A DNA stretch of 64,000 nt from an uncultured Acidimicrobiia bacterium (GTDB lineage Bacteria; Actinomycetota; Acidimicrobiia; Acidimicrobiales; CAIXPF01). The DNA is taken from contig CAIXPF010000205.1 of the NCBI GenBank assembly GCA_903921205.1, forward strand, positions 26,657 to 90,656, given 5' to 3'. Below, piece after piece: positions 1 through 64,000 of the stretch. How positions within the stretch are numbered: the stretch's first letter is position 1; each line of letters starts with the position of its first letter. The position numbers and the translations under genes were made by a program. The notes beneath the pieces were generated by a model that ran no database searches, was not told the DNA's origin, and saw only the letters and a list, made by a program, of their open reading frames with translations.

Positions 1-117
1 ACCTGGAACTTCACGACCGAATGTCCGGCCGCGACCCGGCGCCGGAACCCTCGCGTTCCGAACACCCTGGCCAGAGGGGTGGGGCCGACGCAGGCGGGGG
101 CACTACGGTGACCGGGC

Positions 118-1008
118 GTGACGAACCCCTGGGTGCTCGGTGCCCGACCTCGTACGTTGCCGGCTGCCGTCGTCCCGGTGGCGGTGGGTGCGGCATGCGC
201 CGTCGGCGCCGGTGCTGCGATCACCGTGTGGCGGGGTGCGCTGGCGTTGGTGGTCAGCCTGGCGCTGCAGATCGGCACCAACTACGCCAACGACTACTCC
301 GACGGGGTGCGGGGAACCGACGCCGAACGGGTCGGTCCGGTGCGACTGGTGGCTTCGGGACTCGTCCCGGCCGCTGCGGTCAAACGAGCGGCGTTGCTCG
401 CCTTCGGCGTCGCAGCCGTGGCGGGTCTGGCGCTGGCGGCGACCACGACGTGGTGGCTGATCGCCGTGGGTGCGGCGAGTATCGCTGCGGCGTGGTTCTA
501 CACCGGTGGCCCCAAGCCGTACGGCTACCTCGGGCTGGGCGAGGTGTTCGTGTTCGTGTTCTTCGGCCTGGTCGCCACGGCGGGAACGACGTTCGTGATG
601 ACCGAGCAGCTCACCGGCCTGGCGATCGGCGCCGGCGTTCCGGTGGGCTTCCTGGCGATGGCGCTGCTGGTGGTCAACAACCTGCGCGACCTGCCGACCG
701 ATCGTGAGGTCGGCAAGCGGACCCTGGCGGTGCGGTTGGGTGACCGGCGGACGCGGATCTTCTACGTCGGACTGCTTGCTGCCACCTTTGCGGTGGCGTC
801 GGTGGTGTCGGGTTTCTACCTGCGTCCGGCCGGTGCGCTCTCGCTCATCGCCATCGCCTCTGCGCGCAAGCCGGCGACCGCGGTCCTGGGCGGGGCGAGC
901 GGTCGCGACCTGATTCCGGTGCTTGGTGCAACCGGGCGGGTCCAGTTGATCTTCGGGGTCATCTTCTCGATCGGGATCCTCCTGTCGGGCATCCTCCTCG
1001 ACCGCTGA
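118..1008 (+). CDS. menA: 1,4-dihydroxy-2-naphthoate polyprenyltransferase (UbiA superfamily)
   Basis: 296-aa polytopic membrane ORF. It has the UbiA Asp-rich motif NYANDYSDGVRGTD and a second motif NNLRDLPTD. menH, menD, menF and menG are nearby. The GTG start is taken from the ORF track and was not checked independently. Confidence 0.85.
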   Translation: MTNPWVLGARPRTLPAAVVPVAVGAACAVGAGAAITVWRGALALVVSLALQIGTNYANDYSDGVRGTDAERVGPVRLVASGLVPAAAVKRAALLAFGVAAVAGLALAATTTWWLIAVGAASIAAAWFYTGGPKPYGYLGLGEVFVFVFFGLVATAGTTFVMTEQLTGLAIGAGVPVGFLAMALLVVNNLRDLPTDREVGKRTLAVRLGDRRTRIFYVGLLAATFAVASVVSGFYLRPAGALSLIAIASARKPATAVLGGASGRDLIPVLGATGRVQLIFGVIFSIGILLSGILLDR

Positions 1009-1060
1009 GCGCACCACCGAGGGCGAGCGGTTCCGTCGGTGCGGCCGGTGTCCGGTTTGC

Positions 1061-2353
1061 TCAGGCCGGTGTGTGCGCGAGTGCCGGTCGGGTCGGGGTC
1101 GGAGTCTCGATCATCCGCCGGCCGACCTCGATCACGGCGGCGGCGGCGAGCGCCACCGCGGCGAAGACCAGCCACCCGGCGCGGTAACTGCCACCGGTGA
1201 CGAGGTATCCGAACACCACCGGGCCGATGGCACCGCCGGCGTAGGTGCCGGTCTGGGTGATCCCGGTCGCGGCGGCGGGTGCCTGGCGGTTGTGGGACAC
1301 GACCGCCAGGTTGAAGATGCCCGGCCACGACCAGCCTGCTCCGAAGCCGATCAGGGTGCCGGCCAGCACGGTGGCGACGCCGCCGAACGAGAGCAGCACC
1401 AGGCCGATCGACCCGATCAGCAGCATGGTGATGACGACCCGGAAATGGCTGCGGGTCATGGTGTCCGCCTTCCACCCGCCGAACAGCCGTGACGACAGCC
1501 CGATCAGGCTCCCCACCGACAGCAGCACGCCTGCCGGGCCGCGGCCGATACCGGCATGCACCGCGGTCGAGGTGAGGAACGCTCCGAGGCAGTTCACCAT
1601 CGCCGAGCCCAGCCCGGCCCCCAAGCCGAGGACGATCAAGGCCGACATCGCCGCCTCCGGTCTGCCGCGGCGTCCCGTGGTACTCGGCCCGCCGGTCGAC
1701 GAGGCGGCAACCACAGGGGGTGCACCGTCATCGACCCGGCCGGTAGCGGTGTGGTCCGGTTGGGGTTCGCCGGGCACGGGCACGGGCTCGGCCGGTCCGA
1801 GCGCAGCCGTCGTGACGCGGCCGGGCACCAGGAGCGAGGCCGCTGCGGCGAGCACCCCGGCCAGGGCGAACGCCCAACGCCAGCCGACCGTCAAGGCCAG
1901 CGTGGGCACGGCGAGGCCGGCGAGCAGGGTGGCTGCCGGGATGGCGGACTGCTTCACGCCGAAGGCCAGGCCGTTGCGGCGGGCCTTGACGCCCGCCACG
2001 ATCAGGGCGTTCGACCCGGGTTGGGCCAGGGCATTGCCGAGGCCACCGAAGGCCAGCCACAGCAGCAACGTCCGCATGTCGGTGGCGGTCGAGGCGCCGA
2101 GCAGGGCTATGGCGGACATGATCGACGACGTCCGCATCGCCGCCACCGGTCCGACCCGTTCGACGAGGCGACCAAAGGCTGCCGAGGCGAGCGCCGACAC
2201 CCCGAAGTACCCGAAGGCGATCCAACCCTGGGATGACTCGGGAAAGGCGAGATCGGTGCGGACCTGCACCGCCATGCCGCCGAGCAGGAACACGGGGAGC
2301 ACGCCGGCGGTCGAGGTGGCGATGACCGCTGCGAACACCCGGGACTGGCGCAC
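1061..2353 (-). CDS. MFS transporter
   Basis: 430-aa ORF with two blocks of about six hydrophobic helices separated by a Pro/Gly-rich loop. The composition is typical of MFS proteins. Substrate unknown. Confidence 0.8.
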   Translation of the reverse strand: MRQSRVFAAVIATSTAGVLPVFLLGGMAVQVRTDLAFPESSQGWIAFGYFGVSALASAAFGRLVERVGPVAAMRTSSIMSAIALLGASTATDMRTLLLWLAFGGLGNALAQPGSNALIVAGVKARRNGLAFGVKQSAIPAATLLAGLAVPTLALTVGWRWAFALAGVLAAAASLLVPGRVTTAALGPAEPVPVPGEPQPDHTATGRVDDGAPPVVAASSTGGPSTTGRRGRPEAAMSALIVLGLGAGLGSAMVNCLGAFLTSTAVHAGIGRGPAGVLLSVGSLIGLSSRLFGGWKADTMTRSHFRVVITMLLIGSIGLVLLSFGGVATVLAGTLIGFGAGWSWPGIFNLAVVSHNRQAPAAATGITQTGTYAGGAIGPVVFGYLVTGGSYRAGWLVFAAVALAAAAVIEVGRRMIETPTPTRPALAHTPA

Positions 2354-2410
2354 GGGCGGACCCTAGTGGCCACCGGCCCGACCGAGGTCCTGCGCCTCCG
2401 GGAAACGGCG

Positions 2411-3934
2411 TCACAGGACCCGGACCAGCCCGAGCGATCCGACGGGTTTCTCCCAGGCCTGGACCGTGTGTTGGGTGCTGATGCCCTGGACGACACCGCC
2501 CGAAGCGGACAGGACGGGCAGGCTGATCGAACAGTCGGCACGCCACAGTTGGAGGTCGGGGGAGGTCTGTTCGATCACGGTGACCTCGGCGAGGTCCAAC
2601 AACCGTTCGTCGAGGGTCAAGGCCTGCAGCGCAGCACGCAACTGCGCCGTGGGCTCCTGCAGATCGACGCCGAGCCGGCCGGCCACGGCTTGGCGGACCA
2701 CGGGGTTTCCGAGGTCGAGCACCACCGTGGTCTGGTACGCGTGCAGGTCCTCGCTGCTCGCCGCGGCCGCCGCAGGCGCACGCAGCGCCTCGAGCAGGTC
2801 GAGGCGGAGACCCGGCACGTTCCAGGTGGTTGTTTGCAGCACGAGCTTGGTGACTGCGCCTGCGGCGATGGTGAATGCCACCACCAGACCACCCCCGACC
2901 CAGCCCTGTTGCCACGGCACCGGCAGTGGGACCGATCCGGCGGAGGCGGTCGCCGAGCCGCCGGCGTGCACGGTGACGGTCACCGTGCCGTCGTCGTTGT
3001 GCCGGAGCGAGACGCCGTCGGTAGCCTCGGCGCCCACCGAGCCGAGAGCAGAGCGGACCTCGGCGCCGAGGGAGGCGGTGGTTGCGACCTGCTCGAAGGT
3101 CTCGTCCGGCTCCAGCGCGGCTCGCCCGGCCCCCGGCCACAGGCCGCCGAGCCGCCGGGCGATGTCCCACAGCGGCCCGGCGCCCGGGAGCAGCCGGGTC
3201 ACCACGCCGGTCCGCAGCTCGCGTCGGTGCTCCCGCCACCAGACGTCTGCGGCCTCGATGTCATCGAACAGCCAGGTCATGCCGGTGGTGCCGTTGAGCG
3301 CCAGACCGGCGGACAGCGAGAGCCCCTCGTCGAAGACGGTGTGCCCATCGACCATCAGGGTGCAGGCTGCTCCGAGACCCTCGCCGTGGTCGATGCTGGT
3401 GTCGGTCAACTCGGTGATCCGTACCCGTCCGTCGGAGAGTTCCTCACGGACGAAGGTCACCGCAGCGTCGGCCTTGAAGCGGAGGCTGTAGGTCTCGCTG
3501 CGTGTCGAGACGACGTAAGGAGCCGGGCCCGGCTGCAGTCCGCGGCCGTGGAAGGACAGGGTGAGCCACTGTCGCATGCGTTGTGCCGCGGCGGATCCGA
3601 TGGCGTTCGCCGCGAGAAACCGGACGGCCGGGGCCCCGGGGCGGAGGGAGGCCGCCAGCCAGGGCGGTTCGCCGTTGCCCGCGGCACCGCCGGCACGGGC
3701 GAGCTCCTGGCGGGCCCGTACCACTGCGTCGGCGGCTTCGCCTGCTCGCCGCCGGGCCGAGATCAGATCGTCGCGGAGTGCCGGCCGAGCGCCGAGATAG
3801 GCCGCTGACGTGGCCCATGCGGCGTCGACGGCGGTTCCGAGCGGGCCGGGGAGATGACGCAGCTCGTCGGTGAGTCGCACCAGCTCGTCGGTGAGCTCGT
3901 CGAGGTCGAGCAGCATGCCCTCTACGTGGGTCAC
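2411..3934 (-). CDS. Hypothetical protein (about 507 aa): N-terminal helical hairpin followed by a beta-rich region
   Basis: This is the 3' part of track ORF 2411..4606. I rejected the first 224 codons, which are Arg/Pro-rich and overlap the upstream gene. A GTG at 3934 overlaps the upstream stop codon (GTGA), and an alternative ATG lies at 3916. No motif I can assign to a known family. Confidence 0.6.
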   Translation of the reverse strand: MTHVEGMLLDLDELTDELVRLTDELRHLPGPLGTAVDAAWATSAAYLGARPALRDDLISARRRAGEAADAVVRARQELARAGGAAGNGEPPWLAASLRPGAPAVRFLAANAIGSAAAQRMRQWLTLSFHGRGLQPGPAPYVVSTRSETYSLRFKADAAVTFVREELSDGRVRITELTDTSIDHGEGLGAACTLMVDGHTVFDEGLSLSAGLALNGTTGMTWLFDDIEAADVWWREHRRELRTGVVTRLLPGAGPLWDIARRLGGLWPGAGRAALEPDETFEQVATTASLGAEVRSALGSVGAEATDGVSLRHNDDGTVTVTVHAGGSATASAGSVPLPVPWQQGWVGGGLVVAFTIAAGAVTKLVLQTTTWNVPGLRLDLLEALRAPAAAAASSEDLHAYQTTVVLDLGNPVVRQAVAGRLGVDLQEPTAQLRAALQALTLDERLLDLAEVTVIEQTSPDLQLWRADCSISLPVLSASGGVVQGISTQHTVQAWEKPVGSLGLVRVL

Positions 3935-4296
3935 CAGCCCTCCCCGTTGCCGGCACCGCCGGCGTGACCGACCGGAGGCCCGGCGGGTTGCGCCGAGCGC
4001 AGCTGCACGAGTGCGACCTGGTCGCGGTAGGCGACGGCCGAGGCGGCGAGCGCCACCTCGGCCAGCCGTCGACAACACTCGGCGAGCTCGAGCTCCTCGG
4101 CGGTACGGCGAAGGGCCTGTTCCTGCAGTTGTTGGACGAAGGGGCCGCGACAGCGCGCGAGCTTGGCGGTAACGGCCCGGCGACGGTCTGCGGCGACCTG
4201 CTCCAACGCCGATGCCGTACGCCGGGAAACCGTCACGAGCCAGTCGAGCGCCGCGAAATCGACCTCGACATCCTGGAAGGGTCCGATGTTCGGCAT
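3931..4296 (-). CDS. Hypothetical small helical protein (121 aa)
   Basis: This is the 3' part of track ORF 3931..4434. The ATG at 4296 (MPNIGPFQDVEVDF...) sits 6 nt downstream of a TATTTT box. Its stop codon overlaps the start of the next gene by 4 nt. No family recognised. Confidence 0.55.
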   Translation of the reverse strand: MPNIGPFQDVEVDFAALDWLVTVSRRTASALEQVAADRRRAVTAKLARCRGPFVQQLQEQALRRTAEELELAECCRRLAEVALAASAVAYRDQVALVQLRSAQPAGPPVGHAGGAGNGEGW

Positions 4297-4302
4297 GGCA
4301 CG

Positions 4303-4331
4303 AAAATACCTGACAGGCATCGATGTGTCGT
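4303..4331 (-). promoter_or_regulatory. Candidate leaderless-type promoter for the two-gene hypothetical module
   Basis: On the minus strand, ACGACA is followed by 17 nt, then TATTTT, then 6 nt, then ATG. The -10 box has the TANNNT form. This is the only locally AT-rich stretch between menH and the module. No Shine-Dalgarno sequence is visible. Confidence 0.3.
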
Positions 4332-4397
4332 ATGAATTCCGGAAACCCTGCCGGGTGCCTGCCCGGAGGCGGGCTGGATCGCGGGTTCGTCCCGGGT

Positions 4398-5207
4398 TCA
4401 GCTGTGCCCGGGCACCCCGTCCCGGGTCTGCCACCAGTCCTCGAGCAGGGCCAGGAACCGACCGGGCTGCTCGAGATGGGCGGTGTGCCCGGCGCCCTGC
4501 ACCAGGGCCAGCGCAGGTCCGGCCCGGCCGTCGACGCGGCCCGTGGCGTGGTGCAGGGAGGCGGCCATCGCCTCGGCCTCGGTGGCGAATTTGGTGTCGC
4601 TCGCACCGGCGAGGAGCAACACCGGCATGGTCAGCAGGGACAGCCGATCCCAGAGCGGTTCCATCCGCCCGGTGCCGCAGCAGCGCAAGCTGGCGGCGAC
4701 CCCTTCCGGACGGTTGCGCAGCCGGGCCGGCCGAGCGGCGCCAGCCTCGTCGAGGCCGGCGAAGAGGGGCAGGGACAGCCAGTGCTCGAGAAAGGCGTCG
4801 AGGCCCTCTCGCTCGAGACGGTCGGCGAGCGCGGCGTCGGCACGGTTACGCGTCTCGCGGGCATCGGGGCTGGTCAGACCCGGTGTGGCGCCGACGAGAA
4901 CGAGTTCCTCCACCAGGTCGGGCCGGTCGCAGGCCAGCTGCAGACAGAGACGGCCTCCCATCGAGTACCCGAGGTAACGCGCCTGCCCGCCCACTTCGCC
5001 GATGAGGCGTGCGGCCTCAGCAGGGCCCGCGTCGTCGTGGCGGGCGGGGCTGGAACCGTGCCCGGGCGCATCGACGGCGAGGACCCGGAAGCGTCGGTTG
5101 AGCTGCTGGGGCAGGTCACCCCAGCAGCGGGTGTTCTGGGTGAAGCCGTGGACCAGGACGATGGTGGGCGCCCCCGGTCGGGGGTACTCCTCGACGGCGA
5201 GGGTCAT
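4398..5207 (-). CDS. menH: Alpha/beta hydrolase, probable SHCHC synthase
   Basis: 269 aa with the LVHGFTQN oxyanion region and the nucleophile elbow GYSMGG. It lies next to menD in a men cluster. The MenH assignment rests on context plus fold. Confidence 0.7.
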   Translation of the reverse strand: MTLAVEEYPRPGAPTIVLVHGFTQNTRCWGDLPQQLNRRFRVLAVDAPGHGSSPARHDDAGPAEAARLIGEVGGQARYLGYSMGGRLCLQLACDRPDLVEELVLVGATPGLTSPDARETRNRADAALADRLEREGLDAFLEHWLSLPLFAGLDEAGAARPARLRNRPEGVAASLRCCGTGRMEPLWDRLSLLTMPVLLLAGASDTKFATEAEAMAASLHHATGRVDGRAGPALALVQGAGHTAHLEQPGRFLALLEDWWQTRDGVPGHS

Positions 5208-5230
5208 GGCCCCAGTCCAGCAGATCCGCG

Positions 5231-6391
5231 TCAGCGGTCGGGATGTGGGTCGAAGCCGAACAGCCGGTAGATCGGGTTGGCCGATCCCGGCTGGTCCGGC
5301 CCTGGTCGTTGCCCCGGACCGGCGGCGGACGGTGCCGGCGTCGGACCGCCGGGCTGCGAGCCGCCGGGCTGCGAGCCGCCGGTCGGGTCAGTGGTCGGGT
5401 CAGTGGTCGGGTCGACGCTCGGATCAACGGTCGGATCGTCGGTCGGGGCGGTCAGGTCGATGACCTGGTCCGGCTCGGGATCGGGTCGGTCTGCGGCCTC
5501 GAGCAGGTGGCCCCGGTCGCTCCTGCGCACGACAACGGCACCGCACGCCTGCAGTTCGTCGAGCAGATCACCGACCGAGCGATAGCCGGATTCCTCGAGG
5601 CTGAACCCGGGGAAGGCGTTGCGGAGCTGTTCGCCGACCTCCTGCAGCCTGAGCGCCGAGGGCCGTCGGGCGTCGAGGACCTCGACGACGAAGTCGACCA
5701 CGCCGGCACGGTCGGGCGCGACGACAGGGTCGGGCGGGACGGGGTGCTCGGTGTCCGGGCGTGAGGCCGTGGACCGGGGACCGCTGGTTCCTTCGAGCGG
5801 ACGCAGCGCCTCGAACCAGCGTCCGCCGGAGGGCAGGTCGAACAGGTTGGTGCGTGGCAAGGGCCCGGTGAACACCCCCGGCACCTCCTCGAGGTCGACC
5901 AGGTCGACGCCGGGAACGCCGCGATCGAAGCGCATGCGTTCCCGGTACCCCAGCACGGTGACCTTCACGCCGGCCAGGGCGTAACGGCCGAGTGCATCCC
6001 CGAAGGGTGCGCCGTCGTGCGAGGCGATGACCACCTCGGCGAGGTTGCCGTGGCGGAAGTGATGCTCGACGTGGCGGGCCAGGGCATCGGTGACGGTGTC
6101 GTTGCGCTGGTGCCGAGGTCGCACGAACACGGACCAACCCCATTGGCGCAGGTTGGACACCCACGCGGCGAGGCGAGCCTCGTTCCCGGGTGCCACCGTG
6201 GCGAACACGCAGGCTTCGACCCGGTCGTCGGGGTCGGCACCCTCGGCGAACCAGATGGCCAGCCGGTCCATTCGGGGCCGGTGGACGGGGGAGGCCTTGC
6301 GGCCGAGGATCTCCGACAGGTTCTGGTCCATGTCGGGCGCGTCCCAGACCAACAGCCGTCGCGTCTCACCCTTCGAGACCGAATCCGCCAT
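5231..6391 (-). CDS. NYN (LabA-like) domain protein with an OST-HTH/LOTUS-like domain and a repetitive C-terminal tail
   Basis: Taken from track ORF 5231..6676, starting at the ATG at 6391 (MADSVSKGETRRLLVWDAPD...). The N-terminal half has a LabA/NYN-like pattern. The central part (VVDFVVEVLD...LQEVGEQL...GYRSVGDLLDELQ) resembles OST-HTH. The C-terminus is a Pro/Thr/Asp/Gly repeat. Confidence 0.6.
   Translation of the reverse strand: MADSVSKGETRRLLVWDAPDMDQNLSEILGRKASPVHRPRMDRLAIWFAEGADPDDRVEACVFATVAPGNEARLAAWVSNLRQWGWSVFVRPRHQRNDTVTDALARHVEHHFRHGNLAEVVIASHDGAPFGDALGRYALAGVKVTVLGYRERMRFDRGVPGVDLVDLEEVPGVFTGPLPRTNLFDLPSGGRWFEALRPLEGTSGPRSTASRPDTEHPVPPDPVVAPDRAGVVDFVVEVLDARRPSALRLQEVGEQLRNAFPGFSLEESGYRSVGDLLDELQACGAVVVRRSDRGHLLEAADRPDPEPDQVIDLTAPTDDPTVDPSVDPTTDPTTDPTGGSQPGGSQPGGPTPAPSAAGPGQRPGPDQPGSANPIYRLFGFDPHPDR
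5345..5450. repeat. Short tandem repeats inside a coding region (15-mer x2, 12-mer x2 plus partials)
   Basis: The plus strand reads ccgccgggctgcgag twice, then ggtcgggtcagt twice, then related units. On the minus strand this encodes ...DPTTDPTTDPTGGSQPGGSQPGG.... Confidence 0.6.
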
Positions 6392-6724
6392 GCCCACCGC
6401 AACCGCCGCCCGCCGTTGTCGCAGCGCCCCTCCGCCGGAGGAACGCGGGATCGCAATGATCCTAACGGGCGGCGAGCATGGTGACCCGGCCGGGCCGGCA
6501 GTTGTCGGCGTCGAGGGGTCGGGGTCCCCGGCTGCACGGCCCGAGCGCTGCACAGCGGTTCCCGAACACGCCGGCGCCGCAAGCGCCCGGCCTCCGCCGG
6601 CCTCCGCCGGTGCCGGCTGTGATGTTGCCGGCTGTGCCGATGGGTGGCGTGACGATGCGGCATGGTGGTTGCTCACCGGGGATCATCGCGGGGTGCGCCG
6701 CCGGCGCAGTCGGGAAGGAGCCAG

Positions 6725-8635
6725 ATGGGCAACGTGGCGACGGCATTCTGCGCGACCCTGGTCGACGAGTGGGTCCGGGGCGGGCTCGTCGAGGCGTTCA
6801 TCGCACCCGGCTCGCGATCGACGCCATTGGCGTTGGCCCTCGCGGGCCATCCCGGGGTCCGCGACGAGATCGTCCTCGACGAGCGGGTTGCCGGGTTCAT
6901 GGCGCTGGGGTCGGCGTTGGCGTCGGGGCGGCCGGCGGTCGTGCTCACGACATCGGGCACCGCGGTCACCCATCTGCACGCGGCCGTGGTCGAGGCGCAT
7001 CTTTCCGAGGTGCCGCTGCTGGTGTGCACCGCCGACCGGCCTCCCGAGTTGTACGGCGTCGGTGCGGCGCAGACCATCGAACAGCAGCGGATCTTCGGCA
7101 CCGCGGTGCGCGCCTACCTCGATCTCGGCGTGCCCGACGAGCACAATCGCAACGCCTGGCGGTCCCTGGCCGCCCGATCGTTGGCCGAGACGACCGGTTC
7201 GCCGGCGGGCCCCGTGCAACTGAACCTCAGCTTCCGCGAACCGCTGGTGGGCGACGGCGGCCCGATCCCGCCCGGCCGCTCCGACGGACGACCCTGGCAT
7301 CGGCGGGTCGTGCCGGCGGCCACCCCGTCCGATGCGTTGCTCGCCGAGTTGGCCGGATCCTGGATCGGTCGACGAGGGGTGTTCCTGGCGGGAGCGGGGG
7401 TCGACGATCCTCAGGCGGTGCTGGATCTGGCCGAGGAGCTGGGCTGGCCGGTGTTGGCCGAACCCCGCAGCAACACCCGCATCGCCGCGCCCGTGGTCGT
7501 CGCCCATGCCGATGCCATCATCCGGGTGCCGGCCTGGTCCGAACGGCTACGGCCCGAGGTGGTGGTGCAGCTGGGCCAGATGCCCGCATCGAAGGTCCTC
7601 GCCGGCTGGACGAAGGCAGCGGTTTCGGTGCCCGACGTGCCCGACGTGCCCGGCCCGACCGGGCCGACCGGGTCCAATGGCGCGATGCCGGCCGAGCGGG
7701 TGGTCGTGAACGAGGCGGGTTCGTGGTGGGACCCCGACCGCCAGGCTGGGCTGGTCGTGGCCTGTACGCCGGGCCGTCTCGCCGCTGCGCTGTGCGAACG
7801 GCTGCGGGCCGAGCGTGCGCACCACGACGGGTCGTCCTGCGGTGCCGGGTCGGCCGCCGGATCCGACGCGTCGCTGCAGCGATTCGACGTCGATTCGCGG
7901 CCCGCGGGATGGCTTGCTGCCTGGCGCGCCGCCGATGGTGCAGCGGCGAGCGCCCTCGAAGAGGAACTGGCCCGTGGCGCGGACGAGGCCCTGCCGAGCG
8001 AGCCGGCGGTTGCCCGGGCCGCTGCTGCGGCCGCTCACCGCCATGGTGCCGGGGCCCTGGTCGTGTCCTCGTCGATGCCCGTTCGTGACCTCGAGTGGTA
8101 CCTGCCCCGGGCCCCACTCGGCGACAATCCCCCACCCGTGTTGTCCAATCGCGGCGCGAACGGAATCGACGGGGTCGTGTCCACGGCGATCGGTGCGGCC
8201 GTCGCCCTGGCTCCGGCACCGGTCTGGGTGCTGATCGGCGACCTTGCCTTCTTGCACGACAGCAACGCCCTGCTGAACCTGGCCGAGCGCAACATCACGG
8301 TGCGGCTGGTGATCGTGGACAACCGCGGCGGCGGCATCTTCTCGTTCCTGCCGCAGGCCTCCGTCGTGGAGACGGCCACTTTCGAGCGCTTGTTCGGGAC
8401 CCACCAGCAGCTCGATCCGGCGGCGCTGCTGCGGGCGCACGACATCGAGACGGTCGAGCTCGATCGCACCGACCGGCTCGAGCGGGGCCTCGAGGAACTG
8501 GTGCGTTCCACCGCTGCGGTCGCAGCGCTGGTGGTCCGCACCGGCGACCGGGCGTCGAACGTGGCGGCCCATGACCGCCTCCATGCCGCCGTGTCCGCTG
8601 CCCTGGCGACGGTGCCGCCTGCCGACGGGGTCTGA
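6725..8635 (+). CDS. menD: SEPHCHC synthase (thiamine-diphosphate dependent)
   Basis: The ATG at 6725 is preceded by GGAAGGAG. The N-terminus reads GSRSTPLALAL, and the ThDP-binding motif is GDLAFLHDSNAL...VIVDNRGGGIF. The ORF appears longer than I expect for MenD, with low-complexity inserts at about 7620-7900. Confidence 0.9.
   Translation: MGNVATAFCATLVDEWVRGGLVEAFIAPGSRSTPLALALAGHPGVRDEIVLDERVAGFMALGSALASGRPAVVLTTSGTAVTHLHAAVVEAHLSEVPLLVCTADRPPELYGVGAAQTIEQQRIFGTAVRAYLDLGVPDEHNRNAWRSLAARSLAETTGSPAGPVQLNLSFREPLVGDGGPIPPGRSDGRPWHRRVVPAATPSDALLAELAGSWIGRRGVFLAGAGVDDPQAVLDLAEELGWPVLAEPRSNTRIAAPVVVAHADAIIRVPAWSERLRPEVVVQLGQMPASKVLAGWTKAAVSVPDVPDVPGPTGPTGSNGAMPAERVVVNEAGSWWDPDRQAGLVVACTPGRLAAALCERLRAERAHHDGSSCGAGSAAGSDASLQRFDVDSRPAGWLAAWRAADGAAASALEEELARGADEALPSEPAVARAAAAAAHRHGAGALVVSSSMPVRDLEWYLPRAPLGDNPPPVLSNRGANGIDGVVSTAIGAAVALAPAPVWVLIGDLAFLHDSNALLNLAERNITVRLVIVDNRGGGIFSFLPQASVVETATFERLFGTHQQLDPAALLRAHDIETVELDRTDRLERGLEELVRSTAAVAALVVRTGDRASNVAAHDRLHAAVSAALATVPPADGV
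7880..7897. repeat. Core repeat copy 1 (CGATTCGACGTCGATTCG), in frame inside menD
   Basis: This is the exact reverse complement of the cores at 28470 and 59506. It is translated as (Q)RFDVDSR. After the core, the reverse complement continues CTGCAG, similar to the CTGCGAG that follows copy 4. Confidence 0.85.
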
Positions 8636-8652
8636 TCGACTCGGGCGCCGGC

Positions 8653-9417
8653 TCAGCCGGTCGGGACCCGCTGGAAGCCCTCGGCCAGACGACCCTCGGG
8701 CAGTCCGGCTGCGGTGGCCTTGACCCGTCCCCAGCTCCGCAGCCGTTCCTCGAACGCCACGGGCTCGTGGTGGGAGACCTGCGAACGGTGACACGCCAGC
8801 GCCTGCAGCTTGCGCTCGAAGGTATCGGTGACGTCGACGAACACGTTCTCGCTCGGTCCGCCTGCCAGCCAGACCTCCTGCACGGTGTGCTCGCCCCACC
8901 CCTCCGCCAGCAGCTCGGGATGGGCGAACTGGTTACGGGCGTCGGGATAGACCGCGCACAGGGTGGCCTCGCCGACCGCGAGGTGGTCGGGGTGGCTGGC
9001 GAAGATCCGCTCGAAGTTCCGCACCGGGGACTGGGTGAGCACCCAGGTCGGGGTCAGCTGGCGGATCACCCGTGAGAGGTCACGGCGCAACTCGAGTGTC
9101 GGGGTCACCCGCCCGTCGGGATAGCCGAGGAACAACACCTGCTCGACCCCGACCGCAGCTGCAGCCGCCCGCTGCTCGCGTTGGCGCAATGCCGCCATGT
9201 CGGGCCGGCTGATGGAGGGGTCGAAGCCGCCCGCATCGCCGTCGGTGACGATGCAGTACGAGACGTCGACCCCGGCTGCGGTCCAGCGGGCGATGGTTCC
9301 CGCCATGCCGAAGTCGACGTCGTCGGGGTGGGCGGTCACGACGAGCACCGGTCCGCTCGGCATCGCCTGGTCGGGTCGGTGCTCGGTCGGGTCGGTGCTG
9401 GCAGTGCTGGACGTCAC
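8653..9417 (-). CDS. PIG-L/LmbE family deacetylase (MshB/Mca-like)
   Basis: 254 aa with the AHPDDVDFGMAG and HPDH motifs of the PIG-L family. mshD lies in the same window, so a role in mycothiol metabolism is plausible but unproven. Confidence 0.75.
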   Translation of the reverse strand: MTSSTASTDPTEHRPDQAMPSGPVLVVTAHPDDVDFGMAGTIARWTAAGVDVSYCIVTDGDAGGFDPSISRPDMAALRQREQRAAAAAVGVEQVLFLGYPDGRVTPTLELRRDLSRVIRQLTPTWVLTQSPVRNFERIFASHPDHLAVGEATLCAVYPDARNQFAHPELLAEGWGEHTVQEVWLAGGPSENVFVDVTDTFERKLQALACHRSQVSHHEPVAFEERLRSWGRVKATAAGLPEGRLAEGFQRVPTG

Positions 9418-9470
9418 CGGTCCAACTTAGGCGCTGCGTCCGGCCCGACCCCGACGGGCCGACGTCGCGG

Positions 9471-10712
9471 TCAGGGCCTGACCAGCGCCCCGAGGACGGC
9501 GGCGAACTTGGCCTGGGTCTCGGCGAACTCCGTTGCGGGGTCGGAGTCGGAGACGATGCCGTTGCCGGCGTAGACCCGGACTGTGACCCCGTCGAACTCG
9601 GCGGAGCGAACGCCGACGGCCCAGGCGCCGTTGCCGTCGGCATCGACCCAGCCGACCGGTCCGGCGTAGCGGCGACGGTCGAGCTCCTCGATCTCGCGCT
9701 GCAGTTGCAGGGCGCTCTCGCGGGGATCGCCGCCCACCGCCGGGGTGGGGTGCAGCGCATGCACCAGGTCGAGTACCGACGGTTCCGGTCGTGACAGCCG
9801 GCCCTCGACCATGGTGGCGAGGTGTTGCACGTTGGCCACGGCCACCACCGACGGCTGTGGTTCGGCGTCGAGGAACGAGCACCAGGGCAGCAGCGTGTCG
9901 TGCACCATGTCGATGGTGAGCTGGTGCTCGTGGCGGTAGTTGGCGTTGGCCAACAGCGACGCGGCCAGCTTGGCATCCGCCGCCGGGTCGCCGAGCCGCG
10001 GTGCGGTGCCCGCCATCGGGTGGGCACGCACCACGTCACCATGACGGGACACCAGCAGCTCGGGGCTGGCGCACAGGAAGCCGTCGATGAAGCTGACGTA
10101 GCAGGTCGGGTACGCGGCCCGGAGACGTCGCAGGGCCGGACGTGGGTCGACGGGACGGTCGGCGGTGACCACCACCTCCCGGGCCAGCACGACCTTGCGC
10201 AGCTCGCCGGCCCGGATGCGCGTCGTGGCCCGTCCGACGAGGTCCATCCACCACGATGGTTCCCGGCTGGCCGCGACATCGAAGCGCGACGGCAACGCCT
10301 GCGCCGGCTCCGGCTGCACATCGGGAGGGCCGGTCGGGTCGTCGCGACCGATGACGACCGCCCACCGCGCTCCGTCGGGCTGTCGGTGCAGCTGGACCGC
10401 GGGAATGACCATGCGTCCTGGTACGTCGGTCCGGAACGGGAGTGCCCCGAACGCCAGCGGTGCCGGCGCCCCTGCCGCACCGGAGCGGTCCATACCATTC
10501 AAGATGGTATGGACCCGGGTGCCGAGATCGCTGCGGTCGTCGGCGTCGAACGCGATCGTGACCGCGCAACCGATTCCGGCAATCGCCGAGCCGTCGCGGG
10601 TGATGACCATGCCGTTCGGGCCGGCGAACTCGATGAGGTCGAGGTCGTCGTCGACCCGGAAGCCGTGCGCCCGCAGCGGGCCCGGCGTCGGGCGGGGGAC
10701 ACCGGTGTCCAT
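9471..10712 (-). CDS. menF: Isochorismate synthase
   Basis: 413 aa with a chorismate-binding C-terminal domain (SPELLV, GNGIVSDSDPATEFAETQAKF). Its start codon shares one nucleotide (10712) with the stop codon of menG. Lies in the men cluster. Confidence 0.85.
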   Translation of the reverse strand: MDTGVPRPTPGPLRAHGFRVDDDLDLIEFAGPNGMVITRDGSAIAGIGCAVTIAFDADDRSDLGTRVHTILNGMDRSGAAGAPAPLAFGALPFRTDVPGRMVIPAVQLHRQPDGARWAVVIGRDDPTGPPDVQPEPAQALPSRFDVAASREPSWWMDLVGRATTRIRAGELRKVVLAREVVVTADRPVDPRPALRRLRAAYPTCYVSFIDGFLCASPELLVSRHGDVVRAHPMAGTAPRLGDPAADAKLAASLLANANYRHEHQLTIDMVHDTLLPWCSFLDAEPQPSVVAVANVQHLATMVEGRLSRPEPSVLDLVHALHPTPAVGGDPRESALQLQREIEELDRRRYAGPVGWVDADGNGAWAVGVRSAEFDGVTVRVYAGNGIVSDSDPATEFAETQAKFAAVLGALVRP

Positions 10713-11410
10713 CAGGGCCGGCGGGTGCCCACCAGCAGCTGGGCGATGCCGGTGGAGAGTTGGCGCTGCACGACGTTGTCGAACCCGGCCTCGCGCAACA
10801 TGGTGGTCAGCACCGGCGTCTCGGGCAGATAGGCGACCGACCGGGGCAGGTACTGGTAGGCGGACTTGTCCGACAGGCGACCGCCGACGAAGGGCACGAC
10901 CTTGCCGAAGTAGATCCGGTGGCCGGCGGCGAGCAGCGGGTTGCGGGGGCTGCTCACCTCAAGCAGGGCGACGCGCCCACCCGGGCGAAGGACCCGGGCG
11001 CACTCGGCGAAGAACGGTTCGAGGGCCCGCAGGTTCCGCAGGGCGAAGCCGCAGGTGATGCCATCGAGGCAGCCGTCCTGCAGGGGGAGGCGCAGGATGT
11101 CCGCCTGTGAGAGCGGGGCGTCGGTCCTGGCGTGGTGCAGCATGCCGTAGGACAGGTCGAAGCCGACCGCACGCAGACCGGCCCGCTCGAGGTCCCGGCA
11201 GAAGTCACCGGTGCCGCAGGCGAGGTCGGCGACGAGCGAGCCAGGGGCCAGCCCCAGCTCCCGGACGGTACGTCGCCGCCAGCCCACGTCCATGCGGAAG
11301 GTCATGACCCGGTTGACGAGGTCGTAGCGCGGGGCGATGCGGTCGAACATGTTGCGCACCGCCGCCACCTTCTCCTCGCCGGTGGGCAGGGGCGTTTCGG
11401 TGCGGCTCAC
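10712..11410 (-). CDS. menG: Demethylmenaquinone methyltransferase (UbiE/MenG family)
   Basis: 232 aa with the N-terminal signature VRNMFDRIAPRYDLVNRVMTF..GWRR and the SAM motif VADLACGTGDF. Confidence 0.9.
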   Translation of the reverse strand: MSRTETPLPTGEEKVAAVRNMFDRIAPRYDLVNRVMTFRMDVGWRRRTVRELGLAPGSLVADLACGTGDFCRDLERAGLRAVGFDLSYGMLHHARTDAPLSQADILRLPLQDGCLDGITCGFALRNLRALEPFFAECARVLRPGGRVALLEVSSPRNPLLAAGHRIYFGKVVPFVGGRLSDKSAYQYLPRSVAYLPETPVLTTMLREAGFDNVVQRQLSTGIAQLLVGTRRP

Positions 11411-11449
11411 GTCAGGAGATGGTAGGCACCCGCTCTGTGGTGTGGCGCA

Positions 11450-13054
11450 TCAGCGTGACGGCGCAGGATCCTGCCCGCTCAACCGTGTCGCAGCGGCCCG
11501 GTAGTCGGGCTTCCCGGTCGGGGTGCGGGGCAGGTCGGCCACGACCAGCACGTGCCGGGGCAGCTTGAAGCGGGCGAGGGACGTCCGGCAGAAGCGGGCG
11601 AGCTGTTCGGTGGACAGCGAGGCCCCGGGAGCCAGGCGCACGAGGAGCCCCACCACCTCACCGAAACGCGGATCGGGAATGCCGACCACCATGGCGTCGG
11701 CCACCGCAGGATGGCCGCGTACGACCCCTTCCACCTCGAGCGCGTCGACTTTCTCCCCGCCGGAGTTGACCGTTCGCTCGCCTCGACCGACCAGCTCGAT
11801 CGTGCCGTCGGGCCGCCAGCGCCCGAGGTCGCCGGTCAGCGCCCAGCGCACCCCGTCGATGGTGGGGAAGGTGGCGGCGCTGCGATCGGGGTCGTTGAGA
11901 TAGCGCAGCGGGAGCCGCCCGGTGCGCCCGATGCGGCCCAATGCCGGGCTGCCGCGGTCCACCGGCTTGCCGTCGAAGCCGACCAGGGTCGTGTCGGGCC
12001 CGGGGACGAACCCGGGGGAACGCTGGGGCATCCCGGCCAGGTGTACCCGCCGGGCCTGGCCGCCCGTCTCGGAGGTGCCGTAGCCATCGACGACGACCGC
12101 GCCGTCGAGGTGGTGCAGCAGGCGGGCTGCGGTGCCCGGCGCCAGCGCCGCCCCGCCACTGGCCACTGTCACGAGGCGGTCGAGGTCCCAGCGCCCGGGG
12201 TGGCGGTCCAGCTCGTCCGCCAGCGGTACGGCGAAGGCATCCCCGACCAGGACCAGTTGCGCCACCTGTTCGCGCTCGGCGAGATCGAGCAGGGCAACGG
12301 CATCGAAGGTGTCGTCGGTGAACAGCACCACCGTTCCCCCCGACAGCAGGGTCCCGAGCGTGACCCATTGCGCCGTACCGTGCATCAACGGGCACGCCAC
12401 GAGCATCCGGGTCCCGTGCCCGCCCAGGGTCCGGGTGACATCGGCGGGCTCGGTGAGGGGGCTACCGAGGTGATGGTCGCCCCCGAGCGCGGCGAAGAAC
12501 AGGTCGTCCTGTCGCCACTCGACCCCTTTCGGCAGCCCGGTGGTGCCCCCGGTGTAGAGCAGGTAGAGGTCGTCATCCCGGCGGTCGTTGCGGCGGGGGA
12601 GTGGTCCGAGGCGGGCGAGGTGTCCGGCGATCGTGGAGAGCGCATGTACGGGTGGCGCAGGTGAGGCGTCGGCCCTGGTCAGCAGGTCCGTTGCCGCCTC
12701 GACCGTTGCCGCCACGGCATCCTCGCAGACGACGAGTGCCGGGTCGGCGTCGGTGAGCAGGTGCCGGATCTCCTCGGCGGTGTAGTGCTGGTTCACGTTG
12801 AACGGCACGGCCCGCAGCTTGAAGGCGCCGAGCAGGGCCGCGACGTGGGGGGCCGAGTTGCGCAGCATCAGGGCCACCCGGTCGCCAGGGCCCACCCCGA
12901 CCTCGGAGAACCGAGCGGCCCAGCACGCTGCGTTCTCGTCGAGGTTGCGGTAGGTGAGCCGTTCGTGGCCCGCGACGAGGGCCGATCGGTCGCCGCAACG
13001 GTCGGCCACCGCTTCGAACAGGTCGGCGACATTGAAGGCGGCCGGTGAGTCCAC
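11450..13054 (-). CDS. AMP-dependent acyl-CoA synthetase/ligase (possible MenE-like role)
   Basis: 534 aa with the AMP-binding motif YTGGTTGLPKGV and a C-terminal GKPDYR. It is adjacent to the men genes but resembles FadD-type ligases, so I do not assign a gene symbol. Confidence 0.8.
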   Translation of the reverse strand: MDSPAAFNVADLFEAVADRCGDRSALVAGHERLTYRNLDENAACWAARFSEVGVGPGDRVALMLRNSAPHVAALLGAFKLRAVPFNVNQHYTAEEIRHLLTDADPALVVCEDAVAATVEAATDLLTRADASPAPPVHALSTIAGHLARLGPLPRRNDRRDDDLYLLYTGGTTGLPKGVEWRQDDLFFAALGGDHHLGSPLTEPADVTRTLGGHGTRMLVACPLMHGTAQWVTLGTLLSGGTVVLFTDDTFDAVALLDLAEREQVAQLVLVGDAFAVPLADELDRHPGRWDLDRLVTVASGGAALAPGTAARLLHHLDGAVVVDGYGTSETGGQARRVHLAGMPQRSPGFVPGPDTTLVGFDGKPVDRGSPALGRIGRTGRLPLRYLNDPDRSAATFPTIDGVRWALTGDLGRWRPDGTIELVGRGERTVNSGGEKVDALEVEGVVRGHPAVADAMVVGIPDPRFGEVVGLLVRLAPGASLSTEQLARFCRTSLARFKLPRHVLVVADLPRTPTGKPDYRAAATRLSGQDPAPSR

Positions 13055-13178
13055 GTCGGAACCCGACGGTACTCAACAGGTGACCTTCGTCACGAAATGA
13101 CCGCTCCGGGCCTTCGGCGCCGGCCGTCGACGGGAGACCATTTCCCAGCCGGAGACGCCACGGTGGTAGAAACAGGGC

Positions 13179-13841
13179 ATGCGTCGCCGCCGACCGCTCA
13201 CGATGACCGCGCTCGTTCTGTGCCTGACCTCCGGGGCCATGGCGTGTGGTGGGGTCTCGCCGACCGTCAACACCAGTGGTGACCCCAAGGGCGAGTCGTC
13301 CTTCGCCAACATCGCCGAGGTGCTCGCCGCCGACACGGCGGGCCGTTTCACCACGCTGCTGGCCTGCGCCGAGCTGACCGGGGCGGGGGCGGCCATCACC
13401 GGCACCGGTCCGGTCACACTGTTCGCCCCGACGAACGCCGCCTTCGCCAAGGCCGGGGTCAGCTGCACGAAGGACACGAAGCTGAGCGACGCACAGTCCG
13501 CCGCCCTGCTGCGGACGCTGGCCCAGCACGTGACCGACGTCGACGTCCGCTTCAGCCCGCCTGCCGGTTACGACGAGAAGAAGCCGCCGCGTGGCCTCGA
13601 GCTGGTCACCACCCGCCCGGTGACGGTGGACAGCATCCTGCTCGATGCCCCGGGTACCGCGCTGGTGGTCGCACCCGACAAGTCCGTCAGCACGGTCGAT
13701 GCGCCCGCCAAGAAGGCCAAGGTCGTCGAGGCCGACATCCAAGCTCCCAACGGGATGATCCAGGTCATCGATGCGGTGCTGATCCCGCCCTCGAAGCCGG
13801 TCTATCCGCCGACGACGGTGCCGCCCAAGCCCTTCGAGTGA
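13179..13841 (+). CDS. Secreted or lipid-anchored fasciclin (FAS1) domain protein
   Basis: 220 aa. The N-terminal signal peptide ends ...GAMAC, a possible lipobox. FAS1 motifs are present: TLFAPTNAAF and NGMIQVIDAVL. Confidence 0.8.
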   Translation: MRRRRPLTMTALVLCLTSGAMACGGVSPTVNTSGDPKGESSFANIAEVLAADTAGRFTTLLACAELTGAGAAITGTGPVTLFAPTNAAFAKAGVSCTKDTKLSDAQSAALLRTLAQHVTDVDVRFSPPAGYDEKKPPRGLELVTTRPVTVDSILLDAPGTALVVAPDKSVSTVDAPAKKAKVVEADIQAPNGMIQVIDAVLIPPSKPVYPPTTVPPKPFE

Positions 13842-13860
13842 TGCCCGTTCGTCCACGCCG

Positions 13861-14736
13861 GTGATCCGGCATGCCGCGTCGCGGCCGGAGCTGGCCGGGC
13901 TGGTTCTGGCGGCCGGTGCAGGCACCCGACTGCGGCCTCTGAGCGACGAGCGGCCCAAGCCGCTCTGCCCGGTCGGTTTCGATGCGCTGCTCGATGCGGC
14001 GTTCGTTCGGGTGGCCGAGGCCCTGGGAACGCAGGCCGGCTTGGCCGTCAACCTGTGCCACGGGGCGGCCATGATCGAGTCCCATCTCGCAGCCGGGCCG
14101 TGGGACCGGGTGCGACGTTCGTTCGAGCCCACGGCGTTGGGCACCGCCGGCGCCGTCGCACCGTTGCGCAGTTGGCTCGACGGTCGAGGCCTGCTCATCG
14201 TCAACGGCGACACCTGGTGCCCGGCCGCGTTGCACGGCTTCGTCGAGGCCTGGGACGGTGAACGCATCGCCGTGGCCGTACACGGTTCACCACCGATGCA
14301 CGGACGTTCCCGTGTCGTGGCGTCGATTCTGCCGTGGGCCGACGCCCGTACGGTGCAGCCGGTCCCCGCCGGGCTGTGGGAGCTGTTCTGGCGCGACCGG
14401 CTCGCCGCCGGCTCGATCCAGGTCGCCGGGGTCGACGGGCCGTTCGTGGACTGCGCCACCGTGGCGGACTACCTGCAGGCCAACGTCGCGTGGTTGGCCA
14501 CCGGGGCCGACGAGATCATCGACGGCAACGCCGTGCACCCCACAGCGACCGTGCACGCCGGCGCCGTGGTGAGCCGGTCGGTGATCGGTGCCGGGGCGAC
14601 GGTGTCGGGACGCCTCGATCGCTGTGTGGTGTGGCCGGGTGCGCACGTGGGCCCCGACGAGGAGCTCGCCGAGGTGGTGCGGACCGACTCGGGGCGGACC
14701 TTCAGAGCCGACGCGTCGGTGGCTGCACCTCGGTGA
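13861..14736 (+). CDS. Sugar-phosphate nucleotidyltransferase family protein
   Basis: 291 aa with LAAGAGTRLRPLSDERPKPL (the GxGTRxxP...K motif) and a C-terminal left-handed beta-helix-like repeat. Its 3' end overlaps the convergent rlmN by 35 nt. Confidence 0.7.
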   Translation: MIRHAASRPELAGLVLAAGAGTRLRPLSDERPKPLCPVGFDALLDAAFVRVAEALGTQAGLAVNLCHGAAMIESHLAAGPWDRVRRSFEPTALGTAGAVAPLRSWLDGRGLLIVNGDTWCPAALHGFVEAWDGERIAVAVHGSPPMHGRSRVVASILPWADARTVQPVPAGLWELFWRDRLAAGSIQVAGVDGPFVDCATVADYLQANVAWLATGADEIIDGNAVHPTATVHAGAVVSRSVIGAGATVSGRLDRCVVWPGAHVGPDEELAEVVRTDSGRTFRADASVAAPR

Positions 14737-15781
14737 CCTGCGGCTGCAGGTCGGTCCGGGGCCGCGCGGCGAGCTGGCCGCAGGCTGCGTCGATGTCGTT
14801 GCCGCGGTTGCGGCGCACGGTGGCGTTGGCGCCGAGGTCCTCGAGGCGGTCCCGGAAGGCGGCGACCCGTTCGGGTGGGGTGCCGGTGGTCGGGTAGCCG
14901 GGCGTGGCGTTGAGGGGGATGAGGTTCACGTGCGCGCGCAGGCGCCGGGCCAGGGCCGCAAGCCGCTCGGCGTCGATCGTCCGGTCGTTCACCCCGTCGA
15001 TGAGGGCCCATTCGAACGAGAGCCGCCGGCCCTTCGCGGCGAGGTAGTCCTCGCAGGCCGCGGTGAGCTCGCGGAGCGGATAGCGCCGGTTGACGGGGAC
15101 CAGAGCGTCGCGCAGTTCGTCGTCGGCGGCGTGCAGCGACACGGCGAGGTTGACCGGTTCGGGTTCGGTCGCCATACGGCGGATACCGGGCACGATGCCG
15201 ACCGTCGACACGGTCAGGTGGCGGGCGGACAGGCCGAGGTCGACGTGGAGGCGGCGGATCGCGCCCCACAGCCGGTCATAGTTGGCCAGCGGCTCACCCA
15301 TGCCCATGAACACCACGTTGGACAGGCGGCGTTCGGAGTCGGCAGCGCTGCGGCGGGCTCGTACGACCTGCTCGACGATTTCGCCGACGCTGAGGTGTCG
15401 TTCGAAGCCGGCCTGACCGGTGGCGCAGAAGCCGCAGGCCATGGCGCACCCCGCCTGGGTGGAGACGCAGACGGTGGTACGACCCGGATAGTGCATCAAC
15501 ACCGATTCGATCAGCCGGCCGTCGTGCAGTTCCCACAGGGTCTTGATGGTGTCGCCACGATCGGCGTGTTGTTGCGCAGCGACGCGCAGTGCGGCCGGTG
15601 CGACCTCGTCGAGTTGCCCCCTCAGGACTTTGGGGAGGTTGGTGAGCTCGGCAGGGTCCTTGCCCTGGACATACAGCCCCTCCCACACCTGATCGACCCG
15701 GTAGCGGGGATGGCCGACGAGCATTCCGGCAAGTGCCTCCCGATCGAGGTCGTAGCGGGTGTGAACGGGGCGTTCAGCCAT
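14702..15781 (-). CDS. rlmN: 23S rRNA/tRNA adenine-C2 methyltransferase (radical SAM)
   Basis: 359 aa with the radical-SAM motif CVSTQAGCAMACGFCATG and a collinear RlmN-type architecture. Confidence 0.9.
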   Translation of the reverse strand: MAERPVHTRYDLDREALAGMLVGHPRYRVDQVWEGLYVQGKDPAELTNLPKVLRGQLDEVAPAALRVAAQQHADRGDTIKTLWELHDGRLIESVLMHYPGRTTVCVSTQAGCAMACGFCATGQAGFERHLSVGEIVEQVVRARRSAADSERRLSNVVFMGMGEPLANYDRLWGAIRRLHVDLGLSARHLTVSTVGIVPGIRRMATEPEPVNLAVSLHAADDELRDALVPVNRRYPLRELTAACEDYLAAKGRRLSFEWALIDGVNDRTIDAERLAALARRLRAHVNLIPLNATPGYPTTGTPPERVAAFRDRLEDLGANATVRRNRGNDIDAACGQLAARPRTDLQPQVTEVQPPTRRL

Positions 15782-16718
15782 GGGGTGAGGTGGCGAACGC
15801 CCGGTCGGTCCTGGTCACGACGAACCCGAGACGCTCGTACATGGCGAGCGCGCCGACGTTGTCTCCCTCGACGAACAAGACCCCTTCCCCGGCACCTTTG
15901 GCGGTCAGGTGCTCGAGCCCGGCGGCGACCAGGCGTGGACCGAGCCCACGGCCGGCGTGCTCGGGAGCCACGGCGATGATGTGGATCTCGCCGAGCGGCG
16001 GGTCGTATTCGGCGAACAACTTGGTCCAGCAGAACCCGGCGAGCCGTCCATCGATCTCGCACATCAGGCAGCCCGCCGGATCGAACCAGGGCTGTGCCAT
16101 GCGTTCGTCGAGCTGGGCGCGGGTCATCCGGCCTTGATCGGGGTGCGAGGCGAAGGCCCGTCGATTGAGGTCGAGAAGGGCCGATTCGTCCTGGCCGACG
16201 ACGAATGCGCGGGTGTTCAGGCCGCGCAGTTCGTCGGGTACCTCCAGGGGGAGCGGACACTTCATCTGGTGCAGCATGCGGTGCTCGTGCAGCCCGAGGC
16301 GGGCGACGATCTCGAGATGCGCCGGGGTGGGATCGCTGACCCAGTAGTGGGTGTGTTCGCCGGAACCCTTCAGGGCGCGGGCGAGCAGCGGGGCACCGAG
16401 ATCGACCAGACGGCTGGTGTGCTCGGGGTCGACGACCAACTCGGCGACCCAGACGGCATCGGCGGGGAGGCGGGTGACCTGGGCGTAGGCGATCACGACG
16501 TTGTCGTGGGTGGCCCACGCGCACGCAAAGTCCGGGCCGGTGGTGGTGGCGAGACGGGTCCACTCGCTGTCGCCGAGTGGTGCGTGGCGCAGTGCGGGTG
16601 TCAAGCGGGCGAACAGGTGGTGCATCGCGGCACGTTCGTCGCTGTCGAGGTGATGGACGGGTCCGTGCAGCGACATCGTGCCGACACTATCGCCGGAGGC
16701 GGAGATGGGCCCGCGCAT
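15774..16718 (-). CDS. mshD: Mycothiol synthase-like tandem GNAT acetyltransferase
   Basis: About 300-314 aa with two GNAT halves. The second half has the acetyl-CoA motif HAGRGLGPRLV. The size and tandem GNAT layout fit MshD. An alternative start lies at 16676. Confidence 0.65.
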   Translation of the reverse strand: MRGPISASGDSVGTMSLHGPVHHLDSDERAAMHHLFARLTPALRHAPLGDSEWTRLATTTGPDFACAWATHDNVVIAYAQVTRLPADAVWVAELVVDPEHTSRLVDLGAPLLARALKGSGEHTHYWVSDPTPAHLEIVARLGLHEHRMLHQMKCPLPLEVPDELRGLNTRAFVVGQDESALLDLNRRAFASHPDQGRMTRAQLDERMAQPWFDPAGCLMCEIDGRLAGFCWTKLFAEYDPPLGEIHIIAVAPEHAGRGLGPRLVAAGLEHLTAKGAGEGVLFVEGDNVGALAMYERLGFVVTRTDRAFATSPHG

Positions 16719-16757
16719 CGGCCGGGGCTACGGTGCGGAAGCGGAGGCGCGATCAGC

Positions 16758-17423
16758 ATGGGCAAACCGAGGACACCGAAGGGGCGGGCCCGTGAGGTCG
16801 GGCGGCGACTTGCCGAGGCGTATCCCGAGGCGGAGTGCGAGCTCGACCACCGCAACGCCTTCGAGTTGCTGGTGGCGACCATCCTTTCGGCGCAGTCGAC
16901 CGACGCGAACGTGAACAAGGTGACCCCGGCCCTGTTCGCTCGTTTCCCGACCTCCGAGGACCTGGCTCATGCCGATCCGACGGAGGTCGAGGAACTGGTG
17001 TTCGCGACGGGCTTCTACAAGGCGAAGACCCGGAGCCTGCTGGGCATGGCGAACCGGTTGGTCGACGTGTACGGCGGAGAGGTGCCGGGCGCGATGGCGG
17101 ACTTGGTCAGCTTGCCGGGTGTGGGGCGCAAGACCGCGAACGTGGTGCGCAGCGTCGCGCTCGGGTTGCCGGGGCTGCCGGTCGACACCCACGTGCAGCG
17201 TCTGTCGAATCGGCTGGGGATCACCACCGAGTCGGATCCGGTCAAGATCGAGCACGAGATCAACGCAATGCTGCCGGCTCGGGAGCTCGGTGCGTTCAGC
17301 CTTCGGCTCATCCTGCACGGCCGTCGGGTGTGCGCGGCGCGAAAGCCGAATTGCGCCGCCTGTTCGTTGGAGGACATCTGTCCTGCGAGCCAGCTGCCGA
17401 GTTATGTCCGTTCCAAGACCTAA
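16758..17423 (+). CDS. nth: Endonuclease III
   Basis: Starts at the ATG at 16758 within track ORF 15909..17423. Contains the HhH-GPD motif GVGRKTANVV and the 4Fe-4S cluster motif CAARKPNCAACSLEDIC. The upstream 283 codons are antisense to mshD and I rejected them. Confidence 0.9.
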   Translation: MGKPRTPKGRAREVGRRLAEAYPEAECELDHRNAFELLVATILSAQSTDANVNKVTPALFARFPTSEDLAHADPTEVEELVFATGFYKAKTRSLLGMANRLVDVYGGEVPGAMADLVSLPGVGRKTANVVRSVALGLPGLPVDTHVQRLSNRLGITTESDPVKIEHEINAMLPARELGAFSLRLILHGRRVCAARKPNCAACSLEDICPASQLPSYVRSKT

Positions 17424-17564
17424 CGCGGTAAGCAATAGGGATTTCGGACCATTTCTTCGCCGATTGCCGCGACGACACTCCGTGACCTGCGGTACGCTCT
17501 TGGTCACCAGGTTCCCGCCACCTGGTAACCGGTGACATAGGGATCCGCCGCCCAGTGTCGCCCC

Positions 17565-17600
17565 GTCAGCGCCGCCATGAGCGGCGCTGACGCCGTTTTG
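17565..17600 (+). terminator. Candidate intrinsic terminator
   Basis: An 11-bp stem pairs GTCAGCGCCGC with GCGGCGCTGAC around the loop CATGA, followed by GCCGTTTTGG. It lies about 140 nt after the nth stop codon and 45 nt after the stop codon of the convergent gene. Confidence 0.45.
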
Positions 17601-17635
17601 GCCGCATCGGCCGCATCGTGGCGCTCGGGCCGGCC

Positions 17636-18196
17636 TCAGCCGGCGAGGGGGAACCCGACGGCCTCTCGGCGCCGGCTGACGCCGGGTTCGCCGGTGCTGT
17701 TCCACTCGTAGACCCCACGGCGTACCCGGCGCGCCCGGCCCTGTTCGACCTCGTACGCCAGCGCGTCGGCCAGACCCTTGACCGGGTGCGGGACGGCGAC
17801 CTCGTAGCCGTGCCGATGGAGTAGGGCGTGCAACGCGGACAGTGGGAGTGCGCCACTGGCCCGGAGCAGGGCCGTACAGACCGCGCGGAGGCGCCGACCC
17901 CACAAGGGAACCGCCTGATGGGCCAGCGGCGGAAGCTTCTCTCGGCCTTCGGGGCTCGGCGCGCGTCCACGGCGGTGTCCGAAGTTCGGGAACAGCCTTC
18001 GGCGGTGCTGCTCGAGCCTTTGTCGGAGCTGGGCATGCCGTGCGGCGCGTTCGGCCATCTCTGCCTCGAGGGCGGCGAGCTGTGCCTCGAGCTGGGCACA
18101 TCGATCGATGAGCTCTTGACGGGGTCGGCCGAGCGGGAGGCCGAACTGGCGGACAGGATCGATGCGCCTGTGGTCGAAGGAATCGGCGACGGACAT
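17636..18196 (-). CDS. Hypothetical protein (186 aa): coiled coil plus a C-terminal winged-helix-like region
   Basis: The ATG at 18196 is preceded by AAAGGTGG. It has more A/T-ending codons than the neighbouring genes. No family recognised. Confidence 0.55.
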   Translation of the reverse strand: MSVADSFDHRRIDPVRQFGLPLGRPRQELIDRCAQLEAQLAALEAEMAERAARHAQLRQRLEQHRRRLFPNFGHRRGRAPSPEGREKLPPLAHQAVPLWGRRLRAVCTALLRASGALPLSALHALLHRHGYEVAVPHPVKGLADALAYEVEQGRARRVRRGVYEWNSTGEPGVSRRREAVGFPLAG

Positions 18197-18369
18197 GGCA
18201 ACCACCTTTGGGAGATGGCGTCTCAGAGAGGCCGGAACACGAACGATCGTCTGGCCTGATCGATTCCGGCCAGTATCACCGGCGCCTATGACAGCGAAGA
18301 AGGTCACAATTAGCGATCTCGCCGACGCTCAACGTGAAAATCGTGCTCGGGGAGGGAAGCGCACTGTGC

Positions 18370-18407
18370 CCGCTCGGGGCGAATCGACGTCGATTCGCCC
18401 CGAGCGG
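18370..18407. repeat. Perfect 38-bp palindrome containing core repeat copy 2 (18380..18397)
   Basis: The sequence CCGCTCGGGGCGAATCGAC|GTCGATTCGCCCCGAGCGG is exactly self-complementary, with 19-nt arms. It is intergenic. Its central 18 nt match the core found at 7880, 28470, 28500 and 59506. Confidence 0.9.
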
Positions 18408-18473
18408 ACGCACTCGTGATCTGCTTGCTCCCCGTTCCACTTCCAAGAGTGAAAAATTGACCGCTATAGGTGG

Positions 18474-18671
18474 TCATGCTCGAGGGAGGGTTCGAAGGAG
18501 GCGTTCGAGGCGGCGCACCCCCGAACGCAGGGAGCGTTCTGCTTCCTCGAGTTCGACGGCGTGCTGTTCGGCCTTCACCCGGAACTGCTCGTCGGCCAGG
18601 GCTGCCACACGTGCGGTGAGCTCCTCCAGCGAGGACGTGATGGTGGACAGCTGCGCGGCGAGGCTGGTCAT
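18474..18671 (-). CDS. Possible small coiled-coil protein (65 aa)
   Basis: This is the tail of track ORF 18474..19013, from the ATG at 18671 (MTSLAAQLSTITSSLEELTARVAALADEQF...). Third codon positions are GC-rich, but there is no clear Shine-Dalgarno sequence and no family match. Low confidence. Confidence 0.35.
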   Translation of the reverse strand: MTSLAAQLSTITSSLEELTARVAALADEQFRVKAEQHAVELEEAERSLRSGVRRLERLLRTLPRA

Positions 18672-18742
18672 CGGGCCACGGTAGGCGCGTCGATACGTCC
18701 GAACGGACGAGCGTTCGGCCCGGTCGGTAGCGTTGGGGTGCC

Positions 18743-20038
18743 ATGTTGAAGCGACTCGATGTCCGCGGTGTGCCGCTCGAGGCTCTCCGCCACGCCCTAC
18801 CCAAGCCGCTCGCCGCCGGCGAAGAACCGGTCGCCGCCGTTCGAGAGATCCTGGATGCGGTCGAATCGGACGGCGACGAGGCGGTGCGCGCCTACACCGA
18901 GCGATTCGACCAGGTCCGCCTCGAGCAGCTTCGCGTCCCCGCCGAGGAGCTCGTAGCGGCGCTCGCGGGCCTCGACCCGACCACCAGGGCGGCGCTCGAA
19001 GCTGCGGCAGCATCGATCAGGGCGTACCAATCGGCCACGCTCACGCCGCCGCACACCCACGACGCCGACGGGGTGACCATCCGTTCCTGGCGTCAGCCGG
19101 TGGCCCGAGCGGGCTGTTATGTGCCCGGAGGTCGCGCCATCTACCCGTCGACGGTCCTGATGACGGCGATCCCGGCCAAGGTGGCGGGGGTCGAGGAGGT
19201 TGCGCTCTGCGTGCCGCCGAACCGGGAGGGCCGCGTTCCCGCAGTAACGCTTGCAGCTGCCGCCGTCGCCGGGGTGGACGAGGTGTACGCCATCGGCGGA
19301 GCACAGGCCATCGGGGCGCTTGCGTTCGGTACGGAGTCCATCCGGCCGGTGGATGTGATCGTCGGCCCAGGCAACGTGTACGTGGCGATTGCCAAGCGTG
19401 AGGTGGCCGGCCGCGGTCTGGTGGCGATCCCGTCGGCCTTCGCCGGCCCGTCCGAGGTCGTCGTCGTGGCGGACGAGACGGTGCCGGCAGAGTTCGCAGC
19501 CATCGACGTCATCGTGCAGGCCGAACACGGCCCTGACGGCCTGGCGTGGCTGGTCTGTTGGTCGGACAGCGTGGCCGACGCGGTCAGCGCAGCCATCGAG
19601 CGCCTCGTGGAGTCGGCACCACGAAAGACAGAGATCCTCGCGACGCTCGAGCTCAATGGCTATGTGGTCGTGTGCGACGATCCGGCCCAGGCCATCGAGG
19701 TGGCGAACGTCATCGCCCCGGAGCACCTGCAGCTGATGTGCGACGCTGCGATCGCCGAGGTCGATCGGGTCCGCAACGCCGGCGCCGTGTTCCTCGGGCA
19801 GCACGCACCGGCTTCGATCGGCGACTACGCCGCCGGCCCGAGCCACACCCTGCCCACCTACGGTTCCGCCCGCTTCGCCTCGGTGCTCTCGGTGGATGAT
19901 TTCACCAAGCACATGCACACCATCGAGGTGACCCCCTCGGGGTTCGAGCGGCTCGCCCCCCATGTCGTCGCCCTCGCCCTCGCCGAGGGTTTCGACGCCC
20001 ACGCCTCCTCCATCACCCTGCGTCAGGCTGCCCGATGA
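18743..20038 (+). CDS. hisD: Histidinol dehydrogenase
   Basis: 431 aa with a collinear HisD pattern including QAEHGPDG and the C-terminal HisD region. First gene of the his operon. Confidence 0.95.
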   Translation: MLKRLDVRGVPLEALRHALPKPLAAGEEPVAAVREILDAVESDGDEAVRAYTERFDQVRLEQLRVPAEELVAALAGLDPTTRAALEAAAASIRAYQSATLTPPHTHDADGVTIRSWRQPVARAGCYVPGGRAIYPSTVLMTAIPAKVAGVEEVALCVPPNREGRVPAVTLAAAAVAGVDEVYAIGGAQAIGALAFGTESIRPVDVIVGPGNVYVAIAKREVAGRGLVAIPSAFAGPSEVVVVADETVPAEFAAIDVIVQAEHGPDGLAWLVCWSDSVADAVSAAIERLVESAPRKTEILATLELNGYVVVCDDPAQAIEVANVIAPEHLQLMCDAAIAEVDRVRNAGAVFLGQHAPASIGDYAAGPSHTLPTYGSARFASVLSVDDFTKHMHTIEVTPSGFERLAPHVVALALAEGFDAHASSITLRQAAR

Positions 20039-21108
20039 CCACGCAACACATCCGACCCCGTGACGACCTCGCGCTGATGGAGGGCTATCACTCCCCACAG
20101 GTCGACGTGCCCGTGCGGCTGAACACCAACGAGTCGCCCTTCCCGCCTCCGCCGGCGTTCGGTGAGCGCCTCGCTGCGTCCGTCGCCGAGGTGCAGTGGC
20201 ACCGCTATCCCGATCGGGCGGCGAGCGAGCTGCGCACCCGCATCGGCGAGTTGCACGGGGTGGGTCCTGAACAGGTCTTCGCTGCGAATGGCTCGAACGA
20301 GGTGCTGCAGACCCTGCTGCTGACCTACGCCGGCTTCGGACGTACCGTCGCCACGTTCGAACCCACCTATGCGTTGCATGCCCACATTGCGCGACTGACC
20401 GGGGCGGGCGTCATCGAGGGCGAGCGGGACGACGAGTTCGTGCTGCACCTCGACGAGGTCGACCGCGTCCTGGCCGCCGGTGACCCCCAGGTGCTCTTCC
20501 TGTGCTCGCCCAACAACCCGACAGGCCGCGAGGAGCCGCGGGCGTTGGTCGAGGCGGTGCTCGAGCGCATGACCGCCCGAGGTGGCCTTCTCGTCGTGGA
20601 CGAGGCATACGGGCAGTTCGCGTCGTGGTCGGCCGTGGATCTCATTGGCGAGGACACGCCGTTGGTGGTCACCCGGACCTACTCGAAGACCTGGTCGATG
20701 GCGGCGGCCCGGCTCGGTTACCTGATCGGCCCGGCATGGGTGGTCGCCGAGCTCGACAAAATCGTGCTGCCGTACCACCTCGACGTGCTCAAGCAGCAGG
20801 CCGGGGTCATCGCCCTCGAGCTCGCCGAGGACATGGAGACACGGGTGGCCGCCGTGGTGGCCGAGCGGGAACGGGTGATGGACGTGCTCGCGCAGCTCCC
20901 CGTCGACGTATGGCCCTCGGGTGCCAACTTCGTGCTGTTCCGTCCCCGGAGCCGTAGCGGCGCCGACGTGTGGAACTCGTTGTTGCAGCACGGCGTGTTG
21001 GTGCGAAACTGCGCCTCGTGGCCCAGGCTCGAGGGTTGCCTGCGCGTCACGATCGGTACTGCGGCCGAGGACGAACTGTTCCTCGCCGCCCTGAAGGAGG
21101 CTCTCTAG
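20035..21108 (+). CDS. hisC: Histidinol-phosphate aminotransferase
   Basis: 357 aa class II aminotransferase with the PLP-lysine region YSKTWSMAAARLGY. Overlaps hisD by 4 nt. Confidence 0.9.
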   Translation: MTTQHIRPRDDLALMEGYHSPQVDVPVRLNTNESPFPPPPAFGERLAASVAEVQWHRYPDRAASELRTRIGELHGVGPEQVFAANGSNEVLQTLLLTYAGFGRTVATFEPTYALHAHIARLTGAGVIEGERDDEFVLHLDEVDRVLAAGDPQVLFLCSPNNPTGREEPRALVEAVLERMTARGGLLVVDEAYGQFASWSAVDLIGEDTPLVVTRTYSKTWSMAAARLGYLIGPAWVVAELDKIVLPYHLDVLKQQAGVIALELAEDMETRVAAVVAERERVMDVLAQLPVDVWPSGANFVLFRPRSRSGADVWNSLLQHGVLVRNCASWPRLEGCLRVTIGTAAEDELFLAALKEAL

Positions 21109-21702
21109 ATGGCGCGACAGGCGCAACGCAGCCGGGTCACCAAGGAGACCTCCATCGAGGTGCGCCTCGACCTCGACGGGGCCGGTCGAAGCGAGATCTC
21201 CACCGGCATCGGCTTCTTCGACCACATGCTCGACCAGTTGGCCCGTCACGGTGGGATGGATCTGGTCGTGCGTTGCGAGGGTGATCTCCACATCGACACC
21301 CATCACAGCGTGGAGGACACCGGCATCCTGCTCGGCGCCGCCCTCGCCGAGGCGCTGGGTGACAAGGCCGGGGTGCGCCGGTTCGCCTCGGTGCGGGTGC
21401 CGCTCGACGAGGCCCTGGTCGACGTCGCGCTCGACCTGTCAGGTCGGCCGTTCCTGCACTGGGAGGTCGATCATCCGGTTGGCCCGGTGCTGTTCGGCAG
21501 CCCGCCCTTCGATGCGCAGTTGGCGGAGGAGTTCTTCCGGGCGGTCATCACCTCGGCCGGTATCACCCTGCACGTCACCCTGATCCGAGGCCGGAACACC
21601 CACCACATCGTCGAGGCGACCTTCAAGGCCGTCGCCCGTGCGCTACGCGACGCCATACGGATCGAGGGTGACGCCATCCCGTCCACCAAGGGCACGCTGT
21701 GA
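21109..21702 (+). CDS. hisB: Imidazoleglycerol-phosphate dehydratase
   Basis: 197 aa with the IGPD motifs GFFDHML and DTHHSVEDTGI. Confidence 0.95.
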   Translation: MARQAQRSRVTKETSIEVRLDLDGAGRSEISTGIGFFDHMLDQLARHGGMDLVVRCEGDLHIDTHHSVEDTGILLGAALAEALGDKAGVRRFASVRVPLDEALVDVALDLSGRPFLHWEVDHPVGPVLFGSPPFDAQLAEEFFRAVITSAGITLHVTLIRGRNTHHIVEATFKAVARALRDAIRIEGDAIPSTKGTL

Positions 21703-22352
21703 CAGCCTCGTCCGGCACCGCGCGTCCCGTGGTCGCAGTGCTCGACTACGGCATCGGCAACCTCCGCTCGGCCCAGAAGGCGCTCGAGAAGGCCGGTGCC
21801 GATGCCCGTCTGACCGCGGACCCGGAGATCATCGCCGGTGCCGACGGCGTGGTCCTGCCCGGCGTGGGCAACTTCGGGCGTTGCATGGAGGCCGTCGAGG
21901 CGACCGGCCTCGGCGCGCTCGCCATCCGGGCTGCAGCGTCGGGGCGGCCGTTCCTCGGCATCTGCGTCGGCCTGCAGATGCTCTACGAACGGTCCGAGGA
22001 AAGCCCTGGGGTCGCCGGCCTTGGCATCGTGCCGGGAACGATCGTTCGTCTGCCCGACGGGGTGAAGCGCCCGCAGATGCAATGGAACCGGCTCCATCGT
22101 GTTCGTCCGAGTGTCCTGCTCGACGGGCTCGGGGCCGACCCCTGGGTCTACTTCGTGCACTCCTACGCGCCGGACGACCTCACCCATGCGGTCGGGACCT
22201 GCGACTACGGCACCACGATCGTCGCGGCGATCGAGGCGGGAACCGTGTGGGGTTGCCAGTTCCACCCCGAGAAGTCCGGTGCGAATGGCCTGCGCATCCT
22301 CCAGAACTTCGTCGCGGCCTGTAACGGCGCCGGTGTCCCGGCGCAGAACTGA
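21699..22352 (+). CDS. hisH: Imidazole glycerol phosphate synthase, glutamine amidotransferase subunit
   Basis: 217 aa with PGVGNFG, the catalytic Cys in ICVGLQML, and a HSY...FHPEKS tail. Confidence 0.95.
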   Translation: MTASSGTARPVVAVLDYGIGNLRSAQKALEKAGADARLTADPEIIAGADGVVLPGVGNFGRCMEAVEATGLGALAIRAAASGRPFLGICVGLQMLYERSEESPGVAGLGIVPGTIVRLPDGVKRPQMQWNRLHRVRPSVLLDGLGADPWVYFVHSYAPDDLTHAVGTCDYGTTIVAAIEAGTVWGCQFHPEKSGANGLRILQNFVAACNGAGVPAQN

Positions 22353-23096
22353 GTGGATGTGACGTTCCGGCTCTTCCCGGCCATCGATCTGCGCAGCGGC
22401 CGATGCGTGCGCCTCTACCAGGGTGATTACGCCCAGGAAACCGTCTACGGCGACGATCCGGTCGCTCAGGCCAAGCAGTTCGCCGATGCCGGTGCGCCCT
22501 GGATACACGTGGTCGATCTCGACGCTGCCCGCTCCGGTGAGCCGGTCAACCGGCCGGTCATCGCCGCGATCGCAGCAGCGGTCGACGTCCCGGTGCAGAC
22601 CGGCGGCGGGGTGCGCTCGGTGGAGGCGGCAGCTGCGCTGTTCGATCTCGGGGTCAGCCGCGTGGTGGTGGGAACGGCAGCGATGACCGACGAGGCCTTG
22701 GTGCCGGCGGTGGCTCGTCTCGGCCGGGTGGCCGTCGGTCTCGATGTGCGCGGCCGCGAGGTGGCGGTCCGCGGCTGGACCGAGGGCAGTGGTGTCGACG
22801 TGTTCGACGCCGTCCGCCGCTTCGAGGGACCGGCCGGTGGTGTGGATGCCTTCGTGGTGACCCAGATCGAGGTGGACGGCACCCATGCCGGACCCGACGT
22901 GACGCTGTACCGCGAGCTGCTGGCGGCGACCGGCGTCGAGGTGGTGGCCTCGGGTGGCGTCGGCCGGCTCGACCACATCGACGCCTTACGGGGGTTGGCG
23001 GTCGAGGACCGCCGGCTCGGTGGCGTCATCGTCGGCAAGGCGCTCTACGACGGAGCGTTCAGCGTGGCCGCCGCCATCGCCGCCTGCGGGGGATGA
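22353..23096 (+). CDS. hisA: ProFAR isomerase (HisA; a PriA-type dual function cannot be excluded)
   Basis: 247 aa (beta/alpha)8 HisA pattern (LFPAIDLRSGRCVRL, GGGVRS, IVGKALY). A dedicated trpF is present at 34545, so dual HisA/TrpF function is not required. Confidence 0.85.
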   Translation: MDVTFRLFPAIDLRSGRCVRLYQGDYAQETVYGDDPVAQAKQFADAGAPWIHVVDLDAARSGEPVNRPVIAAIAAAVDVPVQTGGGVRSVEAAAALFDLGVSRVVVGTAAMTDEALVPAVARLGRVAVGLDVRGREVAVRGWTEGSGVDVFDAVRRFEGPAGGVDAFVVTQIEVDGTHAGPDVTLYRELLAATGVEVVASGGVGRLDHIDALRGLAVEDRRLGGVIVGKALYDGAFSVAAAIAACGG

Positions 23097-24493
23097 CCGC
23101 CGCGGGAGGCGTCTGGGCTCCCGGTAGCCGCGAGCTGACCGCGGCGCTCGTCGCCTCGGTCACCCTGGTGGGGTCCGAGACCCTGGCCATCGCCACCGTG
23201 ATGCCGGTGGTGTCCGACGAGCTCGGGGTCGCCGGCTACGGCTTGGCCTTCAGCGTCTTCTTCGTCGGCAGCATCGTCGGCGTCCTGCTTGCCGGCCCTG
23301 CGACCGACCGTGTCGGGCCACGGCGTCCCTTCCTGATCGGGATGGGACTGTTCGGCGCCGGGCTCGCGGTCGGTGCGCTGGCGCCGGCGATGCTCGTGTT
23401 GCTGGCGGGCCGTCTGTTGCAGGGTCTCGGGGCCGGGGTGATCCCGGCCGTCGGCTATGCCTGTATCGGACGGGCCTACCCCGAGCCTGCCCGGCCGCGC
23501 ATGCTGGCGGTGCTGTCCACCGCGTGGGTGCTGCCCGGCGTGATCGGTCCAGGCCTCGCCGGCTTCGTCGCCGGGCAGGCCGGCTGGCGTTGGGTGTTCG
23601 GCGGGTTGCTCCCGTTGGTCGTGCTCACCGCGGCCGCGGCGGTTCGGCCGCTCGGACGGCTGGACCCGGCGCCGGCGATTCTCCCGATCGGCGGTCTGCC
23701 GGTGCTCGACACCGTCCGCTTCGCTGCCGGCGTCGGTCTCGTGGTCGCCGCGGTCGACCGGCTGCTGCCCTTCGGCCTGCCGGCGGTGGCCCTGGCGGCC
23801 GTCATCGCCGCCGTCGGGGTGCTCTGCGCGGCGGGTCCAGCCCGCCGGTTGCTGCCGGCGGGCTGGTGGCGCGCCCGCCGTGGGGTCGCCGCTGCGGTGA
23901 CCGTGCGTGGGCTGTTGTCCTACGCGTTCCTGGCGGTCGATGCCTTCGTCCCGTTGGTGCTCACCGATGTGCGTGGGCGCTCCGTGGTGTTCGCCTCCCT
24001 CGCCGTCAGCGTCAGCGCGTTGGTGTGGAGCGCCGGGTCGTGGGCAGCCGAGCGACTCGTCTCTCGTTTCGGGGCCGCGAGGCTGTCGGCGGCAGGTGCG
24101 GCGCTGGTCACGGCAGGCGTGGCGGGGCAGATGGTGCTGCTGATCCCGGCGGTGCCGATCCCCCTCGGATTGGCGGGGGTGGCCGTCGCAGCCTTCGGGA
24201 TGGGGCTGTCGTTGACGCCGCTGTCGATGCTGGTCCTCGATCAGCGCGAAGAGGTGTCCACCGGCCGGGCGTCGTCGTGGATGGCCCTCTTCGAGCAACT
24301 CGGCTTCGCCGCCGGACCGCTCCTCGGTGGCCTGCTGGTGACGGCTGCGCCGATCCCGCCCGGCCTGACCCGAGGGTTGGCGGTGGCGTTCGCGGTTGCC
24401 GTGGCCATTGCGGCCTTGGCAACGGCGTTGCGGCCGCGCTTGCTGCCCGTCGCCCCACCGGGACGGCTCGTTGCCACACCGCCGAGCCGCTGA
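23093..24493 (+). CDS. MFS transporter
   Basis: 466 aa with about 12-14 hydrophobic helices. Overlaps the hisA stop codon by 4 nt. Substrate unknown. Confidence 0.75.
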   Translation: MTAAGGVWAPGSRELTAALVASVTLVGSETLAIATVMPVVSDELGVAGYGLAFSVFFVGSIVGVLLAGPATDRVGPRRPFLIGMGLFGAGLAVGALAPAMLVLLAGRLLQGLGAGVIPAVGYACIGRAYPEPARPRMLAVLSTAWVLPGVIGPGLAGFVAGQAGWRWVFGGLLPLVVLTAAAAVRPLGRLDPAPAILPIGGLPVLDTVRFAAGVGLVVAAVDRLLPFGLPAVALAAVIAAVGVLCAAGPARRLLPAGWWRARRGVAAAVTVRGLLSYAFLAVDAFVPLVLTDVRGRSVVFASLAVSVSALVWSAGSWAAERLVSRFGAARLSAAGAALVTAGVAGQMVLLIPAVPIPLGLAGVAVAAFGMGLSLTPLSMLVLDQREEVSTGRASSWMALFEQLGFAAGPLLGGLLVTAAPIPPGLTRGLAVAFAVAVAIAALATALRPRLLPVAPPGRLVATPPSR

Positions 24494-24536
24494 CCCCGTC
24501 AGGCCGGTGTCCGGCCGGCCCGGTGCCCGCCCCGGC

Positions 24537-25961
24537 TCAGTGTCCGGACGCGAGCACGTCGGTGGGGGTGCCCCCGGCCGGTTCGGGTCCGGCCCCCGGC
24601 CCCGCAAACGGTTCCGGCCCGCTGATCGCGCCCGATGCCGCTGTCGATGCCGAGCTGGTCGGTACGTCGAGCCGGCCGAGCCGCACGAACTGCAATGAGG
24701 CGGCCGAGGGGCTCTGCGTCGCCCAGGCCTGGATGTAGGGGTCGCCGGTCACCAGCACGATCTGGTGGTAGCTGGCGAGTCGGTGCACGGTCGCCAGGAG
24801 TTGCTGGACCTCTGCTGGGGCGAGGCCGGCGAAGGGATCGTCGAGCAGCAGCGGAAGGCGTTCGTGGCGTGCGCCGAGCCCGCGCAGCTCGATGACCCGG
24901 TCGACGAGCACCCGGGCGGCGTCCGCGGCCATGGAGTCCTCGGCGGCGAGCCGGTGCGAACCCAGCCGGCGTAACTCGGTCTTGCGGATGGCCAGCGCCT
25001 CGATCTGGCGCCGGTAGGCGAGCACCCACGGCAGCGACGCGCCATCGGTGAGCGCCTCCCAATCGGCACGGGCGGCCGCATGGGCCCGATCGGCTTCGAT
25101 GAGGGTCTGGCGGAGCAGGGGATCGGCCATCGGTCCGACCGTCGCCGCCAGGCGATCGAAGCGGGTCACGCCATGGGGCGCCAGCACCGCCCGTTCCTGA
25201 CGACGGATGCGCCACATCATGAACCGGTCCCCGACGGTGACGGCGGCGGACACCGCAGCGAGGAGCAGCAACGCATCGGCGGTGAAGGCGTTGTCGCCGA
25301 CCCGGTCGTGCAGGGCGGTGAGCACCAGACCGATCGCCACACAGACCGCGGTCAGCAGCGGCCCGATCCGTTGGACCGGGCGGTGCTCGCGCAGGTGGTC
25401 GACGGTCTCGTCGTGCAGTTCGGCCAGCTTCTCGAAGGCCTCGACATCGGCGAGCTCGGCACCGGGGAGATCGTTGTGGGCCGCATCGAGCTCGGCGCGG
25501 GTGCGGACCACGTCGTCGGCCGCCGCCCACAGCCGGGCCTGGTCGAGCGCTGCGAGGCGCCGAGCCAGCGGATGATCGTCGGTGCCGGTGTCGAAGCCAC
25601 GGTCGAGCTGGCGGGCTCCGAGGCGCAACACGTGCGCTGCCCGGTCGGCGCCCATCCCGACCCAGCTGAGCACGTCGAGACCCTGCGGCGTGCGGAACTC
25701 GTCGGTGACCTCGGCGCCGGCGTCGACGTCGATGACCTGGCTCGCCCCATGGAGGGGCCGGAAGACCACGAGATGACGGTGATCGTTGTCGATGATCTCG
25801 AGATGGTGGCCGGCACTCGCGGGGCCGAGGGCATGGACGAGTAGCGACAGGCATCGGCTGCGCATCGCCGGGTTCTCGTGGAACGCGACGGTCAACCCCG
25901 CGTGCAGGTCGAGCGTGAAGGTGCTCTGCGGTTCTTCGACGACGAGTCGCTGGATTTCCAC
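24537..25961 (-). CDS. SMC/RecF-like protein with a degenerate P-loop and a central transmembrane hairpin
   Basis: The GTG at 25961 is preceded by GGAAG (track ORF 24537..26120). The N-terminus has an SMC-head-like strand pattern ([34 protein letters not shown]) but lacks the GKS/T of Walker A. A long helical middle part contains two hydrophobic segments. The C-terminus has a Walker-B-like [12 protein letters not shown] followed by QIVLVTGD. Confidence 0.55.
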
Positions 25962-26055
25962 TGGCTTCCGATCCCGGACGGCTCGGCCCCGAAACCTAGT
26001 GGCAGCGGTTCGGCGAATCGGTGACCCCGCCGAGCGCCCGCCTAACATCGCACCG

Positions 26056-26826
26056 GTGTACGCGGTCCGAGTGATCCCCTGTCTCGACGTCGACAACGGT
26101 CGGGTGGTGAAGGGCGTCAACTTCGTCGGCCTCCGGGACGCCGGCGACCCGGTGGAGCTCGCCGCACGTTACGACGCCGAGGGCGCCGACGAGGTCGTCT
26201 TCCTCGACATCACCGCCAGCTCCGACGGTCGTCGGACCATCGTCGACCTGGCCCGTCGCACGGCCGAGACGCTGTTCATCCCGTTCACCATCGGCGGGGG
26301 CATCCGCAGCGTCGAAGACGCCCGGGAACTGCTGCGCGAGGGCGCCGACAAGGTCTCGGTCAACACCGCTGCCGTGCAGCGACCGGAGCTGGTCGACGAG
26401 CTGTCCGTCGAGTTCGGGGCCCAGTGCGTGGTCGTGGCGATCGACGCCCGCCGCAGCGACGCCACCGCCTCGGGCTTCGAGGTGTTCATCCGGGGTGGCC
26501 GGACCCCGACGGGGCTCGACGCCGTTGCCTGGGCGCAGGAGATCGAACGTCGTGGGGCGGGTGAGATCCTGCTCACCTCGATGGACCGCGACGGCACCAA
26601 GGATGGCTTCGACCTGCCGCTCACCCGGACGGTGAGCGAGGCGGTCAACATCCCGGTGATCGCCTCCGGCGGGGTCGGTACCCTCGACCACCTCGTCGAG
26701 GGGGTTCGCGACGGCAAGGCCGACGCAGTGCTCGCAGCGTCGATCTTCCACTTCGGCGAGTACACCGTGGGCGAGGCCAAGGCCACGCTGCGCGACGCCG
26801 GTTTCGCCGTGCGCCCAGCCGACTGA
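26056..26826 (+). CDS. hisF: Imidazole glycerol phosphate synthase, cyclase subunit
   Basis: The GTG at 26056 gives [23 protein letters not shown]..., and the HisF pattern is collinear to the end. I rejected the upstream part of track ORF 25786..26826. Confidence 0.95.
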
Positions 26827-26864
26827 TCGACGGTCGACCGATCGACGGTCGGCCGGTCGGCCGG

Positions 26865-27515
26865 TCAGGTGCTGGCGGAACCGAGCTGTCCGACGAAGGC
26901 TGACACCGCCTCGATCAGGAACGCGCTGTGGCCCCACAGGAAGTGGTCGGCGCCGGCCACCGTGACCACCTCGGTGTTCCTCCATCCGGCCACGGTGGCG
27001 GTCGCCTGGGCCGGCGGGTTGTACTGGTCGTGTTCCGGGCACAGCAGCAGCTTGGGCCGGGGGTCGTCGGCGACCGCGGCGAACCGTTCGGCGGCCACCA
27101 CCCGCAGCGGTGGGGCGATCGGGCTCCAGCCCGCCACCAGCGGGTGCGGCGTGGCCAGCGAGACGTCGGCACCGAAGGACCAGCCGGCGACCACCAGCGG
27201 GACGCTGAGGCCCCGCTCGGCCAGCGCCGCGGCGAGGGCATCGATGGCCGCGGTGACGTCGAACTGCTCGGCGCCGCCCTGGTCGTGGGTGCCGCTCGAT
27301 GCCCCGACGCCCCGGAAGTTGAACCGCAGGGCGGCGATATTCCGCTGGGGAAGGGCGCCGAACAGGGCGTCGGGCACCCCGTCGCGCATCGATCCGCCGT
27401 AGAGCGGGTGGGGATGGCACAACACCGCAGCACCGCGCACGTTCTCGGGGAGATGGATCTCGGCCTCGAGCCGTTCGCCATCGGCGGTCGTGAGCACCAG
27501 CGATTCTGCAGCCAT
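26865..27515 (-). CDS. Alpha/beta hydrolase fold protein
   Basis: The ATG at 27515 gives MAAESLVLTTADGERLEAEIHLP.... Contains HPHPLYGGSM and GWSFGA (a nucleophile-elbow-like motif). 216 aa. Confidence 0.7.
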   Translation of the reverse strand: MAAESLVLTTADGERLEAEIHLPENVRGAAVLCHPHPLYGGSMRDGVPDALFGALPQRNIAALRFNFRGVGASSGTHDQGGAEQFDVTAAIDALAAALAERGLSVPLVVAGWSFGADVSLATPHPLVAGWSPIAPPLRVVAAERFAAVADDPRPKLLLCPEHDQYNPPAQATATVAGWRNTEVVTVAGADHFLWGHSAFLIEAVSAFVGQLGSAST

Positions 27516-27912
27516 GACGGCGAACGCTAGCGTCGGGCTCGTGACCACGACGGATGGCGGCTCCGCTGCCGCAAGCAACCGGAAGCTGAGCGGGGCCGAG
27601 GGCCTCCCGATCACGATGCTGAGCGACCGCGTCCTGGTGAAAATGGAGCAGGCGGAAGGTGACCGGCGTTCCACCGGCGGCATCCTGATCCCGGCCACCG
27701 CGCAGATGGGCAAGCGGTTGGCCTGGGCGACCGTGGTCGCGGTCGGGCCCAACGTCCGTTCGATGCAGCAGGGCGACAAGGTGCTGTTCAACCCCGAGGA
27801 CCGCTACGAGGTCGAGGTCCGCGGCGATGACTACATCATCCTGCGCGAACGAGATGTCCACGCCGTCGCCGCCGAGCGCCTCGAGGACAGCGCCCACGGC
27901 CTGTACCTGTGA
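27514..27912 (+). CDS. GroES/Cpn10-like co-chaperonin family protein
   Basis: Cpn10 pattern: LSDRVLVK...GGILIP...VVAVGPN...GDKVLF...DDYIILRERDVHAV. The start is uncertain. The ATG at 27514 would share CATG with the divergent gene's start codon. The ATG at 27616 would give a typical 98-aa protein. Confidence 0.6.
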   Translation: MTANASVGLVTTTDGGSAAASNRKLSGAEGLPITMLSDRVLVKMEQAEGDRRSTGGILIPATAQMGKRLAWATVVAVGPNVRSMQQGDKVLFNPEDRYEVEVRGDDYIILRERDVHAVAAERLEDSAHGLYL

Positions 27913-27990
27913 TCCTGCCCGGGTCGGGCGCTGCGGCGCAGTACGGCACCGCGCTGGGTCAGGCGGTCGGGGCGGCGCTACAGTGCAGAC

Positions 27991-28041
27991 GTGCAACTCG
28001 TCGTGCCGGCTCGTTGGTGGTGGTCCAGCAAGACGGCGTGA
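27991..28041 (+). CDS. trpL: Candidate trp leader peptide (16 codons, three consecutive Trp codons)
   Basis: GTG CAA CTC GTC GTG CCG GCT CGT TGG TGG TGG TCC AGC AAG ACG GCG TGA encodes VQLVVPARWWWSSKTA. It is too short for the ORF track. It lies directly upstream of a terminator hairpin and of trpE(G). Confidence 0.6.
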   Translation: MQLVVPARWWWSSKTA

Positions 28042-28065
28042 CGCGTCCCGGTTGACGCAGCACAC

Positions 28066-28100
28066 AGGCCGTCCCGCTCGGGACGGCCTCTTTCGGTTTT
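28066..28100 (+). terminator. Attenuator-type intrinsic terminator upstream of trpE(G)
   Basis: A GC-rich hairpin pairs AGGCCGTCCCG (28066-28076) with CGGGACGGCCT (28079-28089) and is followed by CTTTCGGTTTTGG. The trpE(G) start is 50 nt further downstream. Confidence 0.65.
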
Positions 28101-28149
28101 GGGCGTCGGGCCGGTCCGGCCACCCTCAGAGGGCAGGAAGTCGTTCACC

Positions 28150-30447
28150 ATGTCGGAGCAGTCCTCCACGATGAGCCAGCAGTACCGCACCCTCGGTGGA
28201 ATCGTCGTCCACCGAACCGTCGAATCGGTGACCGCGGCGCCGGCCGTCGAGTCCCTCATCGACCGGCTCGATGCCCGCCGCGGGGTGTTGCTGTCCTCGA
28301 GCTACGAGTACCCGGGGCGCTACACCCGGTGGGATCTCGGCTTTGCCGACCCGCCGCTGTCGGTCTGGGCCCGTCAGCGAGAGGTTCACGTCGAGGCGCT
28401 CAACGCCCGCGGTGCCGTGCTGCTGCCGGCCGTCGCTGCGTCTCTCGGCGCGCTCGACCTCGATCGCGCCGAATCGACGTCGAATCGCCCCGACTTCGTC
28501 GAATCGGTGTCGATTCGGCCCGAGGGGATCGACCTCGTCGTCCGCCGCCCCGACCGCCGCTTCGAGGAGGAGGAACGCAGCCGTCAGCCCTCGGTCTTCT
28601 CGGTCGTCCGGACCCTCATCGATCTGTTCCGCTCCCCGGACGACCCCCATCTCGGCCTCTACGGCGCCTTCGGCTACGACCTGGCGTTCCAGTTCGAGGA
28701 GTTGCGGCTCCACCTGGAGCGTCCGGACGAGCAGCGGGACCTCGTGCTGTACCTGCCCGACGAGCTGCTCGTCGTCGATCATCGGCGCGAACAGGGCGAA
28801 CGCCGCCGGTACGACTTCACGGTGAGCGGCGCCGACGGCGCGCCCGTCACGACCCTGGGACTCGAGCGGTCCGGGGTGGCGTTGCGGTACCGGCCGCGGC
28901 CTGCCGTGGCGGCCGGAAGCGATCACCGACCGGGTGAGTACGCCGCCCTGGTCGATGAGGCCAAGGCCTCCTTCCGCCGGGGTGATCTGTTCGAGGTGGT
29001 ACCCGGCCAGTGTTTCACCGAGCCCTGTCCCGCCTCGCCGTCGGAACTGTTCCGTCGCCTGCGCGAGCGCAACCCGTCGCCCTACGGGTTCCTGATCAAC
29101 CTCGGCGAGGCGCCGACGCGCTCGGACCCCGAGGCGGGGGAGTGGCTGGTCGGTGCGTCCCCTGAGATGTACGTCCGGGTCGACGAGGACCGGGTGGAGA
29201 CATGCCCGATCTCCGGCACGATCGCCCGTGGACGCGACCCGATCTCCGACGCCGCCCAGATCCTGGCCCTGTTGAACTCCGACAAGGATGCGTCGGAGTT
29301 GACCATGTGCACCGACGTCGACCGCAACGACAAGTCGCGGATCTGCGTGCCCGGGTCGGTCAAGGTCATCGGCCGCCGCCAGATCGAGATGTACTCCCGG
29401 CTGATCCACACGGTGGATCATGTCGAGGGCCGCTTGCGTCCGGGCTTCGACGCGCTCGATGCCTTCCTCAGCCACACCTGGGCGGTGATGGTGACCGGGG
29501 CGCCGAAGGCGTGGGCGATGCAGTGGATCGAGGCCCACGAACGTTCGCCGCGGGCGTGGTACGGCGGCGCGGTGGGCATGGTCGGCTTCAACGGCAACAT
29601 GAACACCGGCCTGACCTTGCGCACCATCCGGCTGACCGGCGGCGCGGCCCAGGTCCGGGTGGGCGCAACGCTGCTGTTCGACTCCGACCCCGAGGCAGAG
29701 GAGGCCGAGACGCAGCTCAAGGCGTCGGCGTTCCTCGACGCGATCCGCAACCCCGGACCACCCGCAGCCCCTGCCGGAGCGACCCCGGGTCTGCTCAGCG
29801 GGGCGCCCGCCGGTCTGGCCGATGAGCCCGGTGCCGGCCGTCGGGTCCTGCTCGTCGATCACCAGGACAGCTTCGTGCACACCCTGGCCAACTACTTCCG
29901 GGCCACCGGCGCCGAGGTGGTCACGCTGTGCTGCCCGCCGGAAGGAGCAGGCCTCGACCCGGCCGAGCTCGACCGGGTCGCCCCCGATCTGGTGGTGCTC
30001 TCGCCCGGCCCGGGCCGGCCGAGCGATTTCGGCGTGGGCCGGACGATCGCCGCCGTCCTCGAGCGGGGCCTGCCGCTGTTCGGCGTGTGCCTGGGTCTGC
30101 AGGGCATCGTCGAGCACTTCGGTGGCGAGCTCGGCGTGCTGGATCCGCCCATGCACGGGAAGGCCTCGGCGATCGTGGCCGGGTCGACCGCGCTGTTCGC
30201 GGGCCTCCCGTCACCGTTCCTCGCCGGGCGCTACCACTCGCTGTTCGCCCGTGCCGAGCAACTCCCCGATGTCCTGCAGGCCACCGCACACAGCGATGAT
30301 GGGGTGGTGATGGCAATCGAGCACCGCACCCTGCCGGTGTCCGCCGTGCAGTTCCACCCCGAGTCGATCATGTCGCTCGGCGATGAGGCCGGCATGCAGC
30401 TGGTTGCCAACGTGCTACGGACGATGCCGGCGGCGAGACCGACGTGA
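28150..30447 (+). CDS. trpE: Anthranilate synthase, fused component I-component II, TrpE(G) type
   Basis: The ATG at 28150 is preceded by GGAAG. The N-terminus LSSSYEYPGRYTRWD and GAFGYDLAFQFE are typical of fused TrpE(G). The chorismate-binding core has PSPYGF, GTIARG and GGAVG. The C-terminal class I GATase domain has GVCLGLQG and FHPES. Confidence 0.9.
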   Translation: MSEQSSTMSQQYRTLGGIVVHRTVESVTAAPAVESLIDRLDARRGVLLSSSYEYPGRYTRWDLGFADPPLSVWARQREVHVEALNARGAVLLPAVAASLGALDLDRAESTSNRPDFVESVSIRPEGIDLVVRRPDRRFEEEERSRQPSVFSVVRTLIDLFRSPDDPHLGLYGAFGYDLAFQFEELRLHLERPDEQRDLVLYLPDELLVVDHRREQGERRRYDFTVSGADGAPVTTLGLERSGVALRYRPRPAVAAGSDHRPGEYAALVDEAKASFRRGDLFEVVPGQCFTEPCPASPSELFRRLRERNPSPYGFLINLGEAPTRSDPEAGEWLVGASPEMYVRVDEDRVETCPISGTIARGRDPISDAAQILALLNSDKDASELTMCTDVDRNDKSRICVPGSVKVIGRRQIEMYSRLIHTVDHVEGRLRPGFDALDAFLSHTWAVMVTGAPKAWAMQWIEAHERSPRAWYGGAVGMVGFNGNMNTGLTLRTIRLTGGAAQVRVGATLLFDSDPEAEEAETQLKASAFLDAIRNPGPPAAPAGATPGLLSGAPAGLADEPGAGRRVLLVDHQDSFVHTLANYFRATGAEVVTLCCPPEGAGLDPAELDRVAPDLVVLSPGPGRPSDFGVGRTIAAVLERGLPLFGVCLGLQGIVEHFGGELGVLDPPMHGKASAIVAGSTALFAGLPSPFLAGRYHSLFARAEQLPDVLQATAHSDDGVVMAIEHRTLPVSAVQFHPESIMSLGDEAGMQLVANVLRTMPAARPT
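28470..28517. repeat. Core repeat copies 3a (28470..28487, exact) and 3b (28500..28517, 16/18), in frame inside trpE(G)
   Basis: Copy 3a, CGAATCGACGTCGAATCG, is followed by CCCCGA, as in the 18.4-kb palindrome. Twelve nt later comes copy 3b, CGAATCGGTGTCGATTCG, followed by GCCCGAG. Together they are translated as A-ESTSNRPDFVESVSIRPE. Confidence 0.85.
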
Positions 30448-30468
30448 CCAGGACGCGAGGATGACGCA

Positions 30469-31356
30469 ATGACGACCGATCCGGCGACGATGAACCCGGC
30501 GAACCCGCTGCCTACGGACGTGTTCCAGGTCGAACTGCGGCGCGACGTCGTCGAGGCGACGGGTCCGGACACTGCGGCGTTCCTGCAGGGCCAGTTGAGC
30601 CAGGACGTTGCCGGCTTGGCCGTGGGGGAGAGCCGCTACAGCCTTCTGCTGCAACCACAGGGCAAGGTCGACGCCTGGTTGCGAGTGGTCCGCACCGGCG
30701 ACGAGACGTTCCTCCTCGATGTCGAGGAAGGCTGGGGCGAGGCGGTGATACGGCGCCTCGAGCGCTTCAAGCTGCGCACCCGTTGCAGCCTGGCCATGCT
30801 CGACGGGTGGCGCTGCTGGGCGGTGCGGGGGACCGATCGGTCGGCGGTGGCCGGGTCGGTCGGATCGACGGTGGCGGTGGTCGTCACGGCGTGGCCCGGT
30901 ACCCAGGGCTTCGACGCGCTCGGCGCCGGCCTCGGGCCGTTCGATGGCATCGTGGTGGTCGATACCGACCGGTATCTCGCAGCCCGCATCGCCGCCGGGG
31001 TCCCGGCCCTCGGCGCCGAGCTCGATGACAGCACCATCCCGGCCGAGGCCGGCAGTTGGCTGATCGAACGCTCGGTGAGCTTCACCAAGGGTTGCTACAC
31101 GGGCCAGGAGTTGGTGGCCAGGGTGGACAGCCGGGGCAGCAACACCCCGCGCAAGCTGCGCCGGGTCGAGGCCATCGGTGGCCTCCTCGACGGTGCCGAG
31201 CTGTTCGCCGGGCAGGAACCGGTCGGTGTCGTCACCTCGGCCACGTCCGACGGCCGCAGCGCCCTGGCGTACCTCAAGCGCTCGGTGGAGCCTCCCGCCA
31301 CGGTCGAACTCGCCGGTGGTGCGGCGGTCCGGGTGGATCCGCTTCCGGAGGGCTGA
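30469..31356 (+). CDS. ygfZ: YgfZ/GcvT-like folate-binding protein
   Basis: 295 aa with the aminomethyltransferase-like fold signature and the YgfZ motif KGCYTGQELVARV. Confidence 0.7.
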   Translation: MTTDPATMNPANPLPTDVFQVELRRDVVEATGPDTAAFLQGQLSQDVAGLAVGESRYSLLLQPQGKVDAWLRVVRTGDETFLLDVEEGWGEAVIRRLERFKLRTRCSLAMLDGWRCWAVRGTDRSAVAGSVGSTVAVVVTAWPGTQGFDALGAGLGPFDGIVVVDTDRYLAARIAAGVPALGAELDDSTIPAEAGSWLIERSVSFTKGCYTGQELVARVDSRGSNTPRKLRRVEAIGGLLDGAELFAGQEPVGVVTSATSDGRSALAYLKRSVEPPATVELAGGAAVRVDPLPEG

Positions 31357-31396
31357 GCGTGTCCCGATCCGCCGTCTGCGCCGTATCGTCTTCGCG

Positions 31397-32089
31397 GTGA
31401 GCCACTACGACGTGCTCGGCGTGTCCGCCGACGCCGATGCCGAGTCGTTGCGACGGGCGTTCGTAGCCCTCGCCCGTCGGTTCCACCCCGATCGTCACGT
31501 CGGGGCCGATGCGGCCACCCGTCGCGAGGCCGAACGCCGCATGCGCGAGATCACCGAGGCCTGGGCGGTTCTCGGCGACCCGGTGCGCCGTCGTCGCTAC
31601 GACCTCGGCTTGGGCGACCGGGCCCGCAGCGAGCGGGATCGTGCCGATGTCCCGGACCCGGGCAAGTCGGGACCGGGCACCGGCACCGGCCGAAGCGGTG
31701 CCAACGGCCGGGCGGCCACCACGAACACGACCGGTACGAACGGCCGGGCCGGCACCTCCTCGAACGCGGCGGGACCGAATGCCGCAGGCCCCGGCGCCGC
31801 AGCATCGCGTGGCGCCGGACGGGACTGGCGGGCCTACGCCAGTCCCGGCCCGGCGGCCGCGGATCGCCGCCCGGCGGGCGAGCAACTCCTGCTGCTGTCG
31901 CCGATCGTGCTCGTGGGCGCTGCGGGGATGTGCGGGTTGATGGGCGCGATCGTGGGCTGGCCGCCGTTCTACGCCGCAGCGCTGGTCTGCCTGATCGGCG
32001 CCGCGGCGGCGTTCTTCCTGCTGCCGATCCTGGCGATGACCCGGGGATCGTCACGGCGCGGCGGGCGGGGCCCGAAGCGGTCCTACTAA
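31397..32089 (+). CDS. J-domain (DnaJ-like) membrane protein
   Basis: The GTG at 31397 gives VSHYDVLGVSADADAESLRRAFVALARRFHPDR. A low-complexity Gly/Ala/Asn/Thr linker follows, then two C-terminal hydrophobic helices. Confidence 0.7.
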   Translation: MSHYDVLGVSADADAESLRRAFVALARRFHPDRHVGADAATRREAERRMREITEAWAVLGDPVRRRRYDLGLGDRARSERDRADVPDPGKSGPGTGTGRSGANGRAATTNTTGTNGRAGTSSNAAGPNAAGPGAAASRGAGRDWRAYASPGPAAADRRPAGEQLLLLSPIVLVGAAGMCGLMGAIVGWPPFYAAALVCLIGAAAAFFLLPILAMTRGSSRRGGRGPKRSY

Positions 32090-32099
32090 GGTCGCTGGC

Positions 32100-32414
32100 A
32101 TGTCGAAGCCCGCACTCATCGCCAAGATCACCGCTGCCGAAGGCAAGCGCGACGAGCTCATCGCCGCCTGCCAGAAGATGATCGACTACGTGACCGCCTC
32201 CGAGCCCGGCACCGAGGTGTACGTGCTGCACACCGACGGCAAGGACGAGAACGTGGTCTGGTACTACGAGCTCTACAGCGACAAGGACGCCCTCACCACG
32301 CACGGCACCAGCGAGGCGATGGCTGCGTTCGGCAAGGAGATCGCTCCGCTGCTCGGCGGCAAGACCGAGATCACCCGGCTCAGCCCGGTCTCCGGCAAGG
32401 GGCTGGCGCTCTGA
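32100..32414 (+). CDS. ABM-domain (antibiotic biosynthesis monooxygenase-like) protein
   Basis: 104 aa of the ferredoxin-like ABM/YgiN type (IAKITAAEGKRDEL...VWYYELYSDKDAL..H). Confidence 0.7.
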   Translation: MSKPALIAKITAAEGKRDELIAACQKMIDYVTASEPGTEVYVLHTDGKDENVVWYYELYSDKDALTTHGTSEAMAAFGKEIAPLLGGKTEITRLSPVSGKGLAL

Positions 32415-33193
32415 CGACCTACCTCGATCGGATCCTCGCCGCCCACCGGGCCACGGCCGCCGCAGAACGGCGCGATCTCGACGCGTTGGAGCGGCGTGCC
32501 CTGCAGACCTCGCCGACGCGTGGGTTCCGTCAGGCGTTGCGCCGGGCGGCGGCCGATCGGGGCGTGGCGGTGATCGCCGAGGTGAAGCGGCGCTCACCGT
32601 CCAAGGGCGATCTTGCGGTGGGCCTCGACCCGGCGGAGCTCGCCAACCGGTACGAACAGGGTGGCGCGGCGTGCATGTCGGTGCTCACCGACGAGGCGTT
32701 CTTCGGCGGCTCGGCGGACGACCTGCGCTCCGCCCGCTCGGCGTGCAGCATGCCGGTGCTGCGCAAGGACTTCACGGTCTGTCTCGCCGATGTGTTCGAT
32801 GCCCGGCTGATGGGGGCGGACTGCCTCCTGCTGATCGTGGCGGCGCTGAGCGACAGCGAGTTGAAGCAGTTCCACTCGGCGGCGGTCGGCGTGGGGCTGG
32901 ATGTTCTGGTGGAGATCCACGACGAGGCCGAGCTGGACCGCGCGTTGGCAGCAGGGGCGACGCTCGTCGGGGTCAACCAACGTGATCTCGTCACCTTCGA
33001 GGTCGACACCGATCGGGCGGTGCGCATGGCTGCACTGATCCCCGACGGGGTGCTCAAGGTGGCCGAGTCCGGTATTCGTGGCCGTGACGATGCGCTGGTG
33101 CTACGCGATGCCGGGTATGACGGATTGTTGGTCGGCGAGACGCTGGTGCGTTCGGCCGACCCGACACAGGCAGTGAAGGAGTTGTTGCCATGA
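32411..33193 (+). CDS. trpC: Indole-3-glycerol phosphate synthase
   Basis: IGPS motifs [19 protein letters not shown] and ESGI are present. The track ORF starts at a TTG at 32486. However, the in-frame upstream codons encode the conserved N-terminal helix ([12 protein letters not shown]...). The only start-like codon there is a CTG at 32411, which overlaps the upstream stop codon (CTGA). Confidence 0.85.
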
Positions 33194-34440
33194 CCCGCTG
33201 GAATCTCCCCCCCGACCGGATCCCCTCCGCTTGGTACAACGTGTTGCCCCGGTTCGAGACGCCGATGGACCCGGCGCTGCACCCGGGTACCCGCCAGCCG
33301 ATCGGCCCCGACGACCTCGCTCCGCTGTTCCCGATGGGCCTGATCCTGCAGGAGGTGTCGCCCGACCCGTGGATCGACATCCCCGGTGAGGTGCTCGACA
33401 TCCTGCGGCTGTGGCGTCCCACCCCGCTGGTGCGGGCAACCCGGCTCGAGGCAGCCCTCGGGACGCCGGCCCGGATCTACTTCAAGGACGAGTCGGTGTC
33501 CCCGGCGGGGTCCCACAAGCCGAACACCGCGGTTCCCCAGGCCTTCTACAACAAGCAGGAGGGCATCACCCGGCTCACCACCGAGACCGGTGCGGGGCAG
33601 TGGGGTACGGCGCTCAGCTTCGCATGCGCCCAGTTCGACCTCGAGTGCCTGGTGTACATGGTGCGCACCAGCTTCGACTCCAAGCCCTACCGCAAGGTCA
33701 TGATGCAGGCCTGGGGCGGCCAGTGTGTGCCGTCCCCGGTCGACGATCCGAGCCATCCGGGTTCGCTGGGCTCGGCCATCACCGACGCCGTGCGTGACGC
33801 GGTGAGCCGTGACGACACCCACTACGCGCTCGGCTCGGTGCTCAACCACGTGCTGCTGCACCAGACCGTGATCGGTCTCGAGGCCCGTGAGCAGCTGGAG
33901 ATGGCCGGTGAGCGTCTGCCCGACGTGGTGATCGCCCCGTGCGGTGGCGGTTCGAACCTCGGCGGGGTGGCGTTGCCGTTCTACGAGGACCGTTCGGTCC
34001 GGCTGTTGGCCGTCGAGCCGTCGTCGTGCCCGACCCTCACCGAGGGCCGCTTCGAGTACGACTTCGGCGACACCGGTGAAATGACGCCGCTGCTGCCGAT
34101 GTACACCCTCGGCCACGACTTCATCCCGCCGACCATCCACGCCGGCGGTCTGCGCTACCACGGCGATGCGCCGATCGTGTCCAAGCTCGTGAAGGACGGC
34201 CGCATGGAGGCGGTGGCGTACCCGCAGAGCAAGGTGTTCGACGCCGCGCTGCTTTTCGCCCGCACCGAGGGCAAGGTCCCCGCGCCGGAGGCCGCGCACG
34301 GCATCCGGGCCGCCATCGACGAGGCGCTCGCCGCCAAGGAGACCGGTGAGGAGAAGGTGATCCTGTTCAACTACTGCGGACACGGGCACCTCGACCTGCA
34401 GGCGTACGACGACTACCTGAACGGCCGGCTCGTCGACTGA
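33190..34440 (+). CDS. TrpB2-type tryptophan synthase beta-like PLP enzyme
   Basis: 416 aa with the TrpB2-type N-terminal extension ([10 protein letters not shown]...), the PLP-lysine motif GSHKPNTA, and TETGAGQWG. Overlaps trpC by 4 nt. Confidence 0.85.
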
Positions 34441-34460
34441 CGCTCCGCTCGTGCGGCGAT

Positions 34461-34513
34461 CCCGGGGGCGAATGGGTGCCGGTCCGACCGGCTCGGACCC
34501 ATTTCCCCCCGGG
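34461..34513 (+). other. Long imperfect hairpin in the trpB2-trpF spacer
   Basis: CCCGGGGG(cg)AATGGGT...ACCCATT(t)CCCCCGGG encloses an inner GCCGGT/ACCGGC stem. No U-tract follows. The spacer is 104 nt. Confidence 0.4.
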
Positions 34514-34544
34514 GTGTCGCCACCGCGGGTAGGTTGAGGCGGCC

Positions 34545-35213
34545 ATGTTCGTCAAGATCTGCGGCATCACCAGCGAGGAGGACGCGCTCCTCGCCGTTGC
34601 GCAGGGTGCCGACGCGGTCGGGTTCGTGTTCGCCCCGTCGCCGCGGCAGGTCGCCTCGGCGCTCGCCAGGGACATCGCCCGGCGGCTTCCGCCCGACGTG
34701 CTCACGGTCGGCGTGTTTCGCAACGAGGCCCCGGCTCGGGTGGTGGAGATCTGCCACTTCGCCGGGTTGCGGGCGGCACAGCTGCACGGTCACGAATCGG
34801 GCGAGGACTGCCGCTACGTGCGCAGCAGGGTCGGGCTGGTGATCAAGGGATTTCCCGCCGGATCGCTCGAGCTCGAGCGGTTCGACGACTACCACGCCGA
34901 CATCGCCCTCATCGACTCGCCGTCGCCGGGTTCGGGCCAGGTGTTCGACTGGTCACTCGCCGAGGGGGCACCGCCCAACCGTCGCCTGCTGCTTGCCGGG
35001 GGGCTCACCCCTGACAACGTCGCCGACGCCATCCACCGGGTCCGGCCCTGGGGGGTCGACGTGTCGAGCGGGGTCGAGTCCGCTCCCGGCCGGAAGGACG
35101 CACTGAAGGTGAGCCGCTTCGTGGCCAATGCCAAGGCTGCGGCACCCGATTCCGGCGGCTTCGACGATCTCCTCGACGATCCTGCTGCGCCGTTCGACTG
35201 GCAGCGCGACTGA
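34545..35213 (+). CDS. trpF: Phosphoribosylanthranilate isomerase
   Basis: 222 aa with the MFVKICGIT start and a collinear TrpF (beta/alpha)8 pattern. Confidence 0.9.
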
Positions 35214-35245
35214 GGTTCCGGGAACCCGGTTTCCCGGAGCGCCTC

Positions 35246-36463
35246 GTGAGCGAGCACAATCGATCCATGGCGCTCGCCCCTTCCTCACCCGCTCCGGTCA
35301 TGGGCAACCCCTCCGACGACGGCCGTTTCGGCCGTTTCGGTGGCCGTTTCGTGCCGGAGACCCTCGTTCCTGCCTGTCAGGAGCTCGAAGCGGCGTTCCG
35401 CGATGCCTGGGGTGACCCGACCTTTCGTGCCGAGTTCGACCACCTCCTGCGTACCTACGCCAACCGCCCTTCGCTGCTGTCGGAGTGCACCCGGCTGTCC
35501 GAACAGCTCGGGCTGCGGCTCATCCTCAAGCGTGAGGACCTCAACCACACCGGCAGCCACAAGATCAACAACGTGCTCGGCCAGGCCCTGTTGGCCAAGC
35601 GCATGGGCAAGACCAAGCTGATCGCAGAGACCGGCGCCGGCCAGCACGGTGTCGCCAGCGCCACCGCAGCGGCGCTGCTGGGCCTGGAGTGCGTGGTCTA
35701 CATGGGCGAGGTCGACATGGTCCGCCAGTCGCTCAACGTGTTCCGCATGAAGTTGCTCGGGGCCGAGGTCCGTCCGGCCATGAGCGGTTCGCGGACCCTC
35801 AAGGATGCGGTGAACGAGGCGATGCGGGCCTGGGTGTCCGACATCGCCGACACCCACTACCTGCTCGGCTCGGTCATGGGCCCCCACCCGTACCCGTGGA
35901 TGGTCCGCGAGTTCCACCGGGTCATCGGGGACGAGGCCCGCGAGCAGTGCCGGGAGCTCACCGGGGCCGATCCTGATGTCGTGGTGGCATGTGTCGGTGG
36001 CGGGTCGAACGCTGCCGGCATCTTCTCCGGGTTCGCCGAGCTGCCGTCCGTGCGTCTGGTCGGGGTCGAGCCGGCCGGTGGCGCTGCGGTCGGTCGGGGT
36101 GTGCCCGGCGTGGTGCACGGCATGTTGAGCTACCTGATGCAGGACGAGTTCGGCCAGGTGCAGGAGGCCGAGTCGGTGTCCGCCGGCCTCGACTATCCCG
36201 GCGTCGGGCCCGAGCACTCCCACCTCGCGGACATCGGGCGGGCCGAGTACCACCCGGTCAACGACGACGAGGTCATCGAGGCCTTCCAGCTGATGGCCCG
36301 GACGGAAGGCATCATCCCGGCGCTGGAGTGCGCCCACGCCCTGGCCTGGATCAGCCGGGAACGCGCTTCCATGAAGGGCCAGACGGTGCTGATGAACCTT
36401 TCCGGTCGTGGTGACAAGGACGTCGCGCAGGTGCAGTCCATTCTCGACGGCAGGCTGACGTGA
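35246..36463 (+). CDS. trpB: Tryptophan synthase beta chain (TrpB1 type)
   Basis: 405 aa with [23 protein letters not shown] and GGGSNAAG. Confidence 0.95.
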
Positions 36464-37239
36464 TCGATCTCGAGGCGCATCTCCGCCGGCGCCGCGCCGA
36501 GGGCCGCAAGCTGTTCGTGCCGTACGTGTCCGGCGGGCTCGACGGCGAATGGGTGGACCTGGTGCGGGCCTTCGCCGATGCCGGGGCCGATGCGATCGAG
36601 GTCGGGATCCCGTTCTCCGATCCGGTGATGGACGGCCCGACGATCCAGGAGGCCTCGGTACGCTCCCTGGAGCGGGGGACGACCCCGCACACGGTCGTCG
36701 CGGAGCTGCGGGGGGTGTCCGACGAGATCGGCGTCCCGTTGATCGTGATGACCTACTACAACATCGTCTTCCGGGCCGGTCATCGGCGTTTCGCGCAAGA
36801 GTTGGCCGAGGCGTCCATCTCGGGGGCGATCCTGCCCGACCTGCCGCTCGAGGAGGTCGGCCCGTGGGCCGAGGCGGCCGACGAGGCCGGTGTCGCCACG
36901 GTGCTGCTGGCCGCACCGACCGCTCCTGACGAACGGCTGCCGCGCATCTGCGAGCGGTCGCGCGGGTTCGTCTACGCCGTGTCCCTGCTCGGGGTGACCG
37001 GGGAACGGCAGTCGTTGGCCACCACCGCCGTGGGCATGGCCGAGCGGCTCAAGGCGGTCACCGATCGCCCGGTGATCATCGGGATCGGGATCTCCAACGC
37101 CGAACAGGCCCGTGAGGCCTGCTCGGTCGCCGACGGGATCGTCATGGCCTCGGCGTTGATGCGGCTGCGTCTCGACGGGGCGTCGGTCCAGGAGGTTGCC
37201 GCCGCCGCTCGTAAGGTTCGGGAGGCCATCGATGGCTGA
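36460..37239 (+). CDS. trpA: Tryptophan synthase alpha chain
   Basis: 259 aa with [15 protein letters not shown] and GFVYAVS. Overlaps trpB by 4 nt. Confidence 0.95.
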
Positions 37240-37633
37240 ATCCGGCGCCACGGGCGGTCCGTCGGTGCCTGAGGTGGCGCCGGAGGACTGCGAGCTGTGC
37301 GAAGCGGCTCGGTTCACCCACTGGTACCACGAGGACGACGTGTGCTGGGTTGCCGATTGCGAGGCCTGCGACTGCCCGATGGTGGTCTGGAAACAGCACG
37401 GCACCGCCGCCCCGGACGACGACATCGAGCACATGATGGCGCAGCTGGCCGCGGCCGGGCGTGAGCGCTTCGGTGACGACCCGTTCACCATCGACCGGGT
37501 TATGCGCCAGATCCCCTGGCACTTCCATGCCCACGCCCGGGATCGGCGTTGGCAGCAGCGGCGCTGGAGCAGCCAGCCGTCCCGCTACAGCGGTGCCGTC
37601 GGTGGCCCGCGGCTGCTGATCGAGACCACCTGA
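37232..37633 (+). CDS. HIT-like (histidine triad) domain protein
   Basis: The ATG at 37232 lies inside the last codons of trpA (ATGGCTGA; the two genes overlap by 8 nt). The protein has CELCE near its N-terminus and an H-x-H-x-H motif (WHFHAHARD). The family assignment is tentative. Confidence 0.5.
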   Translation: MAESGATGGPSVPEVAPEDCELCEAARFTHWYHEDDVCWVADCEACDCPMVVWKQHGTAAPDDDIEHMMAQLAAAGRERFGDDPFTIDRVMRQIPWHFHAHARDRRWQQRRWSSQPSRYSGAVGGPRLLIETT

Positions 37634-37648
37634 CGCGATCGTCCCCGG

Positions 37649-38116
37649 GTGGCCGGCCGTCGGCCACAGGGCCATGATGGTCGGGTGACCGACGAGCAGC
37701 CCGACTCCCGCGCCGACGCACCCGAACGTGAGACGGTCGAGGTCACCGTCTACGAGTTCGTCGGCGGGGAGCCGTTCTTCGCCACGCTGGTCGACCGCTT
37801 CTACGCCGGGGTCATGGCCGACCCGGTGCTGGCGCCGATGTATCCCGTCGACGACCTCGAGGGCGCCAAGTACCGCCTGCGCAGCTTCCTGGTGCAGTTC
37901 TGGGGTGGGCCGGACACCTACAGCCAGGAACGCGGCCATCCCCGGCTGCGGATGCGTCACTTCCCGTTCGCCATCGGCCAGGACGAACGCGACCGGTGGA
38001 TGACCCACATGCGTGCCGCCGTCGAGGCGGCGGAGACCATCCCCGAGGTCAAGGGCATGCTCCTGGGCTACTTCGAGAACTCCGCGACCGCCATGCGCAA
38101 CCAGGCGGATCGCTAG
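37649..38116 (+). CDS. glbO: Group II truncated haemoglobin (trHbO)
   Basis: Contains FVGGEPFFATLVDRFYAGV, MYP and FWGGPDTYSQERGHPRLRMRHFPF, which is characteristic of trHbO. The start is uncertain (GTG at 37649 or GTG at 37685). Confidence 0.8.
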   Translation: MAGRRPQGHDGRVTDEQPDSRADAPERETVEVTVYEFVGGEPFFATLVDRFYAGVMADPVLAPMYPVDDLEGAKYRLRSFLVQFWGGPDTYSQERGHPRLRMRHFPFAIGQDERDRWMTHMRAAVEAAETIPEVKGMLLGYFENSATAMRNQADR

Positions 38117-38152
38117 GAGCGGGCCCCGCCGGGCCGGTAGGGTCCTGGCCCG

Positions 38153-38581
38153 ATGGCTTCGCTTCCCACTCCGCACGAGGTGCTGCCGCACCGGGCCCCG
38201 TTCCTGTTCATCTCCGAGATCCTGGCCCTCGAGCCGGGGGTGCGGGCCGAGGCGAGCTGGCAGCTCACCGGCGAGGAGTTCTTCTTCCCCGGGCACTTTC
38301 CCGGTCGGCCGGTGCTGCCCGGAGTGCTGCAGATCGAGGCCATCGCCCAGTGCGGCGGGCTCACCCTTTGGGGCGACGACCGCTTCGTCGGCAAGCTGGG
38401 CCTGTTCGGCGGCGTCGAGAAGGCCCGGTTCCGTCGTCAGGTGCTGCCCGGCGACCAGCTGCACCTGAGCTTCGAGATGGCTCGGCTCTCCGCTCGAGCC
38501 GGCAAGGGAACCGGCCGTGCGGAGGTCGGCGGCGAACTGGCCTGCGAAGCCGAGCTGTTCTTCGTCATCGTCGACGCCTGA
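38153..38581 (+). CDS. fabZ: 3-hydroxyacyl-ACP dehydratase
   Basis: 142 aa hotdog fold with LPHRAPFLFI and FFPGHFPGRPVLPGVLQIEAIAQ. Confidence 0.9.
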   Translation: MASLPTPHEVLPHRAPFLFISEILALEPGVRAEASWQLTGEEFFFPGHFPGRPVLPGVLQIEAIAQCGGLTLWGDDRFVGKLGLFGGVEKARFRRQVLPGDQLHLSFEMARLSARAGKGTGRAEVGGELACEAELFFVIVDA

Positions 38582-38608
38582 CCGATCGCCGATCGCCGAT
38601 CGCACGCG

Positions 38609-38637
38609 CACGGGCCCGGCATGACGCCGGGCCCGTG
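38609..38637. terminator. GC-rich hairpin between convergent fabZ and fabF (possible bidirectional terminator)
   Basis: CACGGGCCCGGC pairs with GCCGGGCCCGTG in a 12-bp perfect stem around the loop ATGAC. There is no U-tract on either side. It is preceded by (CCGATCG)x3 at 38582-38602. Confidence 0.4.
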
Positions 38638-38660
38638 ACTCGGTGCGTTGTGGTGTCGGG

Positions 38661-39839
38661 TCAGGCCGGGGTCGGGCCGATGACCAGCGAGCCGTTGTGC
38701 CCGCCGAAGCCGAAGCTGTTCGACAGGGAGATGCCCGGCTCCCATGGCCGAGGGTCGCCCAGCACCAGGTCGAGCTGGGTCAGCTCGGGGTCGACCCGGC
38801 TGGTGCAGGCGGTCGGTGGGATGAGGCGGTGCTGCATCGCCAGCAGCACGGCGATGGCCTCGATGGCACCGGCGGCGCCGAGCGCATGGCCGGTGACACC
38901 CTTGGTCGAGGTCACCGCCGGTGACGGCAGTCCGAACACCTTGCCGATGGCTTCCGCCTCGGCGGCGTCGTTCAACGGGGTCGACGTGCCGTGGGCGTTG
39001 ATGTGGCGGATGTCGGTCTTGGCCACGCCGGCGTCGGCGAGGGCCAGCTCCATGCAGGCCACTGCGCCCGAGCCGCCCGGTGAGGGTGCGGTGATGTGGT
39101 AGGCGTCGGCGTTGTTGCCCGCACCGAGGATCTCGCCGTAGATGGTGGCGCCGCGGGCCTTGGCATGTTCGAGTTCCTCGAGTACCAGCACGCCGGAAGC
39201 CTCGGCGATGGCGAATCCGTCGCGCTCGGCGTCGAAGGGCCGGCTGATGCCGGTCCGGGTGAGTGCGGTCATATTGCCGAACCCGGCCAGGGCCGTGGGG
39301 GTGAGGGCCGATTCGGCCCCACCGGCGATCATCACATCGACCATGTCCCAGCGGATGTAGCGCATCGCCGCACCGATGGAGTGGGTCGATGCCGCACAGG
39401 CGGTCACCGTGGTCTCGCACGGCCCCTGGAACCCGTGCCGCATCGACACCGCAGCCGAGGCGGCGTTCGACATCATCATGGGGACCAGGAACGGCGAGAC
39501 CCTGCGGCTGTCCTTCTGGTAATTGACGAGGATCTGCTCCTCGAGCGTTCCCAGGCCACCCACGCCGGTCGCGACGTTGACGCCGATCCGAGCCGGGTCG
39601 GCCTTGAGGTCACCGGCATGCTCGATGGCCATCGCCGCGGCGGCGAGGCCGAACTGGGCGAAGCGGTCGGTGCGCCGTACCTCTTTGGGATTGTCGAAGT
39701 ACGGCGTGGGATCGAACTCGTCAACCCGCCGGATGCCCGGTTCGGGTGTCGAGAGCAGTCCCTGCCAGTACGCGTCGAGACCGATGCCGCAGGGGGCAAC
39801 GACTCCCATGCCGGTCACGACGACCCGACGACGGCTCAT
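38661..39839 (-). CDS. fabF: Beta-ketoacyl-ACP synthase II
   Basis: The ATG at 39839 gives MSRRRVVVTGMGVV.... The active-site Cys lies in TACAAS, and HGTSTPLND and GHALGAAG are present. I rejected the upstream 89 codons of the track ORF. Confidence 0.9.
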   Translation of the reverse strand: MSRRRVVVTGMGVVAPCGIGLDAYWQGLLSTPEPGIRRVDEFDPTPYFDNPKEVRRTDRFAQFGLAAAAMAIEHAGDLKADPARIGVNVATGVGGLGTLEEQILVNYQKDSRRVSPFLVPMMMSNAASAAVSMRHGFQGPCETTVTACAASTHSIGAAMRYIRWDMVDVMIAGGAESALTPTALAGFGNMTALTRTGISRPFDAERDGFAIAEASGVLVLEELEHAKARGATIYGEILGAGNNADAYHITAPSPGGSGAVACMELALADAGVAKTDIRHINAHGTSTPLNDAAEAEAIGKVFGLPSPAVTSTKGVTGHALGAAGAIEAIAVLLAMQHRLIPPTACTSRVDPELTQLDLVLGDPRPWEPGISLSNSFGFGGHNGSLVIGPTPA

Positions 39840-39901
39840 GTTTGGCAATCCCTTCGATCGACCTGGATGCTCGGGGCCGCTCGAGGCGGCACGGCCGGGG
39901 C

Positions 39902-40135
39902 TCAGAGCTTGCCGGTGACCAGTTCGTAGGCCTGGCCGACGGTGGCGATGCCCTCGAGCTCTTCCTCCTCGACAGTGACGTCGAACTCCTCCTCGAGGGC
40001 CATCACCAGCTCGACGAGGTCGAGGCTGTCGGCGTCGAGGTCGTCGGCGAAGCTGGCTTCCATGGTCACCTTGGCCGCATCGACCGACAGCACCTTGACG
40101 GCGCAATCCTTGAAACGTTCGAAGTAGTCAGCCAT
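39902..40135 (-). CDS. acpP: Acyl carrier protein
   Basis: 77 aa with the phosphopantetheine attachment site [13 protein letters not shown]. Confidence 0.9.
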
Positions 40136-40216
40136 GGGGGTCTTGCTCCTGTGGTGCGAAGGATGGGGGAATGCGAAGTACTCGAAATCTAGTGACTCGG
40201 GGACCGACGGCGCTGC

Positions 40217-40990
40217 TTACGCGCCCATCGTCAGGCCACCGTCGACCGGGACGACGATGCCGGTGACGTACGCGGCGCCGTGGGAGGCGAGGAAGGCGAC
40301 CGCTTCGGCCACCTCGTCCGCCTCGCCGATGCGTCCGGCGGGGACCCCGTCGACCATGGCGGCCCGTTGTGCCTCGGTGAGGGCGTCGGTCATGTCGGTG
40401 GCGATCGGGCCCGGGGCGACGACGTTGACGGTGATGTTGCGCGAGGCGAACTCACGGGCGAGCGAGCGGGCGAGACCCAACAGACCCGCCTTCGACGCCG
40501 CGTAGTTGGCCTGTCCGGCCTGGCCGACCAGACCCACGACCGACGAGACGAAGACGATCCGTCCGTAACGCTGGCGCATCATGGACTTCACGGCCCGCTT
40601 GGCAACCCGGAAGCCACCGGTGAGGTTGGCGTCGAGCACGTCGGTGAAGTCGTCCTCGCTCTTGCGGAGGATGAGCGTGTCCTTGGTGATCCCGGCGTTG
40701 GACACGACGATCTCGACCGGCCCGAAGGCGGCCTCGACCTCGTTGAAGGCGGCCTCGACGTCGGCGGCGGAGGTGACATCAGCCCGCACGGCGAGTACCC
40801 CTTCGGGCAGAACCCCGGGTTCGGGGGCGGCAGTGCGGTACGTGACGGCGACCCGGTGGCCGTCCGCGGCGAAGCGGCGGGCGCAGGCGAGGCCGATACC
40901 TCGGTTACCGCCGGTCACCAACACCGTTCGAGGCTGCTTGTCGGCCAACGTGATCACGCACCATCCCACCGTAGAAGCGCACCGGCCCAC
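40217..40990 (-). CDS. fabG: 3-oxoacyl-ACP reductase (SDR)
   Basis: Contains VTGGNRGIGLA, NAG and YAASKAG. An alternative GTG start lies at 40957. Confidence 0.9.
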   Translation of the reverse strand: MGRCASTVGWCVITLADKQPRTVLVTGGNRGIGLACARRFAADGHRVAVTYRTAAPEPGVLPEGVLAVRADVTSAADVEAAFNEVEAAFGPVEIVVSNAGITKDTLILRKSEDDFTDVLDANLTGGFRVAKRAVKSMMRQRYGRIVFVSSVVGLVGQAGQANYAASKAGLLGLARSLAREFASRNITVNVVAPGPIATDMTDALTEAQRAAMVDGVPAGRIGEADEVAEAVAFLASHGAAYVTGIVVPVDGGLTMGA

Positions 40991-41108
40991 GACAGGCCGG
41001 CGCCGAAGGCGCCCAACACTACGAGATCACCCGGCCGGACCTGGTCACCGGTCCCGGTTCTGCCACGTCACGGCCGGATCGAACGCCGCGACCGGAAGGT
41101 GCGGGCGC

Positions 41109-42296
41109 TCAGGGTGCGGTGCGCAGCCAGGCGACCGGCTGACGGTTGGTCACCCGTTCGCCGTGGTGGGCCAGCAGGCCCATGAGCCAGCCGGTGAAGC
41201 GGGAGCGGACCTCGTGCTCGCCGACCCGGCCGAGCACGTCACCGACCTCGACATGGTGCCCGTCGCGCAGGTTCGCATCGGGGGAGAAGACGCCCGCTGC
41301 CGGGCTGACCACGAGGCGTTCGACGGCGAAGAGGTGCTCGCCATCAGTGGGGGGTGTTTCTTCGGGGGCAATGGTGGCGAGCTCGGTCACGAGCTTGTCG
41401 ACCTCCTGGGGAGTCGAGGCGGAGAAGGTTGTGGCGCCCTCGACGGTTCGCTTCGCCATACCTGTGAGTACGTTACCTGGGCCGAGCTCCACGAGGACGG
41501 ATACCCCGTCCTGCGTCAGCGTGCCGAGCAACTGGCGCCAGCGGACGGGGCTGCACAGCTGACGCGACAGCAGGTCCGGCCAGTCGCCTGCGGCACGGTG
41601 CAGGGCGGCATCGGTGTTGGCGGCCACGGGCACGACGGCGTTGGCGAAGGTCACCGTGGCCAGCGCAGCGTCGAGGCGGGTCTGGGCGGAGCTCATGTAC
41701 GGGGTGTGGAAGGCGCCGCTGACCGCTACCGGCATGACCCGCTTGGCGCCGCGAGCCTTGGCGGCTGCGCCGGCCAGCTCGAGTGCCTCGGCAGAGCCGG
41801 CGATGACGACCTGCCCCGGGGCGTTGGCGTTGGCCAGCCAGACCTCGCCGCCTCCGGCGCGAACCTCGGCGCAGGCCTCCTCGACGAGCTCGTCATCGAG
41901 GCCGAGCACCGCAGCCATCGTGCCGACCCGCTCCAAGCTGGCCTCACGCATCGCAGCGCCGCGTTCGGCCACCAGCCGGCAGCCGGTGCCGAAGTCGATG
42001 ACACCCGCGGCGACCAGGGCGCTGTATTCGCCGAGGCTGTGGCCCGCCACGTGGCTGGTGCCCACTCCGCGTCGGCGGACGGCGTCGAGCACGACCATCG
42101 ACATGACGAAGGTGGCGAGCTGGGCGTTGTGGGTGAGCTTCAGTTCGTCGGCGTCGGCGGTCAGCAGCAGCGCAGCGACATCCCGGCCGCTCGCCGTCGT
42201 CGCCTGGTCGACCAGTGCCCACGACGGCTCGTCACGCCAGGCCTCGCCCATGGCGGGTTTCTGGGATCCCTGGCCGGGAAAGGTGAAGGCGAGCAT
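41109..42296 (-). CDS. fabD: Malonyl-CoA:ACP transacylase with a C-terminal biotinyl/lipoyl-like domain
   Basis: The FabD core has FTFPGQGSQ and GHSLGEY. It is followed by an extra C-terminal region of about 85 aa (VVSPAAGVF...VEVGDVLGRVGEHEVRSRFTGWLMGLLAHHGERVTNRQPVAWL). This follows the hybrid-barrel pattern of BCCP but has no Lys at the AMKM position. Confidence 0.85.
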   Translation of the reverse strand: MLAFTFPGQGSQKPAMGEAWRDEPSWALVDQATTASGRDVAALLLTADADELKLTHNAQLATFVMSMVVLDAVRRRGVGTSHVAGHSLGEYSALVAAGVIDFGTGCRLVAERGAAMREASLERVGTMAAVLGLDDELVEEACAEVRAGGGEVWLANANAPGQVVIAGSAEALELAGAAAKARGAKRVMPVAVSGAFHTPYMSSAQTRLDAALATVTFANAVVPVAANTDAALHRAAGDWPDLLSRQLCSPVRWRQLLGTLTQDGVSVLVELGPGNVLTGMAKRTVEGATTFSASTPQEVDKLVTELATIAPEETPPTDGEHLFAVERLVVSPAAGVFSPDANLRDGHHVEVGDVLGRVGEHEVRSRFTGWLMGLLAHHGERVTNRQPVAWLRTAP

Positions 42297-42543
42297 CGGG
42301 GTGGACTCCGGCGATGGTGGAGGCTGCGGGCCGGTCGTCGTCCGGACGACGGCGCAGCGACGGACAACTGCTTTGACCTCGGATCACCACGGAGGGTTTC
42401 ATGCCGACCACGAGAATGCGCTGTGAGATCGGTCACTCCGAACGACATCGCGCGGTGGGTGAGATCTCCCTACGCTCCGTAGCTTTGCAGGTCGACTGCC
42501 CGTGATGGCGGACCGGTTCGCTGCTGCTACTGTTCCAACGCCC

Positions 42544-42624
42544 GCCCGGGTGGTGGAATGGCAGACACGGAGGACTCAAAATCCTTTGCCGCAAGGCGTG
42601 CGGGTTCGAGTCCCGCCCCGGGCA
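42544..42624 (+). tRNA. tRNA-Leu (anticodon CAA)
   Basis: I folded the cloverleaf by hand. The acceptor stem pairs GCCCGGG with CCCGGGC, with discriminator A. The anticodon stem pairs GAGGA with TCCTT around the loop CTCAAAA. There is a long variable arm (TGCCGCAAGGCGT). The T arm is GCGGG-TTCGAGT-CCCGC. No CCA is encoded. Confidence 0.9.
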
Positions 42625-42678
42625 CTCGCAGCGTTCGGCATGTCGGGCAACGCGGCGGGGCACCTACACTGGCCGGTC

Positions 42679-42984
42679 ATGACCGCACCTGCAGCCATCG
42701 AGCGCCGATTGGCCGAGGTCGGCGCCGAGCTGCGCCGGCTCCGCGAGGACCTGCGGATCGCCGATGAGGAGCTGGCCCACTTCGCGGCCGAGGCCGATGA
42801 CGCCCGGCTCCGCGCCGTCGTCTCCGACGACAAGGCCGCACCGCGGGCCGAGCGTGAGGCCCAGAAGTCCGTCGATGCCATCCAGCGACAGCGCCATCAC
42901 CTCGTCGCCGAGGTGGAACGGCTCGAACGCTCCCAGGACGCGCTCCTCGACGAGCTGAGCGAAGCCCGAAGGACCGCGTCATGA
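42679..42984 (+). CDS. Hypothetical coiled-coil protein (101 aa)
   Basis: The ATG at 42679 lies within track ORF 42502..42984, whose 5' part overlaps the tRNA. The protein is entirely helical and charged. Its stop codon overlaps the pdtaR start (ATGA). Confidence 0.5.
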   Translation: MTAPAAIERRLAEVGAELRRLREDLRIADEELAHFAAEADDARLRAVVSDDKAAPRAEREAQKSVDAIQRQRHHLVAEVERLERSQDALLDELSEARRTAS

Positions 42985-43556
42985 CCCGGGTGGTCATCGC
43001 CGAGGACGAGGCGATCATCCGGCTCGACCTGCGCGAGACGCTCGTCGAGGAGGGTTACGAGGTGGTGGGCGAGACCGGCCGCGGCGACGAGGCCGTCCAG
43101 CTGGTGCGGGACCTTGCGCCCGACCTGGTGATCCTCGACATCAAGATGCCCGGCATGGACGGCCTCGAGGCCGCTCGGCTGATCAACGAGGACCGCCTTG
43201 CGGCGGTGCTGATCCTCACCGCGTTCAGTCAGCGGGAGCTGATCGTGCAGGCGCGGGACGCCGGCGCGCTGGCCTATCTGGTGAAGCCGTTCCAGCGTTC
43301 CGATCTCGTGCCGGCGATCGAGGTCGCACTCGGCAGGTTCGCCGAGATGCGGGCGTTGCAGGAGCAGTCCGCGGACCTCGAGGAACGGCTCGCCACCCGC
43401 AAGCTGCTCGATCGGGCCAAGGGCATCCTGATGGACGCGTGCGGCCTCGGCGAGCAGGCGGCCTTCCGTTTCATCCAGACCACCGCGATGACCGAGCGGT
43501 CCTCGATGAAGGTCGTGGCGGAGCGCATCATCGCCGGGGAACTGCGCCCGGCCTGA
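42981..43556 (+). CDS. pdtaR: Response regulator with an ANTAR RNA-binding output domain (PdtaR-like)
   Basis: 191 aa with a receiver domain (IAEDE...ILDIKMPGMDG...KP) and an ANTAR domain (ATRKLLDRAKGILM...AFRFIQTTAM). Confidence 0.85.
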   Translation: MTRVVIAEDEAIIRLDLRETLVEEGYEVVGETGRGDEAVQLVRDLAPDLVILDIKMPGMDGLEAARLINEDRLAAVLILTAFSQRELIVQARDAGALAYLVKPFQRSDLVPAIEVALGRFAEMRALQEQSADLEERLATRKLLDRAKGILMDACGLGEQAAFRFIQTTAMTERSSMKVVAERIIAGELRPA

Positions 43557-43578
43557 CCCTGCCGTAGCATCGCCGCCG

Positions 43579-46311
43579 ATGGCGACGCTGCTGCTGATCG
43601 ACGGGAATTCGCTGACCTACCGGGCGTTCTTCGCCCTGCCCGCCGACATGGCCACGGCGTCGGGCCAGGTCACCAACGCCGTGTACGGGTTCACCTCGAT
43701 GCTGATCAACCTGCTGCGGGATCACCGTCCCGACCAGGTGGCGGTGTGCTTCGACCGGCCCGAACCGACCTTCCGGCACCAGGCCATCCCCACCTACAAG
43801 GCCGGACGGGCCGAGGCGCCGGACATCCTGCGCCAGCAGCTCGGGCTGGTGCGCCAGGTCGTCGAGGTGCTGCACCTGCCGGTGCTGGAGCTGTCCGGGT
43901 TCGAGGCCGACGACCTGATCGCCACCCTGGCAACACGTAGTCGAGACCGTGGCGATGACGTGATCGTGGTCACCGGCGACCGCGATGCCTATCAGCTGGT
44001 CGAGGACCCCCACATCAAGGTGCTCTACAACCGCCGTGGGGTGTCCGACTACGCGTTCTACGACGAGGCGGGCATTCTCGAGCGCACCGGGGTGACCCCG
44101 ACGCTGTACACCCAGTACGCGGCCCTGCGCGGCGATCCCTCCGACAACCTGCCCGGGGTACCCGGGGTCGGCGAGAAGACGGCGGCCAAGCTGATCAACG
44201 CCTACGGCGGGCTCGACGGGATCTTCGCCAACCTCGACAAGCAGACCCCGAAGCTGCGCGAAAACCTCGCCGCCCACGAGGCGACGGTGCGCCACCACGC
44301 CGAGATCATGGTGCTGCGGCGCGACGCCCCCGTCGAGGTCGATCCGGACTCGCTGCACATCGGGCCCATCGACTGGCCGGCGGTTCGTCATCTGTTCGAG
44401 TTCCTGGAGTTCCGCACGCTCGGTGATCGTCTGGCCGAGGCACTCGCGGCGACCCCGGCCGTGGGTGGCGCCCCTGGCGAGGTCGCCCCCGCCGCGGTGG
44501 CCCGGGAGGTGCTCGAGGCCGAGGTCGTACGCCCCGACGGCATCGACGAGACCGTGCACGTGCTCGACCGGCTGCGTGCCGGAGACACCCTGCTGGCGCT
44601 GGCCGGTGGGTTCAGCCGGCCCGGCGACAAGGGCGAGTTCACGGGCCTGGCCCTCGTCAGCGATCCCGACACCAGTGAGGTGACCTGGGTCGAGGCGGCC
44701 TCGTTCGGTGATCAGCGGGTCGCTGCCGCCGTACGGGCGCTCGTCGGTCCCGGGGGTCGCGCCCTTGCCGCCCACGGGGCCAAGGCTGCGATGCGGGCCC
44801 TGCTCGGGCTCGGGATCGACGTCACCGGGCTGGGTCTCGACACCCGGATCGCCGCGTACCTGCTCGACCCGGCGGAGTCGCGCTACGACCTCGGTGACCT
44901 GCTCGACCGCTACGCCGACGTCGAGCTGGCCAGCGATCCCGATCCCGTCGCGGCCAAGCCGAAGGCCACCCAGGGCCAGTTCGACTTCGATGCCTCGGCC
45001 GACACCGTCGATCCCGCTGCGGCAGTGTGTCGCGCTGCATTGGCCACCTCCCGACTGGTGTCGCCGTTGCTCGCCGCACTCGACGCACAATCACTGCGGG
45101 TACTCAACGACACCATCGAGGTGCCGTTGGTGCGGGTGCTCGCCCTGATGGAACATGCCGGTATCGGCGTCGACCGGGCAGAGTTGGAACGGCTGAACCG
45201 GGAGCTGTCCGAGGAGGCGTCGGCGCTGACCTCGGCCATTTGCGAGGACGCCGGTCACGAGTTCAACGTCAACTCCACCCTGCAGCTGCGCCAGGTCCTC
45301 TACGAGGAACTCGGGCTGGCCCCGGGCAAGAAGACCAAGACCGGGTTCTCCACCGATGCGGCGACCCTCGAGAAGCTGGTCGGGCAGCATCCGATCATCG
45401 ACCACCTGCTGCGCTACCGCGAGGTCGAGAAGCTCCGCTCGACCTACGGAGAGGGCCTGTTGATGGAGGTGGCCGACGACGACCGCATCCACGCCACGTT
45501 CAACCAGACCGTCGCCCGGACCGGCCGCCTCAGCTCCGAGGAACCGAACCTGCACAACATCCCGGTCCGTTCCGAGCTCGGCCGGAACTTCCGCAAGGCC
45601 TTCGTGGCGGCCCCGGGATGCGAGCTGTGCGTCGCCGACTACAACCAGATCGAGCTGCGCTGCATCGCCCATCTGGCCTCCGACCCCGGCTTGATCGAGG
45701 CGTTCGAGGCTCGTCGGGACATCCACAACGCAACGGCGTCCCGGGTGTTCGGGGTGGCCCCGGATGCGGTCACGCTGGAGCAGCGATCGAAGGCGAAGAT
45801 GGTGTCCTACGGCCTGGCCTACGGGATGGAGGCCTACGGTCTCGCGCAGCGGCTCAACATCCCGACCGCCGAGGCCTCGGAGATCCTCGACGCGTACTTC
45901 GTGGCCTTCCCGGCGGTGAAGGACTACATGGAACGCACGGTGCACGAGGCCCGCCAGCGTGGCTACACCGAGACGCTGTTCGGGCGCCGCCGCCAGATCC
46001 CCGAGCTGTCCTCGCCGAACTTCCGGATCCGTCAGGCCGGCGAGCGCCAGGCGATGAACGCCGGCATCCAGGGTCTGGCAGCCGACATCTTCAAGGTGGC
46101 GCTGGTGCGCCTTGCGGCGTCGCTCGAGGAGCAGGGAGTGGCGAGCCGCATCGTGCTGCAGGTCCACGACGAGATCATCGTGGAGGTGCCGCCCGAGGAG
46201 CACGAGATGATCGCGGCTCTGGTCCCCTCGGTGATGGGCGCGGCCTTCGCCCTGTCCGTCCCGCTCGAGGTGAACCTGTCCTTCGGGCGCACCTGGGCCG
46301 ACGCCAAGTGA
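43579..46311 (+). CDS. polA: DNA polymerase I
   Basis: 910 aa with an N-terminal 5'-3' exonuclease domain (LLLIDGNSLTYRAFFAL) and a C-terminal pol A family domain (ADYNQIELR, SKAKMVSYGLAYGM, QVHDEIIVE). Confidence 0.95.
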   Translation: MATLLLIDGNSLTYRAFFALPADMATASGQVTNAVYGFTSMLINLLRDHRPDQVAVCFDRPEPTFRHQAIPTYKAGRAEAPDILRQQLGLVRQVVEVLHLPVLELSGFEADDLIATLATRSRDRGDDVIVVTGDRDAYQLVEDPHIKVLYNRRGVSDYAFYDEAGILERTGVTPTLYTQYAALRGDPSDNLPGVPGVGEKTAAKLINAYGGLDGIFANLDKQTPKLRENLAAHEATVRHHAEIMVLRRDAPVEVDPDSLHIGPIDWPAVRHLFEFLEFRTLGDRLAEALAATPAVGGAPGEVAPAAVAREVLEAEVVRPDGIDETVHVLDRLRAGDTLLALAGGFSRPGDKGEFTGLALVSDPDTSEVTWVEAASFGDQRVAAAVRALVGPGGRALAAHGAKAAMRALLGLGIDVTGLGLDTRIAAYLLDPAESRYDLGDLLDRYADVELASDPDPVAAKPKATQGQFDFDASADTVDPAAAVCRAALATSRLVSPLLAALDAQSLRVLNDTIEVPLVRVLALMEHAGIGVDRAELERLNRELSEEASALTSAICEDAGHEFNVNSTLQLRQVLYEELGLAPGKKTKTGFSTDAATLEKLVGQHPIIDHLLRYREVEKLRSTYGEGLLMEVADDDRIHATFNQTVARTGRLSSEEPNLHNIPVRSELGRNFRKAFVAAPGCELCVADYNQIELRCIAHLASDPGLIEAFEARRDIHNATASRVFGVAPDAVTLEQRSKAKMVSYGLAYGMEAYGLAQRLNIPTAEASEILDAYFVAFPAVKDYMERTVHEARQRGYTETLFGRRRQIPELSSPNFRIRQAGERQAMNAGIQGLAADIFKVALVRLAASLEEQGVASRIVLQVHDEIIVEVPPEEHEMIAALVPSVMGAAFALSVPLEVNLSFGRTWADAK

Positions 46312-46324
46312 ACCGGGGCGGCTG

Positions 46325-47044
46325 ATGCCATCGACGCCCGCCCACTGGTTCGAGCCCATTGCCGAGCATCTTGGCTCTGCCTACCTCCGCTACTCCTTCA
46401 CGATGGGCACCGAGCAGGAGGTGGACTTCCTCGTGGGCGCACTCGGGCTGCGGCCGGGTCAGCGGGTGCTCGACGTCGGCTGCGGCCCGGGACGGCACCT
46501 CCACGCTCTGCGCCGTCGTGGCGTGGACGCCGTCGGTGTCGACATCTCGGCCCGTTTCGCCCAGCTTGCCGCGCCGCACGCCCTGCGCGGCGATGCCCGT
46601 GAGCTGCCCTTGCGCAGCGAGTCGGTCGACGCGGCGATTTCGTTGTGCCAGGGCGGGTTCGGTCTGCCCGATCCGGCCAGGGCGTTGCAGGACGACCTCG
46701 CCGTGGTCACCGAGATGGCCCGGGTGCTGCGTCCCGGGGGCAGGCTGGCCCTCAGCGCGTTCTCGGCCTACTTCCAGGTCCGGCACCTCGAGGACGACCG
46801 GGACAGCTTCGACGCCGGTACCGGCGTGAACCACGAGCACACCGAGGTCCGTTCCGAATCGGGCCGGACCCAGGCCGTCGAGCTGTGGACGGCCTGCTAC
46901 ACGCCCCGTGAGCTGCGCCTGCTGTGCAGTTCGGCCGGCCTCGACGTCGACGCGATCTGGTCGGTCACACCAGGTGACTACGCCGCCCGCCCGCCGACGG
47001 TCGAACTGCATGAGTTCCTGGTCATCGCCACCCGGCCGCGATGA
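46325..47044 (+). CDS. Class I SAM-dependent methyltransferase
   Basis: 239 aa with motif I VLDVGCGPGRH and a later LRPGGRLAL. Confidence 0.75.
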   Translation: MPSTPAHWFEPIAEHLGSAYLRYSFTMGTEQEVDFLVGALGLRPGQRVLDVGCGPGRHLHALRRRGVDAVGVDISARFAQLAAPHALRGDARELPLRSESVDAAISLCQGGFGLPDPARALQDDLAVVTEMARVLRPGGRLALSAFSAYFQVRHLEDDRDSFDAGTGVNHEHTEVRSESGRTQAVELWTACYTPRELRLLCSSAGLDVDAIWSVTPGDYAARPPTVELHEFLVIATRPR

Positions 47045-47176
47045 GCGGGTCGGCCGCCGGATGGCGGGGAGGCTCCGGCCCGCCAGGGACTTGCCCGTGC
47101 TGCTAGCCTCTGCAGGTGCGATGGGTATCCCCGTCGTAGTGGTGTCCCATCCCTCGAACAGAAGCCAACTCACATC

Positions 47177-48553
47177 GTGACCGAGCAGACCATCGACCGG
47201 CCCGACGCGGCCGCTCAATCCGCCGGCGGCCCCGCCGGCATGGGTACTTTCGACGACAGCGGCGAGTACCACCCCCGGCAGGTGACCGAGAACGACCTCG
47301 CCGGCATGTCCATGGAGGACGCCTACGCCTCCTCCATGGTCGAAGTCGAGGACGGCCAGATCGTCCAAGGCACCGTCGTCAAGGTCGACCGCGATGAGGT
47401 TCTGCTCGACATCGGCTACAAGTCCGAAGGCGTGATCCCCAGCCGCGAGCTGTCGATCCGCAACGACGTGAACCCGTCCGAGGTGGTCAGCCTCGGTGAG
47501 CACGTCGAGGCCCTCGTCCTGCAGCGTGAGGACAAGGACGGCCGCCTGATCCTGTCCAAGAAGCGTGCGCAGTACGAGCGGGCTTGGGGCCAGATCGAGT
47601 CCATCAAGGAGAACGACGGCTACGTCGCCGGCCCGGTCATCGAGGTCGTCAAGGGTGGTCTCATCATCGACATCGGTCTGCGTGGCTTCCTTCCCGCCTC
47701 GCTGGTCGAGTTGCGCCGGGTCCGCGATCTGCAGCCCTACGTCGGCCAGACGCTCGAGGCCAAGATCATCGAGCTCGACAAGAACCGCAACAACGTGGTG
47801 CTGTCCCGTCGGCTCTTCCTCGAGGAGACCCAGAAGGAACAGCGCGAAGAGTTCCTCGCCAACCTCAAGCCCGGCGAGGTTCGACGGGGCAAGGTCTCCT
47901 CGGTGGTCAACTTCGGTGCGTTCGTCGACCTCGGTGGTATGGACGGACTCATCCACGTGTCCGAGCTGTCCTGGAAGCACGTCGACCATCCGTCGCAGGT
48001 CGTGCAGGTCGGTGACGAGGTCGAGGTACAGGTGCTCGAGGTCGATCTCGACCGCGACCGCATCAGCCTGTCGCTGAAGGCCACCCAGCAGGATCCCTGG
48101 CAGGAGTTCGCCTCCAACCACCGGGTCGGCGAGCTGGTCTACGGCCGGGTCACCAAGCTGGTGCCCTTCGGTGCGTTCGTCCAAGTCGGCGACGGCATCG
48201 AGGGTCTGGTCCACATCTCGGAGATGTCGGCCCACCACGTCGATCTGCCCGAGCAGGTCGTGACCCCGGCCGAAGAGCTGTGGGTCAAGATCATCGACCT
48301 CGACCTGCAGCGCCGCCGGATCAGCCTGTCGATCAAGCAGGCTGCCGAGGGTGGTGTCGTGGCCGCCGAGTACCAGGAGGCGTTCGGCGCCCACATGTAC
48401 GACGACCAGGGCAACTACATCGGCCCGTCCTACGCCGAGGGCGAATACTCCTCCGAGGGCCAGGAGGCCTGGGAGGAGTACTACGCCAGCGGGGAAGAGG
48501 GTGTCGTGGCCGAGGAAGCTGTGGCCGAGGAGGCCGTGGCCGAGGAGGGTTAG
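47177..48553 (+). CDS. rpsA: 30S ribosomal protein S1
   Basis: 458 aa with four S1/OB repeats (for example GTVVKVDRDEVLLDIGYKSEGVIP and GKVSSVVNFGAFVDLGGMDGLIHVSE) and an acidic C-terminal tail. GTG start. Confidence 0.95.
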   Translation: MTEQTIDRPDAAAQSAGGPAGMGTFDDSGEYHPRQVTENDLAGMSMEDAYASSMVEVEDGQIVQGTVVKVDRDEVLLDIGYKSEGVIPSRELSIRNDVNPSEVVSLGEHVEALVLQREDKDGRLILSKKRAQYERAWGQIESIKENDGYVAGPVIEVVKGGLIIDIGLRGFLPASLVELRRVRDLQPYVGQTLEAKIIELDKNRNNVVLSRRLFLEETQKEQREEFLANLKPGEVRRGKVSSVVNFGAFVDLGGMDGLIHVSELSWKHVDHPSQVVQVGDEVEVQVLEVDLDRDRISLSLKATQQDPWQEFASNHRVGELVYGRVTKLVPFGAFVQVGDGIEGLVHISEMSAHHVDLPEQVVTPAEELWVKIIDLDLQRRRISLSIKQAAEGGVVAAEYQEAFGAHMYDDQGNYIGPSYAEGEYSSEGQEAWEEYYASGEEGVVAEEAVAEEAVAEEG

Positions 48554-48594
48554 TGAGGGCTCTCCCTCGCTGACTGCCACGAGCGGAAAACGTT

Positions 48595-48632
48595 CGGTGC
48601 CGGGCCCATTGGGCCCGGCACCGGTGTTTTTC
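48595..48632. terminator. Bidirectional intrinsic terminator (rpsA and the convergent response regulator)
   Basis: A 13-bp stem pairs CGGTGCCGGGCCC with GGGCCCGGCACCG and is followed by GTGTTTTTCG on the plus strand. On the minus strand a GTTTTCC tract follows after a short spacer. Confidence 0.75.
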
Positions 48633-48671
48633 GTTCTGCTCGGCGGCTCGTGCCGGCCGATCAGGGCCCCG

Positions 48672-49349
48672 TCAGACCCGGGGGCGGGTCCGGCGCTCGA
48701 GCTTGATGATGCCCATCCGCACGGCCAGCAGCACGGCCTCGGTGCGGTCACGCACGTTGAGCTTCTGGTAGATCGGGGTGAGGTGGTTCTTGACCGTCTT
48801 CTGCGAGATGGTCAGCGACCGGGCGACCTCGACCGTCGACTTGCCGTTGGCGAACAGCTGCAGGACTTCCTGTTCCCGCTTGGTCAGGATCGGATCGTCG
48901 GGCTGGTTCGAGCCGAAGTAGGAGTCGAGCTGGGCGACCCGGTTGGCGTAGCGGTCGTTCTTGTCCGGACGGGGGAGCATCACCTCGCCACGGGCCAGGG
49001 CCCGGACTGCGTCGGAGATCTCCTTGGTGGAAGCGTTCTTGCAGACGTACGCCATGGCGCCGGCATCGCTGGCAGCCTTGCGCATCTGCTCGTCGTCGTG
49101 GGCGGTGAGCACCATCACCCGGGACTGGGGACGGGCCCGCACGATGCGGCGGATGGCCTCGAGGCCATCGAGCTCGGGCAGCCCGATGTCCATCACGACC
49201 ACGTCAGGGCGGTGCTCGAGGGTCAGGTTGACGGCGGACTTGCCGTCCTCTGCCTCCGCCACGATGCTGAAGCCCTGGTCGAGCAGGCTCGCCTTGAGCC
49301 CCTCGCGGATCAGCGGATGATCATCGGCCAGCAGCAGTCGCAGTGCCAT
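48672..49349 (-). CDS. NarL/FixJ-family response regulator (LuxR-type HTH)
   Basis: The ATG at 49349 is preceded by AAGGAGG. Receiver domain: LLLADDHPLIREGL...VMDIGLPELDG. HTH: LTKREQEVLQLFANGKSTVEVARSLTISQKTVKNHL. There is no adjacent histidine kinase. Confidence 0.85.
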   Translation of the reverse strand: MALRLLLADDHPLIREGLKASLLDQGFSIVAEAEDGKSAVNLTLEHRPDVVVMDIGLPELDGLEAIRRIVRARPQSRVMVLTAHDDEQMRKAASDAGAMAYVCKNASTKEISDAVRALARGEVMLPRPDKNDRYANRVAQLDSYFGSNQPDDPILTKREQEVLQLFANGKSTVEVARSLTISQKTVKNHLTPIYQKLNVRDRTEAVLLAVRMGIIKLERRTRPRV

Positions 49350-49551
49350 CGAACGCCTCCTTGGTCTGTATCCCGAGCGACGCATCCGTGCGTCACCCGC
49401 GGGGCTTGTGGCCCCGGAACGTCATTCGTACCCCGGCATCTACGACGCCCAGGACCGGGACCTTGAGCCTGGGACCCGGTGCGGGACCAGGTTCGTCAGG
49501 GTTGGTGACGCGGCGCGGTGCCGCCGTCCCCCGATCAGGGAATGCCCACCG

Positions 49552-51852
49552 TCAGCGTCGCCGCCGGGACGTGAGTCGTTGGGCCCCCATGGCCACCACC
49601 AACGCCAGGGCAAGTCCGCACAGGAGGCTGCCAAGAGCCAGGTGAGGGGCCTGGAAGCGCAGCTCGAGCCGGTGCGGCCCCGCGGCGGTGGCGACACCGA
49701 GTCCCAGAGGACCCACCGGGACCACCTCGACTGGGGTCCCATCCAACTGGGCCGTCCATCCCGGGTCCCACTGTTCGTCGACGACGACCATGCCGGCCTC
49801 GGGGGCGTCATAGGACACCACCAGGTGTTCGGGAGTCGGGCGTCGCAACACCAGGTCGGACAGCGCGATGGACCCGACCGAGTCGTCCGTGGACGCAGCG
49901 GCGGTACCCCTGCCTGCCGGCTGCAGACGGGCTGCTCCGTGCGCGGCTGGGTTCTCGAACACGGCGTCGTCCCCATCCTCGAATACCGGGTCGCCCCAGG
50001 CCGGAACGGCCTGCTGCGCCGGCCAGGTCGAGCGGTCGAGCAGGACCCAGCGAACGCCGAACCGGGCGAAGGTGTCCGGGTCGAGCGGCAACGCGATCTG
50101 CCCCCTGGCCGGCGCCACCGGGAGGAACGGCCCGTCGGCGAGTGGTGCGAAGGCGTCCGCCCACTGCCGGGTGGCCTGGATGCCACCGTCGTAGCCGTCG
50201 GGTGAGGCCAGTCCGGCCCACACGTTGGCGTTCGGTCGCAACGACGGCAGCAGGGTGGCGAGATCACTCACCTGGTCGCTGGTCAGGGCAAAGACCTTGC
50301 TGCCGGCGCTGTCCCGGTGGTCGCGCAACCAGTTGACCGCCGGTGACGGGGTGGCGCTGATGAGGTCGGGCCCGCTGAGGCCGCGTAGGGCACTGTGGCG
50401 TTGGGCCAGGCCCAACTCGCCCATCAGGAGCAGAGCCAGGACGACGGTGACGGCCGTGGCCCGGCGCACCGGTGCGGTGACGAGCAGCAGGCAGGCCAGA
50501 GCCAAGCCCACCCAGGTTGCGACGGTGGCGGGACCCGGGCCGGCGAAGGGGCCGACGACCGACAGCGTCGCGGCGACCAGTGTCGCACCGGTAACCGCCA
50601 CCCCGGTCCGGCGGGCGATGCGGGACCGTCGCAGCAGGTCGATGCCGATACCCGCCAACAACCCGGTGGCCAGCACTGCGTCGGTCGCCCAACGGGCGGG
50701 GACCCGGGCCTGATCGAAGCCGGGCACCACGGCGAAGAGCAACCGGTAGATGACGAGTCGCGGTCCGACCGCCAGAACCAACCCACCGGCGACGACCAGA
50801 CCCAGGGCACCGACGGTCCACGGCCAACGCAGCGGCGCTCGACGGCGGGTCACGACCAGGGTGAGGACCGCCACTGCGCCCAGCAGCGTCGCCACCACGC
50901 CGACGAAGGTCAGGTTCTCGTACCCGTTGGACGTGGTGGTGTGCAGGGTCTGGAGTGGGTCACCCAGCCAGGTGCCGGGCAGGTACTTGAGCTGTATCGA
51001 GTACGCCGGGTCGGATACCGCGGCCAGGTCGCGCCCGCCGGTGTTCGCCGAACGGGAGGCCAGTTCCGCTGCGGGCAGCAGCTGCGGCATGGCCAGCAGC
51101 ACCCCGAGCACACCGCCGGCCACGACCGGACCGAGGCGACGCCACCAGCGCGGGCCGTGATGATCGACCGCCCGGGCAACGGCCCACACCGCAGCGAGCG
51201 GGAACAGGATGTAGCCCATCTGGGCATGACCGGCGGTGGCGATGGCCGCCACCACCAGTGCCAGCCCGGCGGTGGCCCGGGCGCGGCGGTCGCCGTCGTC
51301 ACCGATCGCCGCGTCGAGCGCGCCGAGCAGCCAGGGTGCCCAGGCCAGGACCAGGATCTGCTCGAAGAACAGGGCCCGGACCATGACCATGCCCGAACCC
51401 ATCACGGCCACCGTGGCCACCAGGCCTGCCGGCGGCAGGAGGCGGAGGCGGCGCCGGGCGAGCCAGTACATCCCGCCCGCGAGCCCCACGAGGTGCAGTG
51501 CTACGAGCAGGCCCCAGGCCCGGTCGGGCTCGGCCCACGCGAACGGCCACTTGAGCGGGTACAGCGACGCAGCGTTGATGTTGCCCACGTTGCTGACCCC
51601 GCCGTAGATGAACGGGTTCCACTGGGCGAGGCGACCGTGGCGTACGGCGTCGAGGGCGAGGGCGAGGTTCGGCCCGGAGTAGGTGACGGTGTCGAAGCCG
51701 GTGACGAAACGACCCGGCTGGATCAACGGCCAGATCACCCAGACGGTGAACAACGCGACACCGCATGCTTCGGCCGCCGTCGCCGGGCACCACGACCTCG
51801 GCGGTGCGGTGGCGGTCGGTTCGGTATCGGTGTCGATGCAGGTCAGAGGCAC
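49552..51852 (-). CDS. Large polytopic membrane protein, YfhO-like/GT-C-like putative glycosyltransferase
   Basis: 766 aa with more than 12 hydrophobic helices followed by a soluble C-terminal domain and a final transmembrane helix. It is divergent from a GT2 polyprenyl-phosphate glycosyltransferase-like gene. The family assignment is tentative. Confidence 0.55.
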   Translation of the reverse strand: MPLTCIDTDTEPTATAPPRSWCPATAAEACGVALFTVWVIWPLIQPGRFVTGFDTVTYSGPNLALALDAVRHGRLAQWNPFIYGGVSNVGNINAASLYPLKWPFAWAEPDRAWGLLVALHLVGLAGGMYWLARRRLRLLPPAGLVATVAVMGSGMVMVRALFFEQILVLAWAPWLLGALDAAIGDDGDRRARATAGLALVVAAIATAGHAQMGYILFPLAAVWAVARAVDHHGPRWWRRLGPVVAGGVLGVLLAMPQLLPAAELASRSANTGGRDLAAVSDPAYSIQLKYLPGTWLGDPLQTLHTTTSNGYENLTFVGVVATLLGAVAVLTLVVTRRRAPLRWPWTVGALGLVVAGGLVLAVGPRLVIYRLLFAVVPGFDQARVPARWATDAVLATGLLAGIGIDLLRRSRIARRTGVAVTGATLVAATLSVVGPFAGPGPATVATWVGLALACLLLVTAPVRRATAVTVVLALLLMGELGLAQRHSALRGLSGPDLISATPSPAVNWLRDHRDSAGSKVFALTSDQVSDLATLLPSLRPNANVWAGLASPDGYDGGIQATRQWADAFAPLADGPFLPVAPARGQIALPLDPDTFARFGVRWVLLDRSTWPAQQAVPAWGDPVFEDGDDAVFENPAAHGAARLQPAGRGTAAASTDDSVGSIALSDLVLRRPTPEHLVVSYDAPEAGMVVVDEQWDPGWTAQLDGTPVEVVPVGPLGLGVATAAGPHRLELRFQAPHLALGSLLCGLALALVVAMGAQRLTSRRRR

Positions 51853-51968
51853 GAACTCTAGCGATCGGGCACGGCGCCGTCGGGGATCGGACCGCGGTCT
51901 CGGGGTGGGCCGCGACCGGTGGGCGGCGGTGGCGTGGCGCGCCGCCGAGGCGCCTAAGCTGAGCCGCC

Positions 51969-53453
51969 GTGGAGCCGAGACTTACCGTCGTGATGCCGGT
52001 CTACAACGAGTTGGCAACCATCGACGAGGTGCTCGAGCGGGTTCTGGCCCAGCCGATCGTGCGGGAGGTGGTGGTCGTCGACGACTGCTCGACCGACGGC
52101 ACACGCGACCGGCTCGCCCGTATCGCCGATCCCCGGGTCGTGGTGCGGTTGCAGCCGTTCAACCAGGGTAAGGGTGCGGCGCTGCGCCGGGGGTTCGCCG
52201 AGGCGACCTCGGACTTCGTGATCGTGCAGGACGCCGACCTCGAGTACGACCCGTCGGACTACGCCGCCGTGCTCGGTCCGTTGCTCGACGGCCGGGCCGA
52301 CGTGGTCTACGGGTCTCGCTTTCTCAGCGGCGGTGCCCACCGCGTCCTCTACTACTGGCATTCGGTCGGCAATCGCATCCTGACGACAGCCTCCAACATC
52401 GTCACCAACCTGAACCTCACCGACATGGAGACCTGTTACAAGGCGTTCCGGCGTGAGGTCATCCAGTCGATCGAGATCTGCGAGGACCGGTTCGGCTTCG
52501 AGCCGGAGATCACCGCCAAGATCGCCGCCGGTGGCTGGCGGGTGTTCGAGGTCGGCGTGTCCTACAACGGGCGGACCTACGCCGAGGGCAAGAAGATCGG
52601 GTGGCGCGACGGGGTGCGGGCGATGTGGTGCATCGGCCGGTACTCCCAGCCGGGCCAGCGGGTCACCCGCCGGGTGCAGCCGGAACCGGCGCCGCTGCCC
52701 TTCGATGCCGCCGACACGGAGATGACCGAGGTCCTGCACTCCCTCGACGGTGCCGACAACTACGCCGACTGGATCGCCTCGCTGATCGAACCGTGGCGAG
52801 GCGAGCAGGTGGTCGAGATCGGAGCCGGTCAGGGCACGATCACCGAGCGACTGGCCCGGCACGGCCGGGTCGTGGCGACCGAGCCCTCGGCGGTGGGCGC
52901 TGCCCGCCTCCAGGAACGCTTCGCCGGCCGCGCCGGGGTCGAGGTCGAACAGGGCGATCTCGACGAGGTCGTCGATCGCCACGATGCCGACACCTTCGTG
53001 CTGGTGAACGTGCTCGAGCACATCCCCGACGATGTGGCGGCCCTGCGCCGTATGCGCGAGCGGCTCGGTCCCGACGGCCGTGTGGTGCTGTTCGTACCGG
53101 CGCTCGAGGCGCTGTACTCGGGTTTCGACGCTCGGGTCGGTCATCACCGCCGCTACAGCCGCGCCACCTTGCGGCGCGCGCTCGCGGCAGCGGGCCTCGA
53201 ACCGGAGACGCTGCACTACGTGAACTCGGCCGGTGCGCTGGCCTGGCTGACCGTGGCACGGCTGCTGGGCAAGGCCCCGACCTCGCGTGGTCCGGCCCTG
53301 ACCTACGACCGGGCCGTGGTGCCGACCTTGCGGGCCATCGAGGCCCGCAAGCTCCCGCCGTTCGGGCAGTCGCTGTTCTGCGTCGCCCGCCCGTCCGCCC
53401 ACGCCCATGCCGAGCCCGCACACCCGTCCGAGCCGGTGGTGGTGCTGCCATGA
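51969..53453 (+). CDS. Fusion of a GT2 glycosyltransferase (DPM1/CsbB-like) and a class I SAM methyltransferase
   Basis: 494 aa. The N-terminal part has [25 protein letters not shown] and GSRF. The C-terminal part has [12 protein letters not shown] and [12 protein letters not shown]...[15 protein letters not shown] start. Confidence 0.75.
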
Positions 53454-53526
53454 TCGGTAGGTCGGATCGACCGGGACGGCAGGGGTCGTTCCGGTGTCTG
53501 CCAACGAGAACGAGGAACGACCCAGG

Positions 53527-54153
53527 ATGAAACTGTTTGCGCTGACCGGAGGAATCGGATCGGGGAAGTCGTCGGTCGCCAACCGTCTCACGGCGTTGGG
53601 CGCGGTAATCGTCGACTCGGACCTCATCGTGCGCGACCTGCAGCAGCCGGGCTCGCCGGTGCTCGCCGCCATGGTCGAACGGTTCGGCCCGTCGATCGTC
53701 GACGAGGGCGGCAACCTGATCCGGCCCGCTGTGGCCTCGATCGTGTTCAACGACAAGGACGCACTGGCCGACCTCGGCAAGATCATGAAGCGGCCGATCC
53801 GGGTCGAGACCGACCGGCAGACGATGGCCGCTGCGGATGCCGGCAAGCCCGTGGTGCAGGACATCCCGCTGTTGGTGGAGACCCTCGAGGGCCGGCCCCC
53901 GTACTCCGGGATCATCGTGGTCGACGTCGATCCCGAACTGGCCGTGTCGCGGCTGATCAGCTTCCGCGGGTTCAGCGAGGACGACGCCCGGGCGCGCATC
54001 GCCAAGCAGTCGACGCGCGAGCAGCGTCTTGCCATCGCCGGGTTCGTCGTCGACAACAGCGGCACCGAGCAGGACCTCGACCGCGAGGTGGCCCGCTGCT
54101 GGGAGTGGATGCAGGCCAGCCCCGAGGTCCCGGTCCCCACCACCGCCGACTGA
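53527..54153 (+). CDS. coaE: Dephospho-CoA kinase
   Basis: The ATG at 53527 gives MKLFALTGGIGSGKSSV (P-loop). About 208 aa. Confidence 0.85.
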   Translation: MKLFALTGGIGSGKSSVANRLTALGAVIVDSDLIVRDLQQPGSPVLAAMVERFGPSIVDEGGNLIRPAVASIVFNDKDALADLGKIMKRPIRVETDRQTMAAADAGKPVVQDIPLLVETLEGRPPYSGIIVVDVDPELAVSRLISFRGFSEDDARARIAKQSTREQRLAIAGFVVDNSGTEQDLDREVARCWEWMQASPEVPVPTTAD

Positions 54154-54210
54154 CCGGAGCGACGGGTAGCGGCACCGGACTGCGGTCGGTGGTGCGGGCC
54201 GCTGCCTAGC

Positions 54211-56259
54211 ATGGGGGTCATGCCCGCGTTCAAGGTGCACTCGGAGTTCGCGCCGGCGGGGGACCAGCCCAAGGCCATCGCCGGCCTGGTGGAGGGGGTG
54301 CAGCGCGGGGACCGGTTCCAGACGCTGCTGGGCATCACCGGGTCCGGCAAGAGCGCCACCATCGCGTGGACCATCGAGGCCGTGCAGAAGCCGACCCTGG
54401 TGCTCGCCCCGAACAAGAGCCTGGCGGCGCAGCTGGCCAACGAGTTCAAGGAGTTCTTCCCCGAGAACCGGGTGGAGTACTTCGTGAGCTATTACGACTA
54501 CTACCAGCCCGAGGCGTACATGCCGTCCTCGGACACGTACATCGAGAAGGACTCGACGGTCAACGACGAGATAGACCGGCTGCGTCATTCGGCCACCGAG
54601 GCGTTGCTGACCCGTCGGGACACCATCGTGGTCGCCTCTGTCTCGGCCATCTACGGCCTCGGTTCGCCCGAGGAGTACCGCGAGAACCTGCTCATCGTCG
54701 AGGTCGGCCACAGCTACGACCAGCGCCACCTGCTGCGCAAGCTCGTCGACATGCAGTACGAGCGCAACGACATGAACCTCGTACGGGGCAAGTTCCGGGT
54801 GCGCGGCGACACGCTGGAGATCCACGCCGCCTACGAGGAGTCGGTGATCCGGATCTCGATGTTCGGCGACGAGGTCGAGGAGATCACCATCGTCGACCCG
54901 CTCACCGGCGAGCGCCTCGCCAGCCAGTCCGAGATCGCCATCTTCCCGGCGACCCACTACGTGACCGGGGCCGAGCGGATGCAGCGGGCCATCACCCGTA
55001 TCGAAGCCGAACTGCAGGAGCGTCTCGCCCAGTTCGAGGCCGAGGGCAAGCTCCTCGAGGCCCAGCGCCTGCGTATGCGCACCCAGTACGACCTCGAGAT
55101 GATGGCCGAGGTCGGGTTCTGCTCGGGGATCGAGAACTACTCGGCACCGATCGACGGCCGTGGCCCGGGGGAGGCGCCGAGCACCCTTATCGACTTCTTC
55201 CCCAAGGACTTCCTGATGGTGCTCGACGAGTCGCATCAGGCGGTGCCGCAGATCCACGGCCAGTACGAGGGTGACCGCTCCCGCAAGCTGACCCTCATCG
55301 AGCACGGCTTCCGACTGCCCTCCGCCGCCGACAACCGGCCCCTGCGCTTCGAGGAGTGGGAGGACCGGGTCAACCAGTGCATCTTCATGTCGGCCACCCC
55401 GGCCGACTACGAGATCCGTAGGTCCAGCCAGGTGGTCGAGCAGGTGGTGCGGCCCACCGGCCTGGTCGACCCCGAGATCGTGGTCAAGCCGACCAAGGGC
55501 CAGATCGACGACCTGATCGAGCAGATCAACCGCGAGACCGGCCTGGGCAACCGGGTGCTGGTGACGACCCTCACCAAGAAGATGGCCGAGGACCTCACCG
55601 ATTATCTGCTCGAGCTCGGCGTGCGGGTGCGCTACCTGCACTCCAACATCGACACCATCGAGCGCATCGAGATCCTCCGCGGGTTGCGCCTCGGCGACTT
55701 CGACGTGCTGATCGGCATCAACCTGTTGCGGGAAGGCCTCGACCTGCCCGAGGTGACCCTGGTGGCCATCCTCGATGCCGACAAGGAAGGGTTCCTGCGC
55801 AGCGAGACATCGCTGGTGCAGACCGTGGGCCGTGCGGCGCGCAACGTGGACGGCCGGGTGATCATGTACGCCGACCAGATCACCGACTCGATGCGCCGTA
55901 CCATCGACCTCACCCAGCGTCGCCGCAAGATGCAGCAGGAGTACAACATCGAGCACGGCATCAACCCGCAGACCGTGCGCAAGGCCGTGACCGACATCCT
56001 GGCCTACCTCCGCAAGAGCGACACGGCGCCGGTGCCGAACAAGCTCGACACCAAGGCGATCCAGCGCGAACGCCAGGTGGCCAAGCGGCGCGACGAGGTG
56101 GCGGACCTTCCCCATGCCGACCTCGAGCGGCTCATCCTGACCCTCGAGCAGGAGATGAACGAGGCTGCGGCCGACCTGCGCTTCGAGTACGCCGCCCGGC
56201 TCCGCGACGAGATCAAGGAGCTGAAGCGGGAGCTGCGCGAGGTCAGCCAGCTGCGTTGA
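54211..56259 (+). CDS. uvrB: Excinuclease ABC subunit B
   Basis: 682 aa with GITGSGKS, helicase motifs and the C-terminal UVR domain ([17 protein letters not shown]). Confidence 0.95.
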
Positions 56260-56355
56260 GACCGGTGCCGGCCCGGGGGTGTGCCGGTGCTCGGGCGCCT
56301 CGGGGTGCGACGGTAGGCTCGGGCGTTTCCCGGGTGGCGCAGGAGGATCTCGCAC

Positions 56356-59343
<2,988 letters not shown>

Positions 59344-59505
59344 CCGAGCTGTCCTCGGGGGATGCCCGGTCGATCACGTTGCGCGCGCATGTGGCCGTCG
59401 ATGTACGTAGTGCACCGGCTATGACGGTCGGTGAACTCGACCCCGCTCCCGCCGAATTCGCCGAAAAAACCGGACTGAGCAGCAGTTTTAGCGAGTTCGT
59501 CGCAG

Positions 59506-59523
59506 CGAATCGACGTCGAATCG
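59506..59523. repeat. Core repeat copy 4 (CGAATCGACGTCGAATCG), intergenic
   Basis: Identical to copy 3a. It is embedded in a local hairpin that pairs CGCAGCGA with TCGCTGCG. It lies in the 257-nt, relatively AT-rich spacer between convergent uvrA and ribBA. Confidence 0.85.
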
Positions 59524-59600
59524 CTGCGAGCGAAATCCGCTCGGCGCTCCGGGGCGCGGCGAAGAACAGCCACTCTTCGTGGTGGGACGGCGTGGCTGGG

Positions 59601-60830
59601 TCAGCTGGTTTCGAGGTCGAGCAGGTGGCCCATGCGGGCCTGCTTGGTCGCCAGGTAGGCCCGGTTGGTGCCGGTCGGTTCGATCCGGAGCGGCTGTCGC
59701 TCGGTGATCTCGAGGCCGTAGCCGGACAGGCCGCTGTACTTGGCCATGTTGTTGGTCATCAGCCGCATCGACCGAACGCCGAGGTCGACCAGCATCTGGG
59801 CGCCGATCCCGTACTCGCGCGAGTCCACCGGCAGCCCGAGGGCGGTGTTCGCATCGACGGTGTCGAGGCCCTCGTCCTGCAGCTGGTAGGCGCGGATCTT
59901 GTGGGCCAAGCCGATGCCGCGCCCCTCATGACCGCGCAGGTAGATGACCACTCCCTGGCCGGCCTCCGCGATGCGTTGGAGGGCGAGATGGAGCTGGTCG
60001 CCACAGTCGCAGCGGCCGGAGCTGAACACGTCGCCGGTCAGGCACTCGGAGTGCACCCGCACCAGGGGCGCAGTGCCGCTGTCGGGGCCGAGATCGCCAA
60101 GGGTGATGGCCAGATGCTCGGTTCCGTCGAGAATCGAGCGGTAGGCGGTACAACCGAACTCGGCCCACGGGGTCGGCAGCACGGTCGTGGCCACCCGTTC
60201 CACCAGCTGCTCGGTCCGGCGACGATGCCGTACCAGGTCGGCGATGCTGATCATCAGCAGTCCGTGCTCGGCGCAGAACTGCTCCAGCTCGGGCCGCCGG
60301 GCCATGGTTCCGTCGTCGTTGACGACCTCGGCCAGTACCCCGATGGGTGCCGCGCCGGCGAGGATGCACAGGTCGACCGCGGCCTCGGTGTGGCCGGCGC
60401 GCTGCAGGACGCCACCGGGCCGGGCGCGCAGCGGGAAGATGTGGCCCGGGCGGGCCAGGTCGTGGGTGGTCGTCGAGCCCTCGCAGAGCAGCCGCAGGGT
60501 GTGGGCACGGTCCGCCGCCGAGATGCCGGTCGAGACGCCCCGTGCCGCATCGACCGACTCGGTGAACGCGGTACGCATCGACTCGGTGTTGTTCTCGACC
60601 ATCAGGGGAAGCCCCAGCTCGTCGCAGCGCTCGCCCGTCATCGGGGCGCAGACCACCCCCGAGGTGTAGCGGACGAAGAACGCCATGTGCTCCGCGGTGG
60701 CGGCGTGTGCCGCCATGATCAGGTCGCCCTCGTTCTCACGGTCCTCGTCGTCGACCACGACCACGATCTCACCGCGTCCGATGGCTGCGACCGCGTCGTC
60801 GATGGAGGCGAACCCCTGGGGGTTGCTCAT
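59601..60830 (-). CDS. ribBA: Bifunctional DHBP synthase / GTP cyclohydrolase II
   Basis: 409 aa with the RibB motif VVVDDEDRENEGDL and the RibA zinc site SECLTGDVFSSGRCDCG. Confidence 0.95.
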   Translation of the reverse strand: MSNPQGFASIDDAVAAIGRGEIVVVVDDEDRENEGDLIMAAHAATAEHMAFFVRYTSGVVCAPMTGERCDELGLPLMVENNTESMRTAFTESVDAARGVSTGISAADRAHTLRLLCEGSTTTHDLARPGHIFPLRARPGGVLQRAGHTEAAVDLCILAGAAPIGVLAEVVNDDGTMARRPELEQFCAEHGLLMISIADLVRHRRRTEQLVERVATTVLPTPWAEFGCTAYRSILDGTEHLAITLGDLGPDSGTAPLVRVHSECLTGDVFSSGRCDCGDQLHLALQRIAEAGQGVVIYLRGHEGRGIGLAHKIRAYQLQDEGLDTVDANTALGLPVDSREYGIGAQMLVDLGVRSMRLMTNNMAKYSGLSGYGLEITERQPLRIEPTGTNRAYLATKQARMGHLLDLETS

Positions 60831-60857
60831 AGAGGTGCTCCTCGGTTCAGGGCGAAG

Positions 60858-61952
60858 TCAGTCCCATGACGATACGGGTTCCATGACGATACGGAGGTCA
60901 TCGCCCAGTTGCGCGACCGACCGTATGCGGCCTCGCCAGATGTTGTCGATCGACGCCACCGCCGGTCCGTCGAACAGGCCGCGGGCGCCGCTGCCCCCGA
61001 ACAGAGCGGGGGCCAGGTAGATCACGTACCGCTGGACCAGGCCCTCGCGGTGGAAGGCCCCGGCCACGTGGGCCCCGCCCTCGACCATCACCTGCAGCAC
61101 GCCACGGCGGCCGAGCTCGTCGAGGACCTCGGGCAGTGGCCCGGACAGCTCCAGGCAGGGATGGACCCTTGCCACTTCCGGTGCCCGTCCCAGGACGACC
61201 CGCAGCGGCTGCCGGGCGACCGACACCTCGCGGACGGTCAGGGCCGGGTCGTCCGCCCGAACGGTGCCGGCTCCCACCAGCACGGCGTCGGACTCGGCGC
61301 GCAACCGGTGCGCGTCGGCGCGCGCTGCAGCACCGGTGATCCACTGCGAGCTGCCGTCGGGCGCCGCCGTCCCGCCGTCGAGGCTGGCAGCCAGCTTGAG
61401 CACCACGAAGGGTCGGCCGGTGCGGCGATGGTGCAGGTAGGCAGCGAGCTGTTCGGCTGCTTCGGCCTCGCCCACCCCGGCCTGCACGGCGATGCCGGCC
61501 GCCCGCAGTGCCGCTGCGCCGCGGCCGGACACCTGCGGGTCGGGGTCGCCGACGGCGTACACCACCGACACCACCCCTGCAGCGATGAGGGCGTCGGTGC
61601 ACGGTGGCGTCCGACCGTGGTGTGAGCACGGTTCGAGGGTGACCACCGCGGTGGCGCCGGCCGTGGGGGCCCCGGCCTCCCGGGCGGCGTCGAGCGCCAC
61701 GATCTCGGCGTGCCGGCCGCCGGGTGGTTCCGTGGCACCGGTGAAGCAACGCCCGTCCACGGTGAGCAGCGCGCATCCCACCCAGGGGTTGGGCGACGTG
61801 GTGCCACGCACGGTCTGCGCTGCCGCTCTCGCCCGCTCCATGGCGGTGTGCAGGCCGGATGGAGGGTCGGCGAGGGGTTCGTCGGTGGGGTTGTCGCTCA
61901 CGGTGTGCTGCTCCGCCGCGGGCAACATGGCTCCGGCCTCGTCGGCGTGCAC
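60858..61952 (-). CDS. ribD: Bifunctional riboflavin deaminase/reductase
   Basis: Deaminase motifs HAEI and PCSHHGRTPPC are followed by the reductase domain. The start is uncertain. Alternatives include the second ATG (61928) and the GTG at 61901. Confidence 0.85.
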   Translation of the reverse strand: MHADEAGAMLPAAEQHTVSDNPTDEPLADPPSGLHTAMERARAAAQTVRGTTSPNPWVGCALLTVDGRCFTGATEPPGGRHAEIVALDAAREAGAPTAGATAVVTLEPCSHHGRTPPCTDALIAAGVVSVVYAVGDPDPQVSGRGAAALRAAGIAVQAGVGEAEAAEQLAAYLHHRRTGRPFVVLKLAASLDGGTAAPDGSSQWITGAAARADAHRLRAESDAVLVGAGTVRADDPALTVREVSVARQPLRVVLGRAPEVARVHPCLELSGPLPEVLDELGRRGVLQVMVEGGAHVAGAFHREGLVQRYVIYLAPALFGGSGARGLFDGPAVASIDNIWRGRIRSVAQLGDDLRIVMEPVSSWD

Positions 61953-62052
61953 GGAACCCTAGGTGACCTTCTGACGTGAGGGTCAAGTCGTGGTACGAGG
62001 CTTCGTCGAGGTGGATCCCGGTGTTCCGAGCAGCGTCGGCGGTCCGGGTAGC

Positions 62053-62700
62053 ATGCCTGGCGTGATCGTCCTCGCGCCCGCATGGATCGCTGCCGTGGTG
62101 CTCGGGGCGGCCGGGGTCGGGAAAGTGGTTCGCCCCGGTGCGGCGGTCGAGGCGCTGCGAGTGCTCCGCCTTCCTCATTCCCCCCTGGCCGTGCGTCTGC
62201 TCGGTGCGATCGAGACGCTGGTGGCGCTCGCGGCTGTGGTGCTCGGCGGTTGGGCCTGGGCGGTGGTGGCTGCGGCCTACCTGGTGCTCGCCGGTGCCGC
62301 CGAGCGGTTGCGTCGGGCCGCCCTGGCCACCGCGAACTCCGGCGGCGACGGTGGCGCCGTGGCCGGCTGCGGTTGCTTCGGCCGGTCCTCGGCCCCGGTC
62401 GGGCCGACCCACGTCGTCGTCGATGTCCTCGCCGCACTCGTCGCCGCTGCGGCGGCGTGGTCCGGTGCGGGGTCGCTGCGTTCGGTATGGCCCGAGTTGC
62501 CGGTCGCCGGGCTCGCCCATCTGTTGCTCGTCGGCTCCGGGGCGTTGGCGGTCGTGGCGTTGTTGACCGTGCTGCCCGAGACCCGGCTGGCCGCACGCCC
62601 GGCACCGGCTCCCGATCCCCGCATCCATCTCTTCGGCCCTACCATCGGGCGGCGTCCGAGCGATTCGCCGGTGGCGACGCCCGGCCCCCGAGTTCCCTGA
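62053..62700 (+). CDS. MauE/DoxX-like redox-associated membrane protein
   Basis: Starts at the ATG at 62053 within track ORF 61990..62700. It has four hydrophobic helices and a CGCFG motif of the kind I associate with the MauE family, plus a Pro-rich C-terminal tail. Confidence 0.6.
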   Translation: MPGVIVLAPAWIAAVVLGAAGVGKVVRPGAAVEALRVLRLPHSPLAVRLLGAIETLVALAAVVLGGWAWAVVAAAYLVLAGAAERLRRAALATANSGGDGGAVAGCGCFGRSSAPVGPTHVVVDVLAALVAAAAAWSGAGSLRSVWPELPVAGLAHLLLVGSGALAVVALLTVLPETRLAARPAPAPDPRIHLFGPTIGRRPSDSPVATPGPRVP

Positions 62701-62714
62701 GAGGTACGAGTCCC

Positions 62715-64000
62715 GTGACCGCATTGCTCAACCGCGTGGCGACCGCGCTCGACCGACGGCTGTCGCGTCGGGGTTTCCTGGCCCGCTCGGCGTTGGCCGG
62801 CACGGCGATGGCGGTGGCGCCCACCGACTACCTGCTCAAGCCGGTCGGGGCGTACCAGGCCATCTGCACCTGCCGGACGGGTTGCGATTGCGACAGCACG
62901 TGCTGCGACGGGTACACCGAGTTCTGCTGCACCATGACCGGGCTGAACCGGTGCCCGCCCGGCCACATCCTCGGCGGCTGGTGGAAGGTCGACAACTCCC
63001 AGTTCTGCGGCGACGCCCCGCGGTACTTCATGGACTGCAACGCGCCGTGCAACGGGTGCGGTTGCGGCGCCAACGGCATCTGCAGCGGCTCCTGCTCGGG
63101 CACGACGTGCGGCTGTGCCCTCAATTCCTGCAACAACCGCAAGGCGGGTTGCGTCAACTTCCGCTACGGCCAGTGCAACCAGGCGACCGCGTGCATCGGG
63201 CCCATCGCCTGCCGGGTGGTGACCTGTATCCCGCCGTGGTCGCTCGACAGCAGTTGCACCCGCACGGTGGCGATCGACGACTACACCCGGTACCACATCG
63301 CCCCGTGCCTGTACCGGCCCTACGGCTGGCTCGACCAGGTGTCGCCGGCCGCGGGCGGGTTCCGGTTGCGCGGTTGGGCCGCCGACCCCGAGACCACCGG
63401 CCCGATCGACCTGCACGTCTACGTCGATGGGCGCTTCGTGCAGCGGCTCGTCGCCAACCGGCCACGGCCCGACCTCGCCGGTCCGTTTCCCGGCATCGGG
63501 ATCAACCACGGCTTCGAGGCCGTCGTGCCGATGGGCCCCGGCCGCTACACCGTCACCGTGTACGCCATCAACGTGCTCGACGGCAGCGAGCAACCGGTGA
63601 TCGGATCGGCCCCGGTCGGGGTGGGTCAGCCGTTCGGGTATGCCGACCTGCAGATCGGCCCGGCCAAGGTGCGCGCCATCGGTTGGGTCATCGACCCCGA
63701 CCACACCACCCCCGCGGCGGTGCAGGCCTACGTCGACGGCATTCTGGTGGGCACCTGGGACGCCAACGTGTACCGGTCCGACGTCGCCGCGATCTACAGC
63801 AGCTACGGCGGCGAGCACGGCTTCGACATCCAGATCCCGGTCGACGGTGGCGATCACCTGATCGAACTGCGCAGTCCTGACCTCGACGGCGTGCAGCCGT
63901 CGTTGCTGCTGGCCAGCCAGCGGGTGACCATCTCCAACACCACGCCGGTCGGTTGGTTCGACGGGGCGATGCGCTCGCCGGCGGGGATCCGGGTCCGGGG
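62715..64000 (+). CDS. Tat-signal, Cys-rich (methylamine dehydrogenase light-chain-like) secreted protein with repeated beta-rich modules; 3' end is outside the window
   Basis: I translated this by hand. It starts at the GTG at 62715, with GAGG 10 nt upstream, and reads to the window end with no stop codon, which is why it is absent from the ORF track. It has the twin-arginine motif SRRGFLARSALAGTAMAVAP. Twenty-six Cys occur between 62865 and 63308, including an NRCPPG motif. At least three repeats follow with the pattern G(W/Y)xD...GWxxDP(E/D). Third codon positions are strongly GC-rich, as in neighbouring genes. The overlapping minus-strand ORF 62277..63857 is a shadow ORF. Confidence 0.65.
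   Translation, partial: MTALLNRVATALDRRLSRRGFLARSALAGTAMAVAPTDYLLKPVGAYQAICTCRTGCDCDSTCCDGYTEFCCTMTGLNRCPPGHILGGWWKVDNSQFCGDAPRYFMDCNAPCNGCGCGANGICSGSCSGTTCGCALNSCNNRKAGCVNFRYGQCNQATACIGPIACRVVTCIPPWSLDSSCTRTVAIDDYTRYHIAPCLYRPYGWLDQVSPAAGGFRLRGWAADPETTGPIDLHVYVDGRFVQRLVANRPRPDLAGPFPGIGINHGFEAVVPMGPGRYTVTVYAINVLDGSEQPVIGSAPVGVGQPFGYADLQIGPAKVRAIGWVIDPDHTTPAAVQAYVDGILVGTWDANVYRSDVAAIYSSYGGEHGFDIQIPVDGGDHLIELRSPDLDGVQPSLLLASQRVTISNTTPVGWFDGAMRSPAGIRVR

Follow-up and report, generated by a model that had tools for sequence, protein, structure and literature searches.

A REP-like palindromic repeat of Acidimicrobiales read in frame within a fused anthranilate synthase gene and probably maintained there as nucleotide sequence

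The fused anthranilate synthase gene trpE(G) in the window, as we call the whole 64-kb stretch of DNA analysed here, contains two in-frame copies of an 18-nt motif of the form CGAWTCG-ACGT-CGAWTCG, apparently an undescribed repeat that resembles REP elements. The explanation we favor, and consider probable, is that the motif belongs to a REP-like Acidimicrobiales family, that a trpE(G) copy lies in frame and was multiplied by slippage in 30-nt units, and that it is maintained there at the nucleotide level. Copy 1 (28470-28487, + strand), which encodes E109-R114 (ESTSNR) of TrpE(G), is exactly CGAATCGACGTCGAATCG, the A..A form of the core, and the same 18-mer occurs at 59506-59523 (+) and 7880-7897 (-). 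Copy 2 (28500-28517, + strand), which encodes E119-R124 (ESVSIR), is CGAATCGGTGTCGATTCG and agrees in 16/18 bases with the perfect palindrome CGAATCGACGTCGATTCG at 18380-18397; both mismatches fall within the central tetranucleotide (ACGT to GTGT), and the arms are intact. A 12-nt spacer gives the copies a period of 30 nt, and by this period, read from the sequence, the region divides into two tandem units on the + strand, 28468-28497 (AESTSNRPDF) and 28498-28527 (VESVSIRPEG). An earlier note on this DNA had described the exact and the 16/18 copies 12 nt apart, with (C/G)CCCGA flanks like that of the 18.4-kb palindrome, and the sequence agrees on both counts, reading CCCCGA at 28488-28493 and 18398-18403 and GCCCGA at 28518-28523. 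At three or fewer mismatches the window holds 5 sites, or 10 strand-matches against 0.11 expected, and 0 of 100 dinucleotide shuffles attained its motif count.

The host gene (28147..30447, + strand; start codon uncertain among 28099, 28147 and 28171) carries the Pfam domains Anth_synt_I_N, Chorismate_bind and GATase. It matches the fused anthranilate synthase models TIGR01815 and PRK13566 at 1073-1101 bits; for TIGR01815 (TrpE-clade3), whose curated cut-off is 739 bits, the match is full-length and scores 1073. The trpE(G) locus is syntenic across the orthologue-bearing sequences L001-L009. The reading frame across both copies, ...LDRA-ESTSNRPDFVESVSIRPE-GIDL..., is as the earlier note gave it, and its statement that fused homologues are shorter here is supported: invariant N86 to F139 spans 42 residues in 11/11 distant TrpE(G) homologues and 54 in the window, where the 12 extra residues lie between helix 87-99 and strand 118-124. 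Distant orthologues, which had been named as the place to look for the same residues without the nucleotide repeat, do not have these residues, and in Serratia TrpE (1I7Q) a gap of 14 residues faces GALDLDRAESTSNR. A single copy goes with 46-47 residues in this segment, two copies with 48-57 and three copies with 74. When metagenomes were scanned with TrpE(G) as the protein query, the relatives listed had 67% identity or less, and there was no new close orthologue among them.

The two copies contribute differently to this length. Copy 2 (VESVSIR) aligns to a beta-strand common to all homologues and adds none, whereas copy 1 forms an additional 10-residue loop relative to distant homologues. 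An AF2 model, moderate overall (mean pLDDT 74, 29-sequence alignment), has a helix at 87-99, coil at 100-117 and paired strands at 118-124 and 127-132; it places copy 1 in the coil, where residues 107-110 score under 50 in pLDDT, and copy 2 on the predicted strand 118-124. The suggestion of an element-derived insertion tolerated in a surface segment is largely right: fused homologues are shorter here, and the peptide is a translated genome-wide DNA repeat. Three points have to be refined: the added length comes from copy 1 alone, copy 2 lying on a strand that all homologues have; the pair looks like a 30-nt tandem duplication rather than two insertions; and "tolerated" understates the case, as the retention of rare codons described next indicates that the DNA of the 18-mer is maintained against codon bias.

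In the window gene the sole AAT and the sole ATT codon sit in the two copies. Among orthologues, pairwise retention of AAT is 20/20 in the motif and 0/46 outside it, that of ATT 40/47 and 2/43, and that of GAA 0.79 and 0.27, while the CGN codon immediately 3' of the motif varies freely. Four-fold-site identity of the window gene to L002-L009 is down to 0.46-0.58, and the motif is still kept. Because these very rare codons persist where synonymous sites are otherwise near saturation, the codon comparisons indicate that the trpE(G) 18-mer is constrained as nucleotide sequence, against codon bias. It is the central 4 nt that drift, the arms being conserved. The motif has been lost in some lineages (P0010, P0012), so the constraint does not hold everywhere.

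These data leave it very improbable that ESTSNRP and ESVSIRP are ordinary conserved or repeated TrpE(G) peptide whose likeness to intergenic DNA is incidental. The peptide does recur in about 10 orthologues, one of which (L008) writes IESTSIR in different, common codons (GAG, ATC), and copy 2 lies on a real beta-strand; but distant homologues have unrelated residues here, the middle residue of the motif changes among T, V, M and L while the DNA arms stay fixed, and the retention of AAT, ATT and GAA inside the motif only contradicts such a reading. The 18-mer moreover occurs at least 100 times outside genes and is read in another frame in MenD (RFDVDS).

Close relatives have anywhere from 0 to 3 copies in trpE(G). 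In a neighbour-joining tree every motif-bearing TrpE(G) falls into one clade, inside which the copy numbers are scattered, and in L004 the two 30-nt units are 26/30 identical, flanking codons included. For these two reasons we prefer a 30-nt tandem duplication to two insertions, and copy 1 is most simply explained as its product. The CCCCGA flank encodes RPD or RPE and moves with the duplicated unit; its likeness to the flank of the 18.4-kb copy may be coincidence, because CCCCGA is not the usual flank of the family (MCGC). Copies 1 and 2 are able to pair with each other into a single long hairpin. At the copy 2 position, L001, the closest relative, carries the exact palindrome. The first trpE(G) copy may have arisen either by true insertion or by mutation of a V-x-S-T-S-x-R strand that was already there; the IESTSIR of L008 and the VASTSTR of P0017 could be decayed copies or precursors.

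It is unlikely that a small mobile palindromic element (RPE- or MITE-like) instead inserted at least twice independently into a permissive loop and left what are now neutral passengers. Such events would fit the short lower stems around copy 1 in L001 (GGGG..CCCC) and L004 (GGGT..ACCC), which resemble those of each genome's own intergenic copies, and the periods of 39 and about 42 nt, not 30, between the units of L002. They would also fit the forms seen in one MenD loop, which carries the T..T form in the window and L207 and the A..T form in L208, lineages that are separated by motif-free relatives. Within each genome, however, the 30-nt units have flanking codons in common, copy 2 adds zero length, and we saw no target-site duplication and, apart from the palindrome itself, no terminal inverted repeats. 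At 70% GC, a genome would also be expected to lose AAT, ATT and GAA from neutral passengers, yet these codons are retained at 0.79-1.0. A MITE was rejected as the class of element for the family: the copies lack flanking direct repeats, and the palindrome makes up the entire unit.

Outside genes, the motif caps stable hairpins. The hairpin at 18366..18413 (unstranded) carries the perfect palindromic core 18380-18397 on top of a 10-bp GC-rich lower stem and folds at -42.9 kcal/mol (z = -7.4); it lies upstream of hisD, with an upstream gene on one side and a small minus-strand gene on the other. It is not followed by a T-run, and a simple terminator scan at 18.4 kb found no terminator. At 59490..59541 (unstranded) the exact A..A core 59506-59523 sits on a GCAG/CTGC lower stem in a hairpin that separates the convergent genes uvrA and ribBA and folds at -27.8 kcal/mol (z = -4.0). 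An Rfam search of the window returned one tRNA and nothing else.

A scan of 185,579 species genomes found at least 117 stretches with the motif, 101 of those listed being from Acidimicrobiia; among the matches listed the repeat is almost confined to Acidimicrobiales, and 2.9 M viral contigs gave one match. The genomes matched include those of Aquihabitans sp. G128 (NZ_CP077604) and A. daechungensis (NZ_CP172265). Single metagenome-assembled genomes (MAGs) hold at least 9-13 loci each, and density is roughly one per 15-40 kb with an approximately 4-fold depletion from coding DNA. By a crude local GC3 codon-periodicity test, the same for motif and random positions, a coding signal is present at 14% of the listed Acidimicrobiia copies, 8 trpE(G) copies fetched on purpose included, against 56% of random positions; an ORF/GC3 gene caller was dropped, having called just 64% of the DNA coding and made intergenic categories unreliable. 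The listed extragenic copies lie in convergent, co-directional and divergent spacers at 39, 43 and 13, compared with 628, 1154 and 640 for random noncoding positions, and at loci with called genes 6/6 copies are downstream of a gene.

The stems vary around a constant core. The flank consensus is GCGK-core-MCGC, complementary flanks extend the arms up to 19 bp, and intergenic hairpins reach folding z-scores of -4 to -9.5. At least 5 contiguous complementary flank pairs occur in 30/138 copies, against 3.0 in a control that re-paired flanks between copies. The orthologue of the 18.4-kb hairpin in L001 (L001:214) has an identical core and swapped lower-stem pairs that still pair. REP elements have a conserved 5' GT[AG]G tetranucleotide; here some copies (e.g. 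L004:16176, L044, L121) have GTAG or GTAC in the lower stem, which is not general. The A..A/T..T form, with a mismatch in the apical stem, makes up 59% of cores, so perfect core pairing is not what selection keeps. No reading frame of the motif contains a stop codon, which leaves it translatable. Besides those of trpE(G), in-frame copies are present in MenD (window) and in DnaX (another genome), read in other frames and orientations; the menD copy CGATTCGACGTCGATTCG (7880..7897, + strand; menD at 6725-8635) is read RFDVDS in a loop insertion. The MAG BC3.65 has at least 11 doublets 127 nt apart, and an Rfam search of its composite repeat gave no match; the window has no inverted doublets. A motif pair in L030 was considered as a RAYT cassette and rejected, as it encloses pth and rplY and no transposase. 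Our literature search found no paper with the 18-mer sequence, and nothing on REP/RAYT in Actinobacteria or on palindromic repeats in Acidimicrobiia. The arms contain GAWTC, and literature support for GANTC/GAWTC methylation was confined to Alphaproteobacteria; methylation as the role of the arms is pure speculation.

We regard it as unlikely that the 18-mer is a duplex operator or nucleoid-protein site with two palindromic half-sites 11 bp apart, the trpE(G) copies being regulatory sites of the his-trp cluster that lie in the ORF by chance. The geometry is strict, with 165/182 arm pairs at gaps of 0-12 nt falling at the 4-nt gap; the arms are conserved around a drifting center, and either W orientation is accepted, A..A and T..T occurring without preference for one strand with respect to transcription (11 vs 12). 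In this gene cluster copies lie ahead of hisD, within trpE(G) and past the trpB-like gene. Against this, copies are enriched between convergent genes and depleted in divergent, promoter-type spacers, which hold 14% of extragenic copies and 26% of random positions, a distribution on which we rejected the transcription-factor operator as a class. Variable complementary lower stems, genome-specific stem variants and a 170-nt composite repeat of two inverted copies in one MAG suggest multiplying hairpin elements instead. Sites of the parS, Noc and SlmA types and LexA boxes were also considered and rejected, given that the copies are mainly extragenic and that their stems vary yet stay complementary.

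The favored explanation, a REP-like family with a translated and slipping trpE(G) copy, would run as follows. The conserved core would form the top of stable extragenic hairpins, mostly downstream of genes, whose lower stems would differ between genomes and between copies while keeping their complementarity. In the ancestor of one Acidimicrobiia clade, a copy would have occupied, in frame, a variable beta-strand of the TrpE(G) N-terminal domain; this ancestral copy is probably the present copy 2, read V-ESTSIR-P-D/E-G. Slippage of 30-nt units may then have gained or lost further copies, copy 1 of the window being one such putative addition that yields a 10-residue surface loop. The 18-mer in the gene, and above all its two 7-nt arms, appears to have been held constant as nucleotides, which would make it more than a peptide. 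Most probably the arms would be what a conserved, sequence-specific protein or nucleic-acid structure recognises, and the extragenic copies would presumably be constrained by that same partner; candidates would be a protein that processes or binds REPs, or some factor active at the 3' ends of genes.

A bolder reading, which we put forward tentatively as a real but lesser possibility, is that selection maintains the 18-mer within the trpE(G) frame as a functional nucleic-acid signal, which might be bound by a protein or act as an RNA/DNA hairpin. If so, trpE(G) would contain an overlapping code. One element would then mark where genes end across the genomes of Acidimicrobiales and, in the first gene of the tryptophan pathway, would also govern expression, the fate of the mRNA or replication-transcription behaviour, with copy number (0-3) as an evolvable dial. 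trpE(G), MenD and DnaX are natural test beds for the role of this order-wide 18-mer; intragenic sites separate nucleic-acid from protein constraint, which intergenic copies cannot do. An apparently undescribed repeat family in a poorly studied, mostly uncultured actinobacterial order is also useful for annotation, and differences in copy number could be used to mark strains.

Among known systems, DNA uptake sequences (USS/DUS), whose presence in coding regions was reportedly treated by Findlay and Redfield in 2009, are 9-12 nt long, non-palindromic, spaced about one per kb and common inside genes. Both they and the present family are short clade-wide motifs that occur close to terminators as pairs able to form hairpins, lie, when in genes, in less conserved parts of the protein and are kept as DNA despite codon preferences. 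The present motif differs as an 18-nt palindrome that is sparse (about one per 15-40 kb) and strongly, approximately 4-fold, depleted from genes, with no hint of competence, and we rejected an uptake sequence on these grounds.

REP, BIME and REPIN elements with their RAYT transposases, the subject reportedly of work by Bertels and Rainey in 2011, Nunvar in 2010 and Ton-Hoang in 2012, are short imperfect palindromes (about 20-40 nt for REP) that, like ours, are hairpin-capable, multicopy and mostly extragenic, prefer gene 3' ends and convergent spacers, and have sequence variants of each genome's own; the inverted doublets of one MAG may be comparable to REPINs. A REP palindrome is as a rule specific to its species over its full length, and conserved intragenic copies are unusual; in the present family the 18-nt apical core does not differ across several families of the order, while the lower stem varies. 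An associated RAYT (Y1 transposase) gene flanked by REPs is a feature of REP families; the present family is described from its repeats.

Rickettsia palindromic elements (RPEs) lie between genes and also in frame within unrelated housekeeping genes (PMC10969869). The present repeat, likewise palindromic, intergenic and in frame in housekeeping genes (TrpE(G), MenD, DnaX), is similarly translated without wrecking the protein, and both favour surface or variable segments. RPEs, reportedly described by Ogata and colleagues in 2000, are about 100-150 bp long, belong to Rickettsia, and are seen as selfish insertions undergoing decay. The present element is distinct from the Rickettsia RPE families in its host order and in its 18-bp core (to about 40 bp with the stem), and it differs further in expanding by 30-nt tandem duplication and in its nucleotide-level conservation within a gene. 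It would represent a second, phylogenetically remote and much smaller case of a genomic palindromic repeat translated in housekeeping enzymes, and one in which, unusually for such insertions, the repeat nucleotides appear to have been preserved in the gene long after synonymous turnover.

The two 18-mer copies in trpE(G), the gene for the fused anthranilate synthase, lie at 28470-28487 (copy 1, CGAATCGACGTCGAATCG, read as ESTSNR) and 28500-28517 (copy 2, CGAATCGGTGTCGATTCG, read as ESVSIR). The copy 1 sequence recurs exactly at 59506-59523 and on the reverse strand of 7880-7897, and copy 2 departs from the perfect palindrome of 18380-18397 in its central tetranucleotide alone (ACGT>GTGT). At up to three mismatches, five sites in the 64-kb window give 10 strand-matches against 0.11 expected, and 0 of 100 shuffles came near the observed count. 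The best form of the motif is CGAWTCG-ACGT-CGAWTCG, two 7-nt arms that each approximate their own reverse complement, separated by a 4-nt gap. The host ORF (28099/28147-30447) encodes a fused anthranilate synthase of full length (TIGR01815, 1073 bits; PRK13566, 1101 bits) with the Pfam domains Anth_synt_I_N, Chorismate_bind and GATase. The pair spotted inside this gene in the earlier note is borne out in its coordinates, its sequences and its repeat sites elsewhere in the window.

The his-trp cluster (18743-40227) keeps its gene order in four of the relatives (L001, L003, L004 and L008): hisD-C-B-H-A, an MFS transporter, a hisF-like gene, a hydrolase, a groES-like Cpn10 and trpE(G), followed by GCV_T-like, dnaJ-like and ABM genes, trpC, a trpB-like (PALP) gene, trpF, trpB and trpA. 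A 188-201-aa gene follows the PALP gene in L004 and L008 and is absent from the window. In the window, the spacer after the PALP gene (34441-34532) carries a different GC-rich hairpin (GGGGGCGAATGGGT...ACCCATTTCCCCCC) that begins in a motif-like manner (GGGGCGAAT); L004:16176 and L008:19897 have motif-topped hairpins at the same place.

We aligned the window TrpE(G) with 28 homologues, ranging from 100% to ~65% identity, and measured the segment between the invariant Asn86 and Phe139. The suggestion in the earlier note that fused homologues are shorter here proved accurate, as the segment spans 42 residues in all 11 distant homologues and 54 in the window. It measures 44-52 residues in Acidimicrobiia homologues lacking the motif, 46-47 with one motif-like peptide, 48-57 with two, and 74 with three (the homologue P0007). 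Copy 1 (AESTSNRPDF) falls opposite a gap in the distant homologues, and copy 2 (VESVSIRPE), beside the conserved GIDLVV strand, matches without gaps an unrelated nine-residue stretch, e.g. VERIAPGPE or IEDLERRDD. Serratia TrpE (PDB 1I7Q) shows a 14-residue gap opposite GALDLDRAESTSNR, in a weakly similar region where the alignment is approximate. An AlphaFold prediction from the TrpE(G) alignment (mean pLDDT 74, moderate overall, with a confident N-terminal domain) places a helix at 87-99, coil at 100-117 with pLDDT <50 at 107-110, and a strand at 118-124, corresponding to copy 2, that pairs with a strand at 127-132 (block-mean pLDDT 77-92). Together, the alignment and the model indicate that copy 1 is an added loop and that copy 2 re-uses an ancestral strand. 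Of the proposed element-derived insertion in a surface segment, copy 1 alone is extra and copy 2 adds no length; overall, the feature is real and had been read largely correctly.

In a codon-by-codon comparison with the DNA of nine relatives (L001-L009), trpE(G) carried one copy in L006, L007, L009 and, in variant form, L008; two in the window, L001, L003, L004 and L005; and three in L002. The two 30-nt units of L004 are 26/30 identical, flanking codons included (GTC ... CGA CCC GAC), and the 6-7 nt 3' of both copies match within each genome. Unit boundaries vary, as the L002 units are 39 and ~42 nt. In a neighbour-joining tree of TrpE(G) computed without the motif segment, motif-bearing sequences all fall within a single Acidimicrobiia clade, where sequences with 0, 1, 2 and 3 copies interleave, which argues for repeated gain and loss; the motif has been lost in some lineages (P0010 and P0012). 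Copy number changes through unit-sized indels, most simply explained if a 30-nt unit is duplicated in tandem or deleted. The first copy could have arisen by insertion, or by conversion of similar strand sequence. The L008 peptide, IESTSIR, uses the common codons GAG and ATC and may represent a degenerated copy or a precursor.

Codon usage points to what is being conserved. Across ten orthologues, AAT makes up 7/8 of Asn codons inside the motif and 8/119 outside it, ATT 7/8 and 9/225 of Ile codons, and GAA 15/17 and 94/494 of Glu codons; in the window gene the sole AAT and the sole ATT among 766 codons both fall within the two copies. A pairwise comparison of orthologues sharing the residue, meant to allow for shared ancestry, gave rare-codon retention inside versus outside the motif of 20/20 versus 0/46 for AAT, 40/47 versus 2/43 for ATT and 0.79 versus 0.27 for GAA. 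At four-fold sites the window shares 0.46-0.58 of third positions with L002-L009, near saturation, yet the arms are retained. The Arg codon directly 3' of the motif varies freely (CGC, CGG, CGA, CGT), and substitutions within the motif concentrate in the central four bases (T>V, M or L in the protein). Rare-codon retention, fixed arms and a variable centre together show that the arms are constrained as DNA or RNA within the ORF, and that the peptide is not the target. A conserved protein or structure may recognise the arms, and the same factor would, we infer, act on extragenic copies.

Two further genes carry translated copies. At 7880-7897 the 18-mer lies in frame in menD (6725-8635, + strand), read as RFDVDS, within a loop insertion of ~20 residues that is common to P0122 (87% identical) and absent in P0123-P0126 and most homologues. 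The L207 menD loop keeps the exact motif, and the same loop in L208 (59% identity) holds a perfect 24-nt palindrome, CAGCGAATCGGCGCCGATTCGCTG (QRIGADSL); intermediate relatives lack the motif. In the Acidimicrobiia MAG Dino_bin48, dnaX (L075:1559-1606) contains two 30-nt tandem units with exact 18-mers, which give the peptides PAESTSNRPG and PAESTSNRRA within the disordered DNA polymerase III tau linker, in the same frame and period as in trpE(G). By inspection, the 18-mer is free of stop codons in all six frames, and the three frame classes are all used. The maintenance of a genomic repeat at the nucleotide level in three essential genes is the most unusual aspect of this system.

One genome per species (185,579 species, 596 Gb) was scanned for exact matches, giving at least 117 18-mer stretches. 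Among the matches listed, 101 are from Acidimicrobiia (Iamiaceae, Microthrixaceae, Aquihabitans, Iamia and unclassified Acidimicrobiales), with single MAGs holding at least 9-13 loci, and 16 are singletons from unrelated phyla, about the chance level in 596 Gb; 2.9 M viral contigs gave one match only. Two outside matches, L028:717 (Gemmatimonadales) and L107:521 (Anaerolineae, followed by a T-run), top hairpins extended by 10-bp and 6-bp stems, and could be due to chance, to mis-binning of the contigs or to an element that is more widely distributed. Rfam has no match to the repeat, and a literature search found no paper containing its sequence. At the Acidimicrobiia loci listed, a codon-periodicity classifier run alike on both sets found coding signal at 56% of random positions and at 14% of 18-mer copies, a figure that takes in the trpE copies fetched deliberately. 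Extragenic copies at these loci lie between convergent, co-directional and divergent genes in 39, 43 and 13 cases, against 628, 1154 and 640 for random noncoding positions, and therefore favour gene 3' ends.

The flanks (consensus GCGK-core-MCGC) lengthen the palindrome, with at least 5 contiguous complementary pairs in 30/138 copies versus 3.0 when flanks were re-paired between copies. Folding z-scores run from -4 to -9.5 for intergenic copies and are unremarkable for those in genes. The lower stem is specific to the genome: one MAG has CGTACGCGT..ACGCGTACG, a second has GTTCAGG..CCTGAAC, and a further one shares GCAG..CTGC with this window. This pattern indicates multiplication or homogenisation inside each genome. 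The hairpin upstream of hisD (18366-18413) keeps its 18-mer core in the orthologous L001:200-245, but its lower stem differs between the two at about six positions, on both arms and without loss of pairing, far more than the surrounding DNA of these 87-91% identical genomes; compensatory evolution, palindrome-templated mutation or a swap with another element variant could explain this. Of 182 arm pairs with gaps between 0 and 12 nt, 165 have the 4-nt gap. With cores named by the orientation of W, the A..A/T..T form, which puts a mismatch in the apical stem, makes up 59%, with no bias of A..A or T..T relative to the direction of transcription (11 vs 12), and A..T outnumbers T..A by 44 to 12. 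Flank pairing, stem variants, fixed gap and core forms together suggest sequence recognition of the core and structural recognition of the lower stem. The uvrA-ribBA convergent spacer (59344-59600) combines a motif hairpin with CGAATTCG and A-rich stretches (ccgaattcgccgaaaaaaccgg), and extra CGAATCG or CGAATTCG half-sites flank many copies elsewhere, e.g. L007:14170-14260, L068 and L072. The MAG BC3.65 (JAWKIM01) carries at least 11 copies of a ~170-nt composite repeat (L016, L041, L051, L054, L059, L066, L079, L094, L101, L125 and L126; e.g. L066:5031-5175), in which two inverted 18-mers 127 nt apart enclose a semi-conserved middle and one of the two adjoins a conserved CGTGTCTCACGACCAATTC box. 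The composite resembles a REPIN or a small RNA, and has no Rfam match.

The 18-mer represents a family of extragenic palindromes that resembles REP elements. TrpE(G) carries between one and three copies in frame, of which one lies in an ancestral strand and any others form extra loop. A MITE is ruled out, as there are no terminal repeats or target duplication, and so is an uptake sequence, whose density and symmetry would differ; the copies are not placed like an operator. Like Rickettsia palindromic elements, which are translated in frame within housekeeping proteins (PMC10969869), the 18-mer is translated in frame in such proteins, but it differs from them in size, sequence family and host. 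REP elements and REPINs are defined by association with the RAYT transposase family, and the 18-mer is like them in being a short, many-copy, extragenic palindrome near gene 3' ends, with genome-specific variants; inverted doublets occur in one MAG. Its apical core, invariant across an order while the stems vary, is atypical of REP elements.
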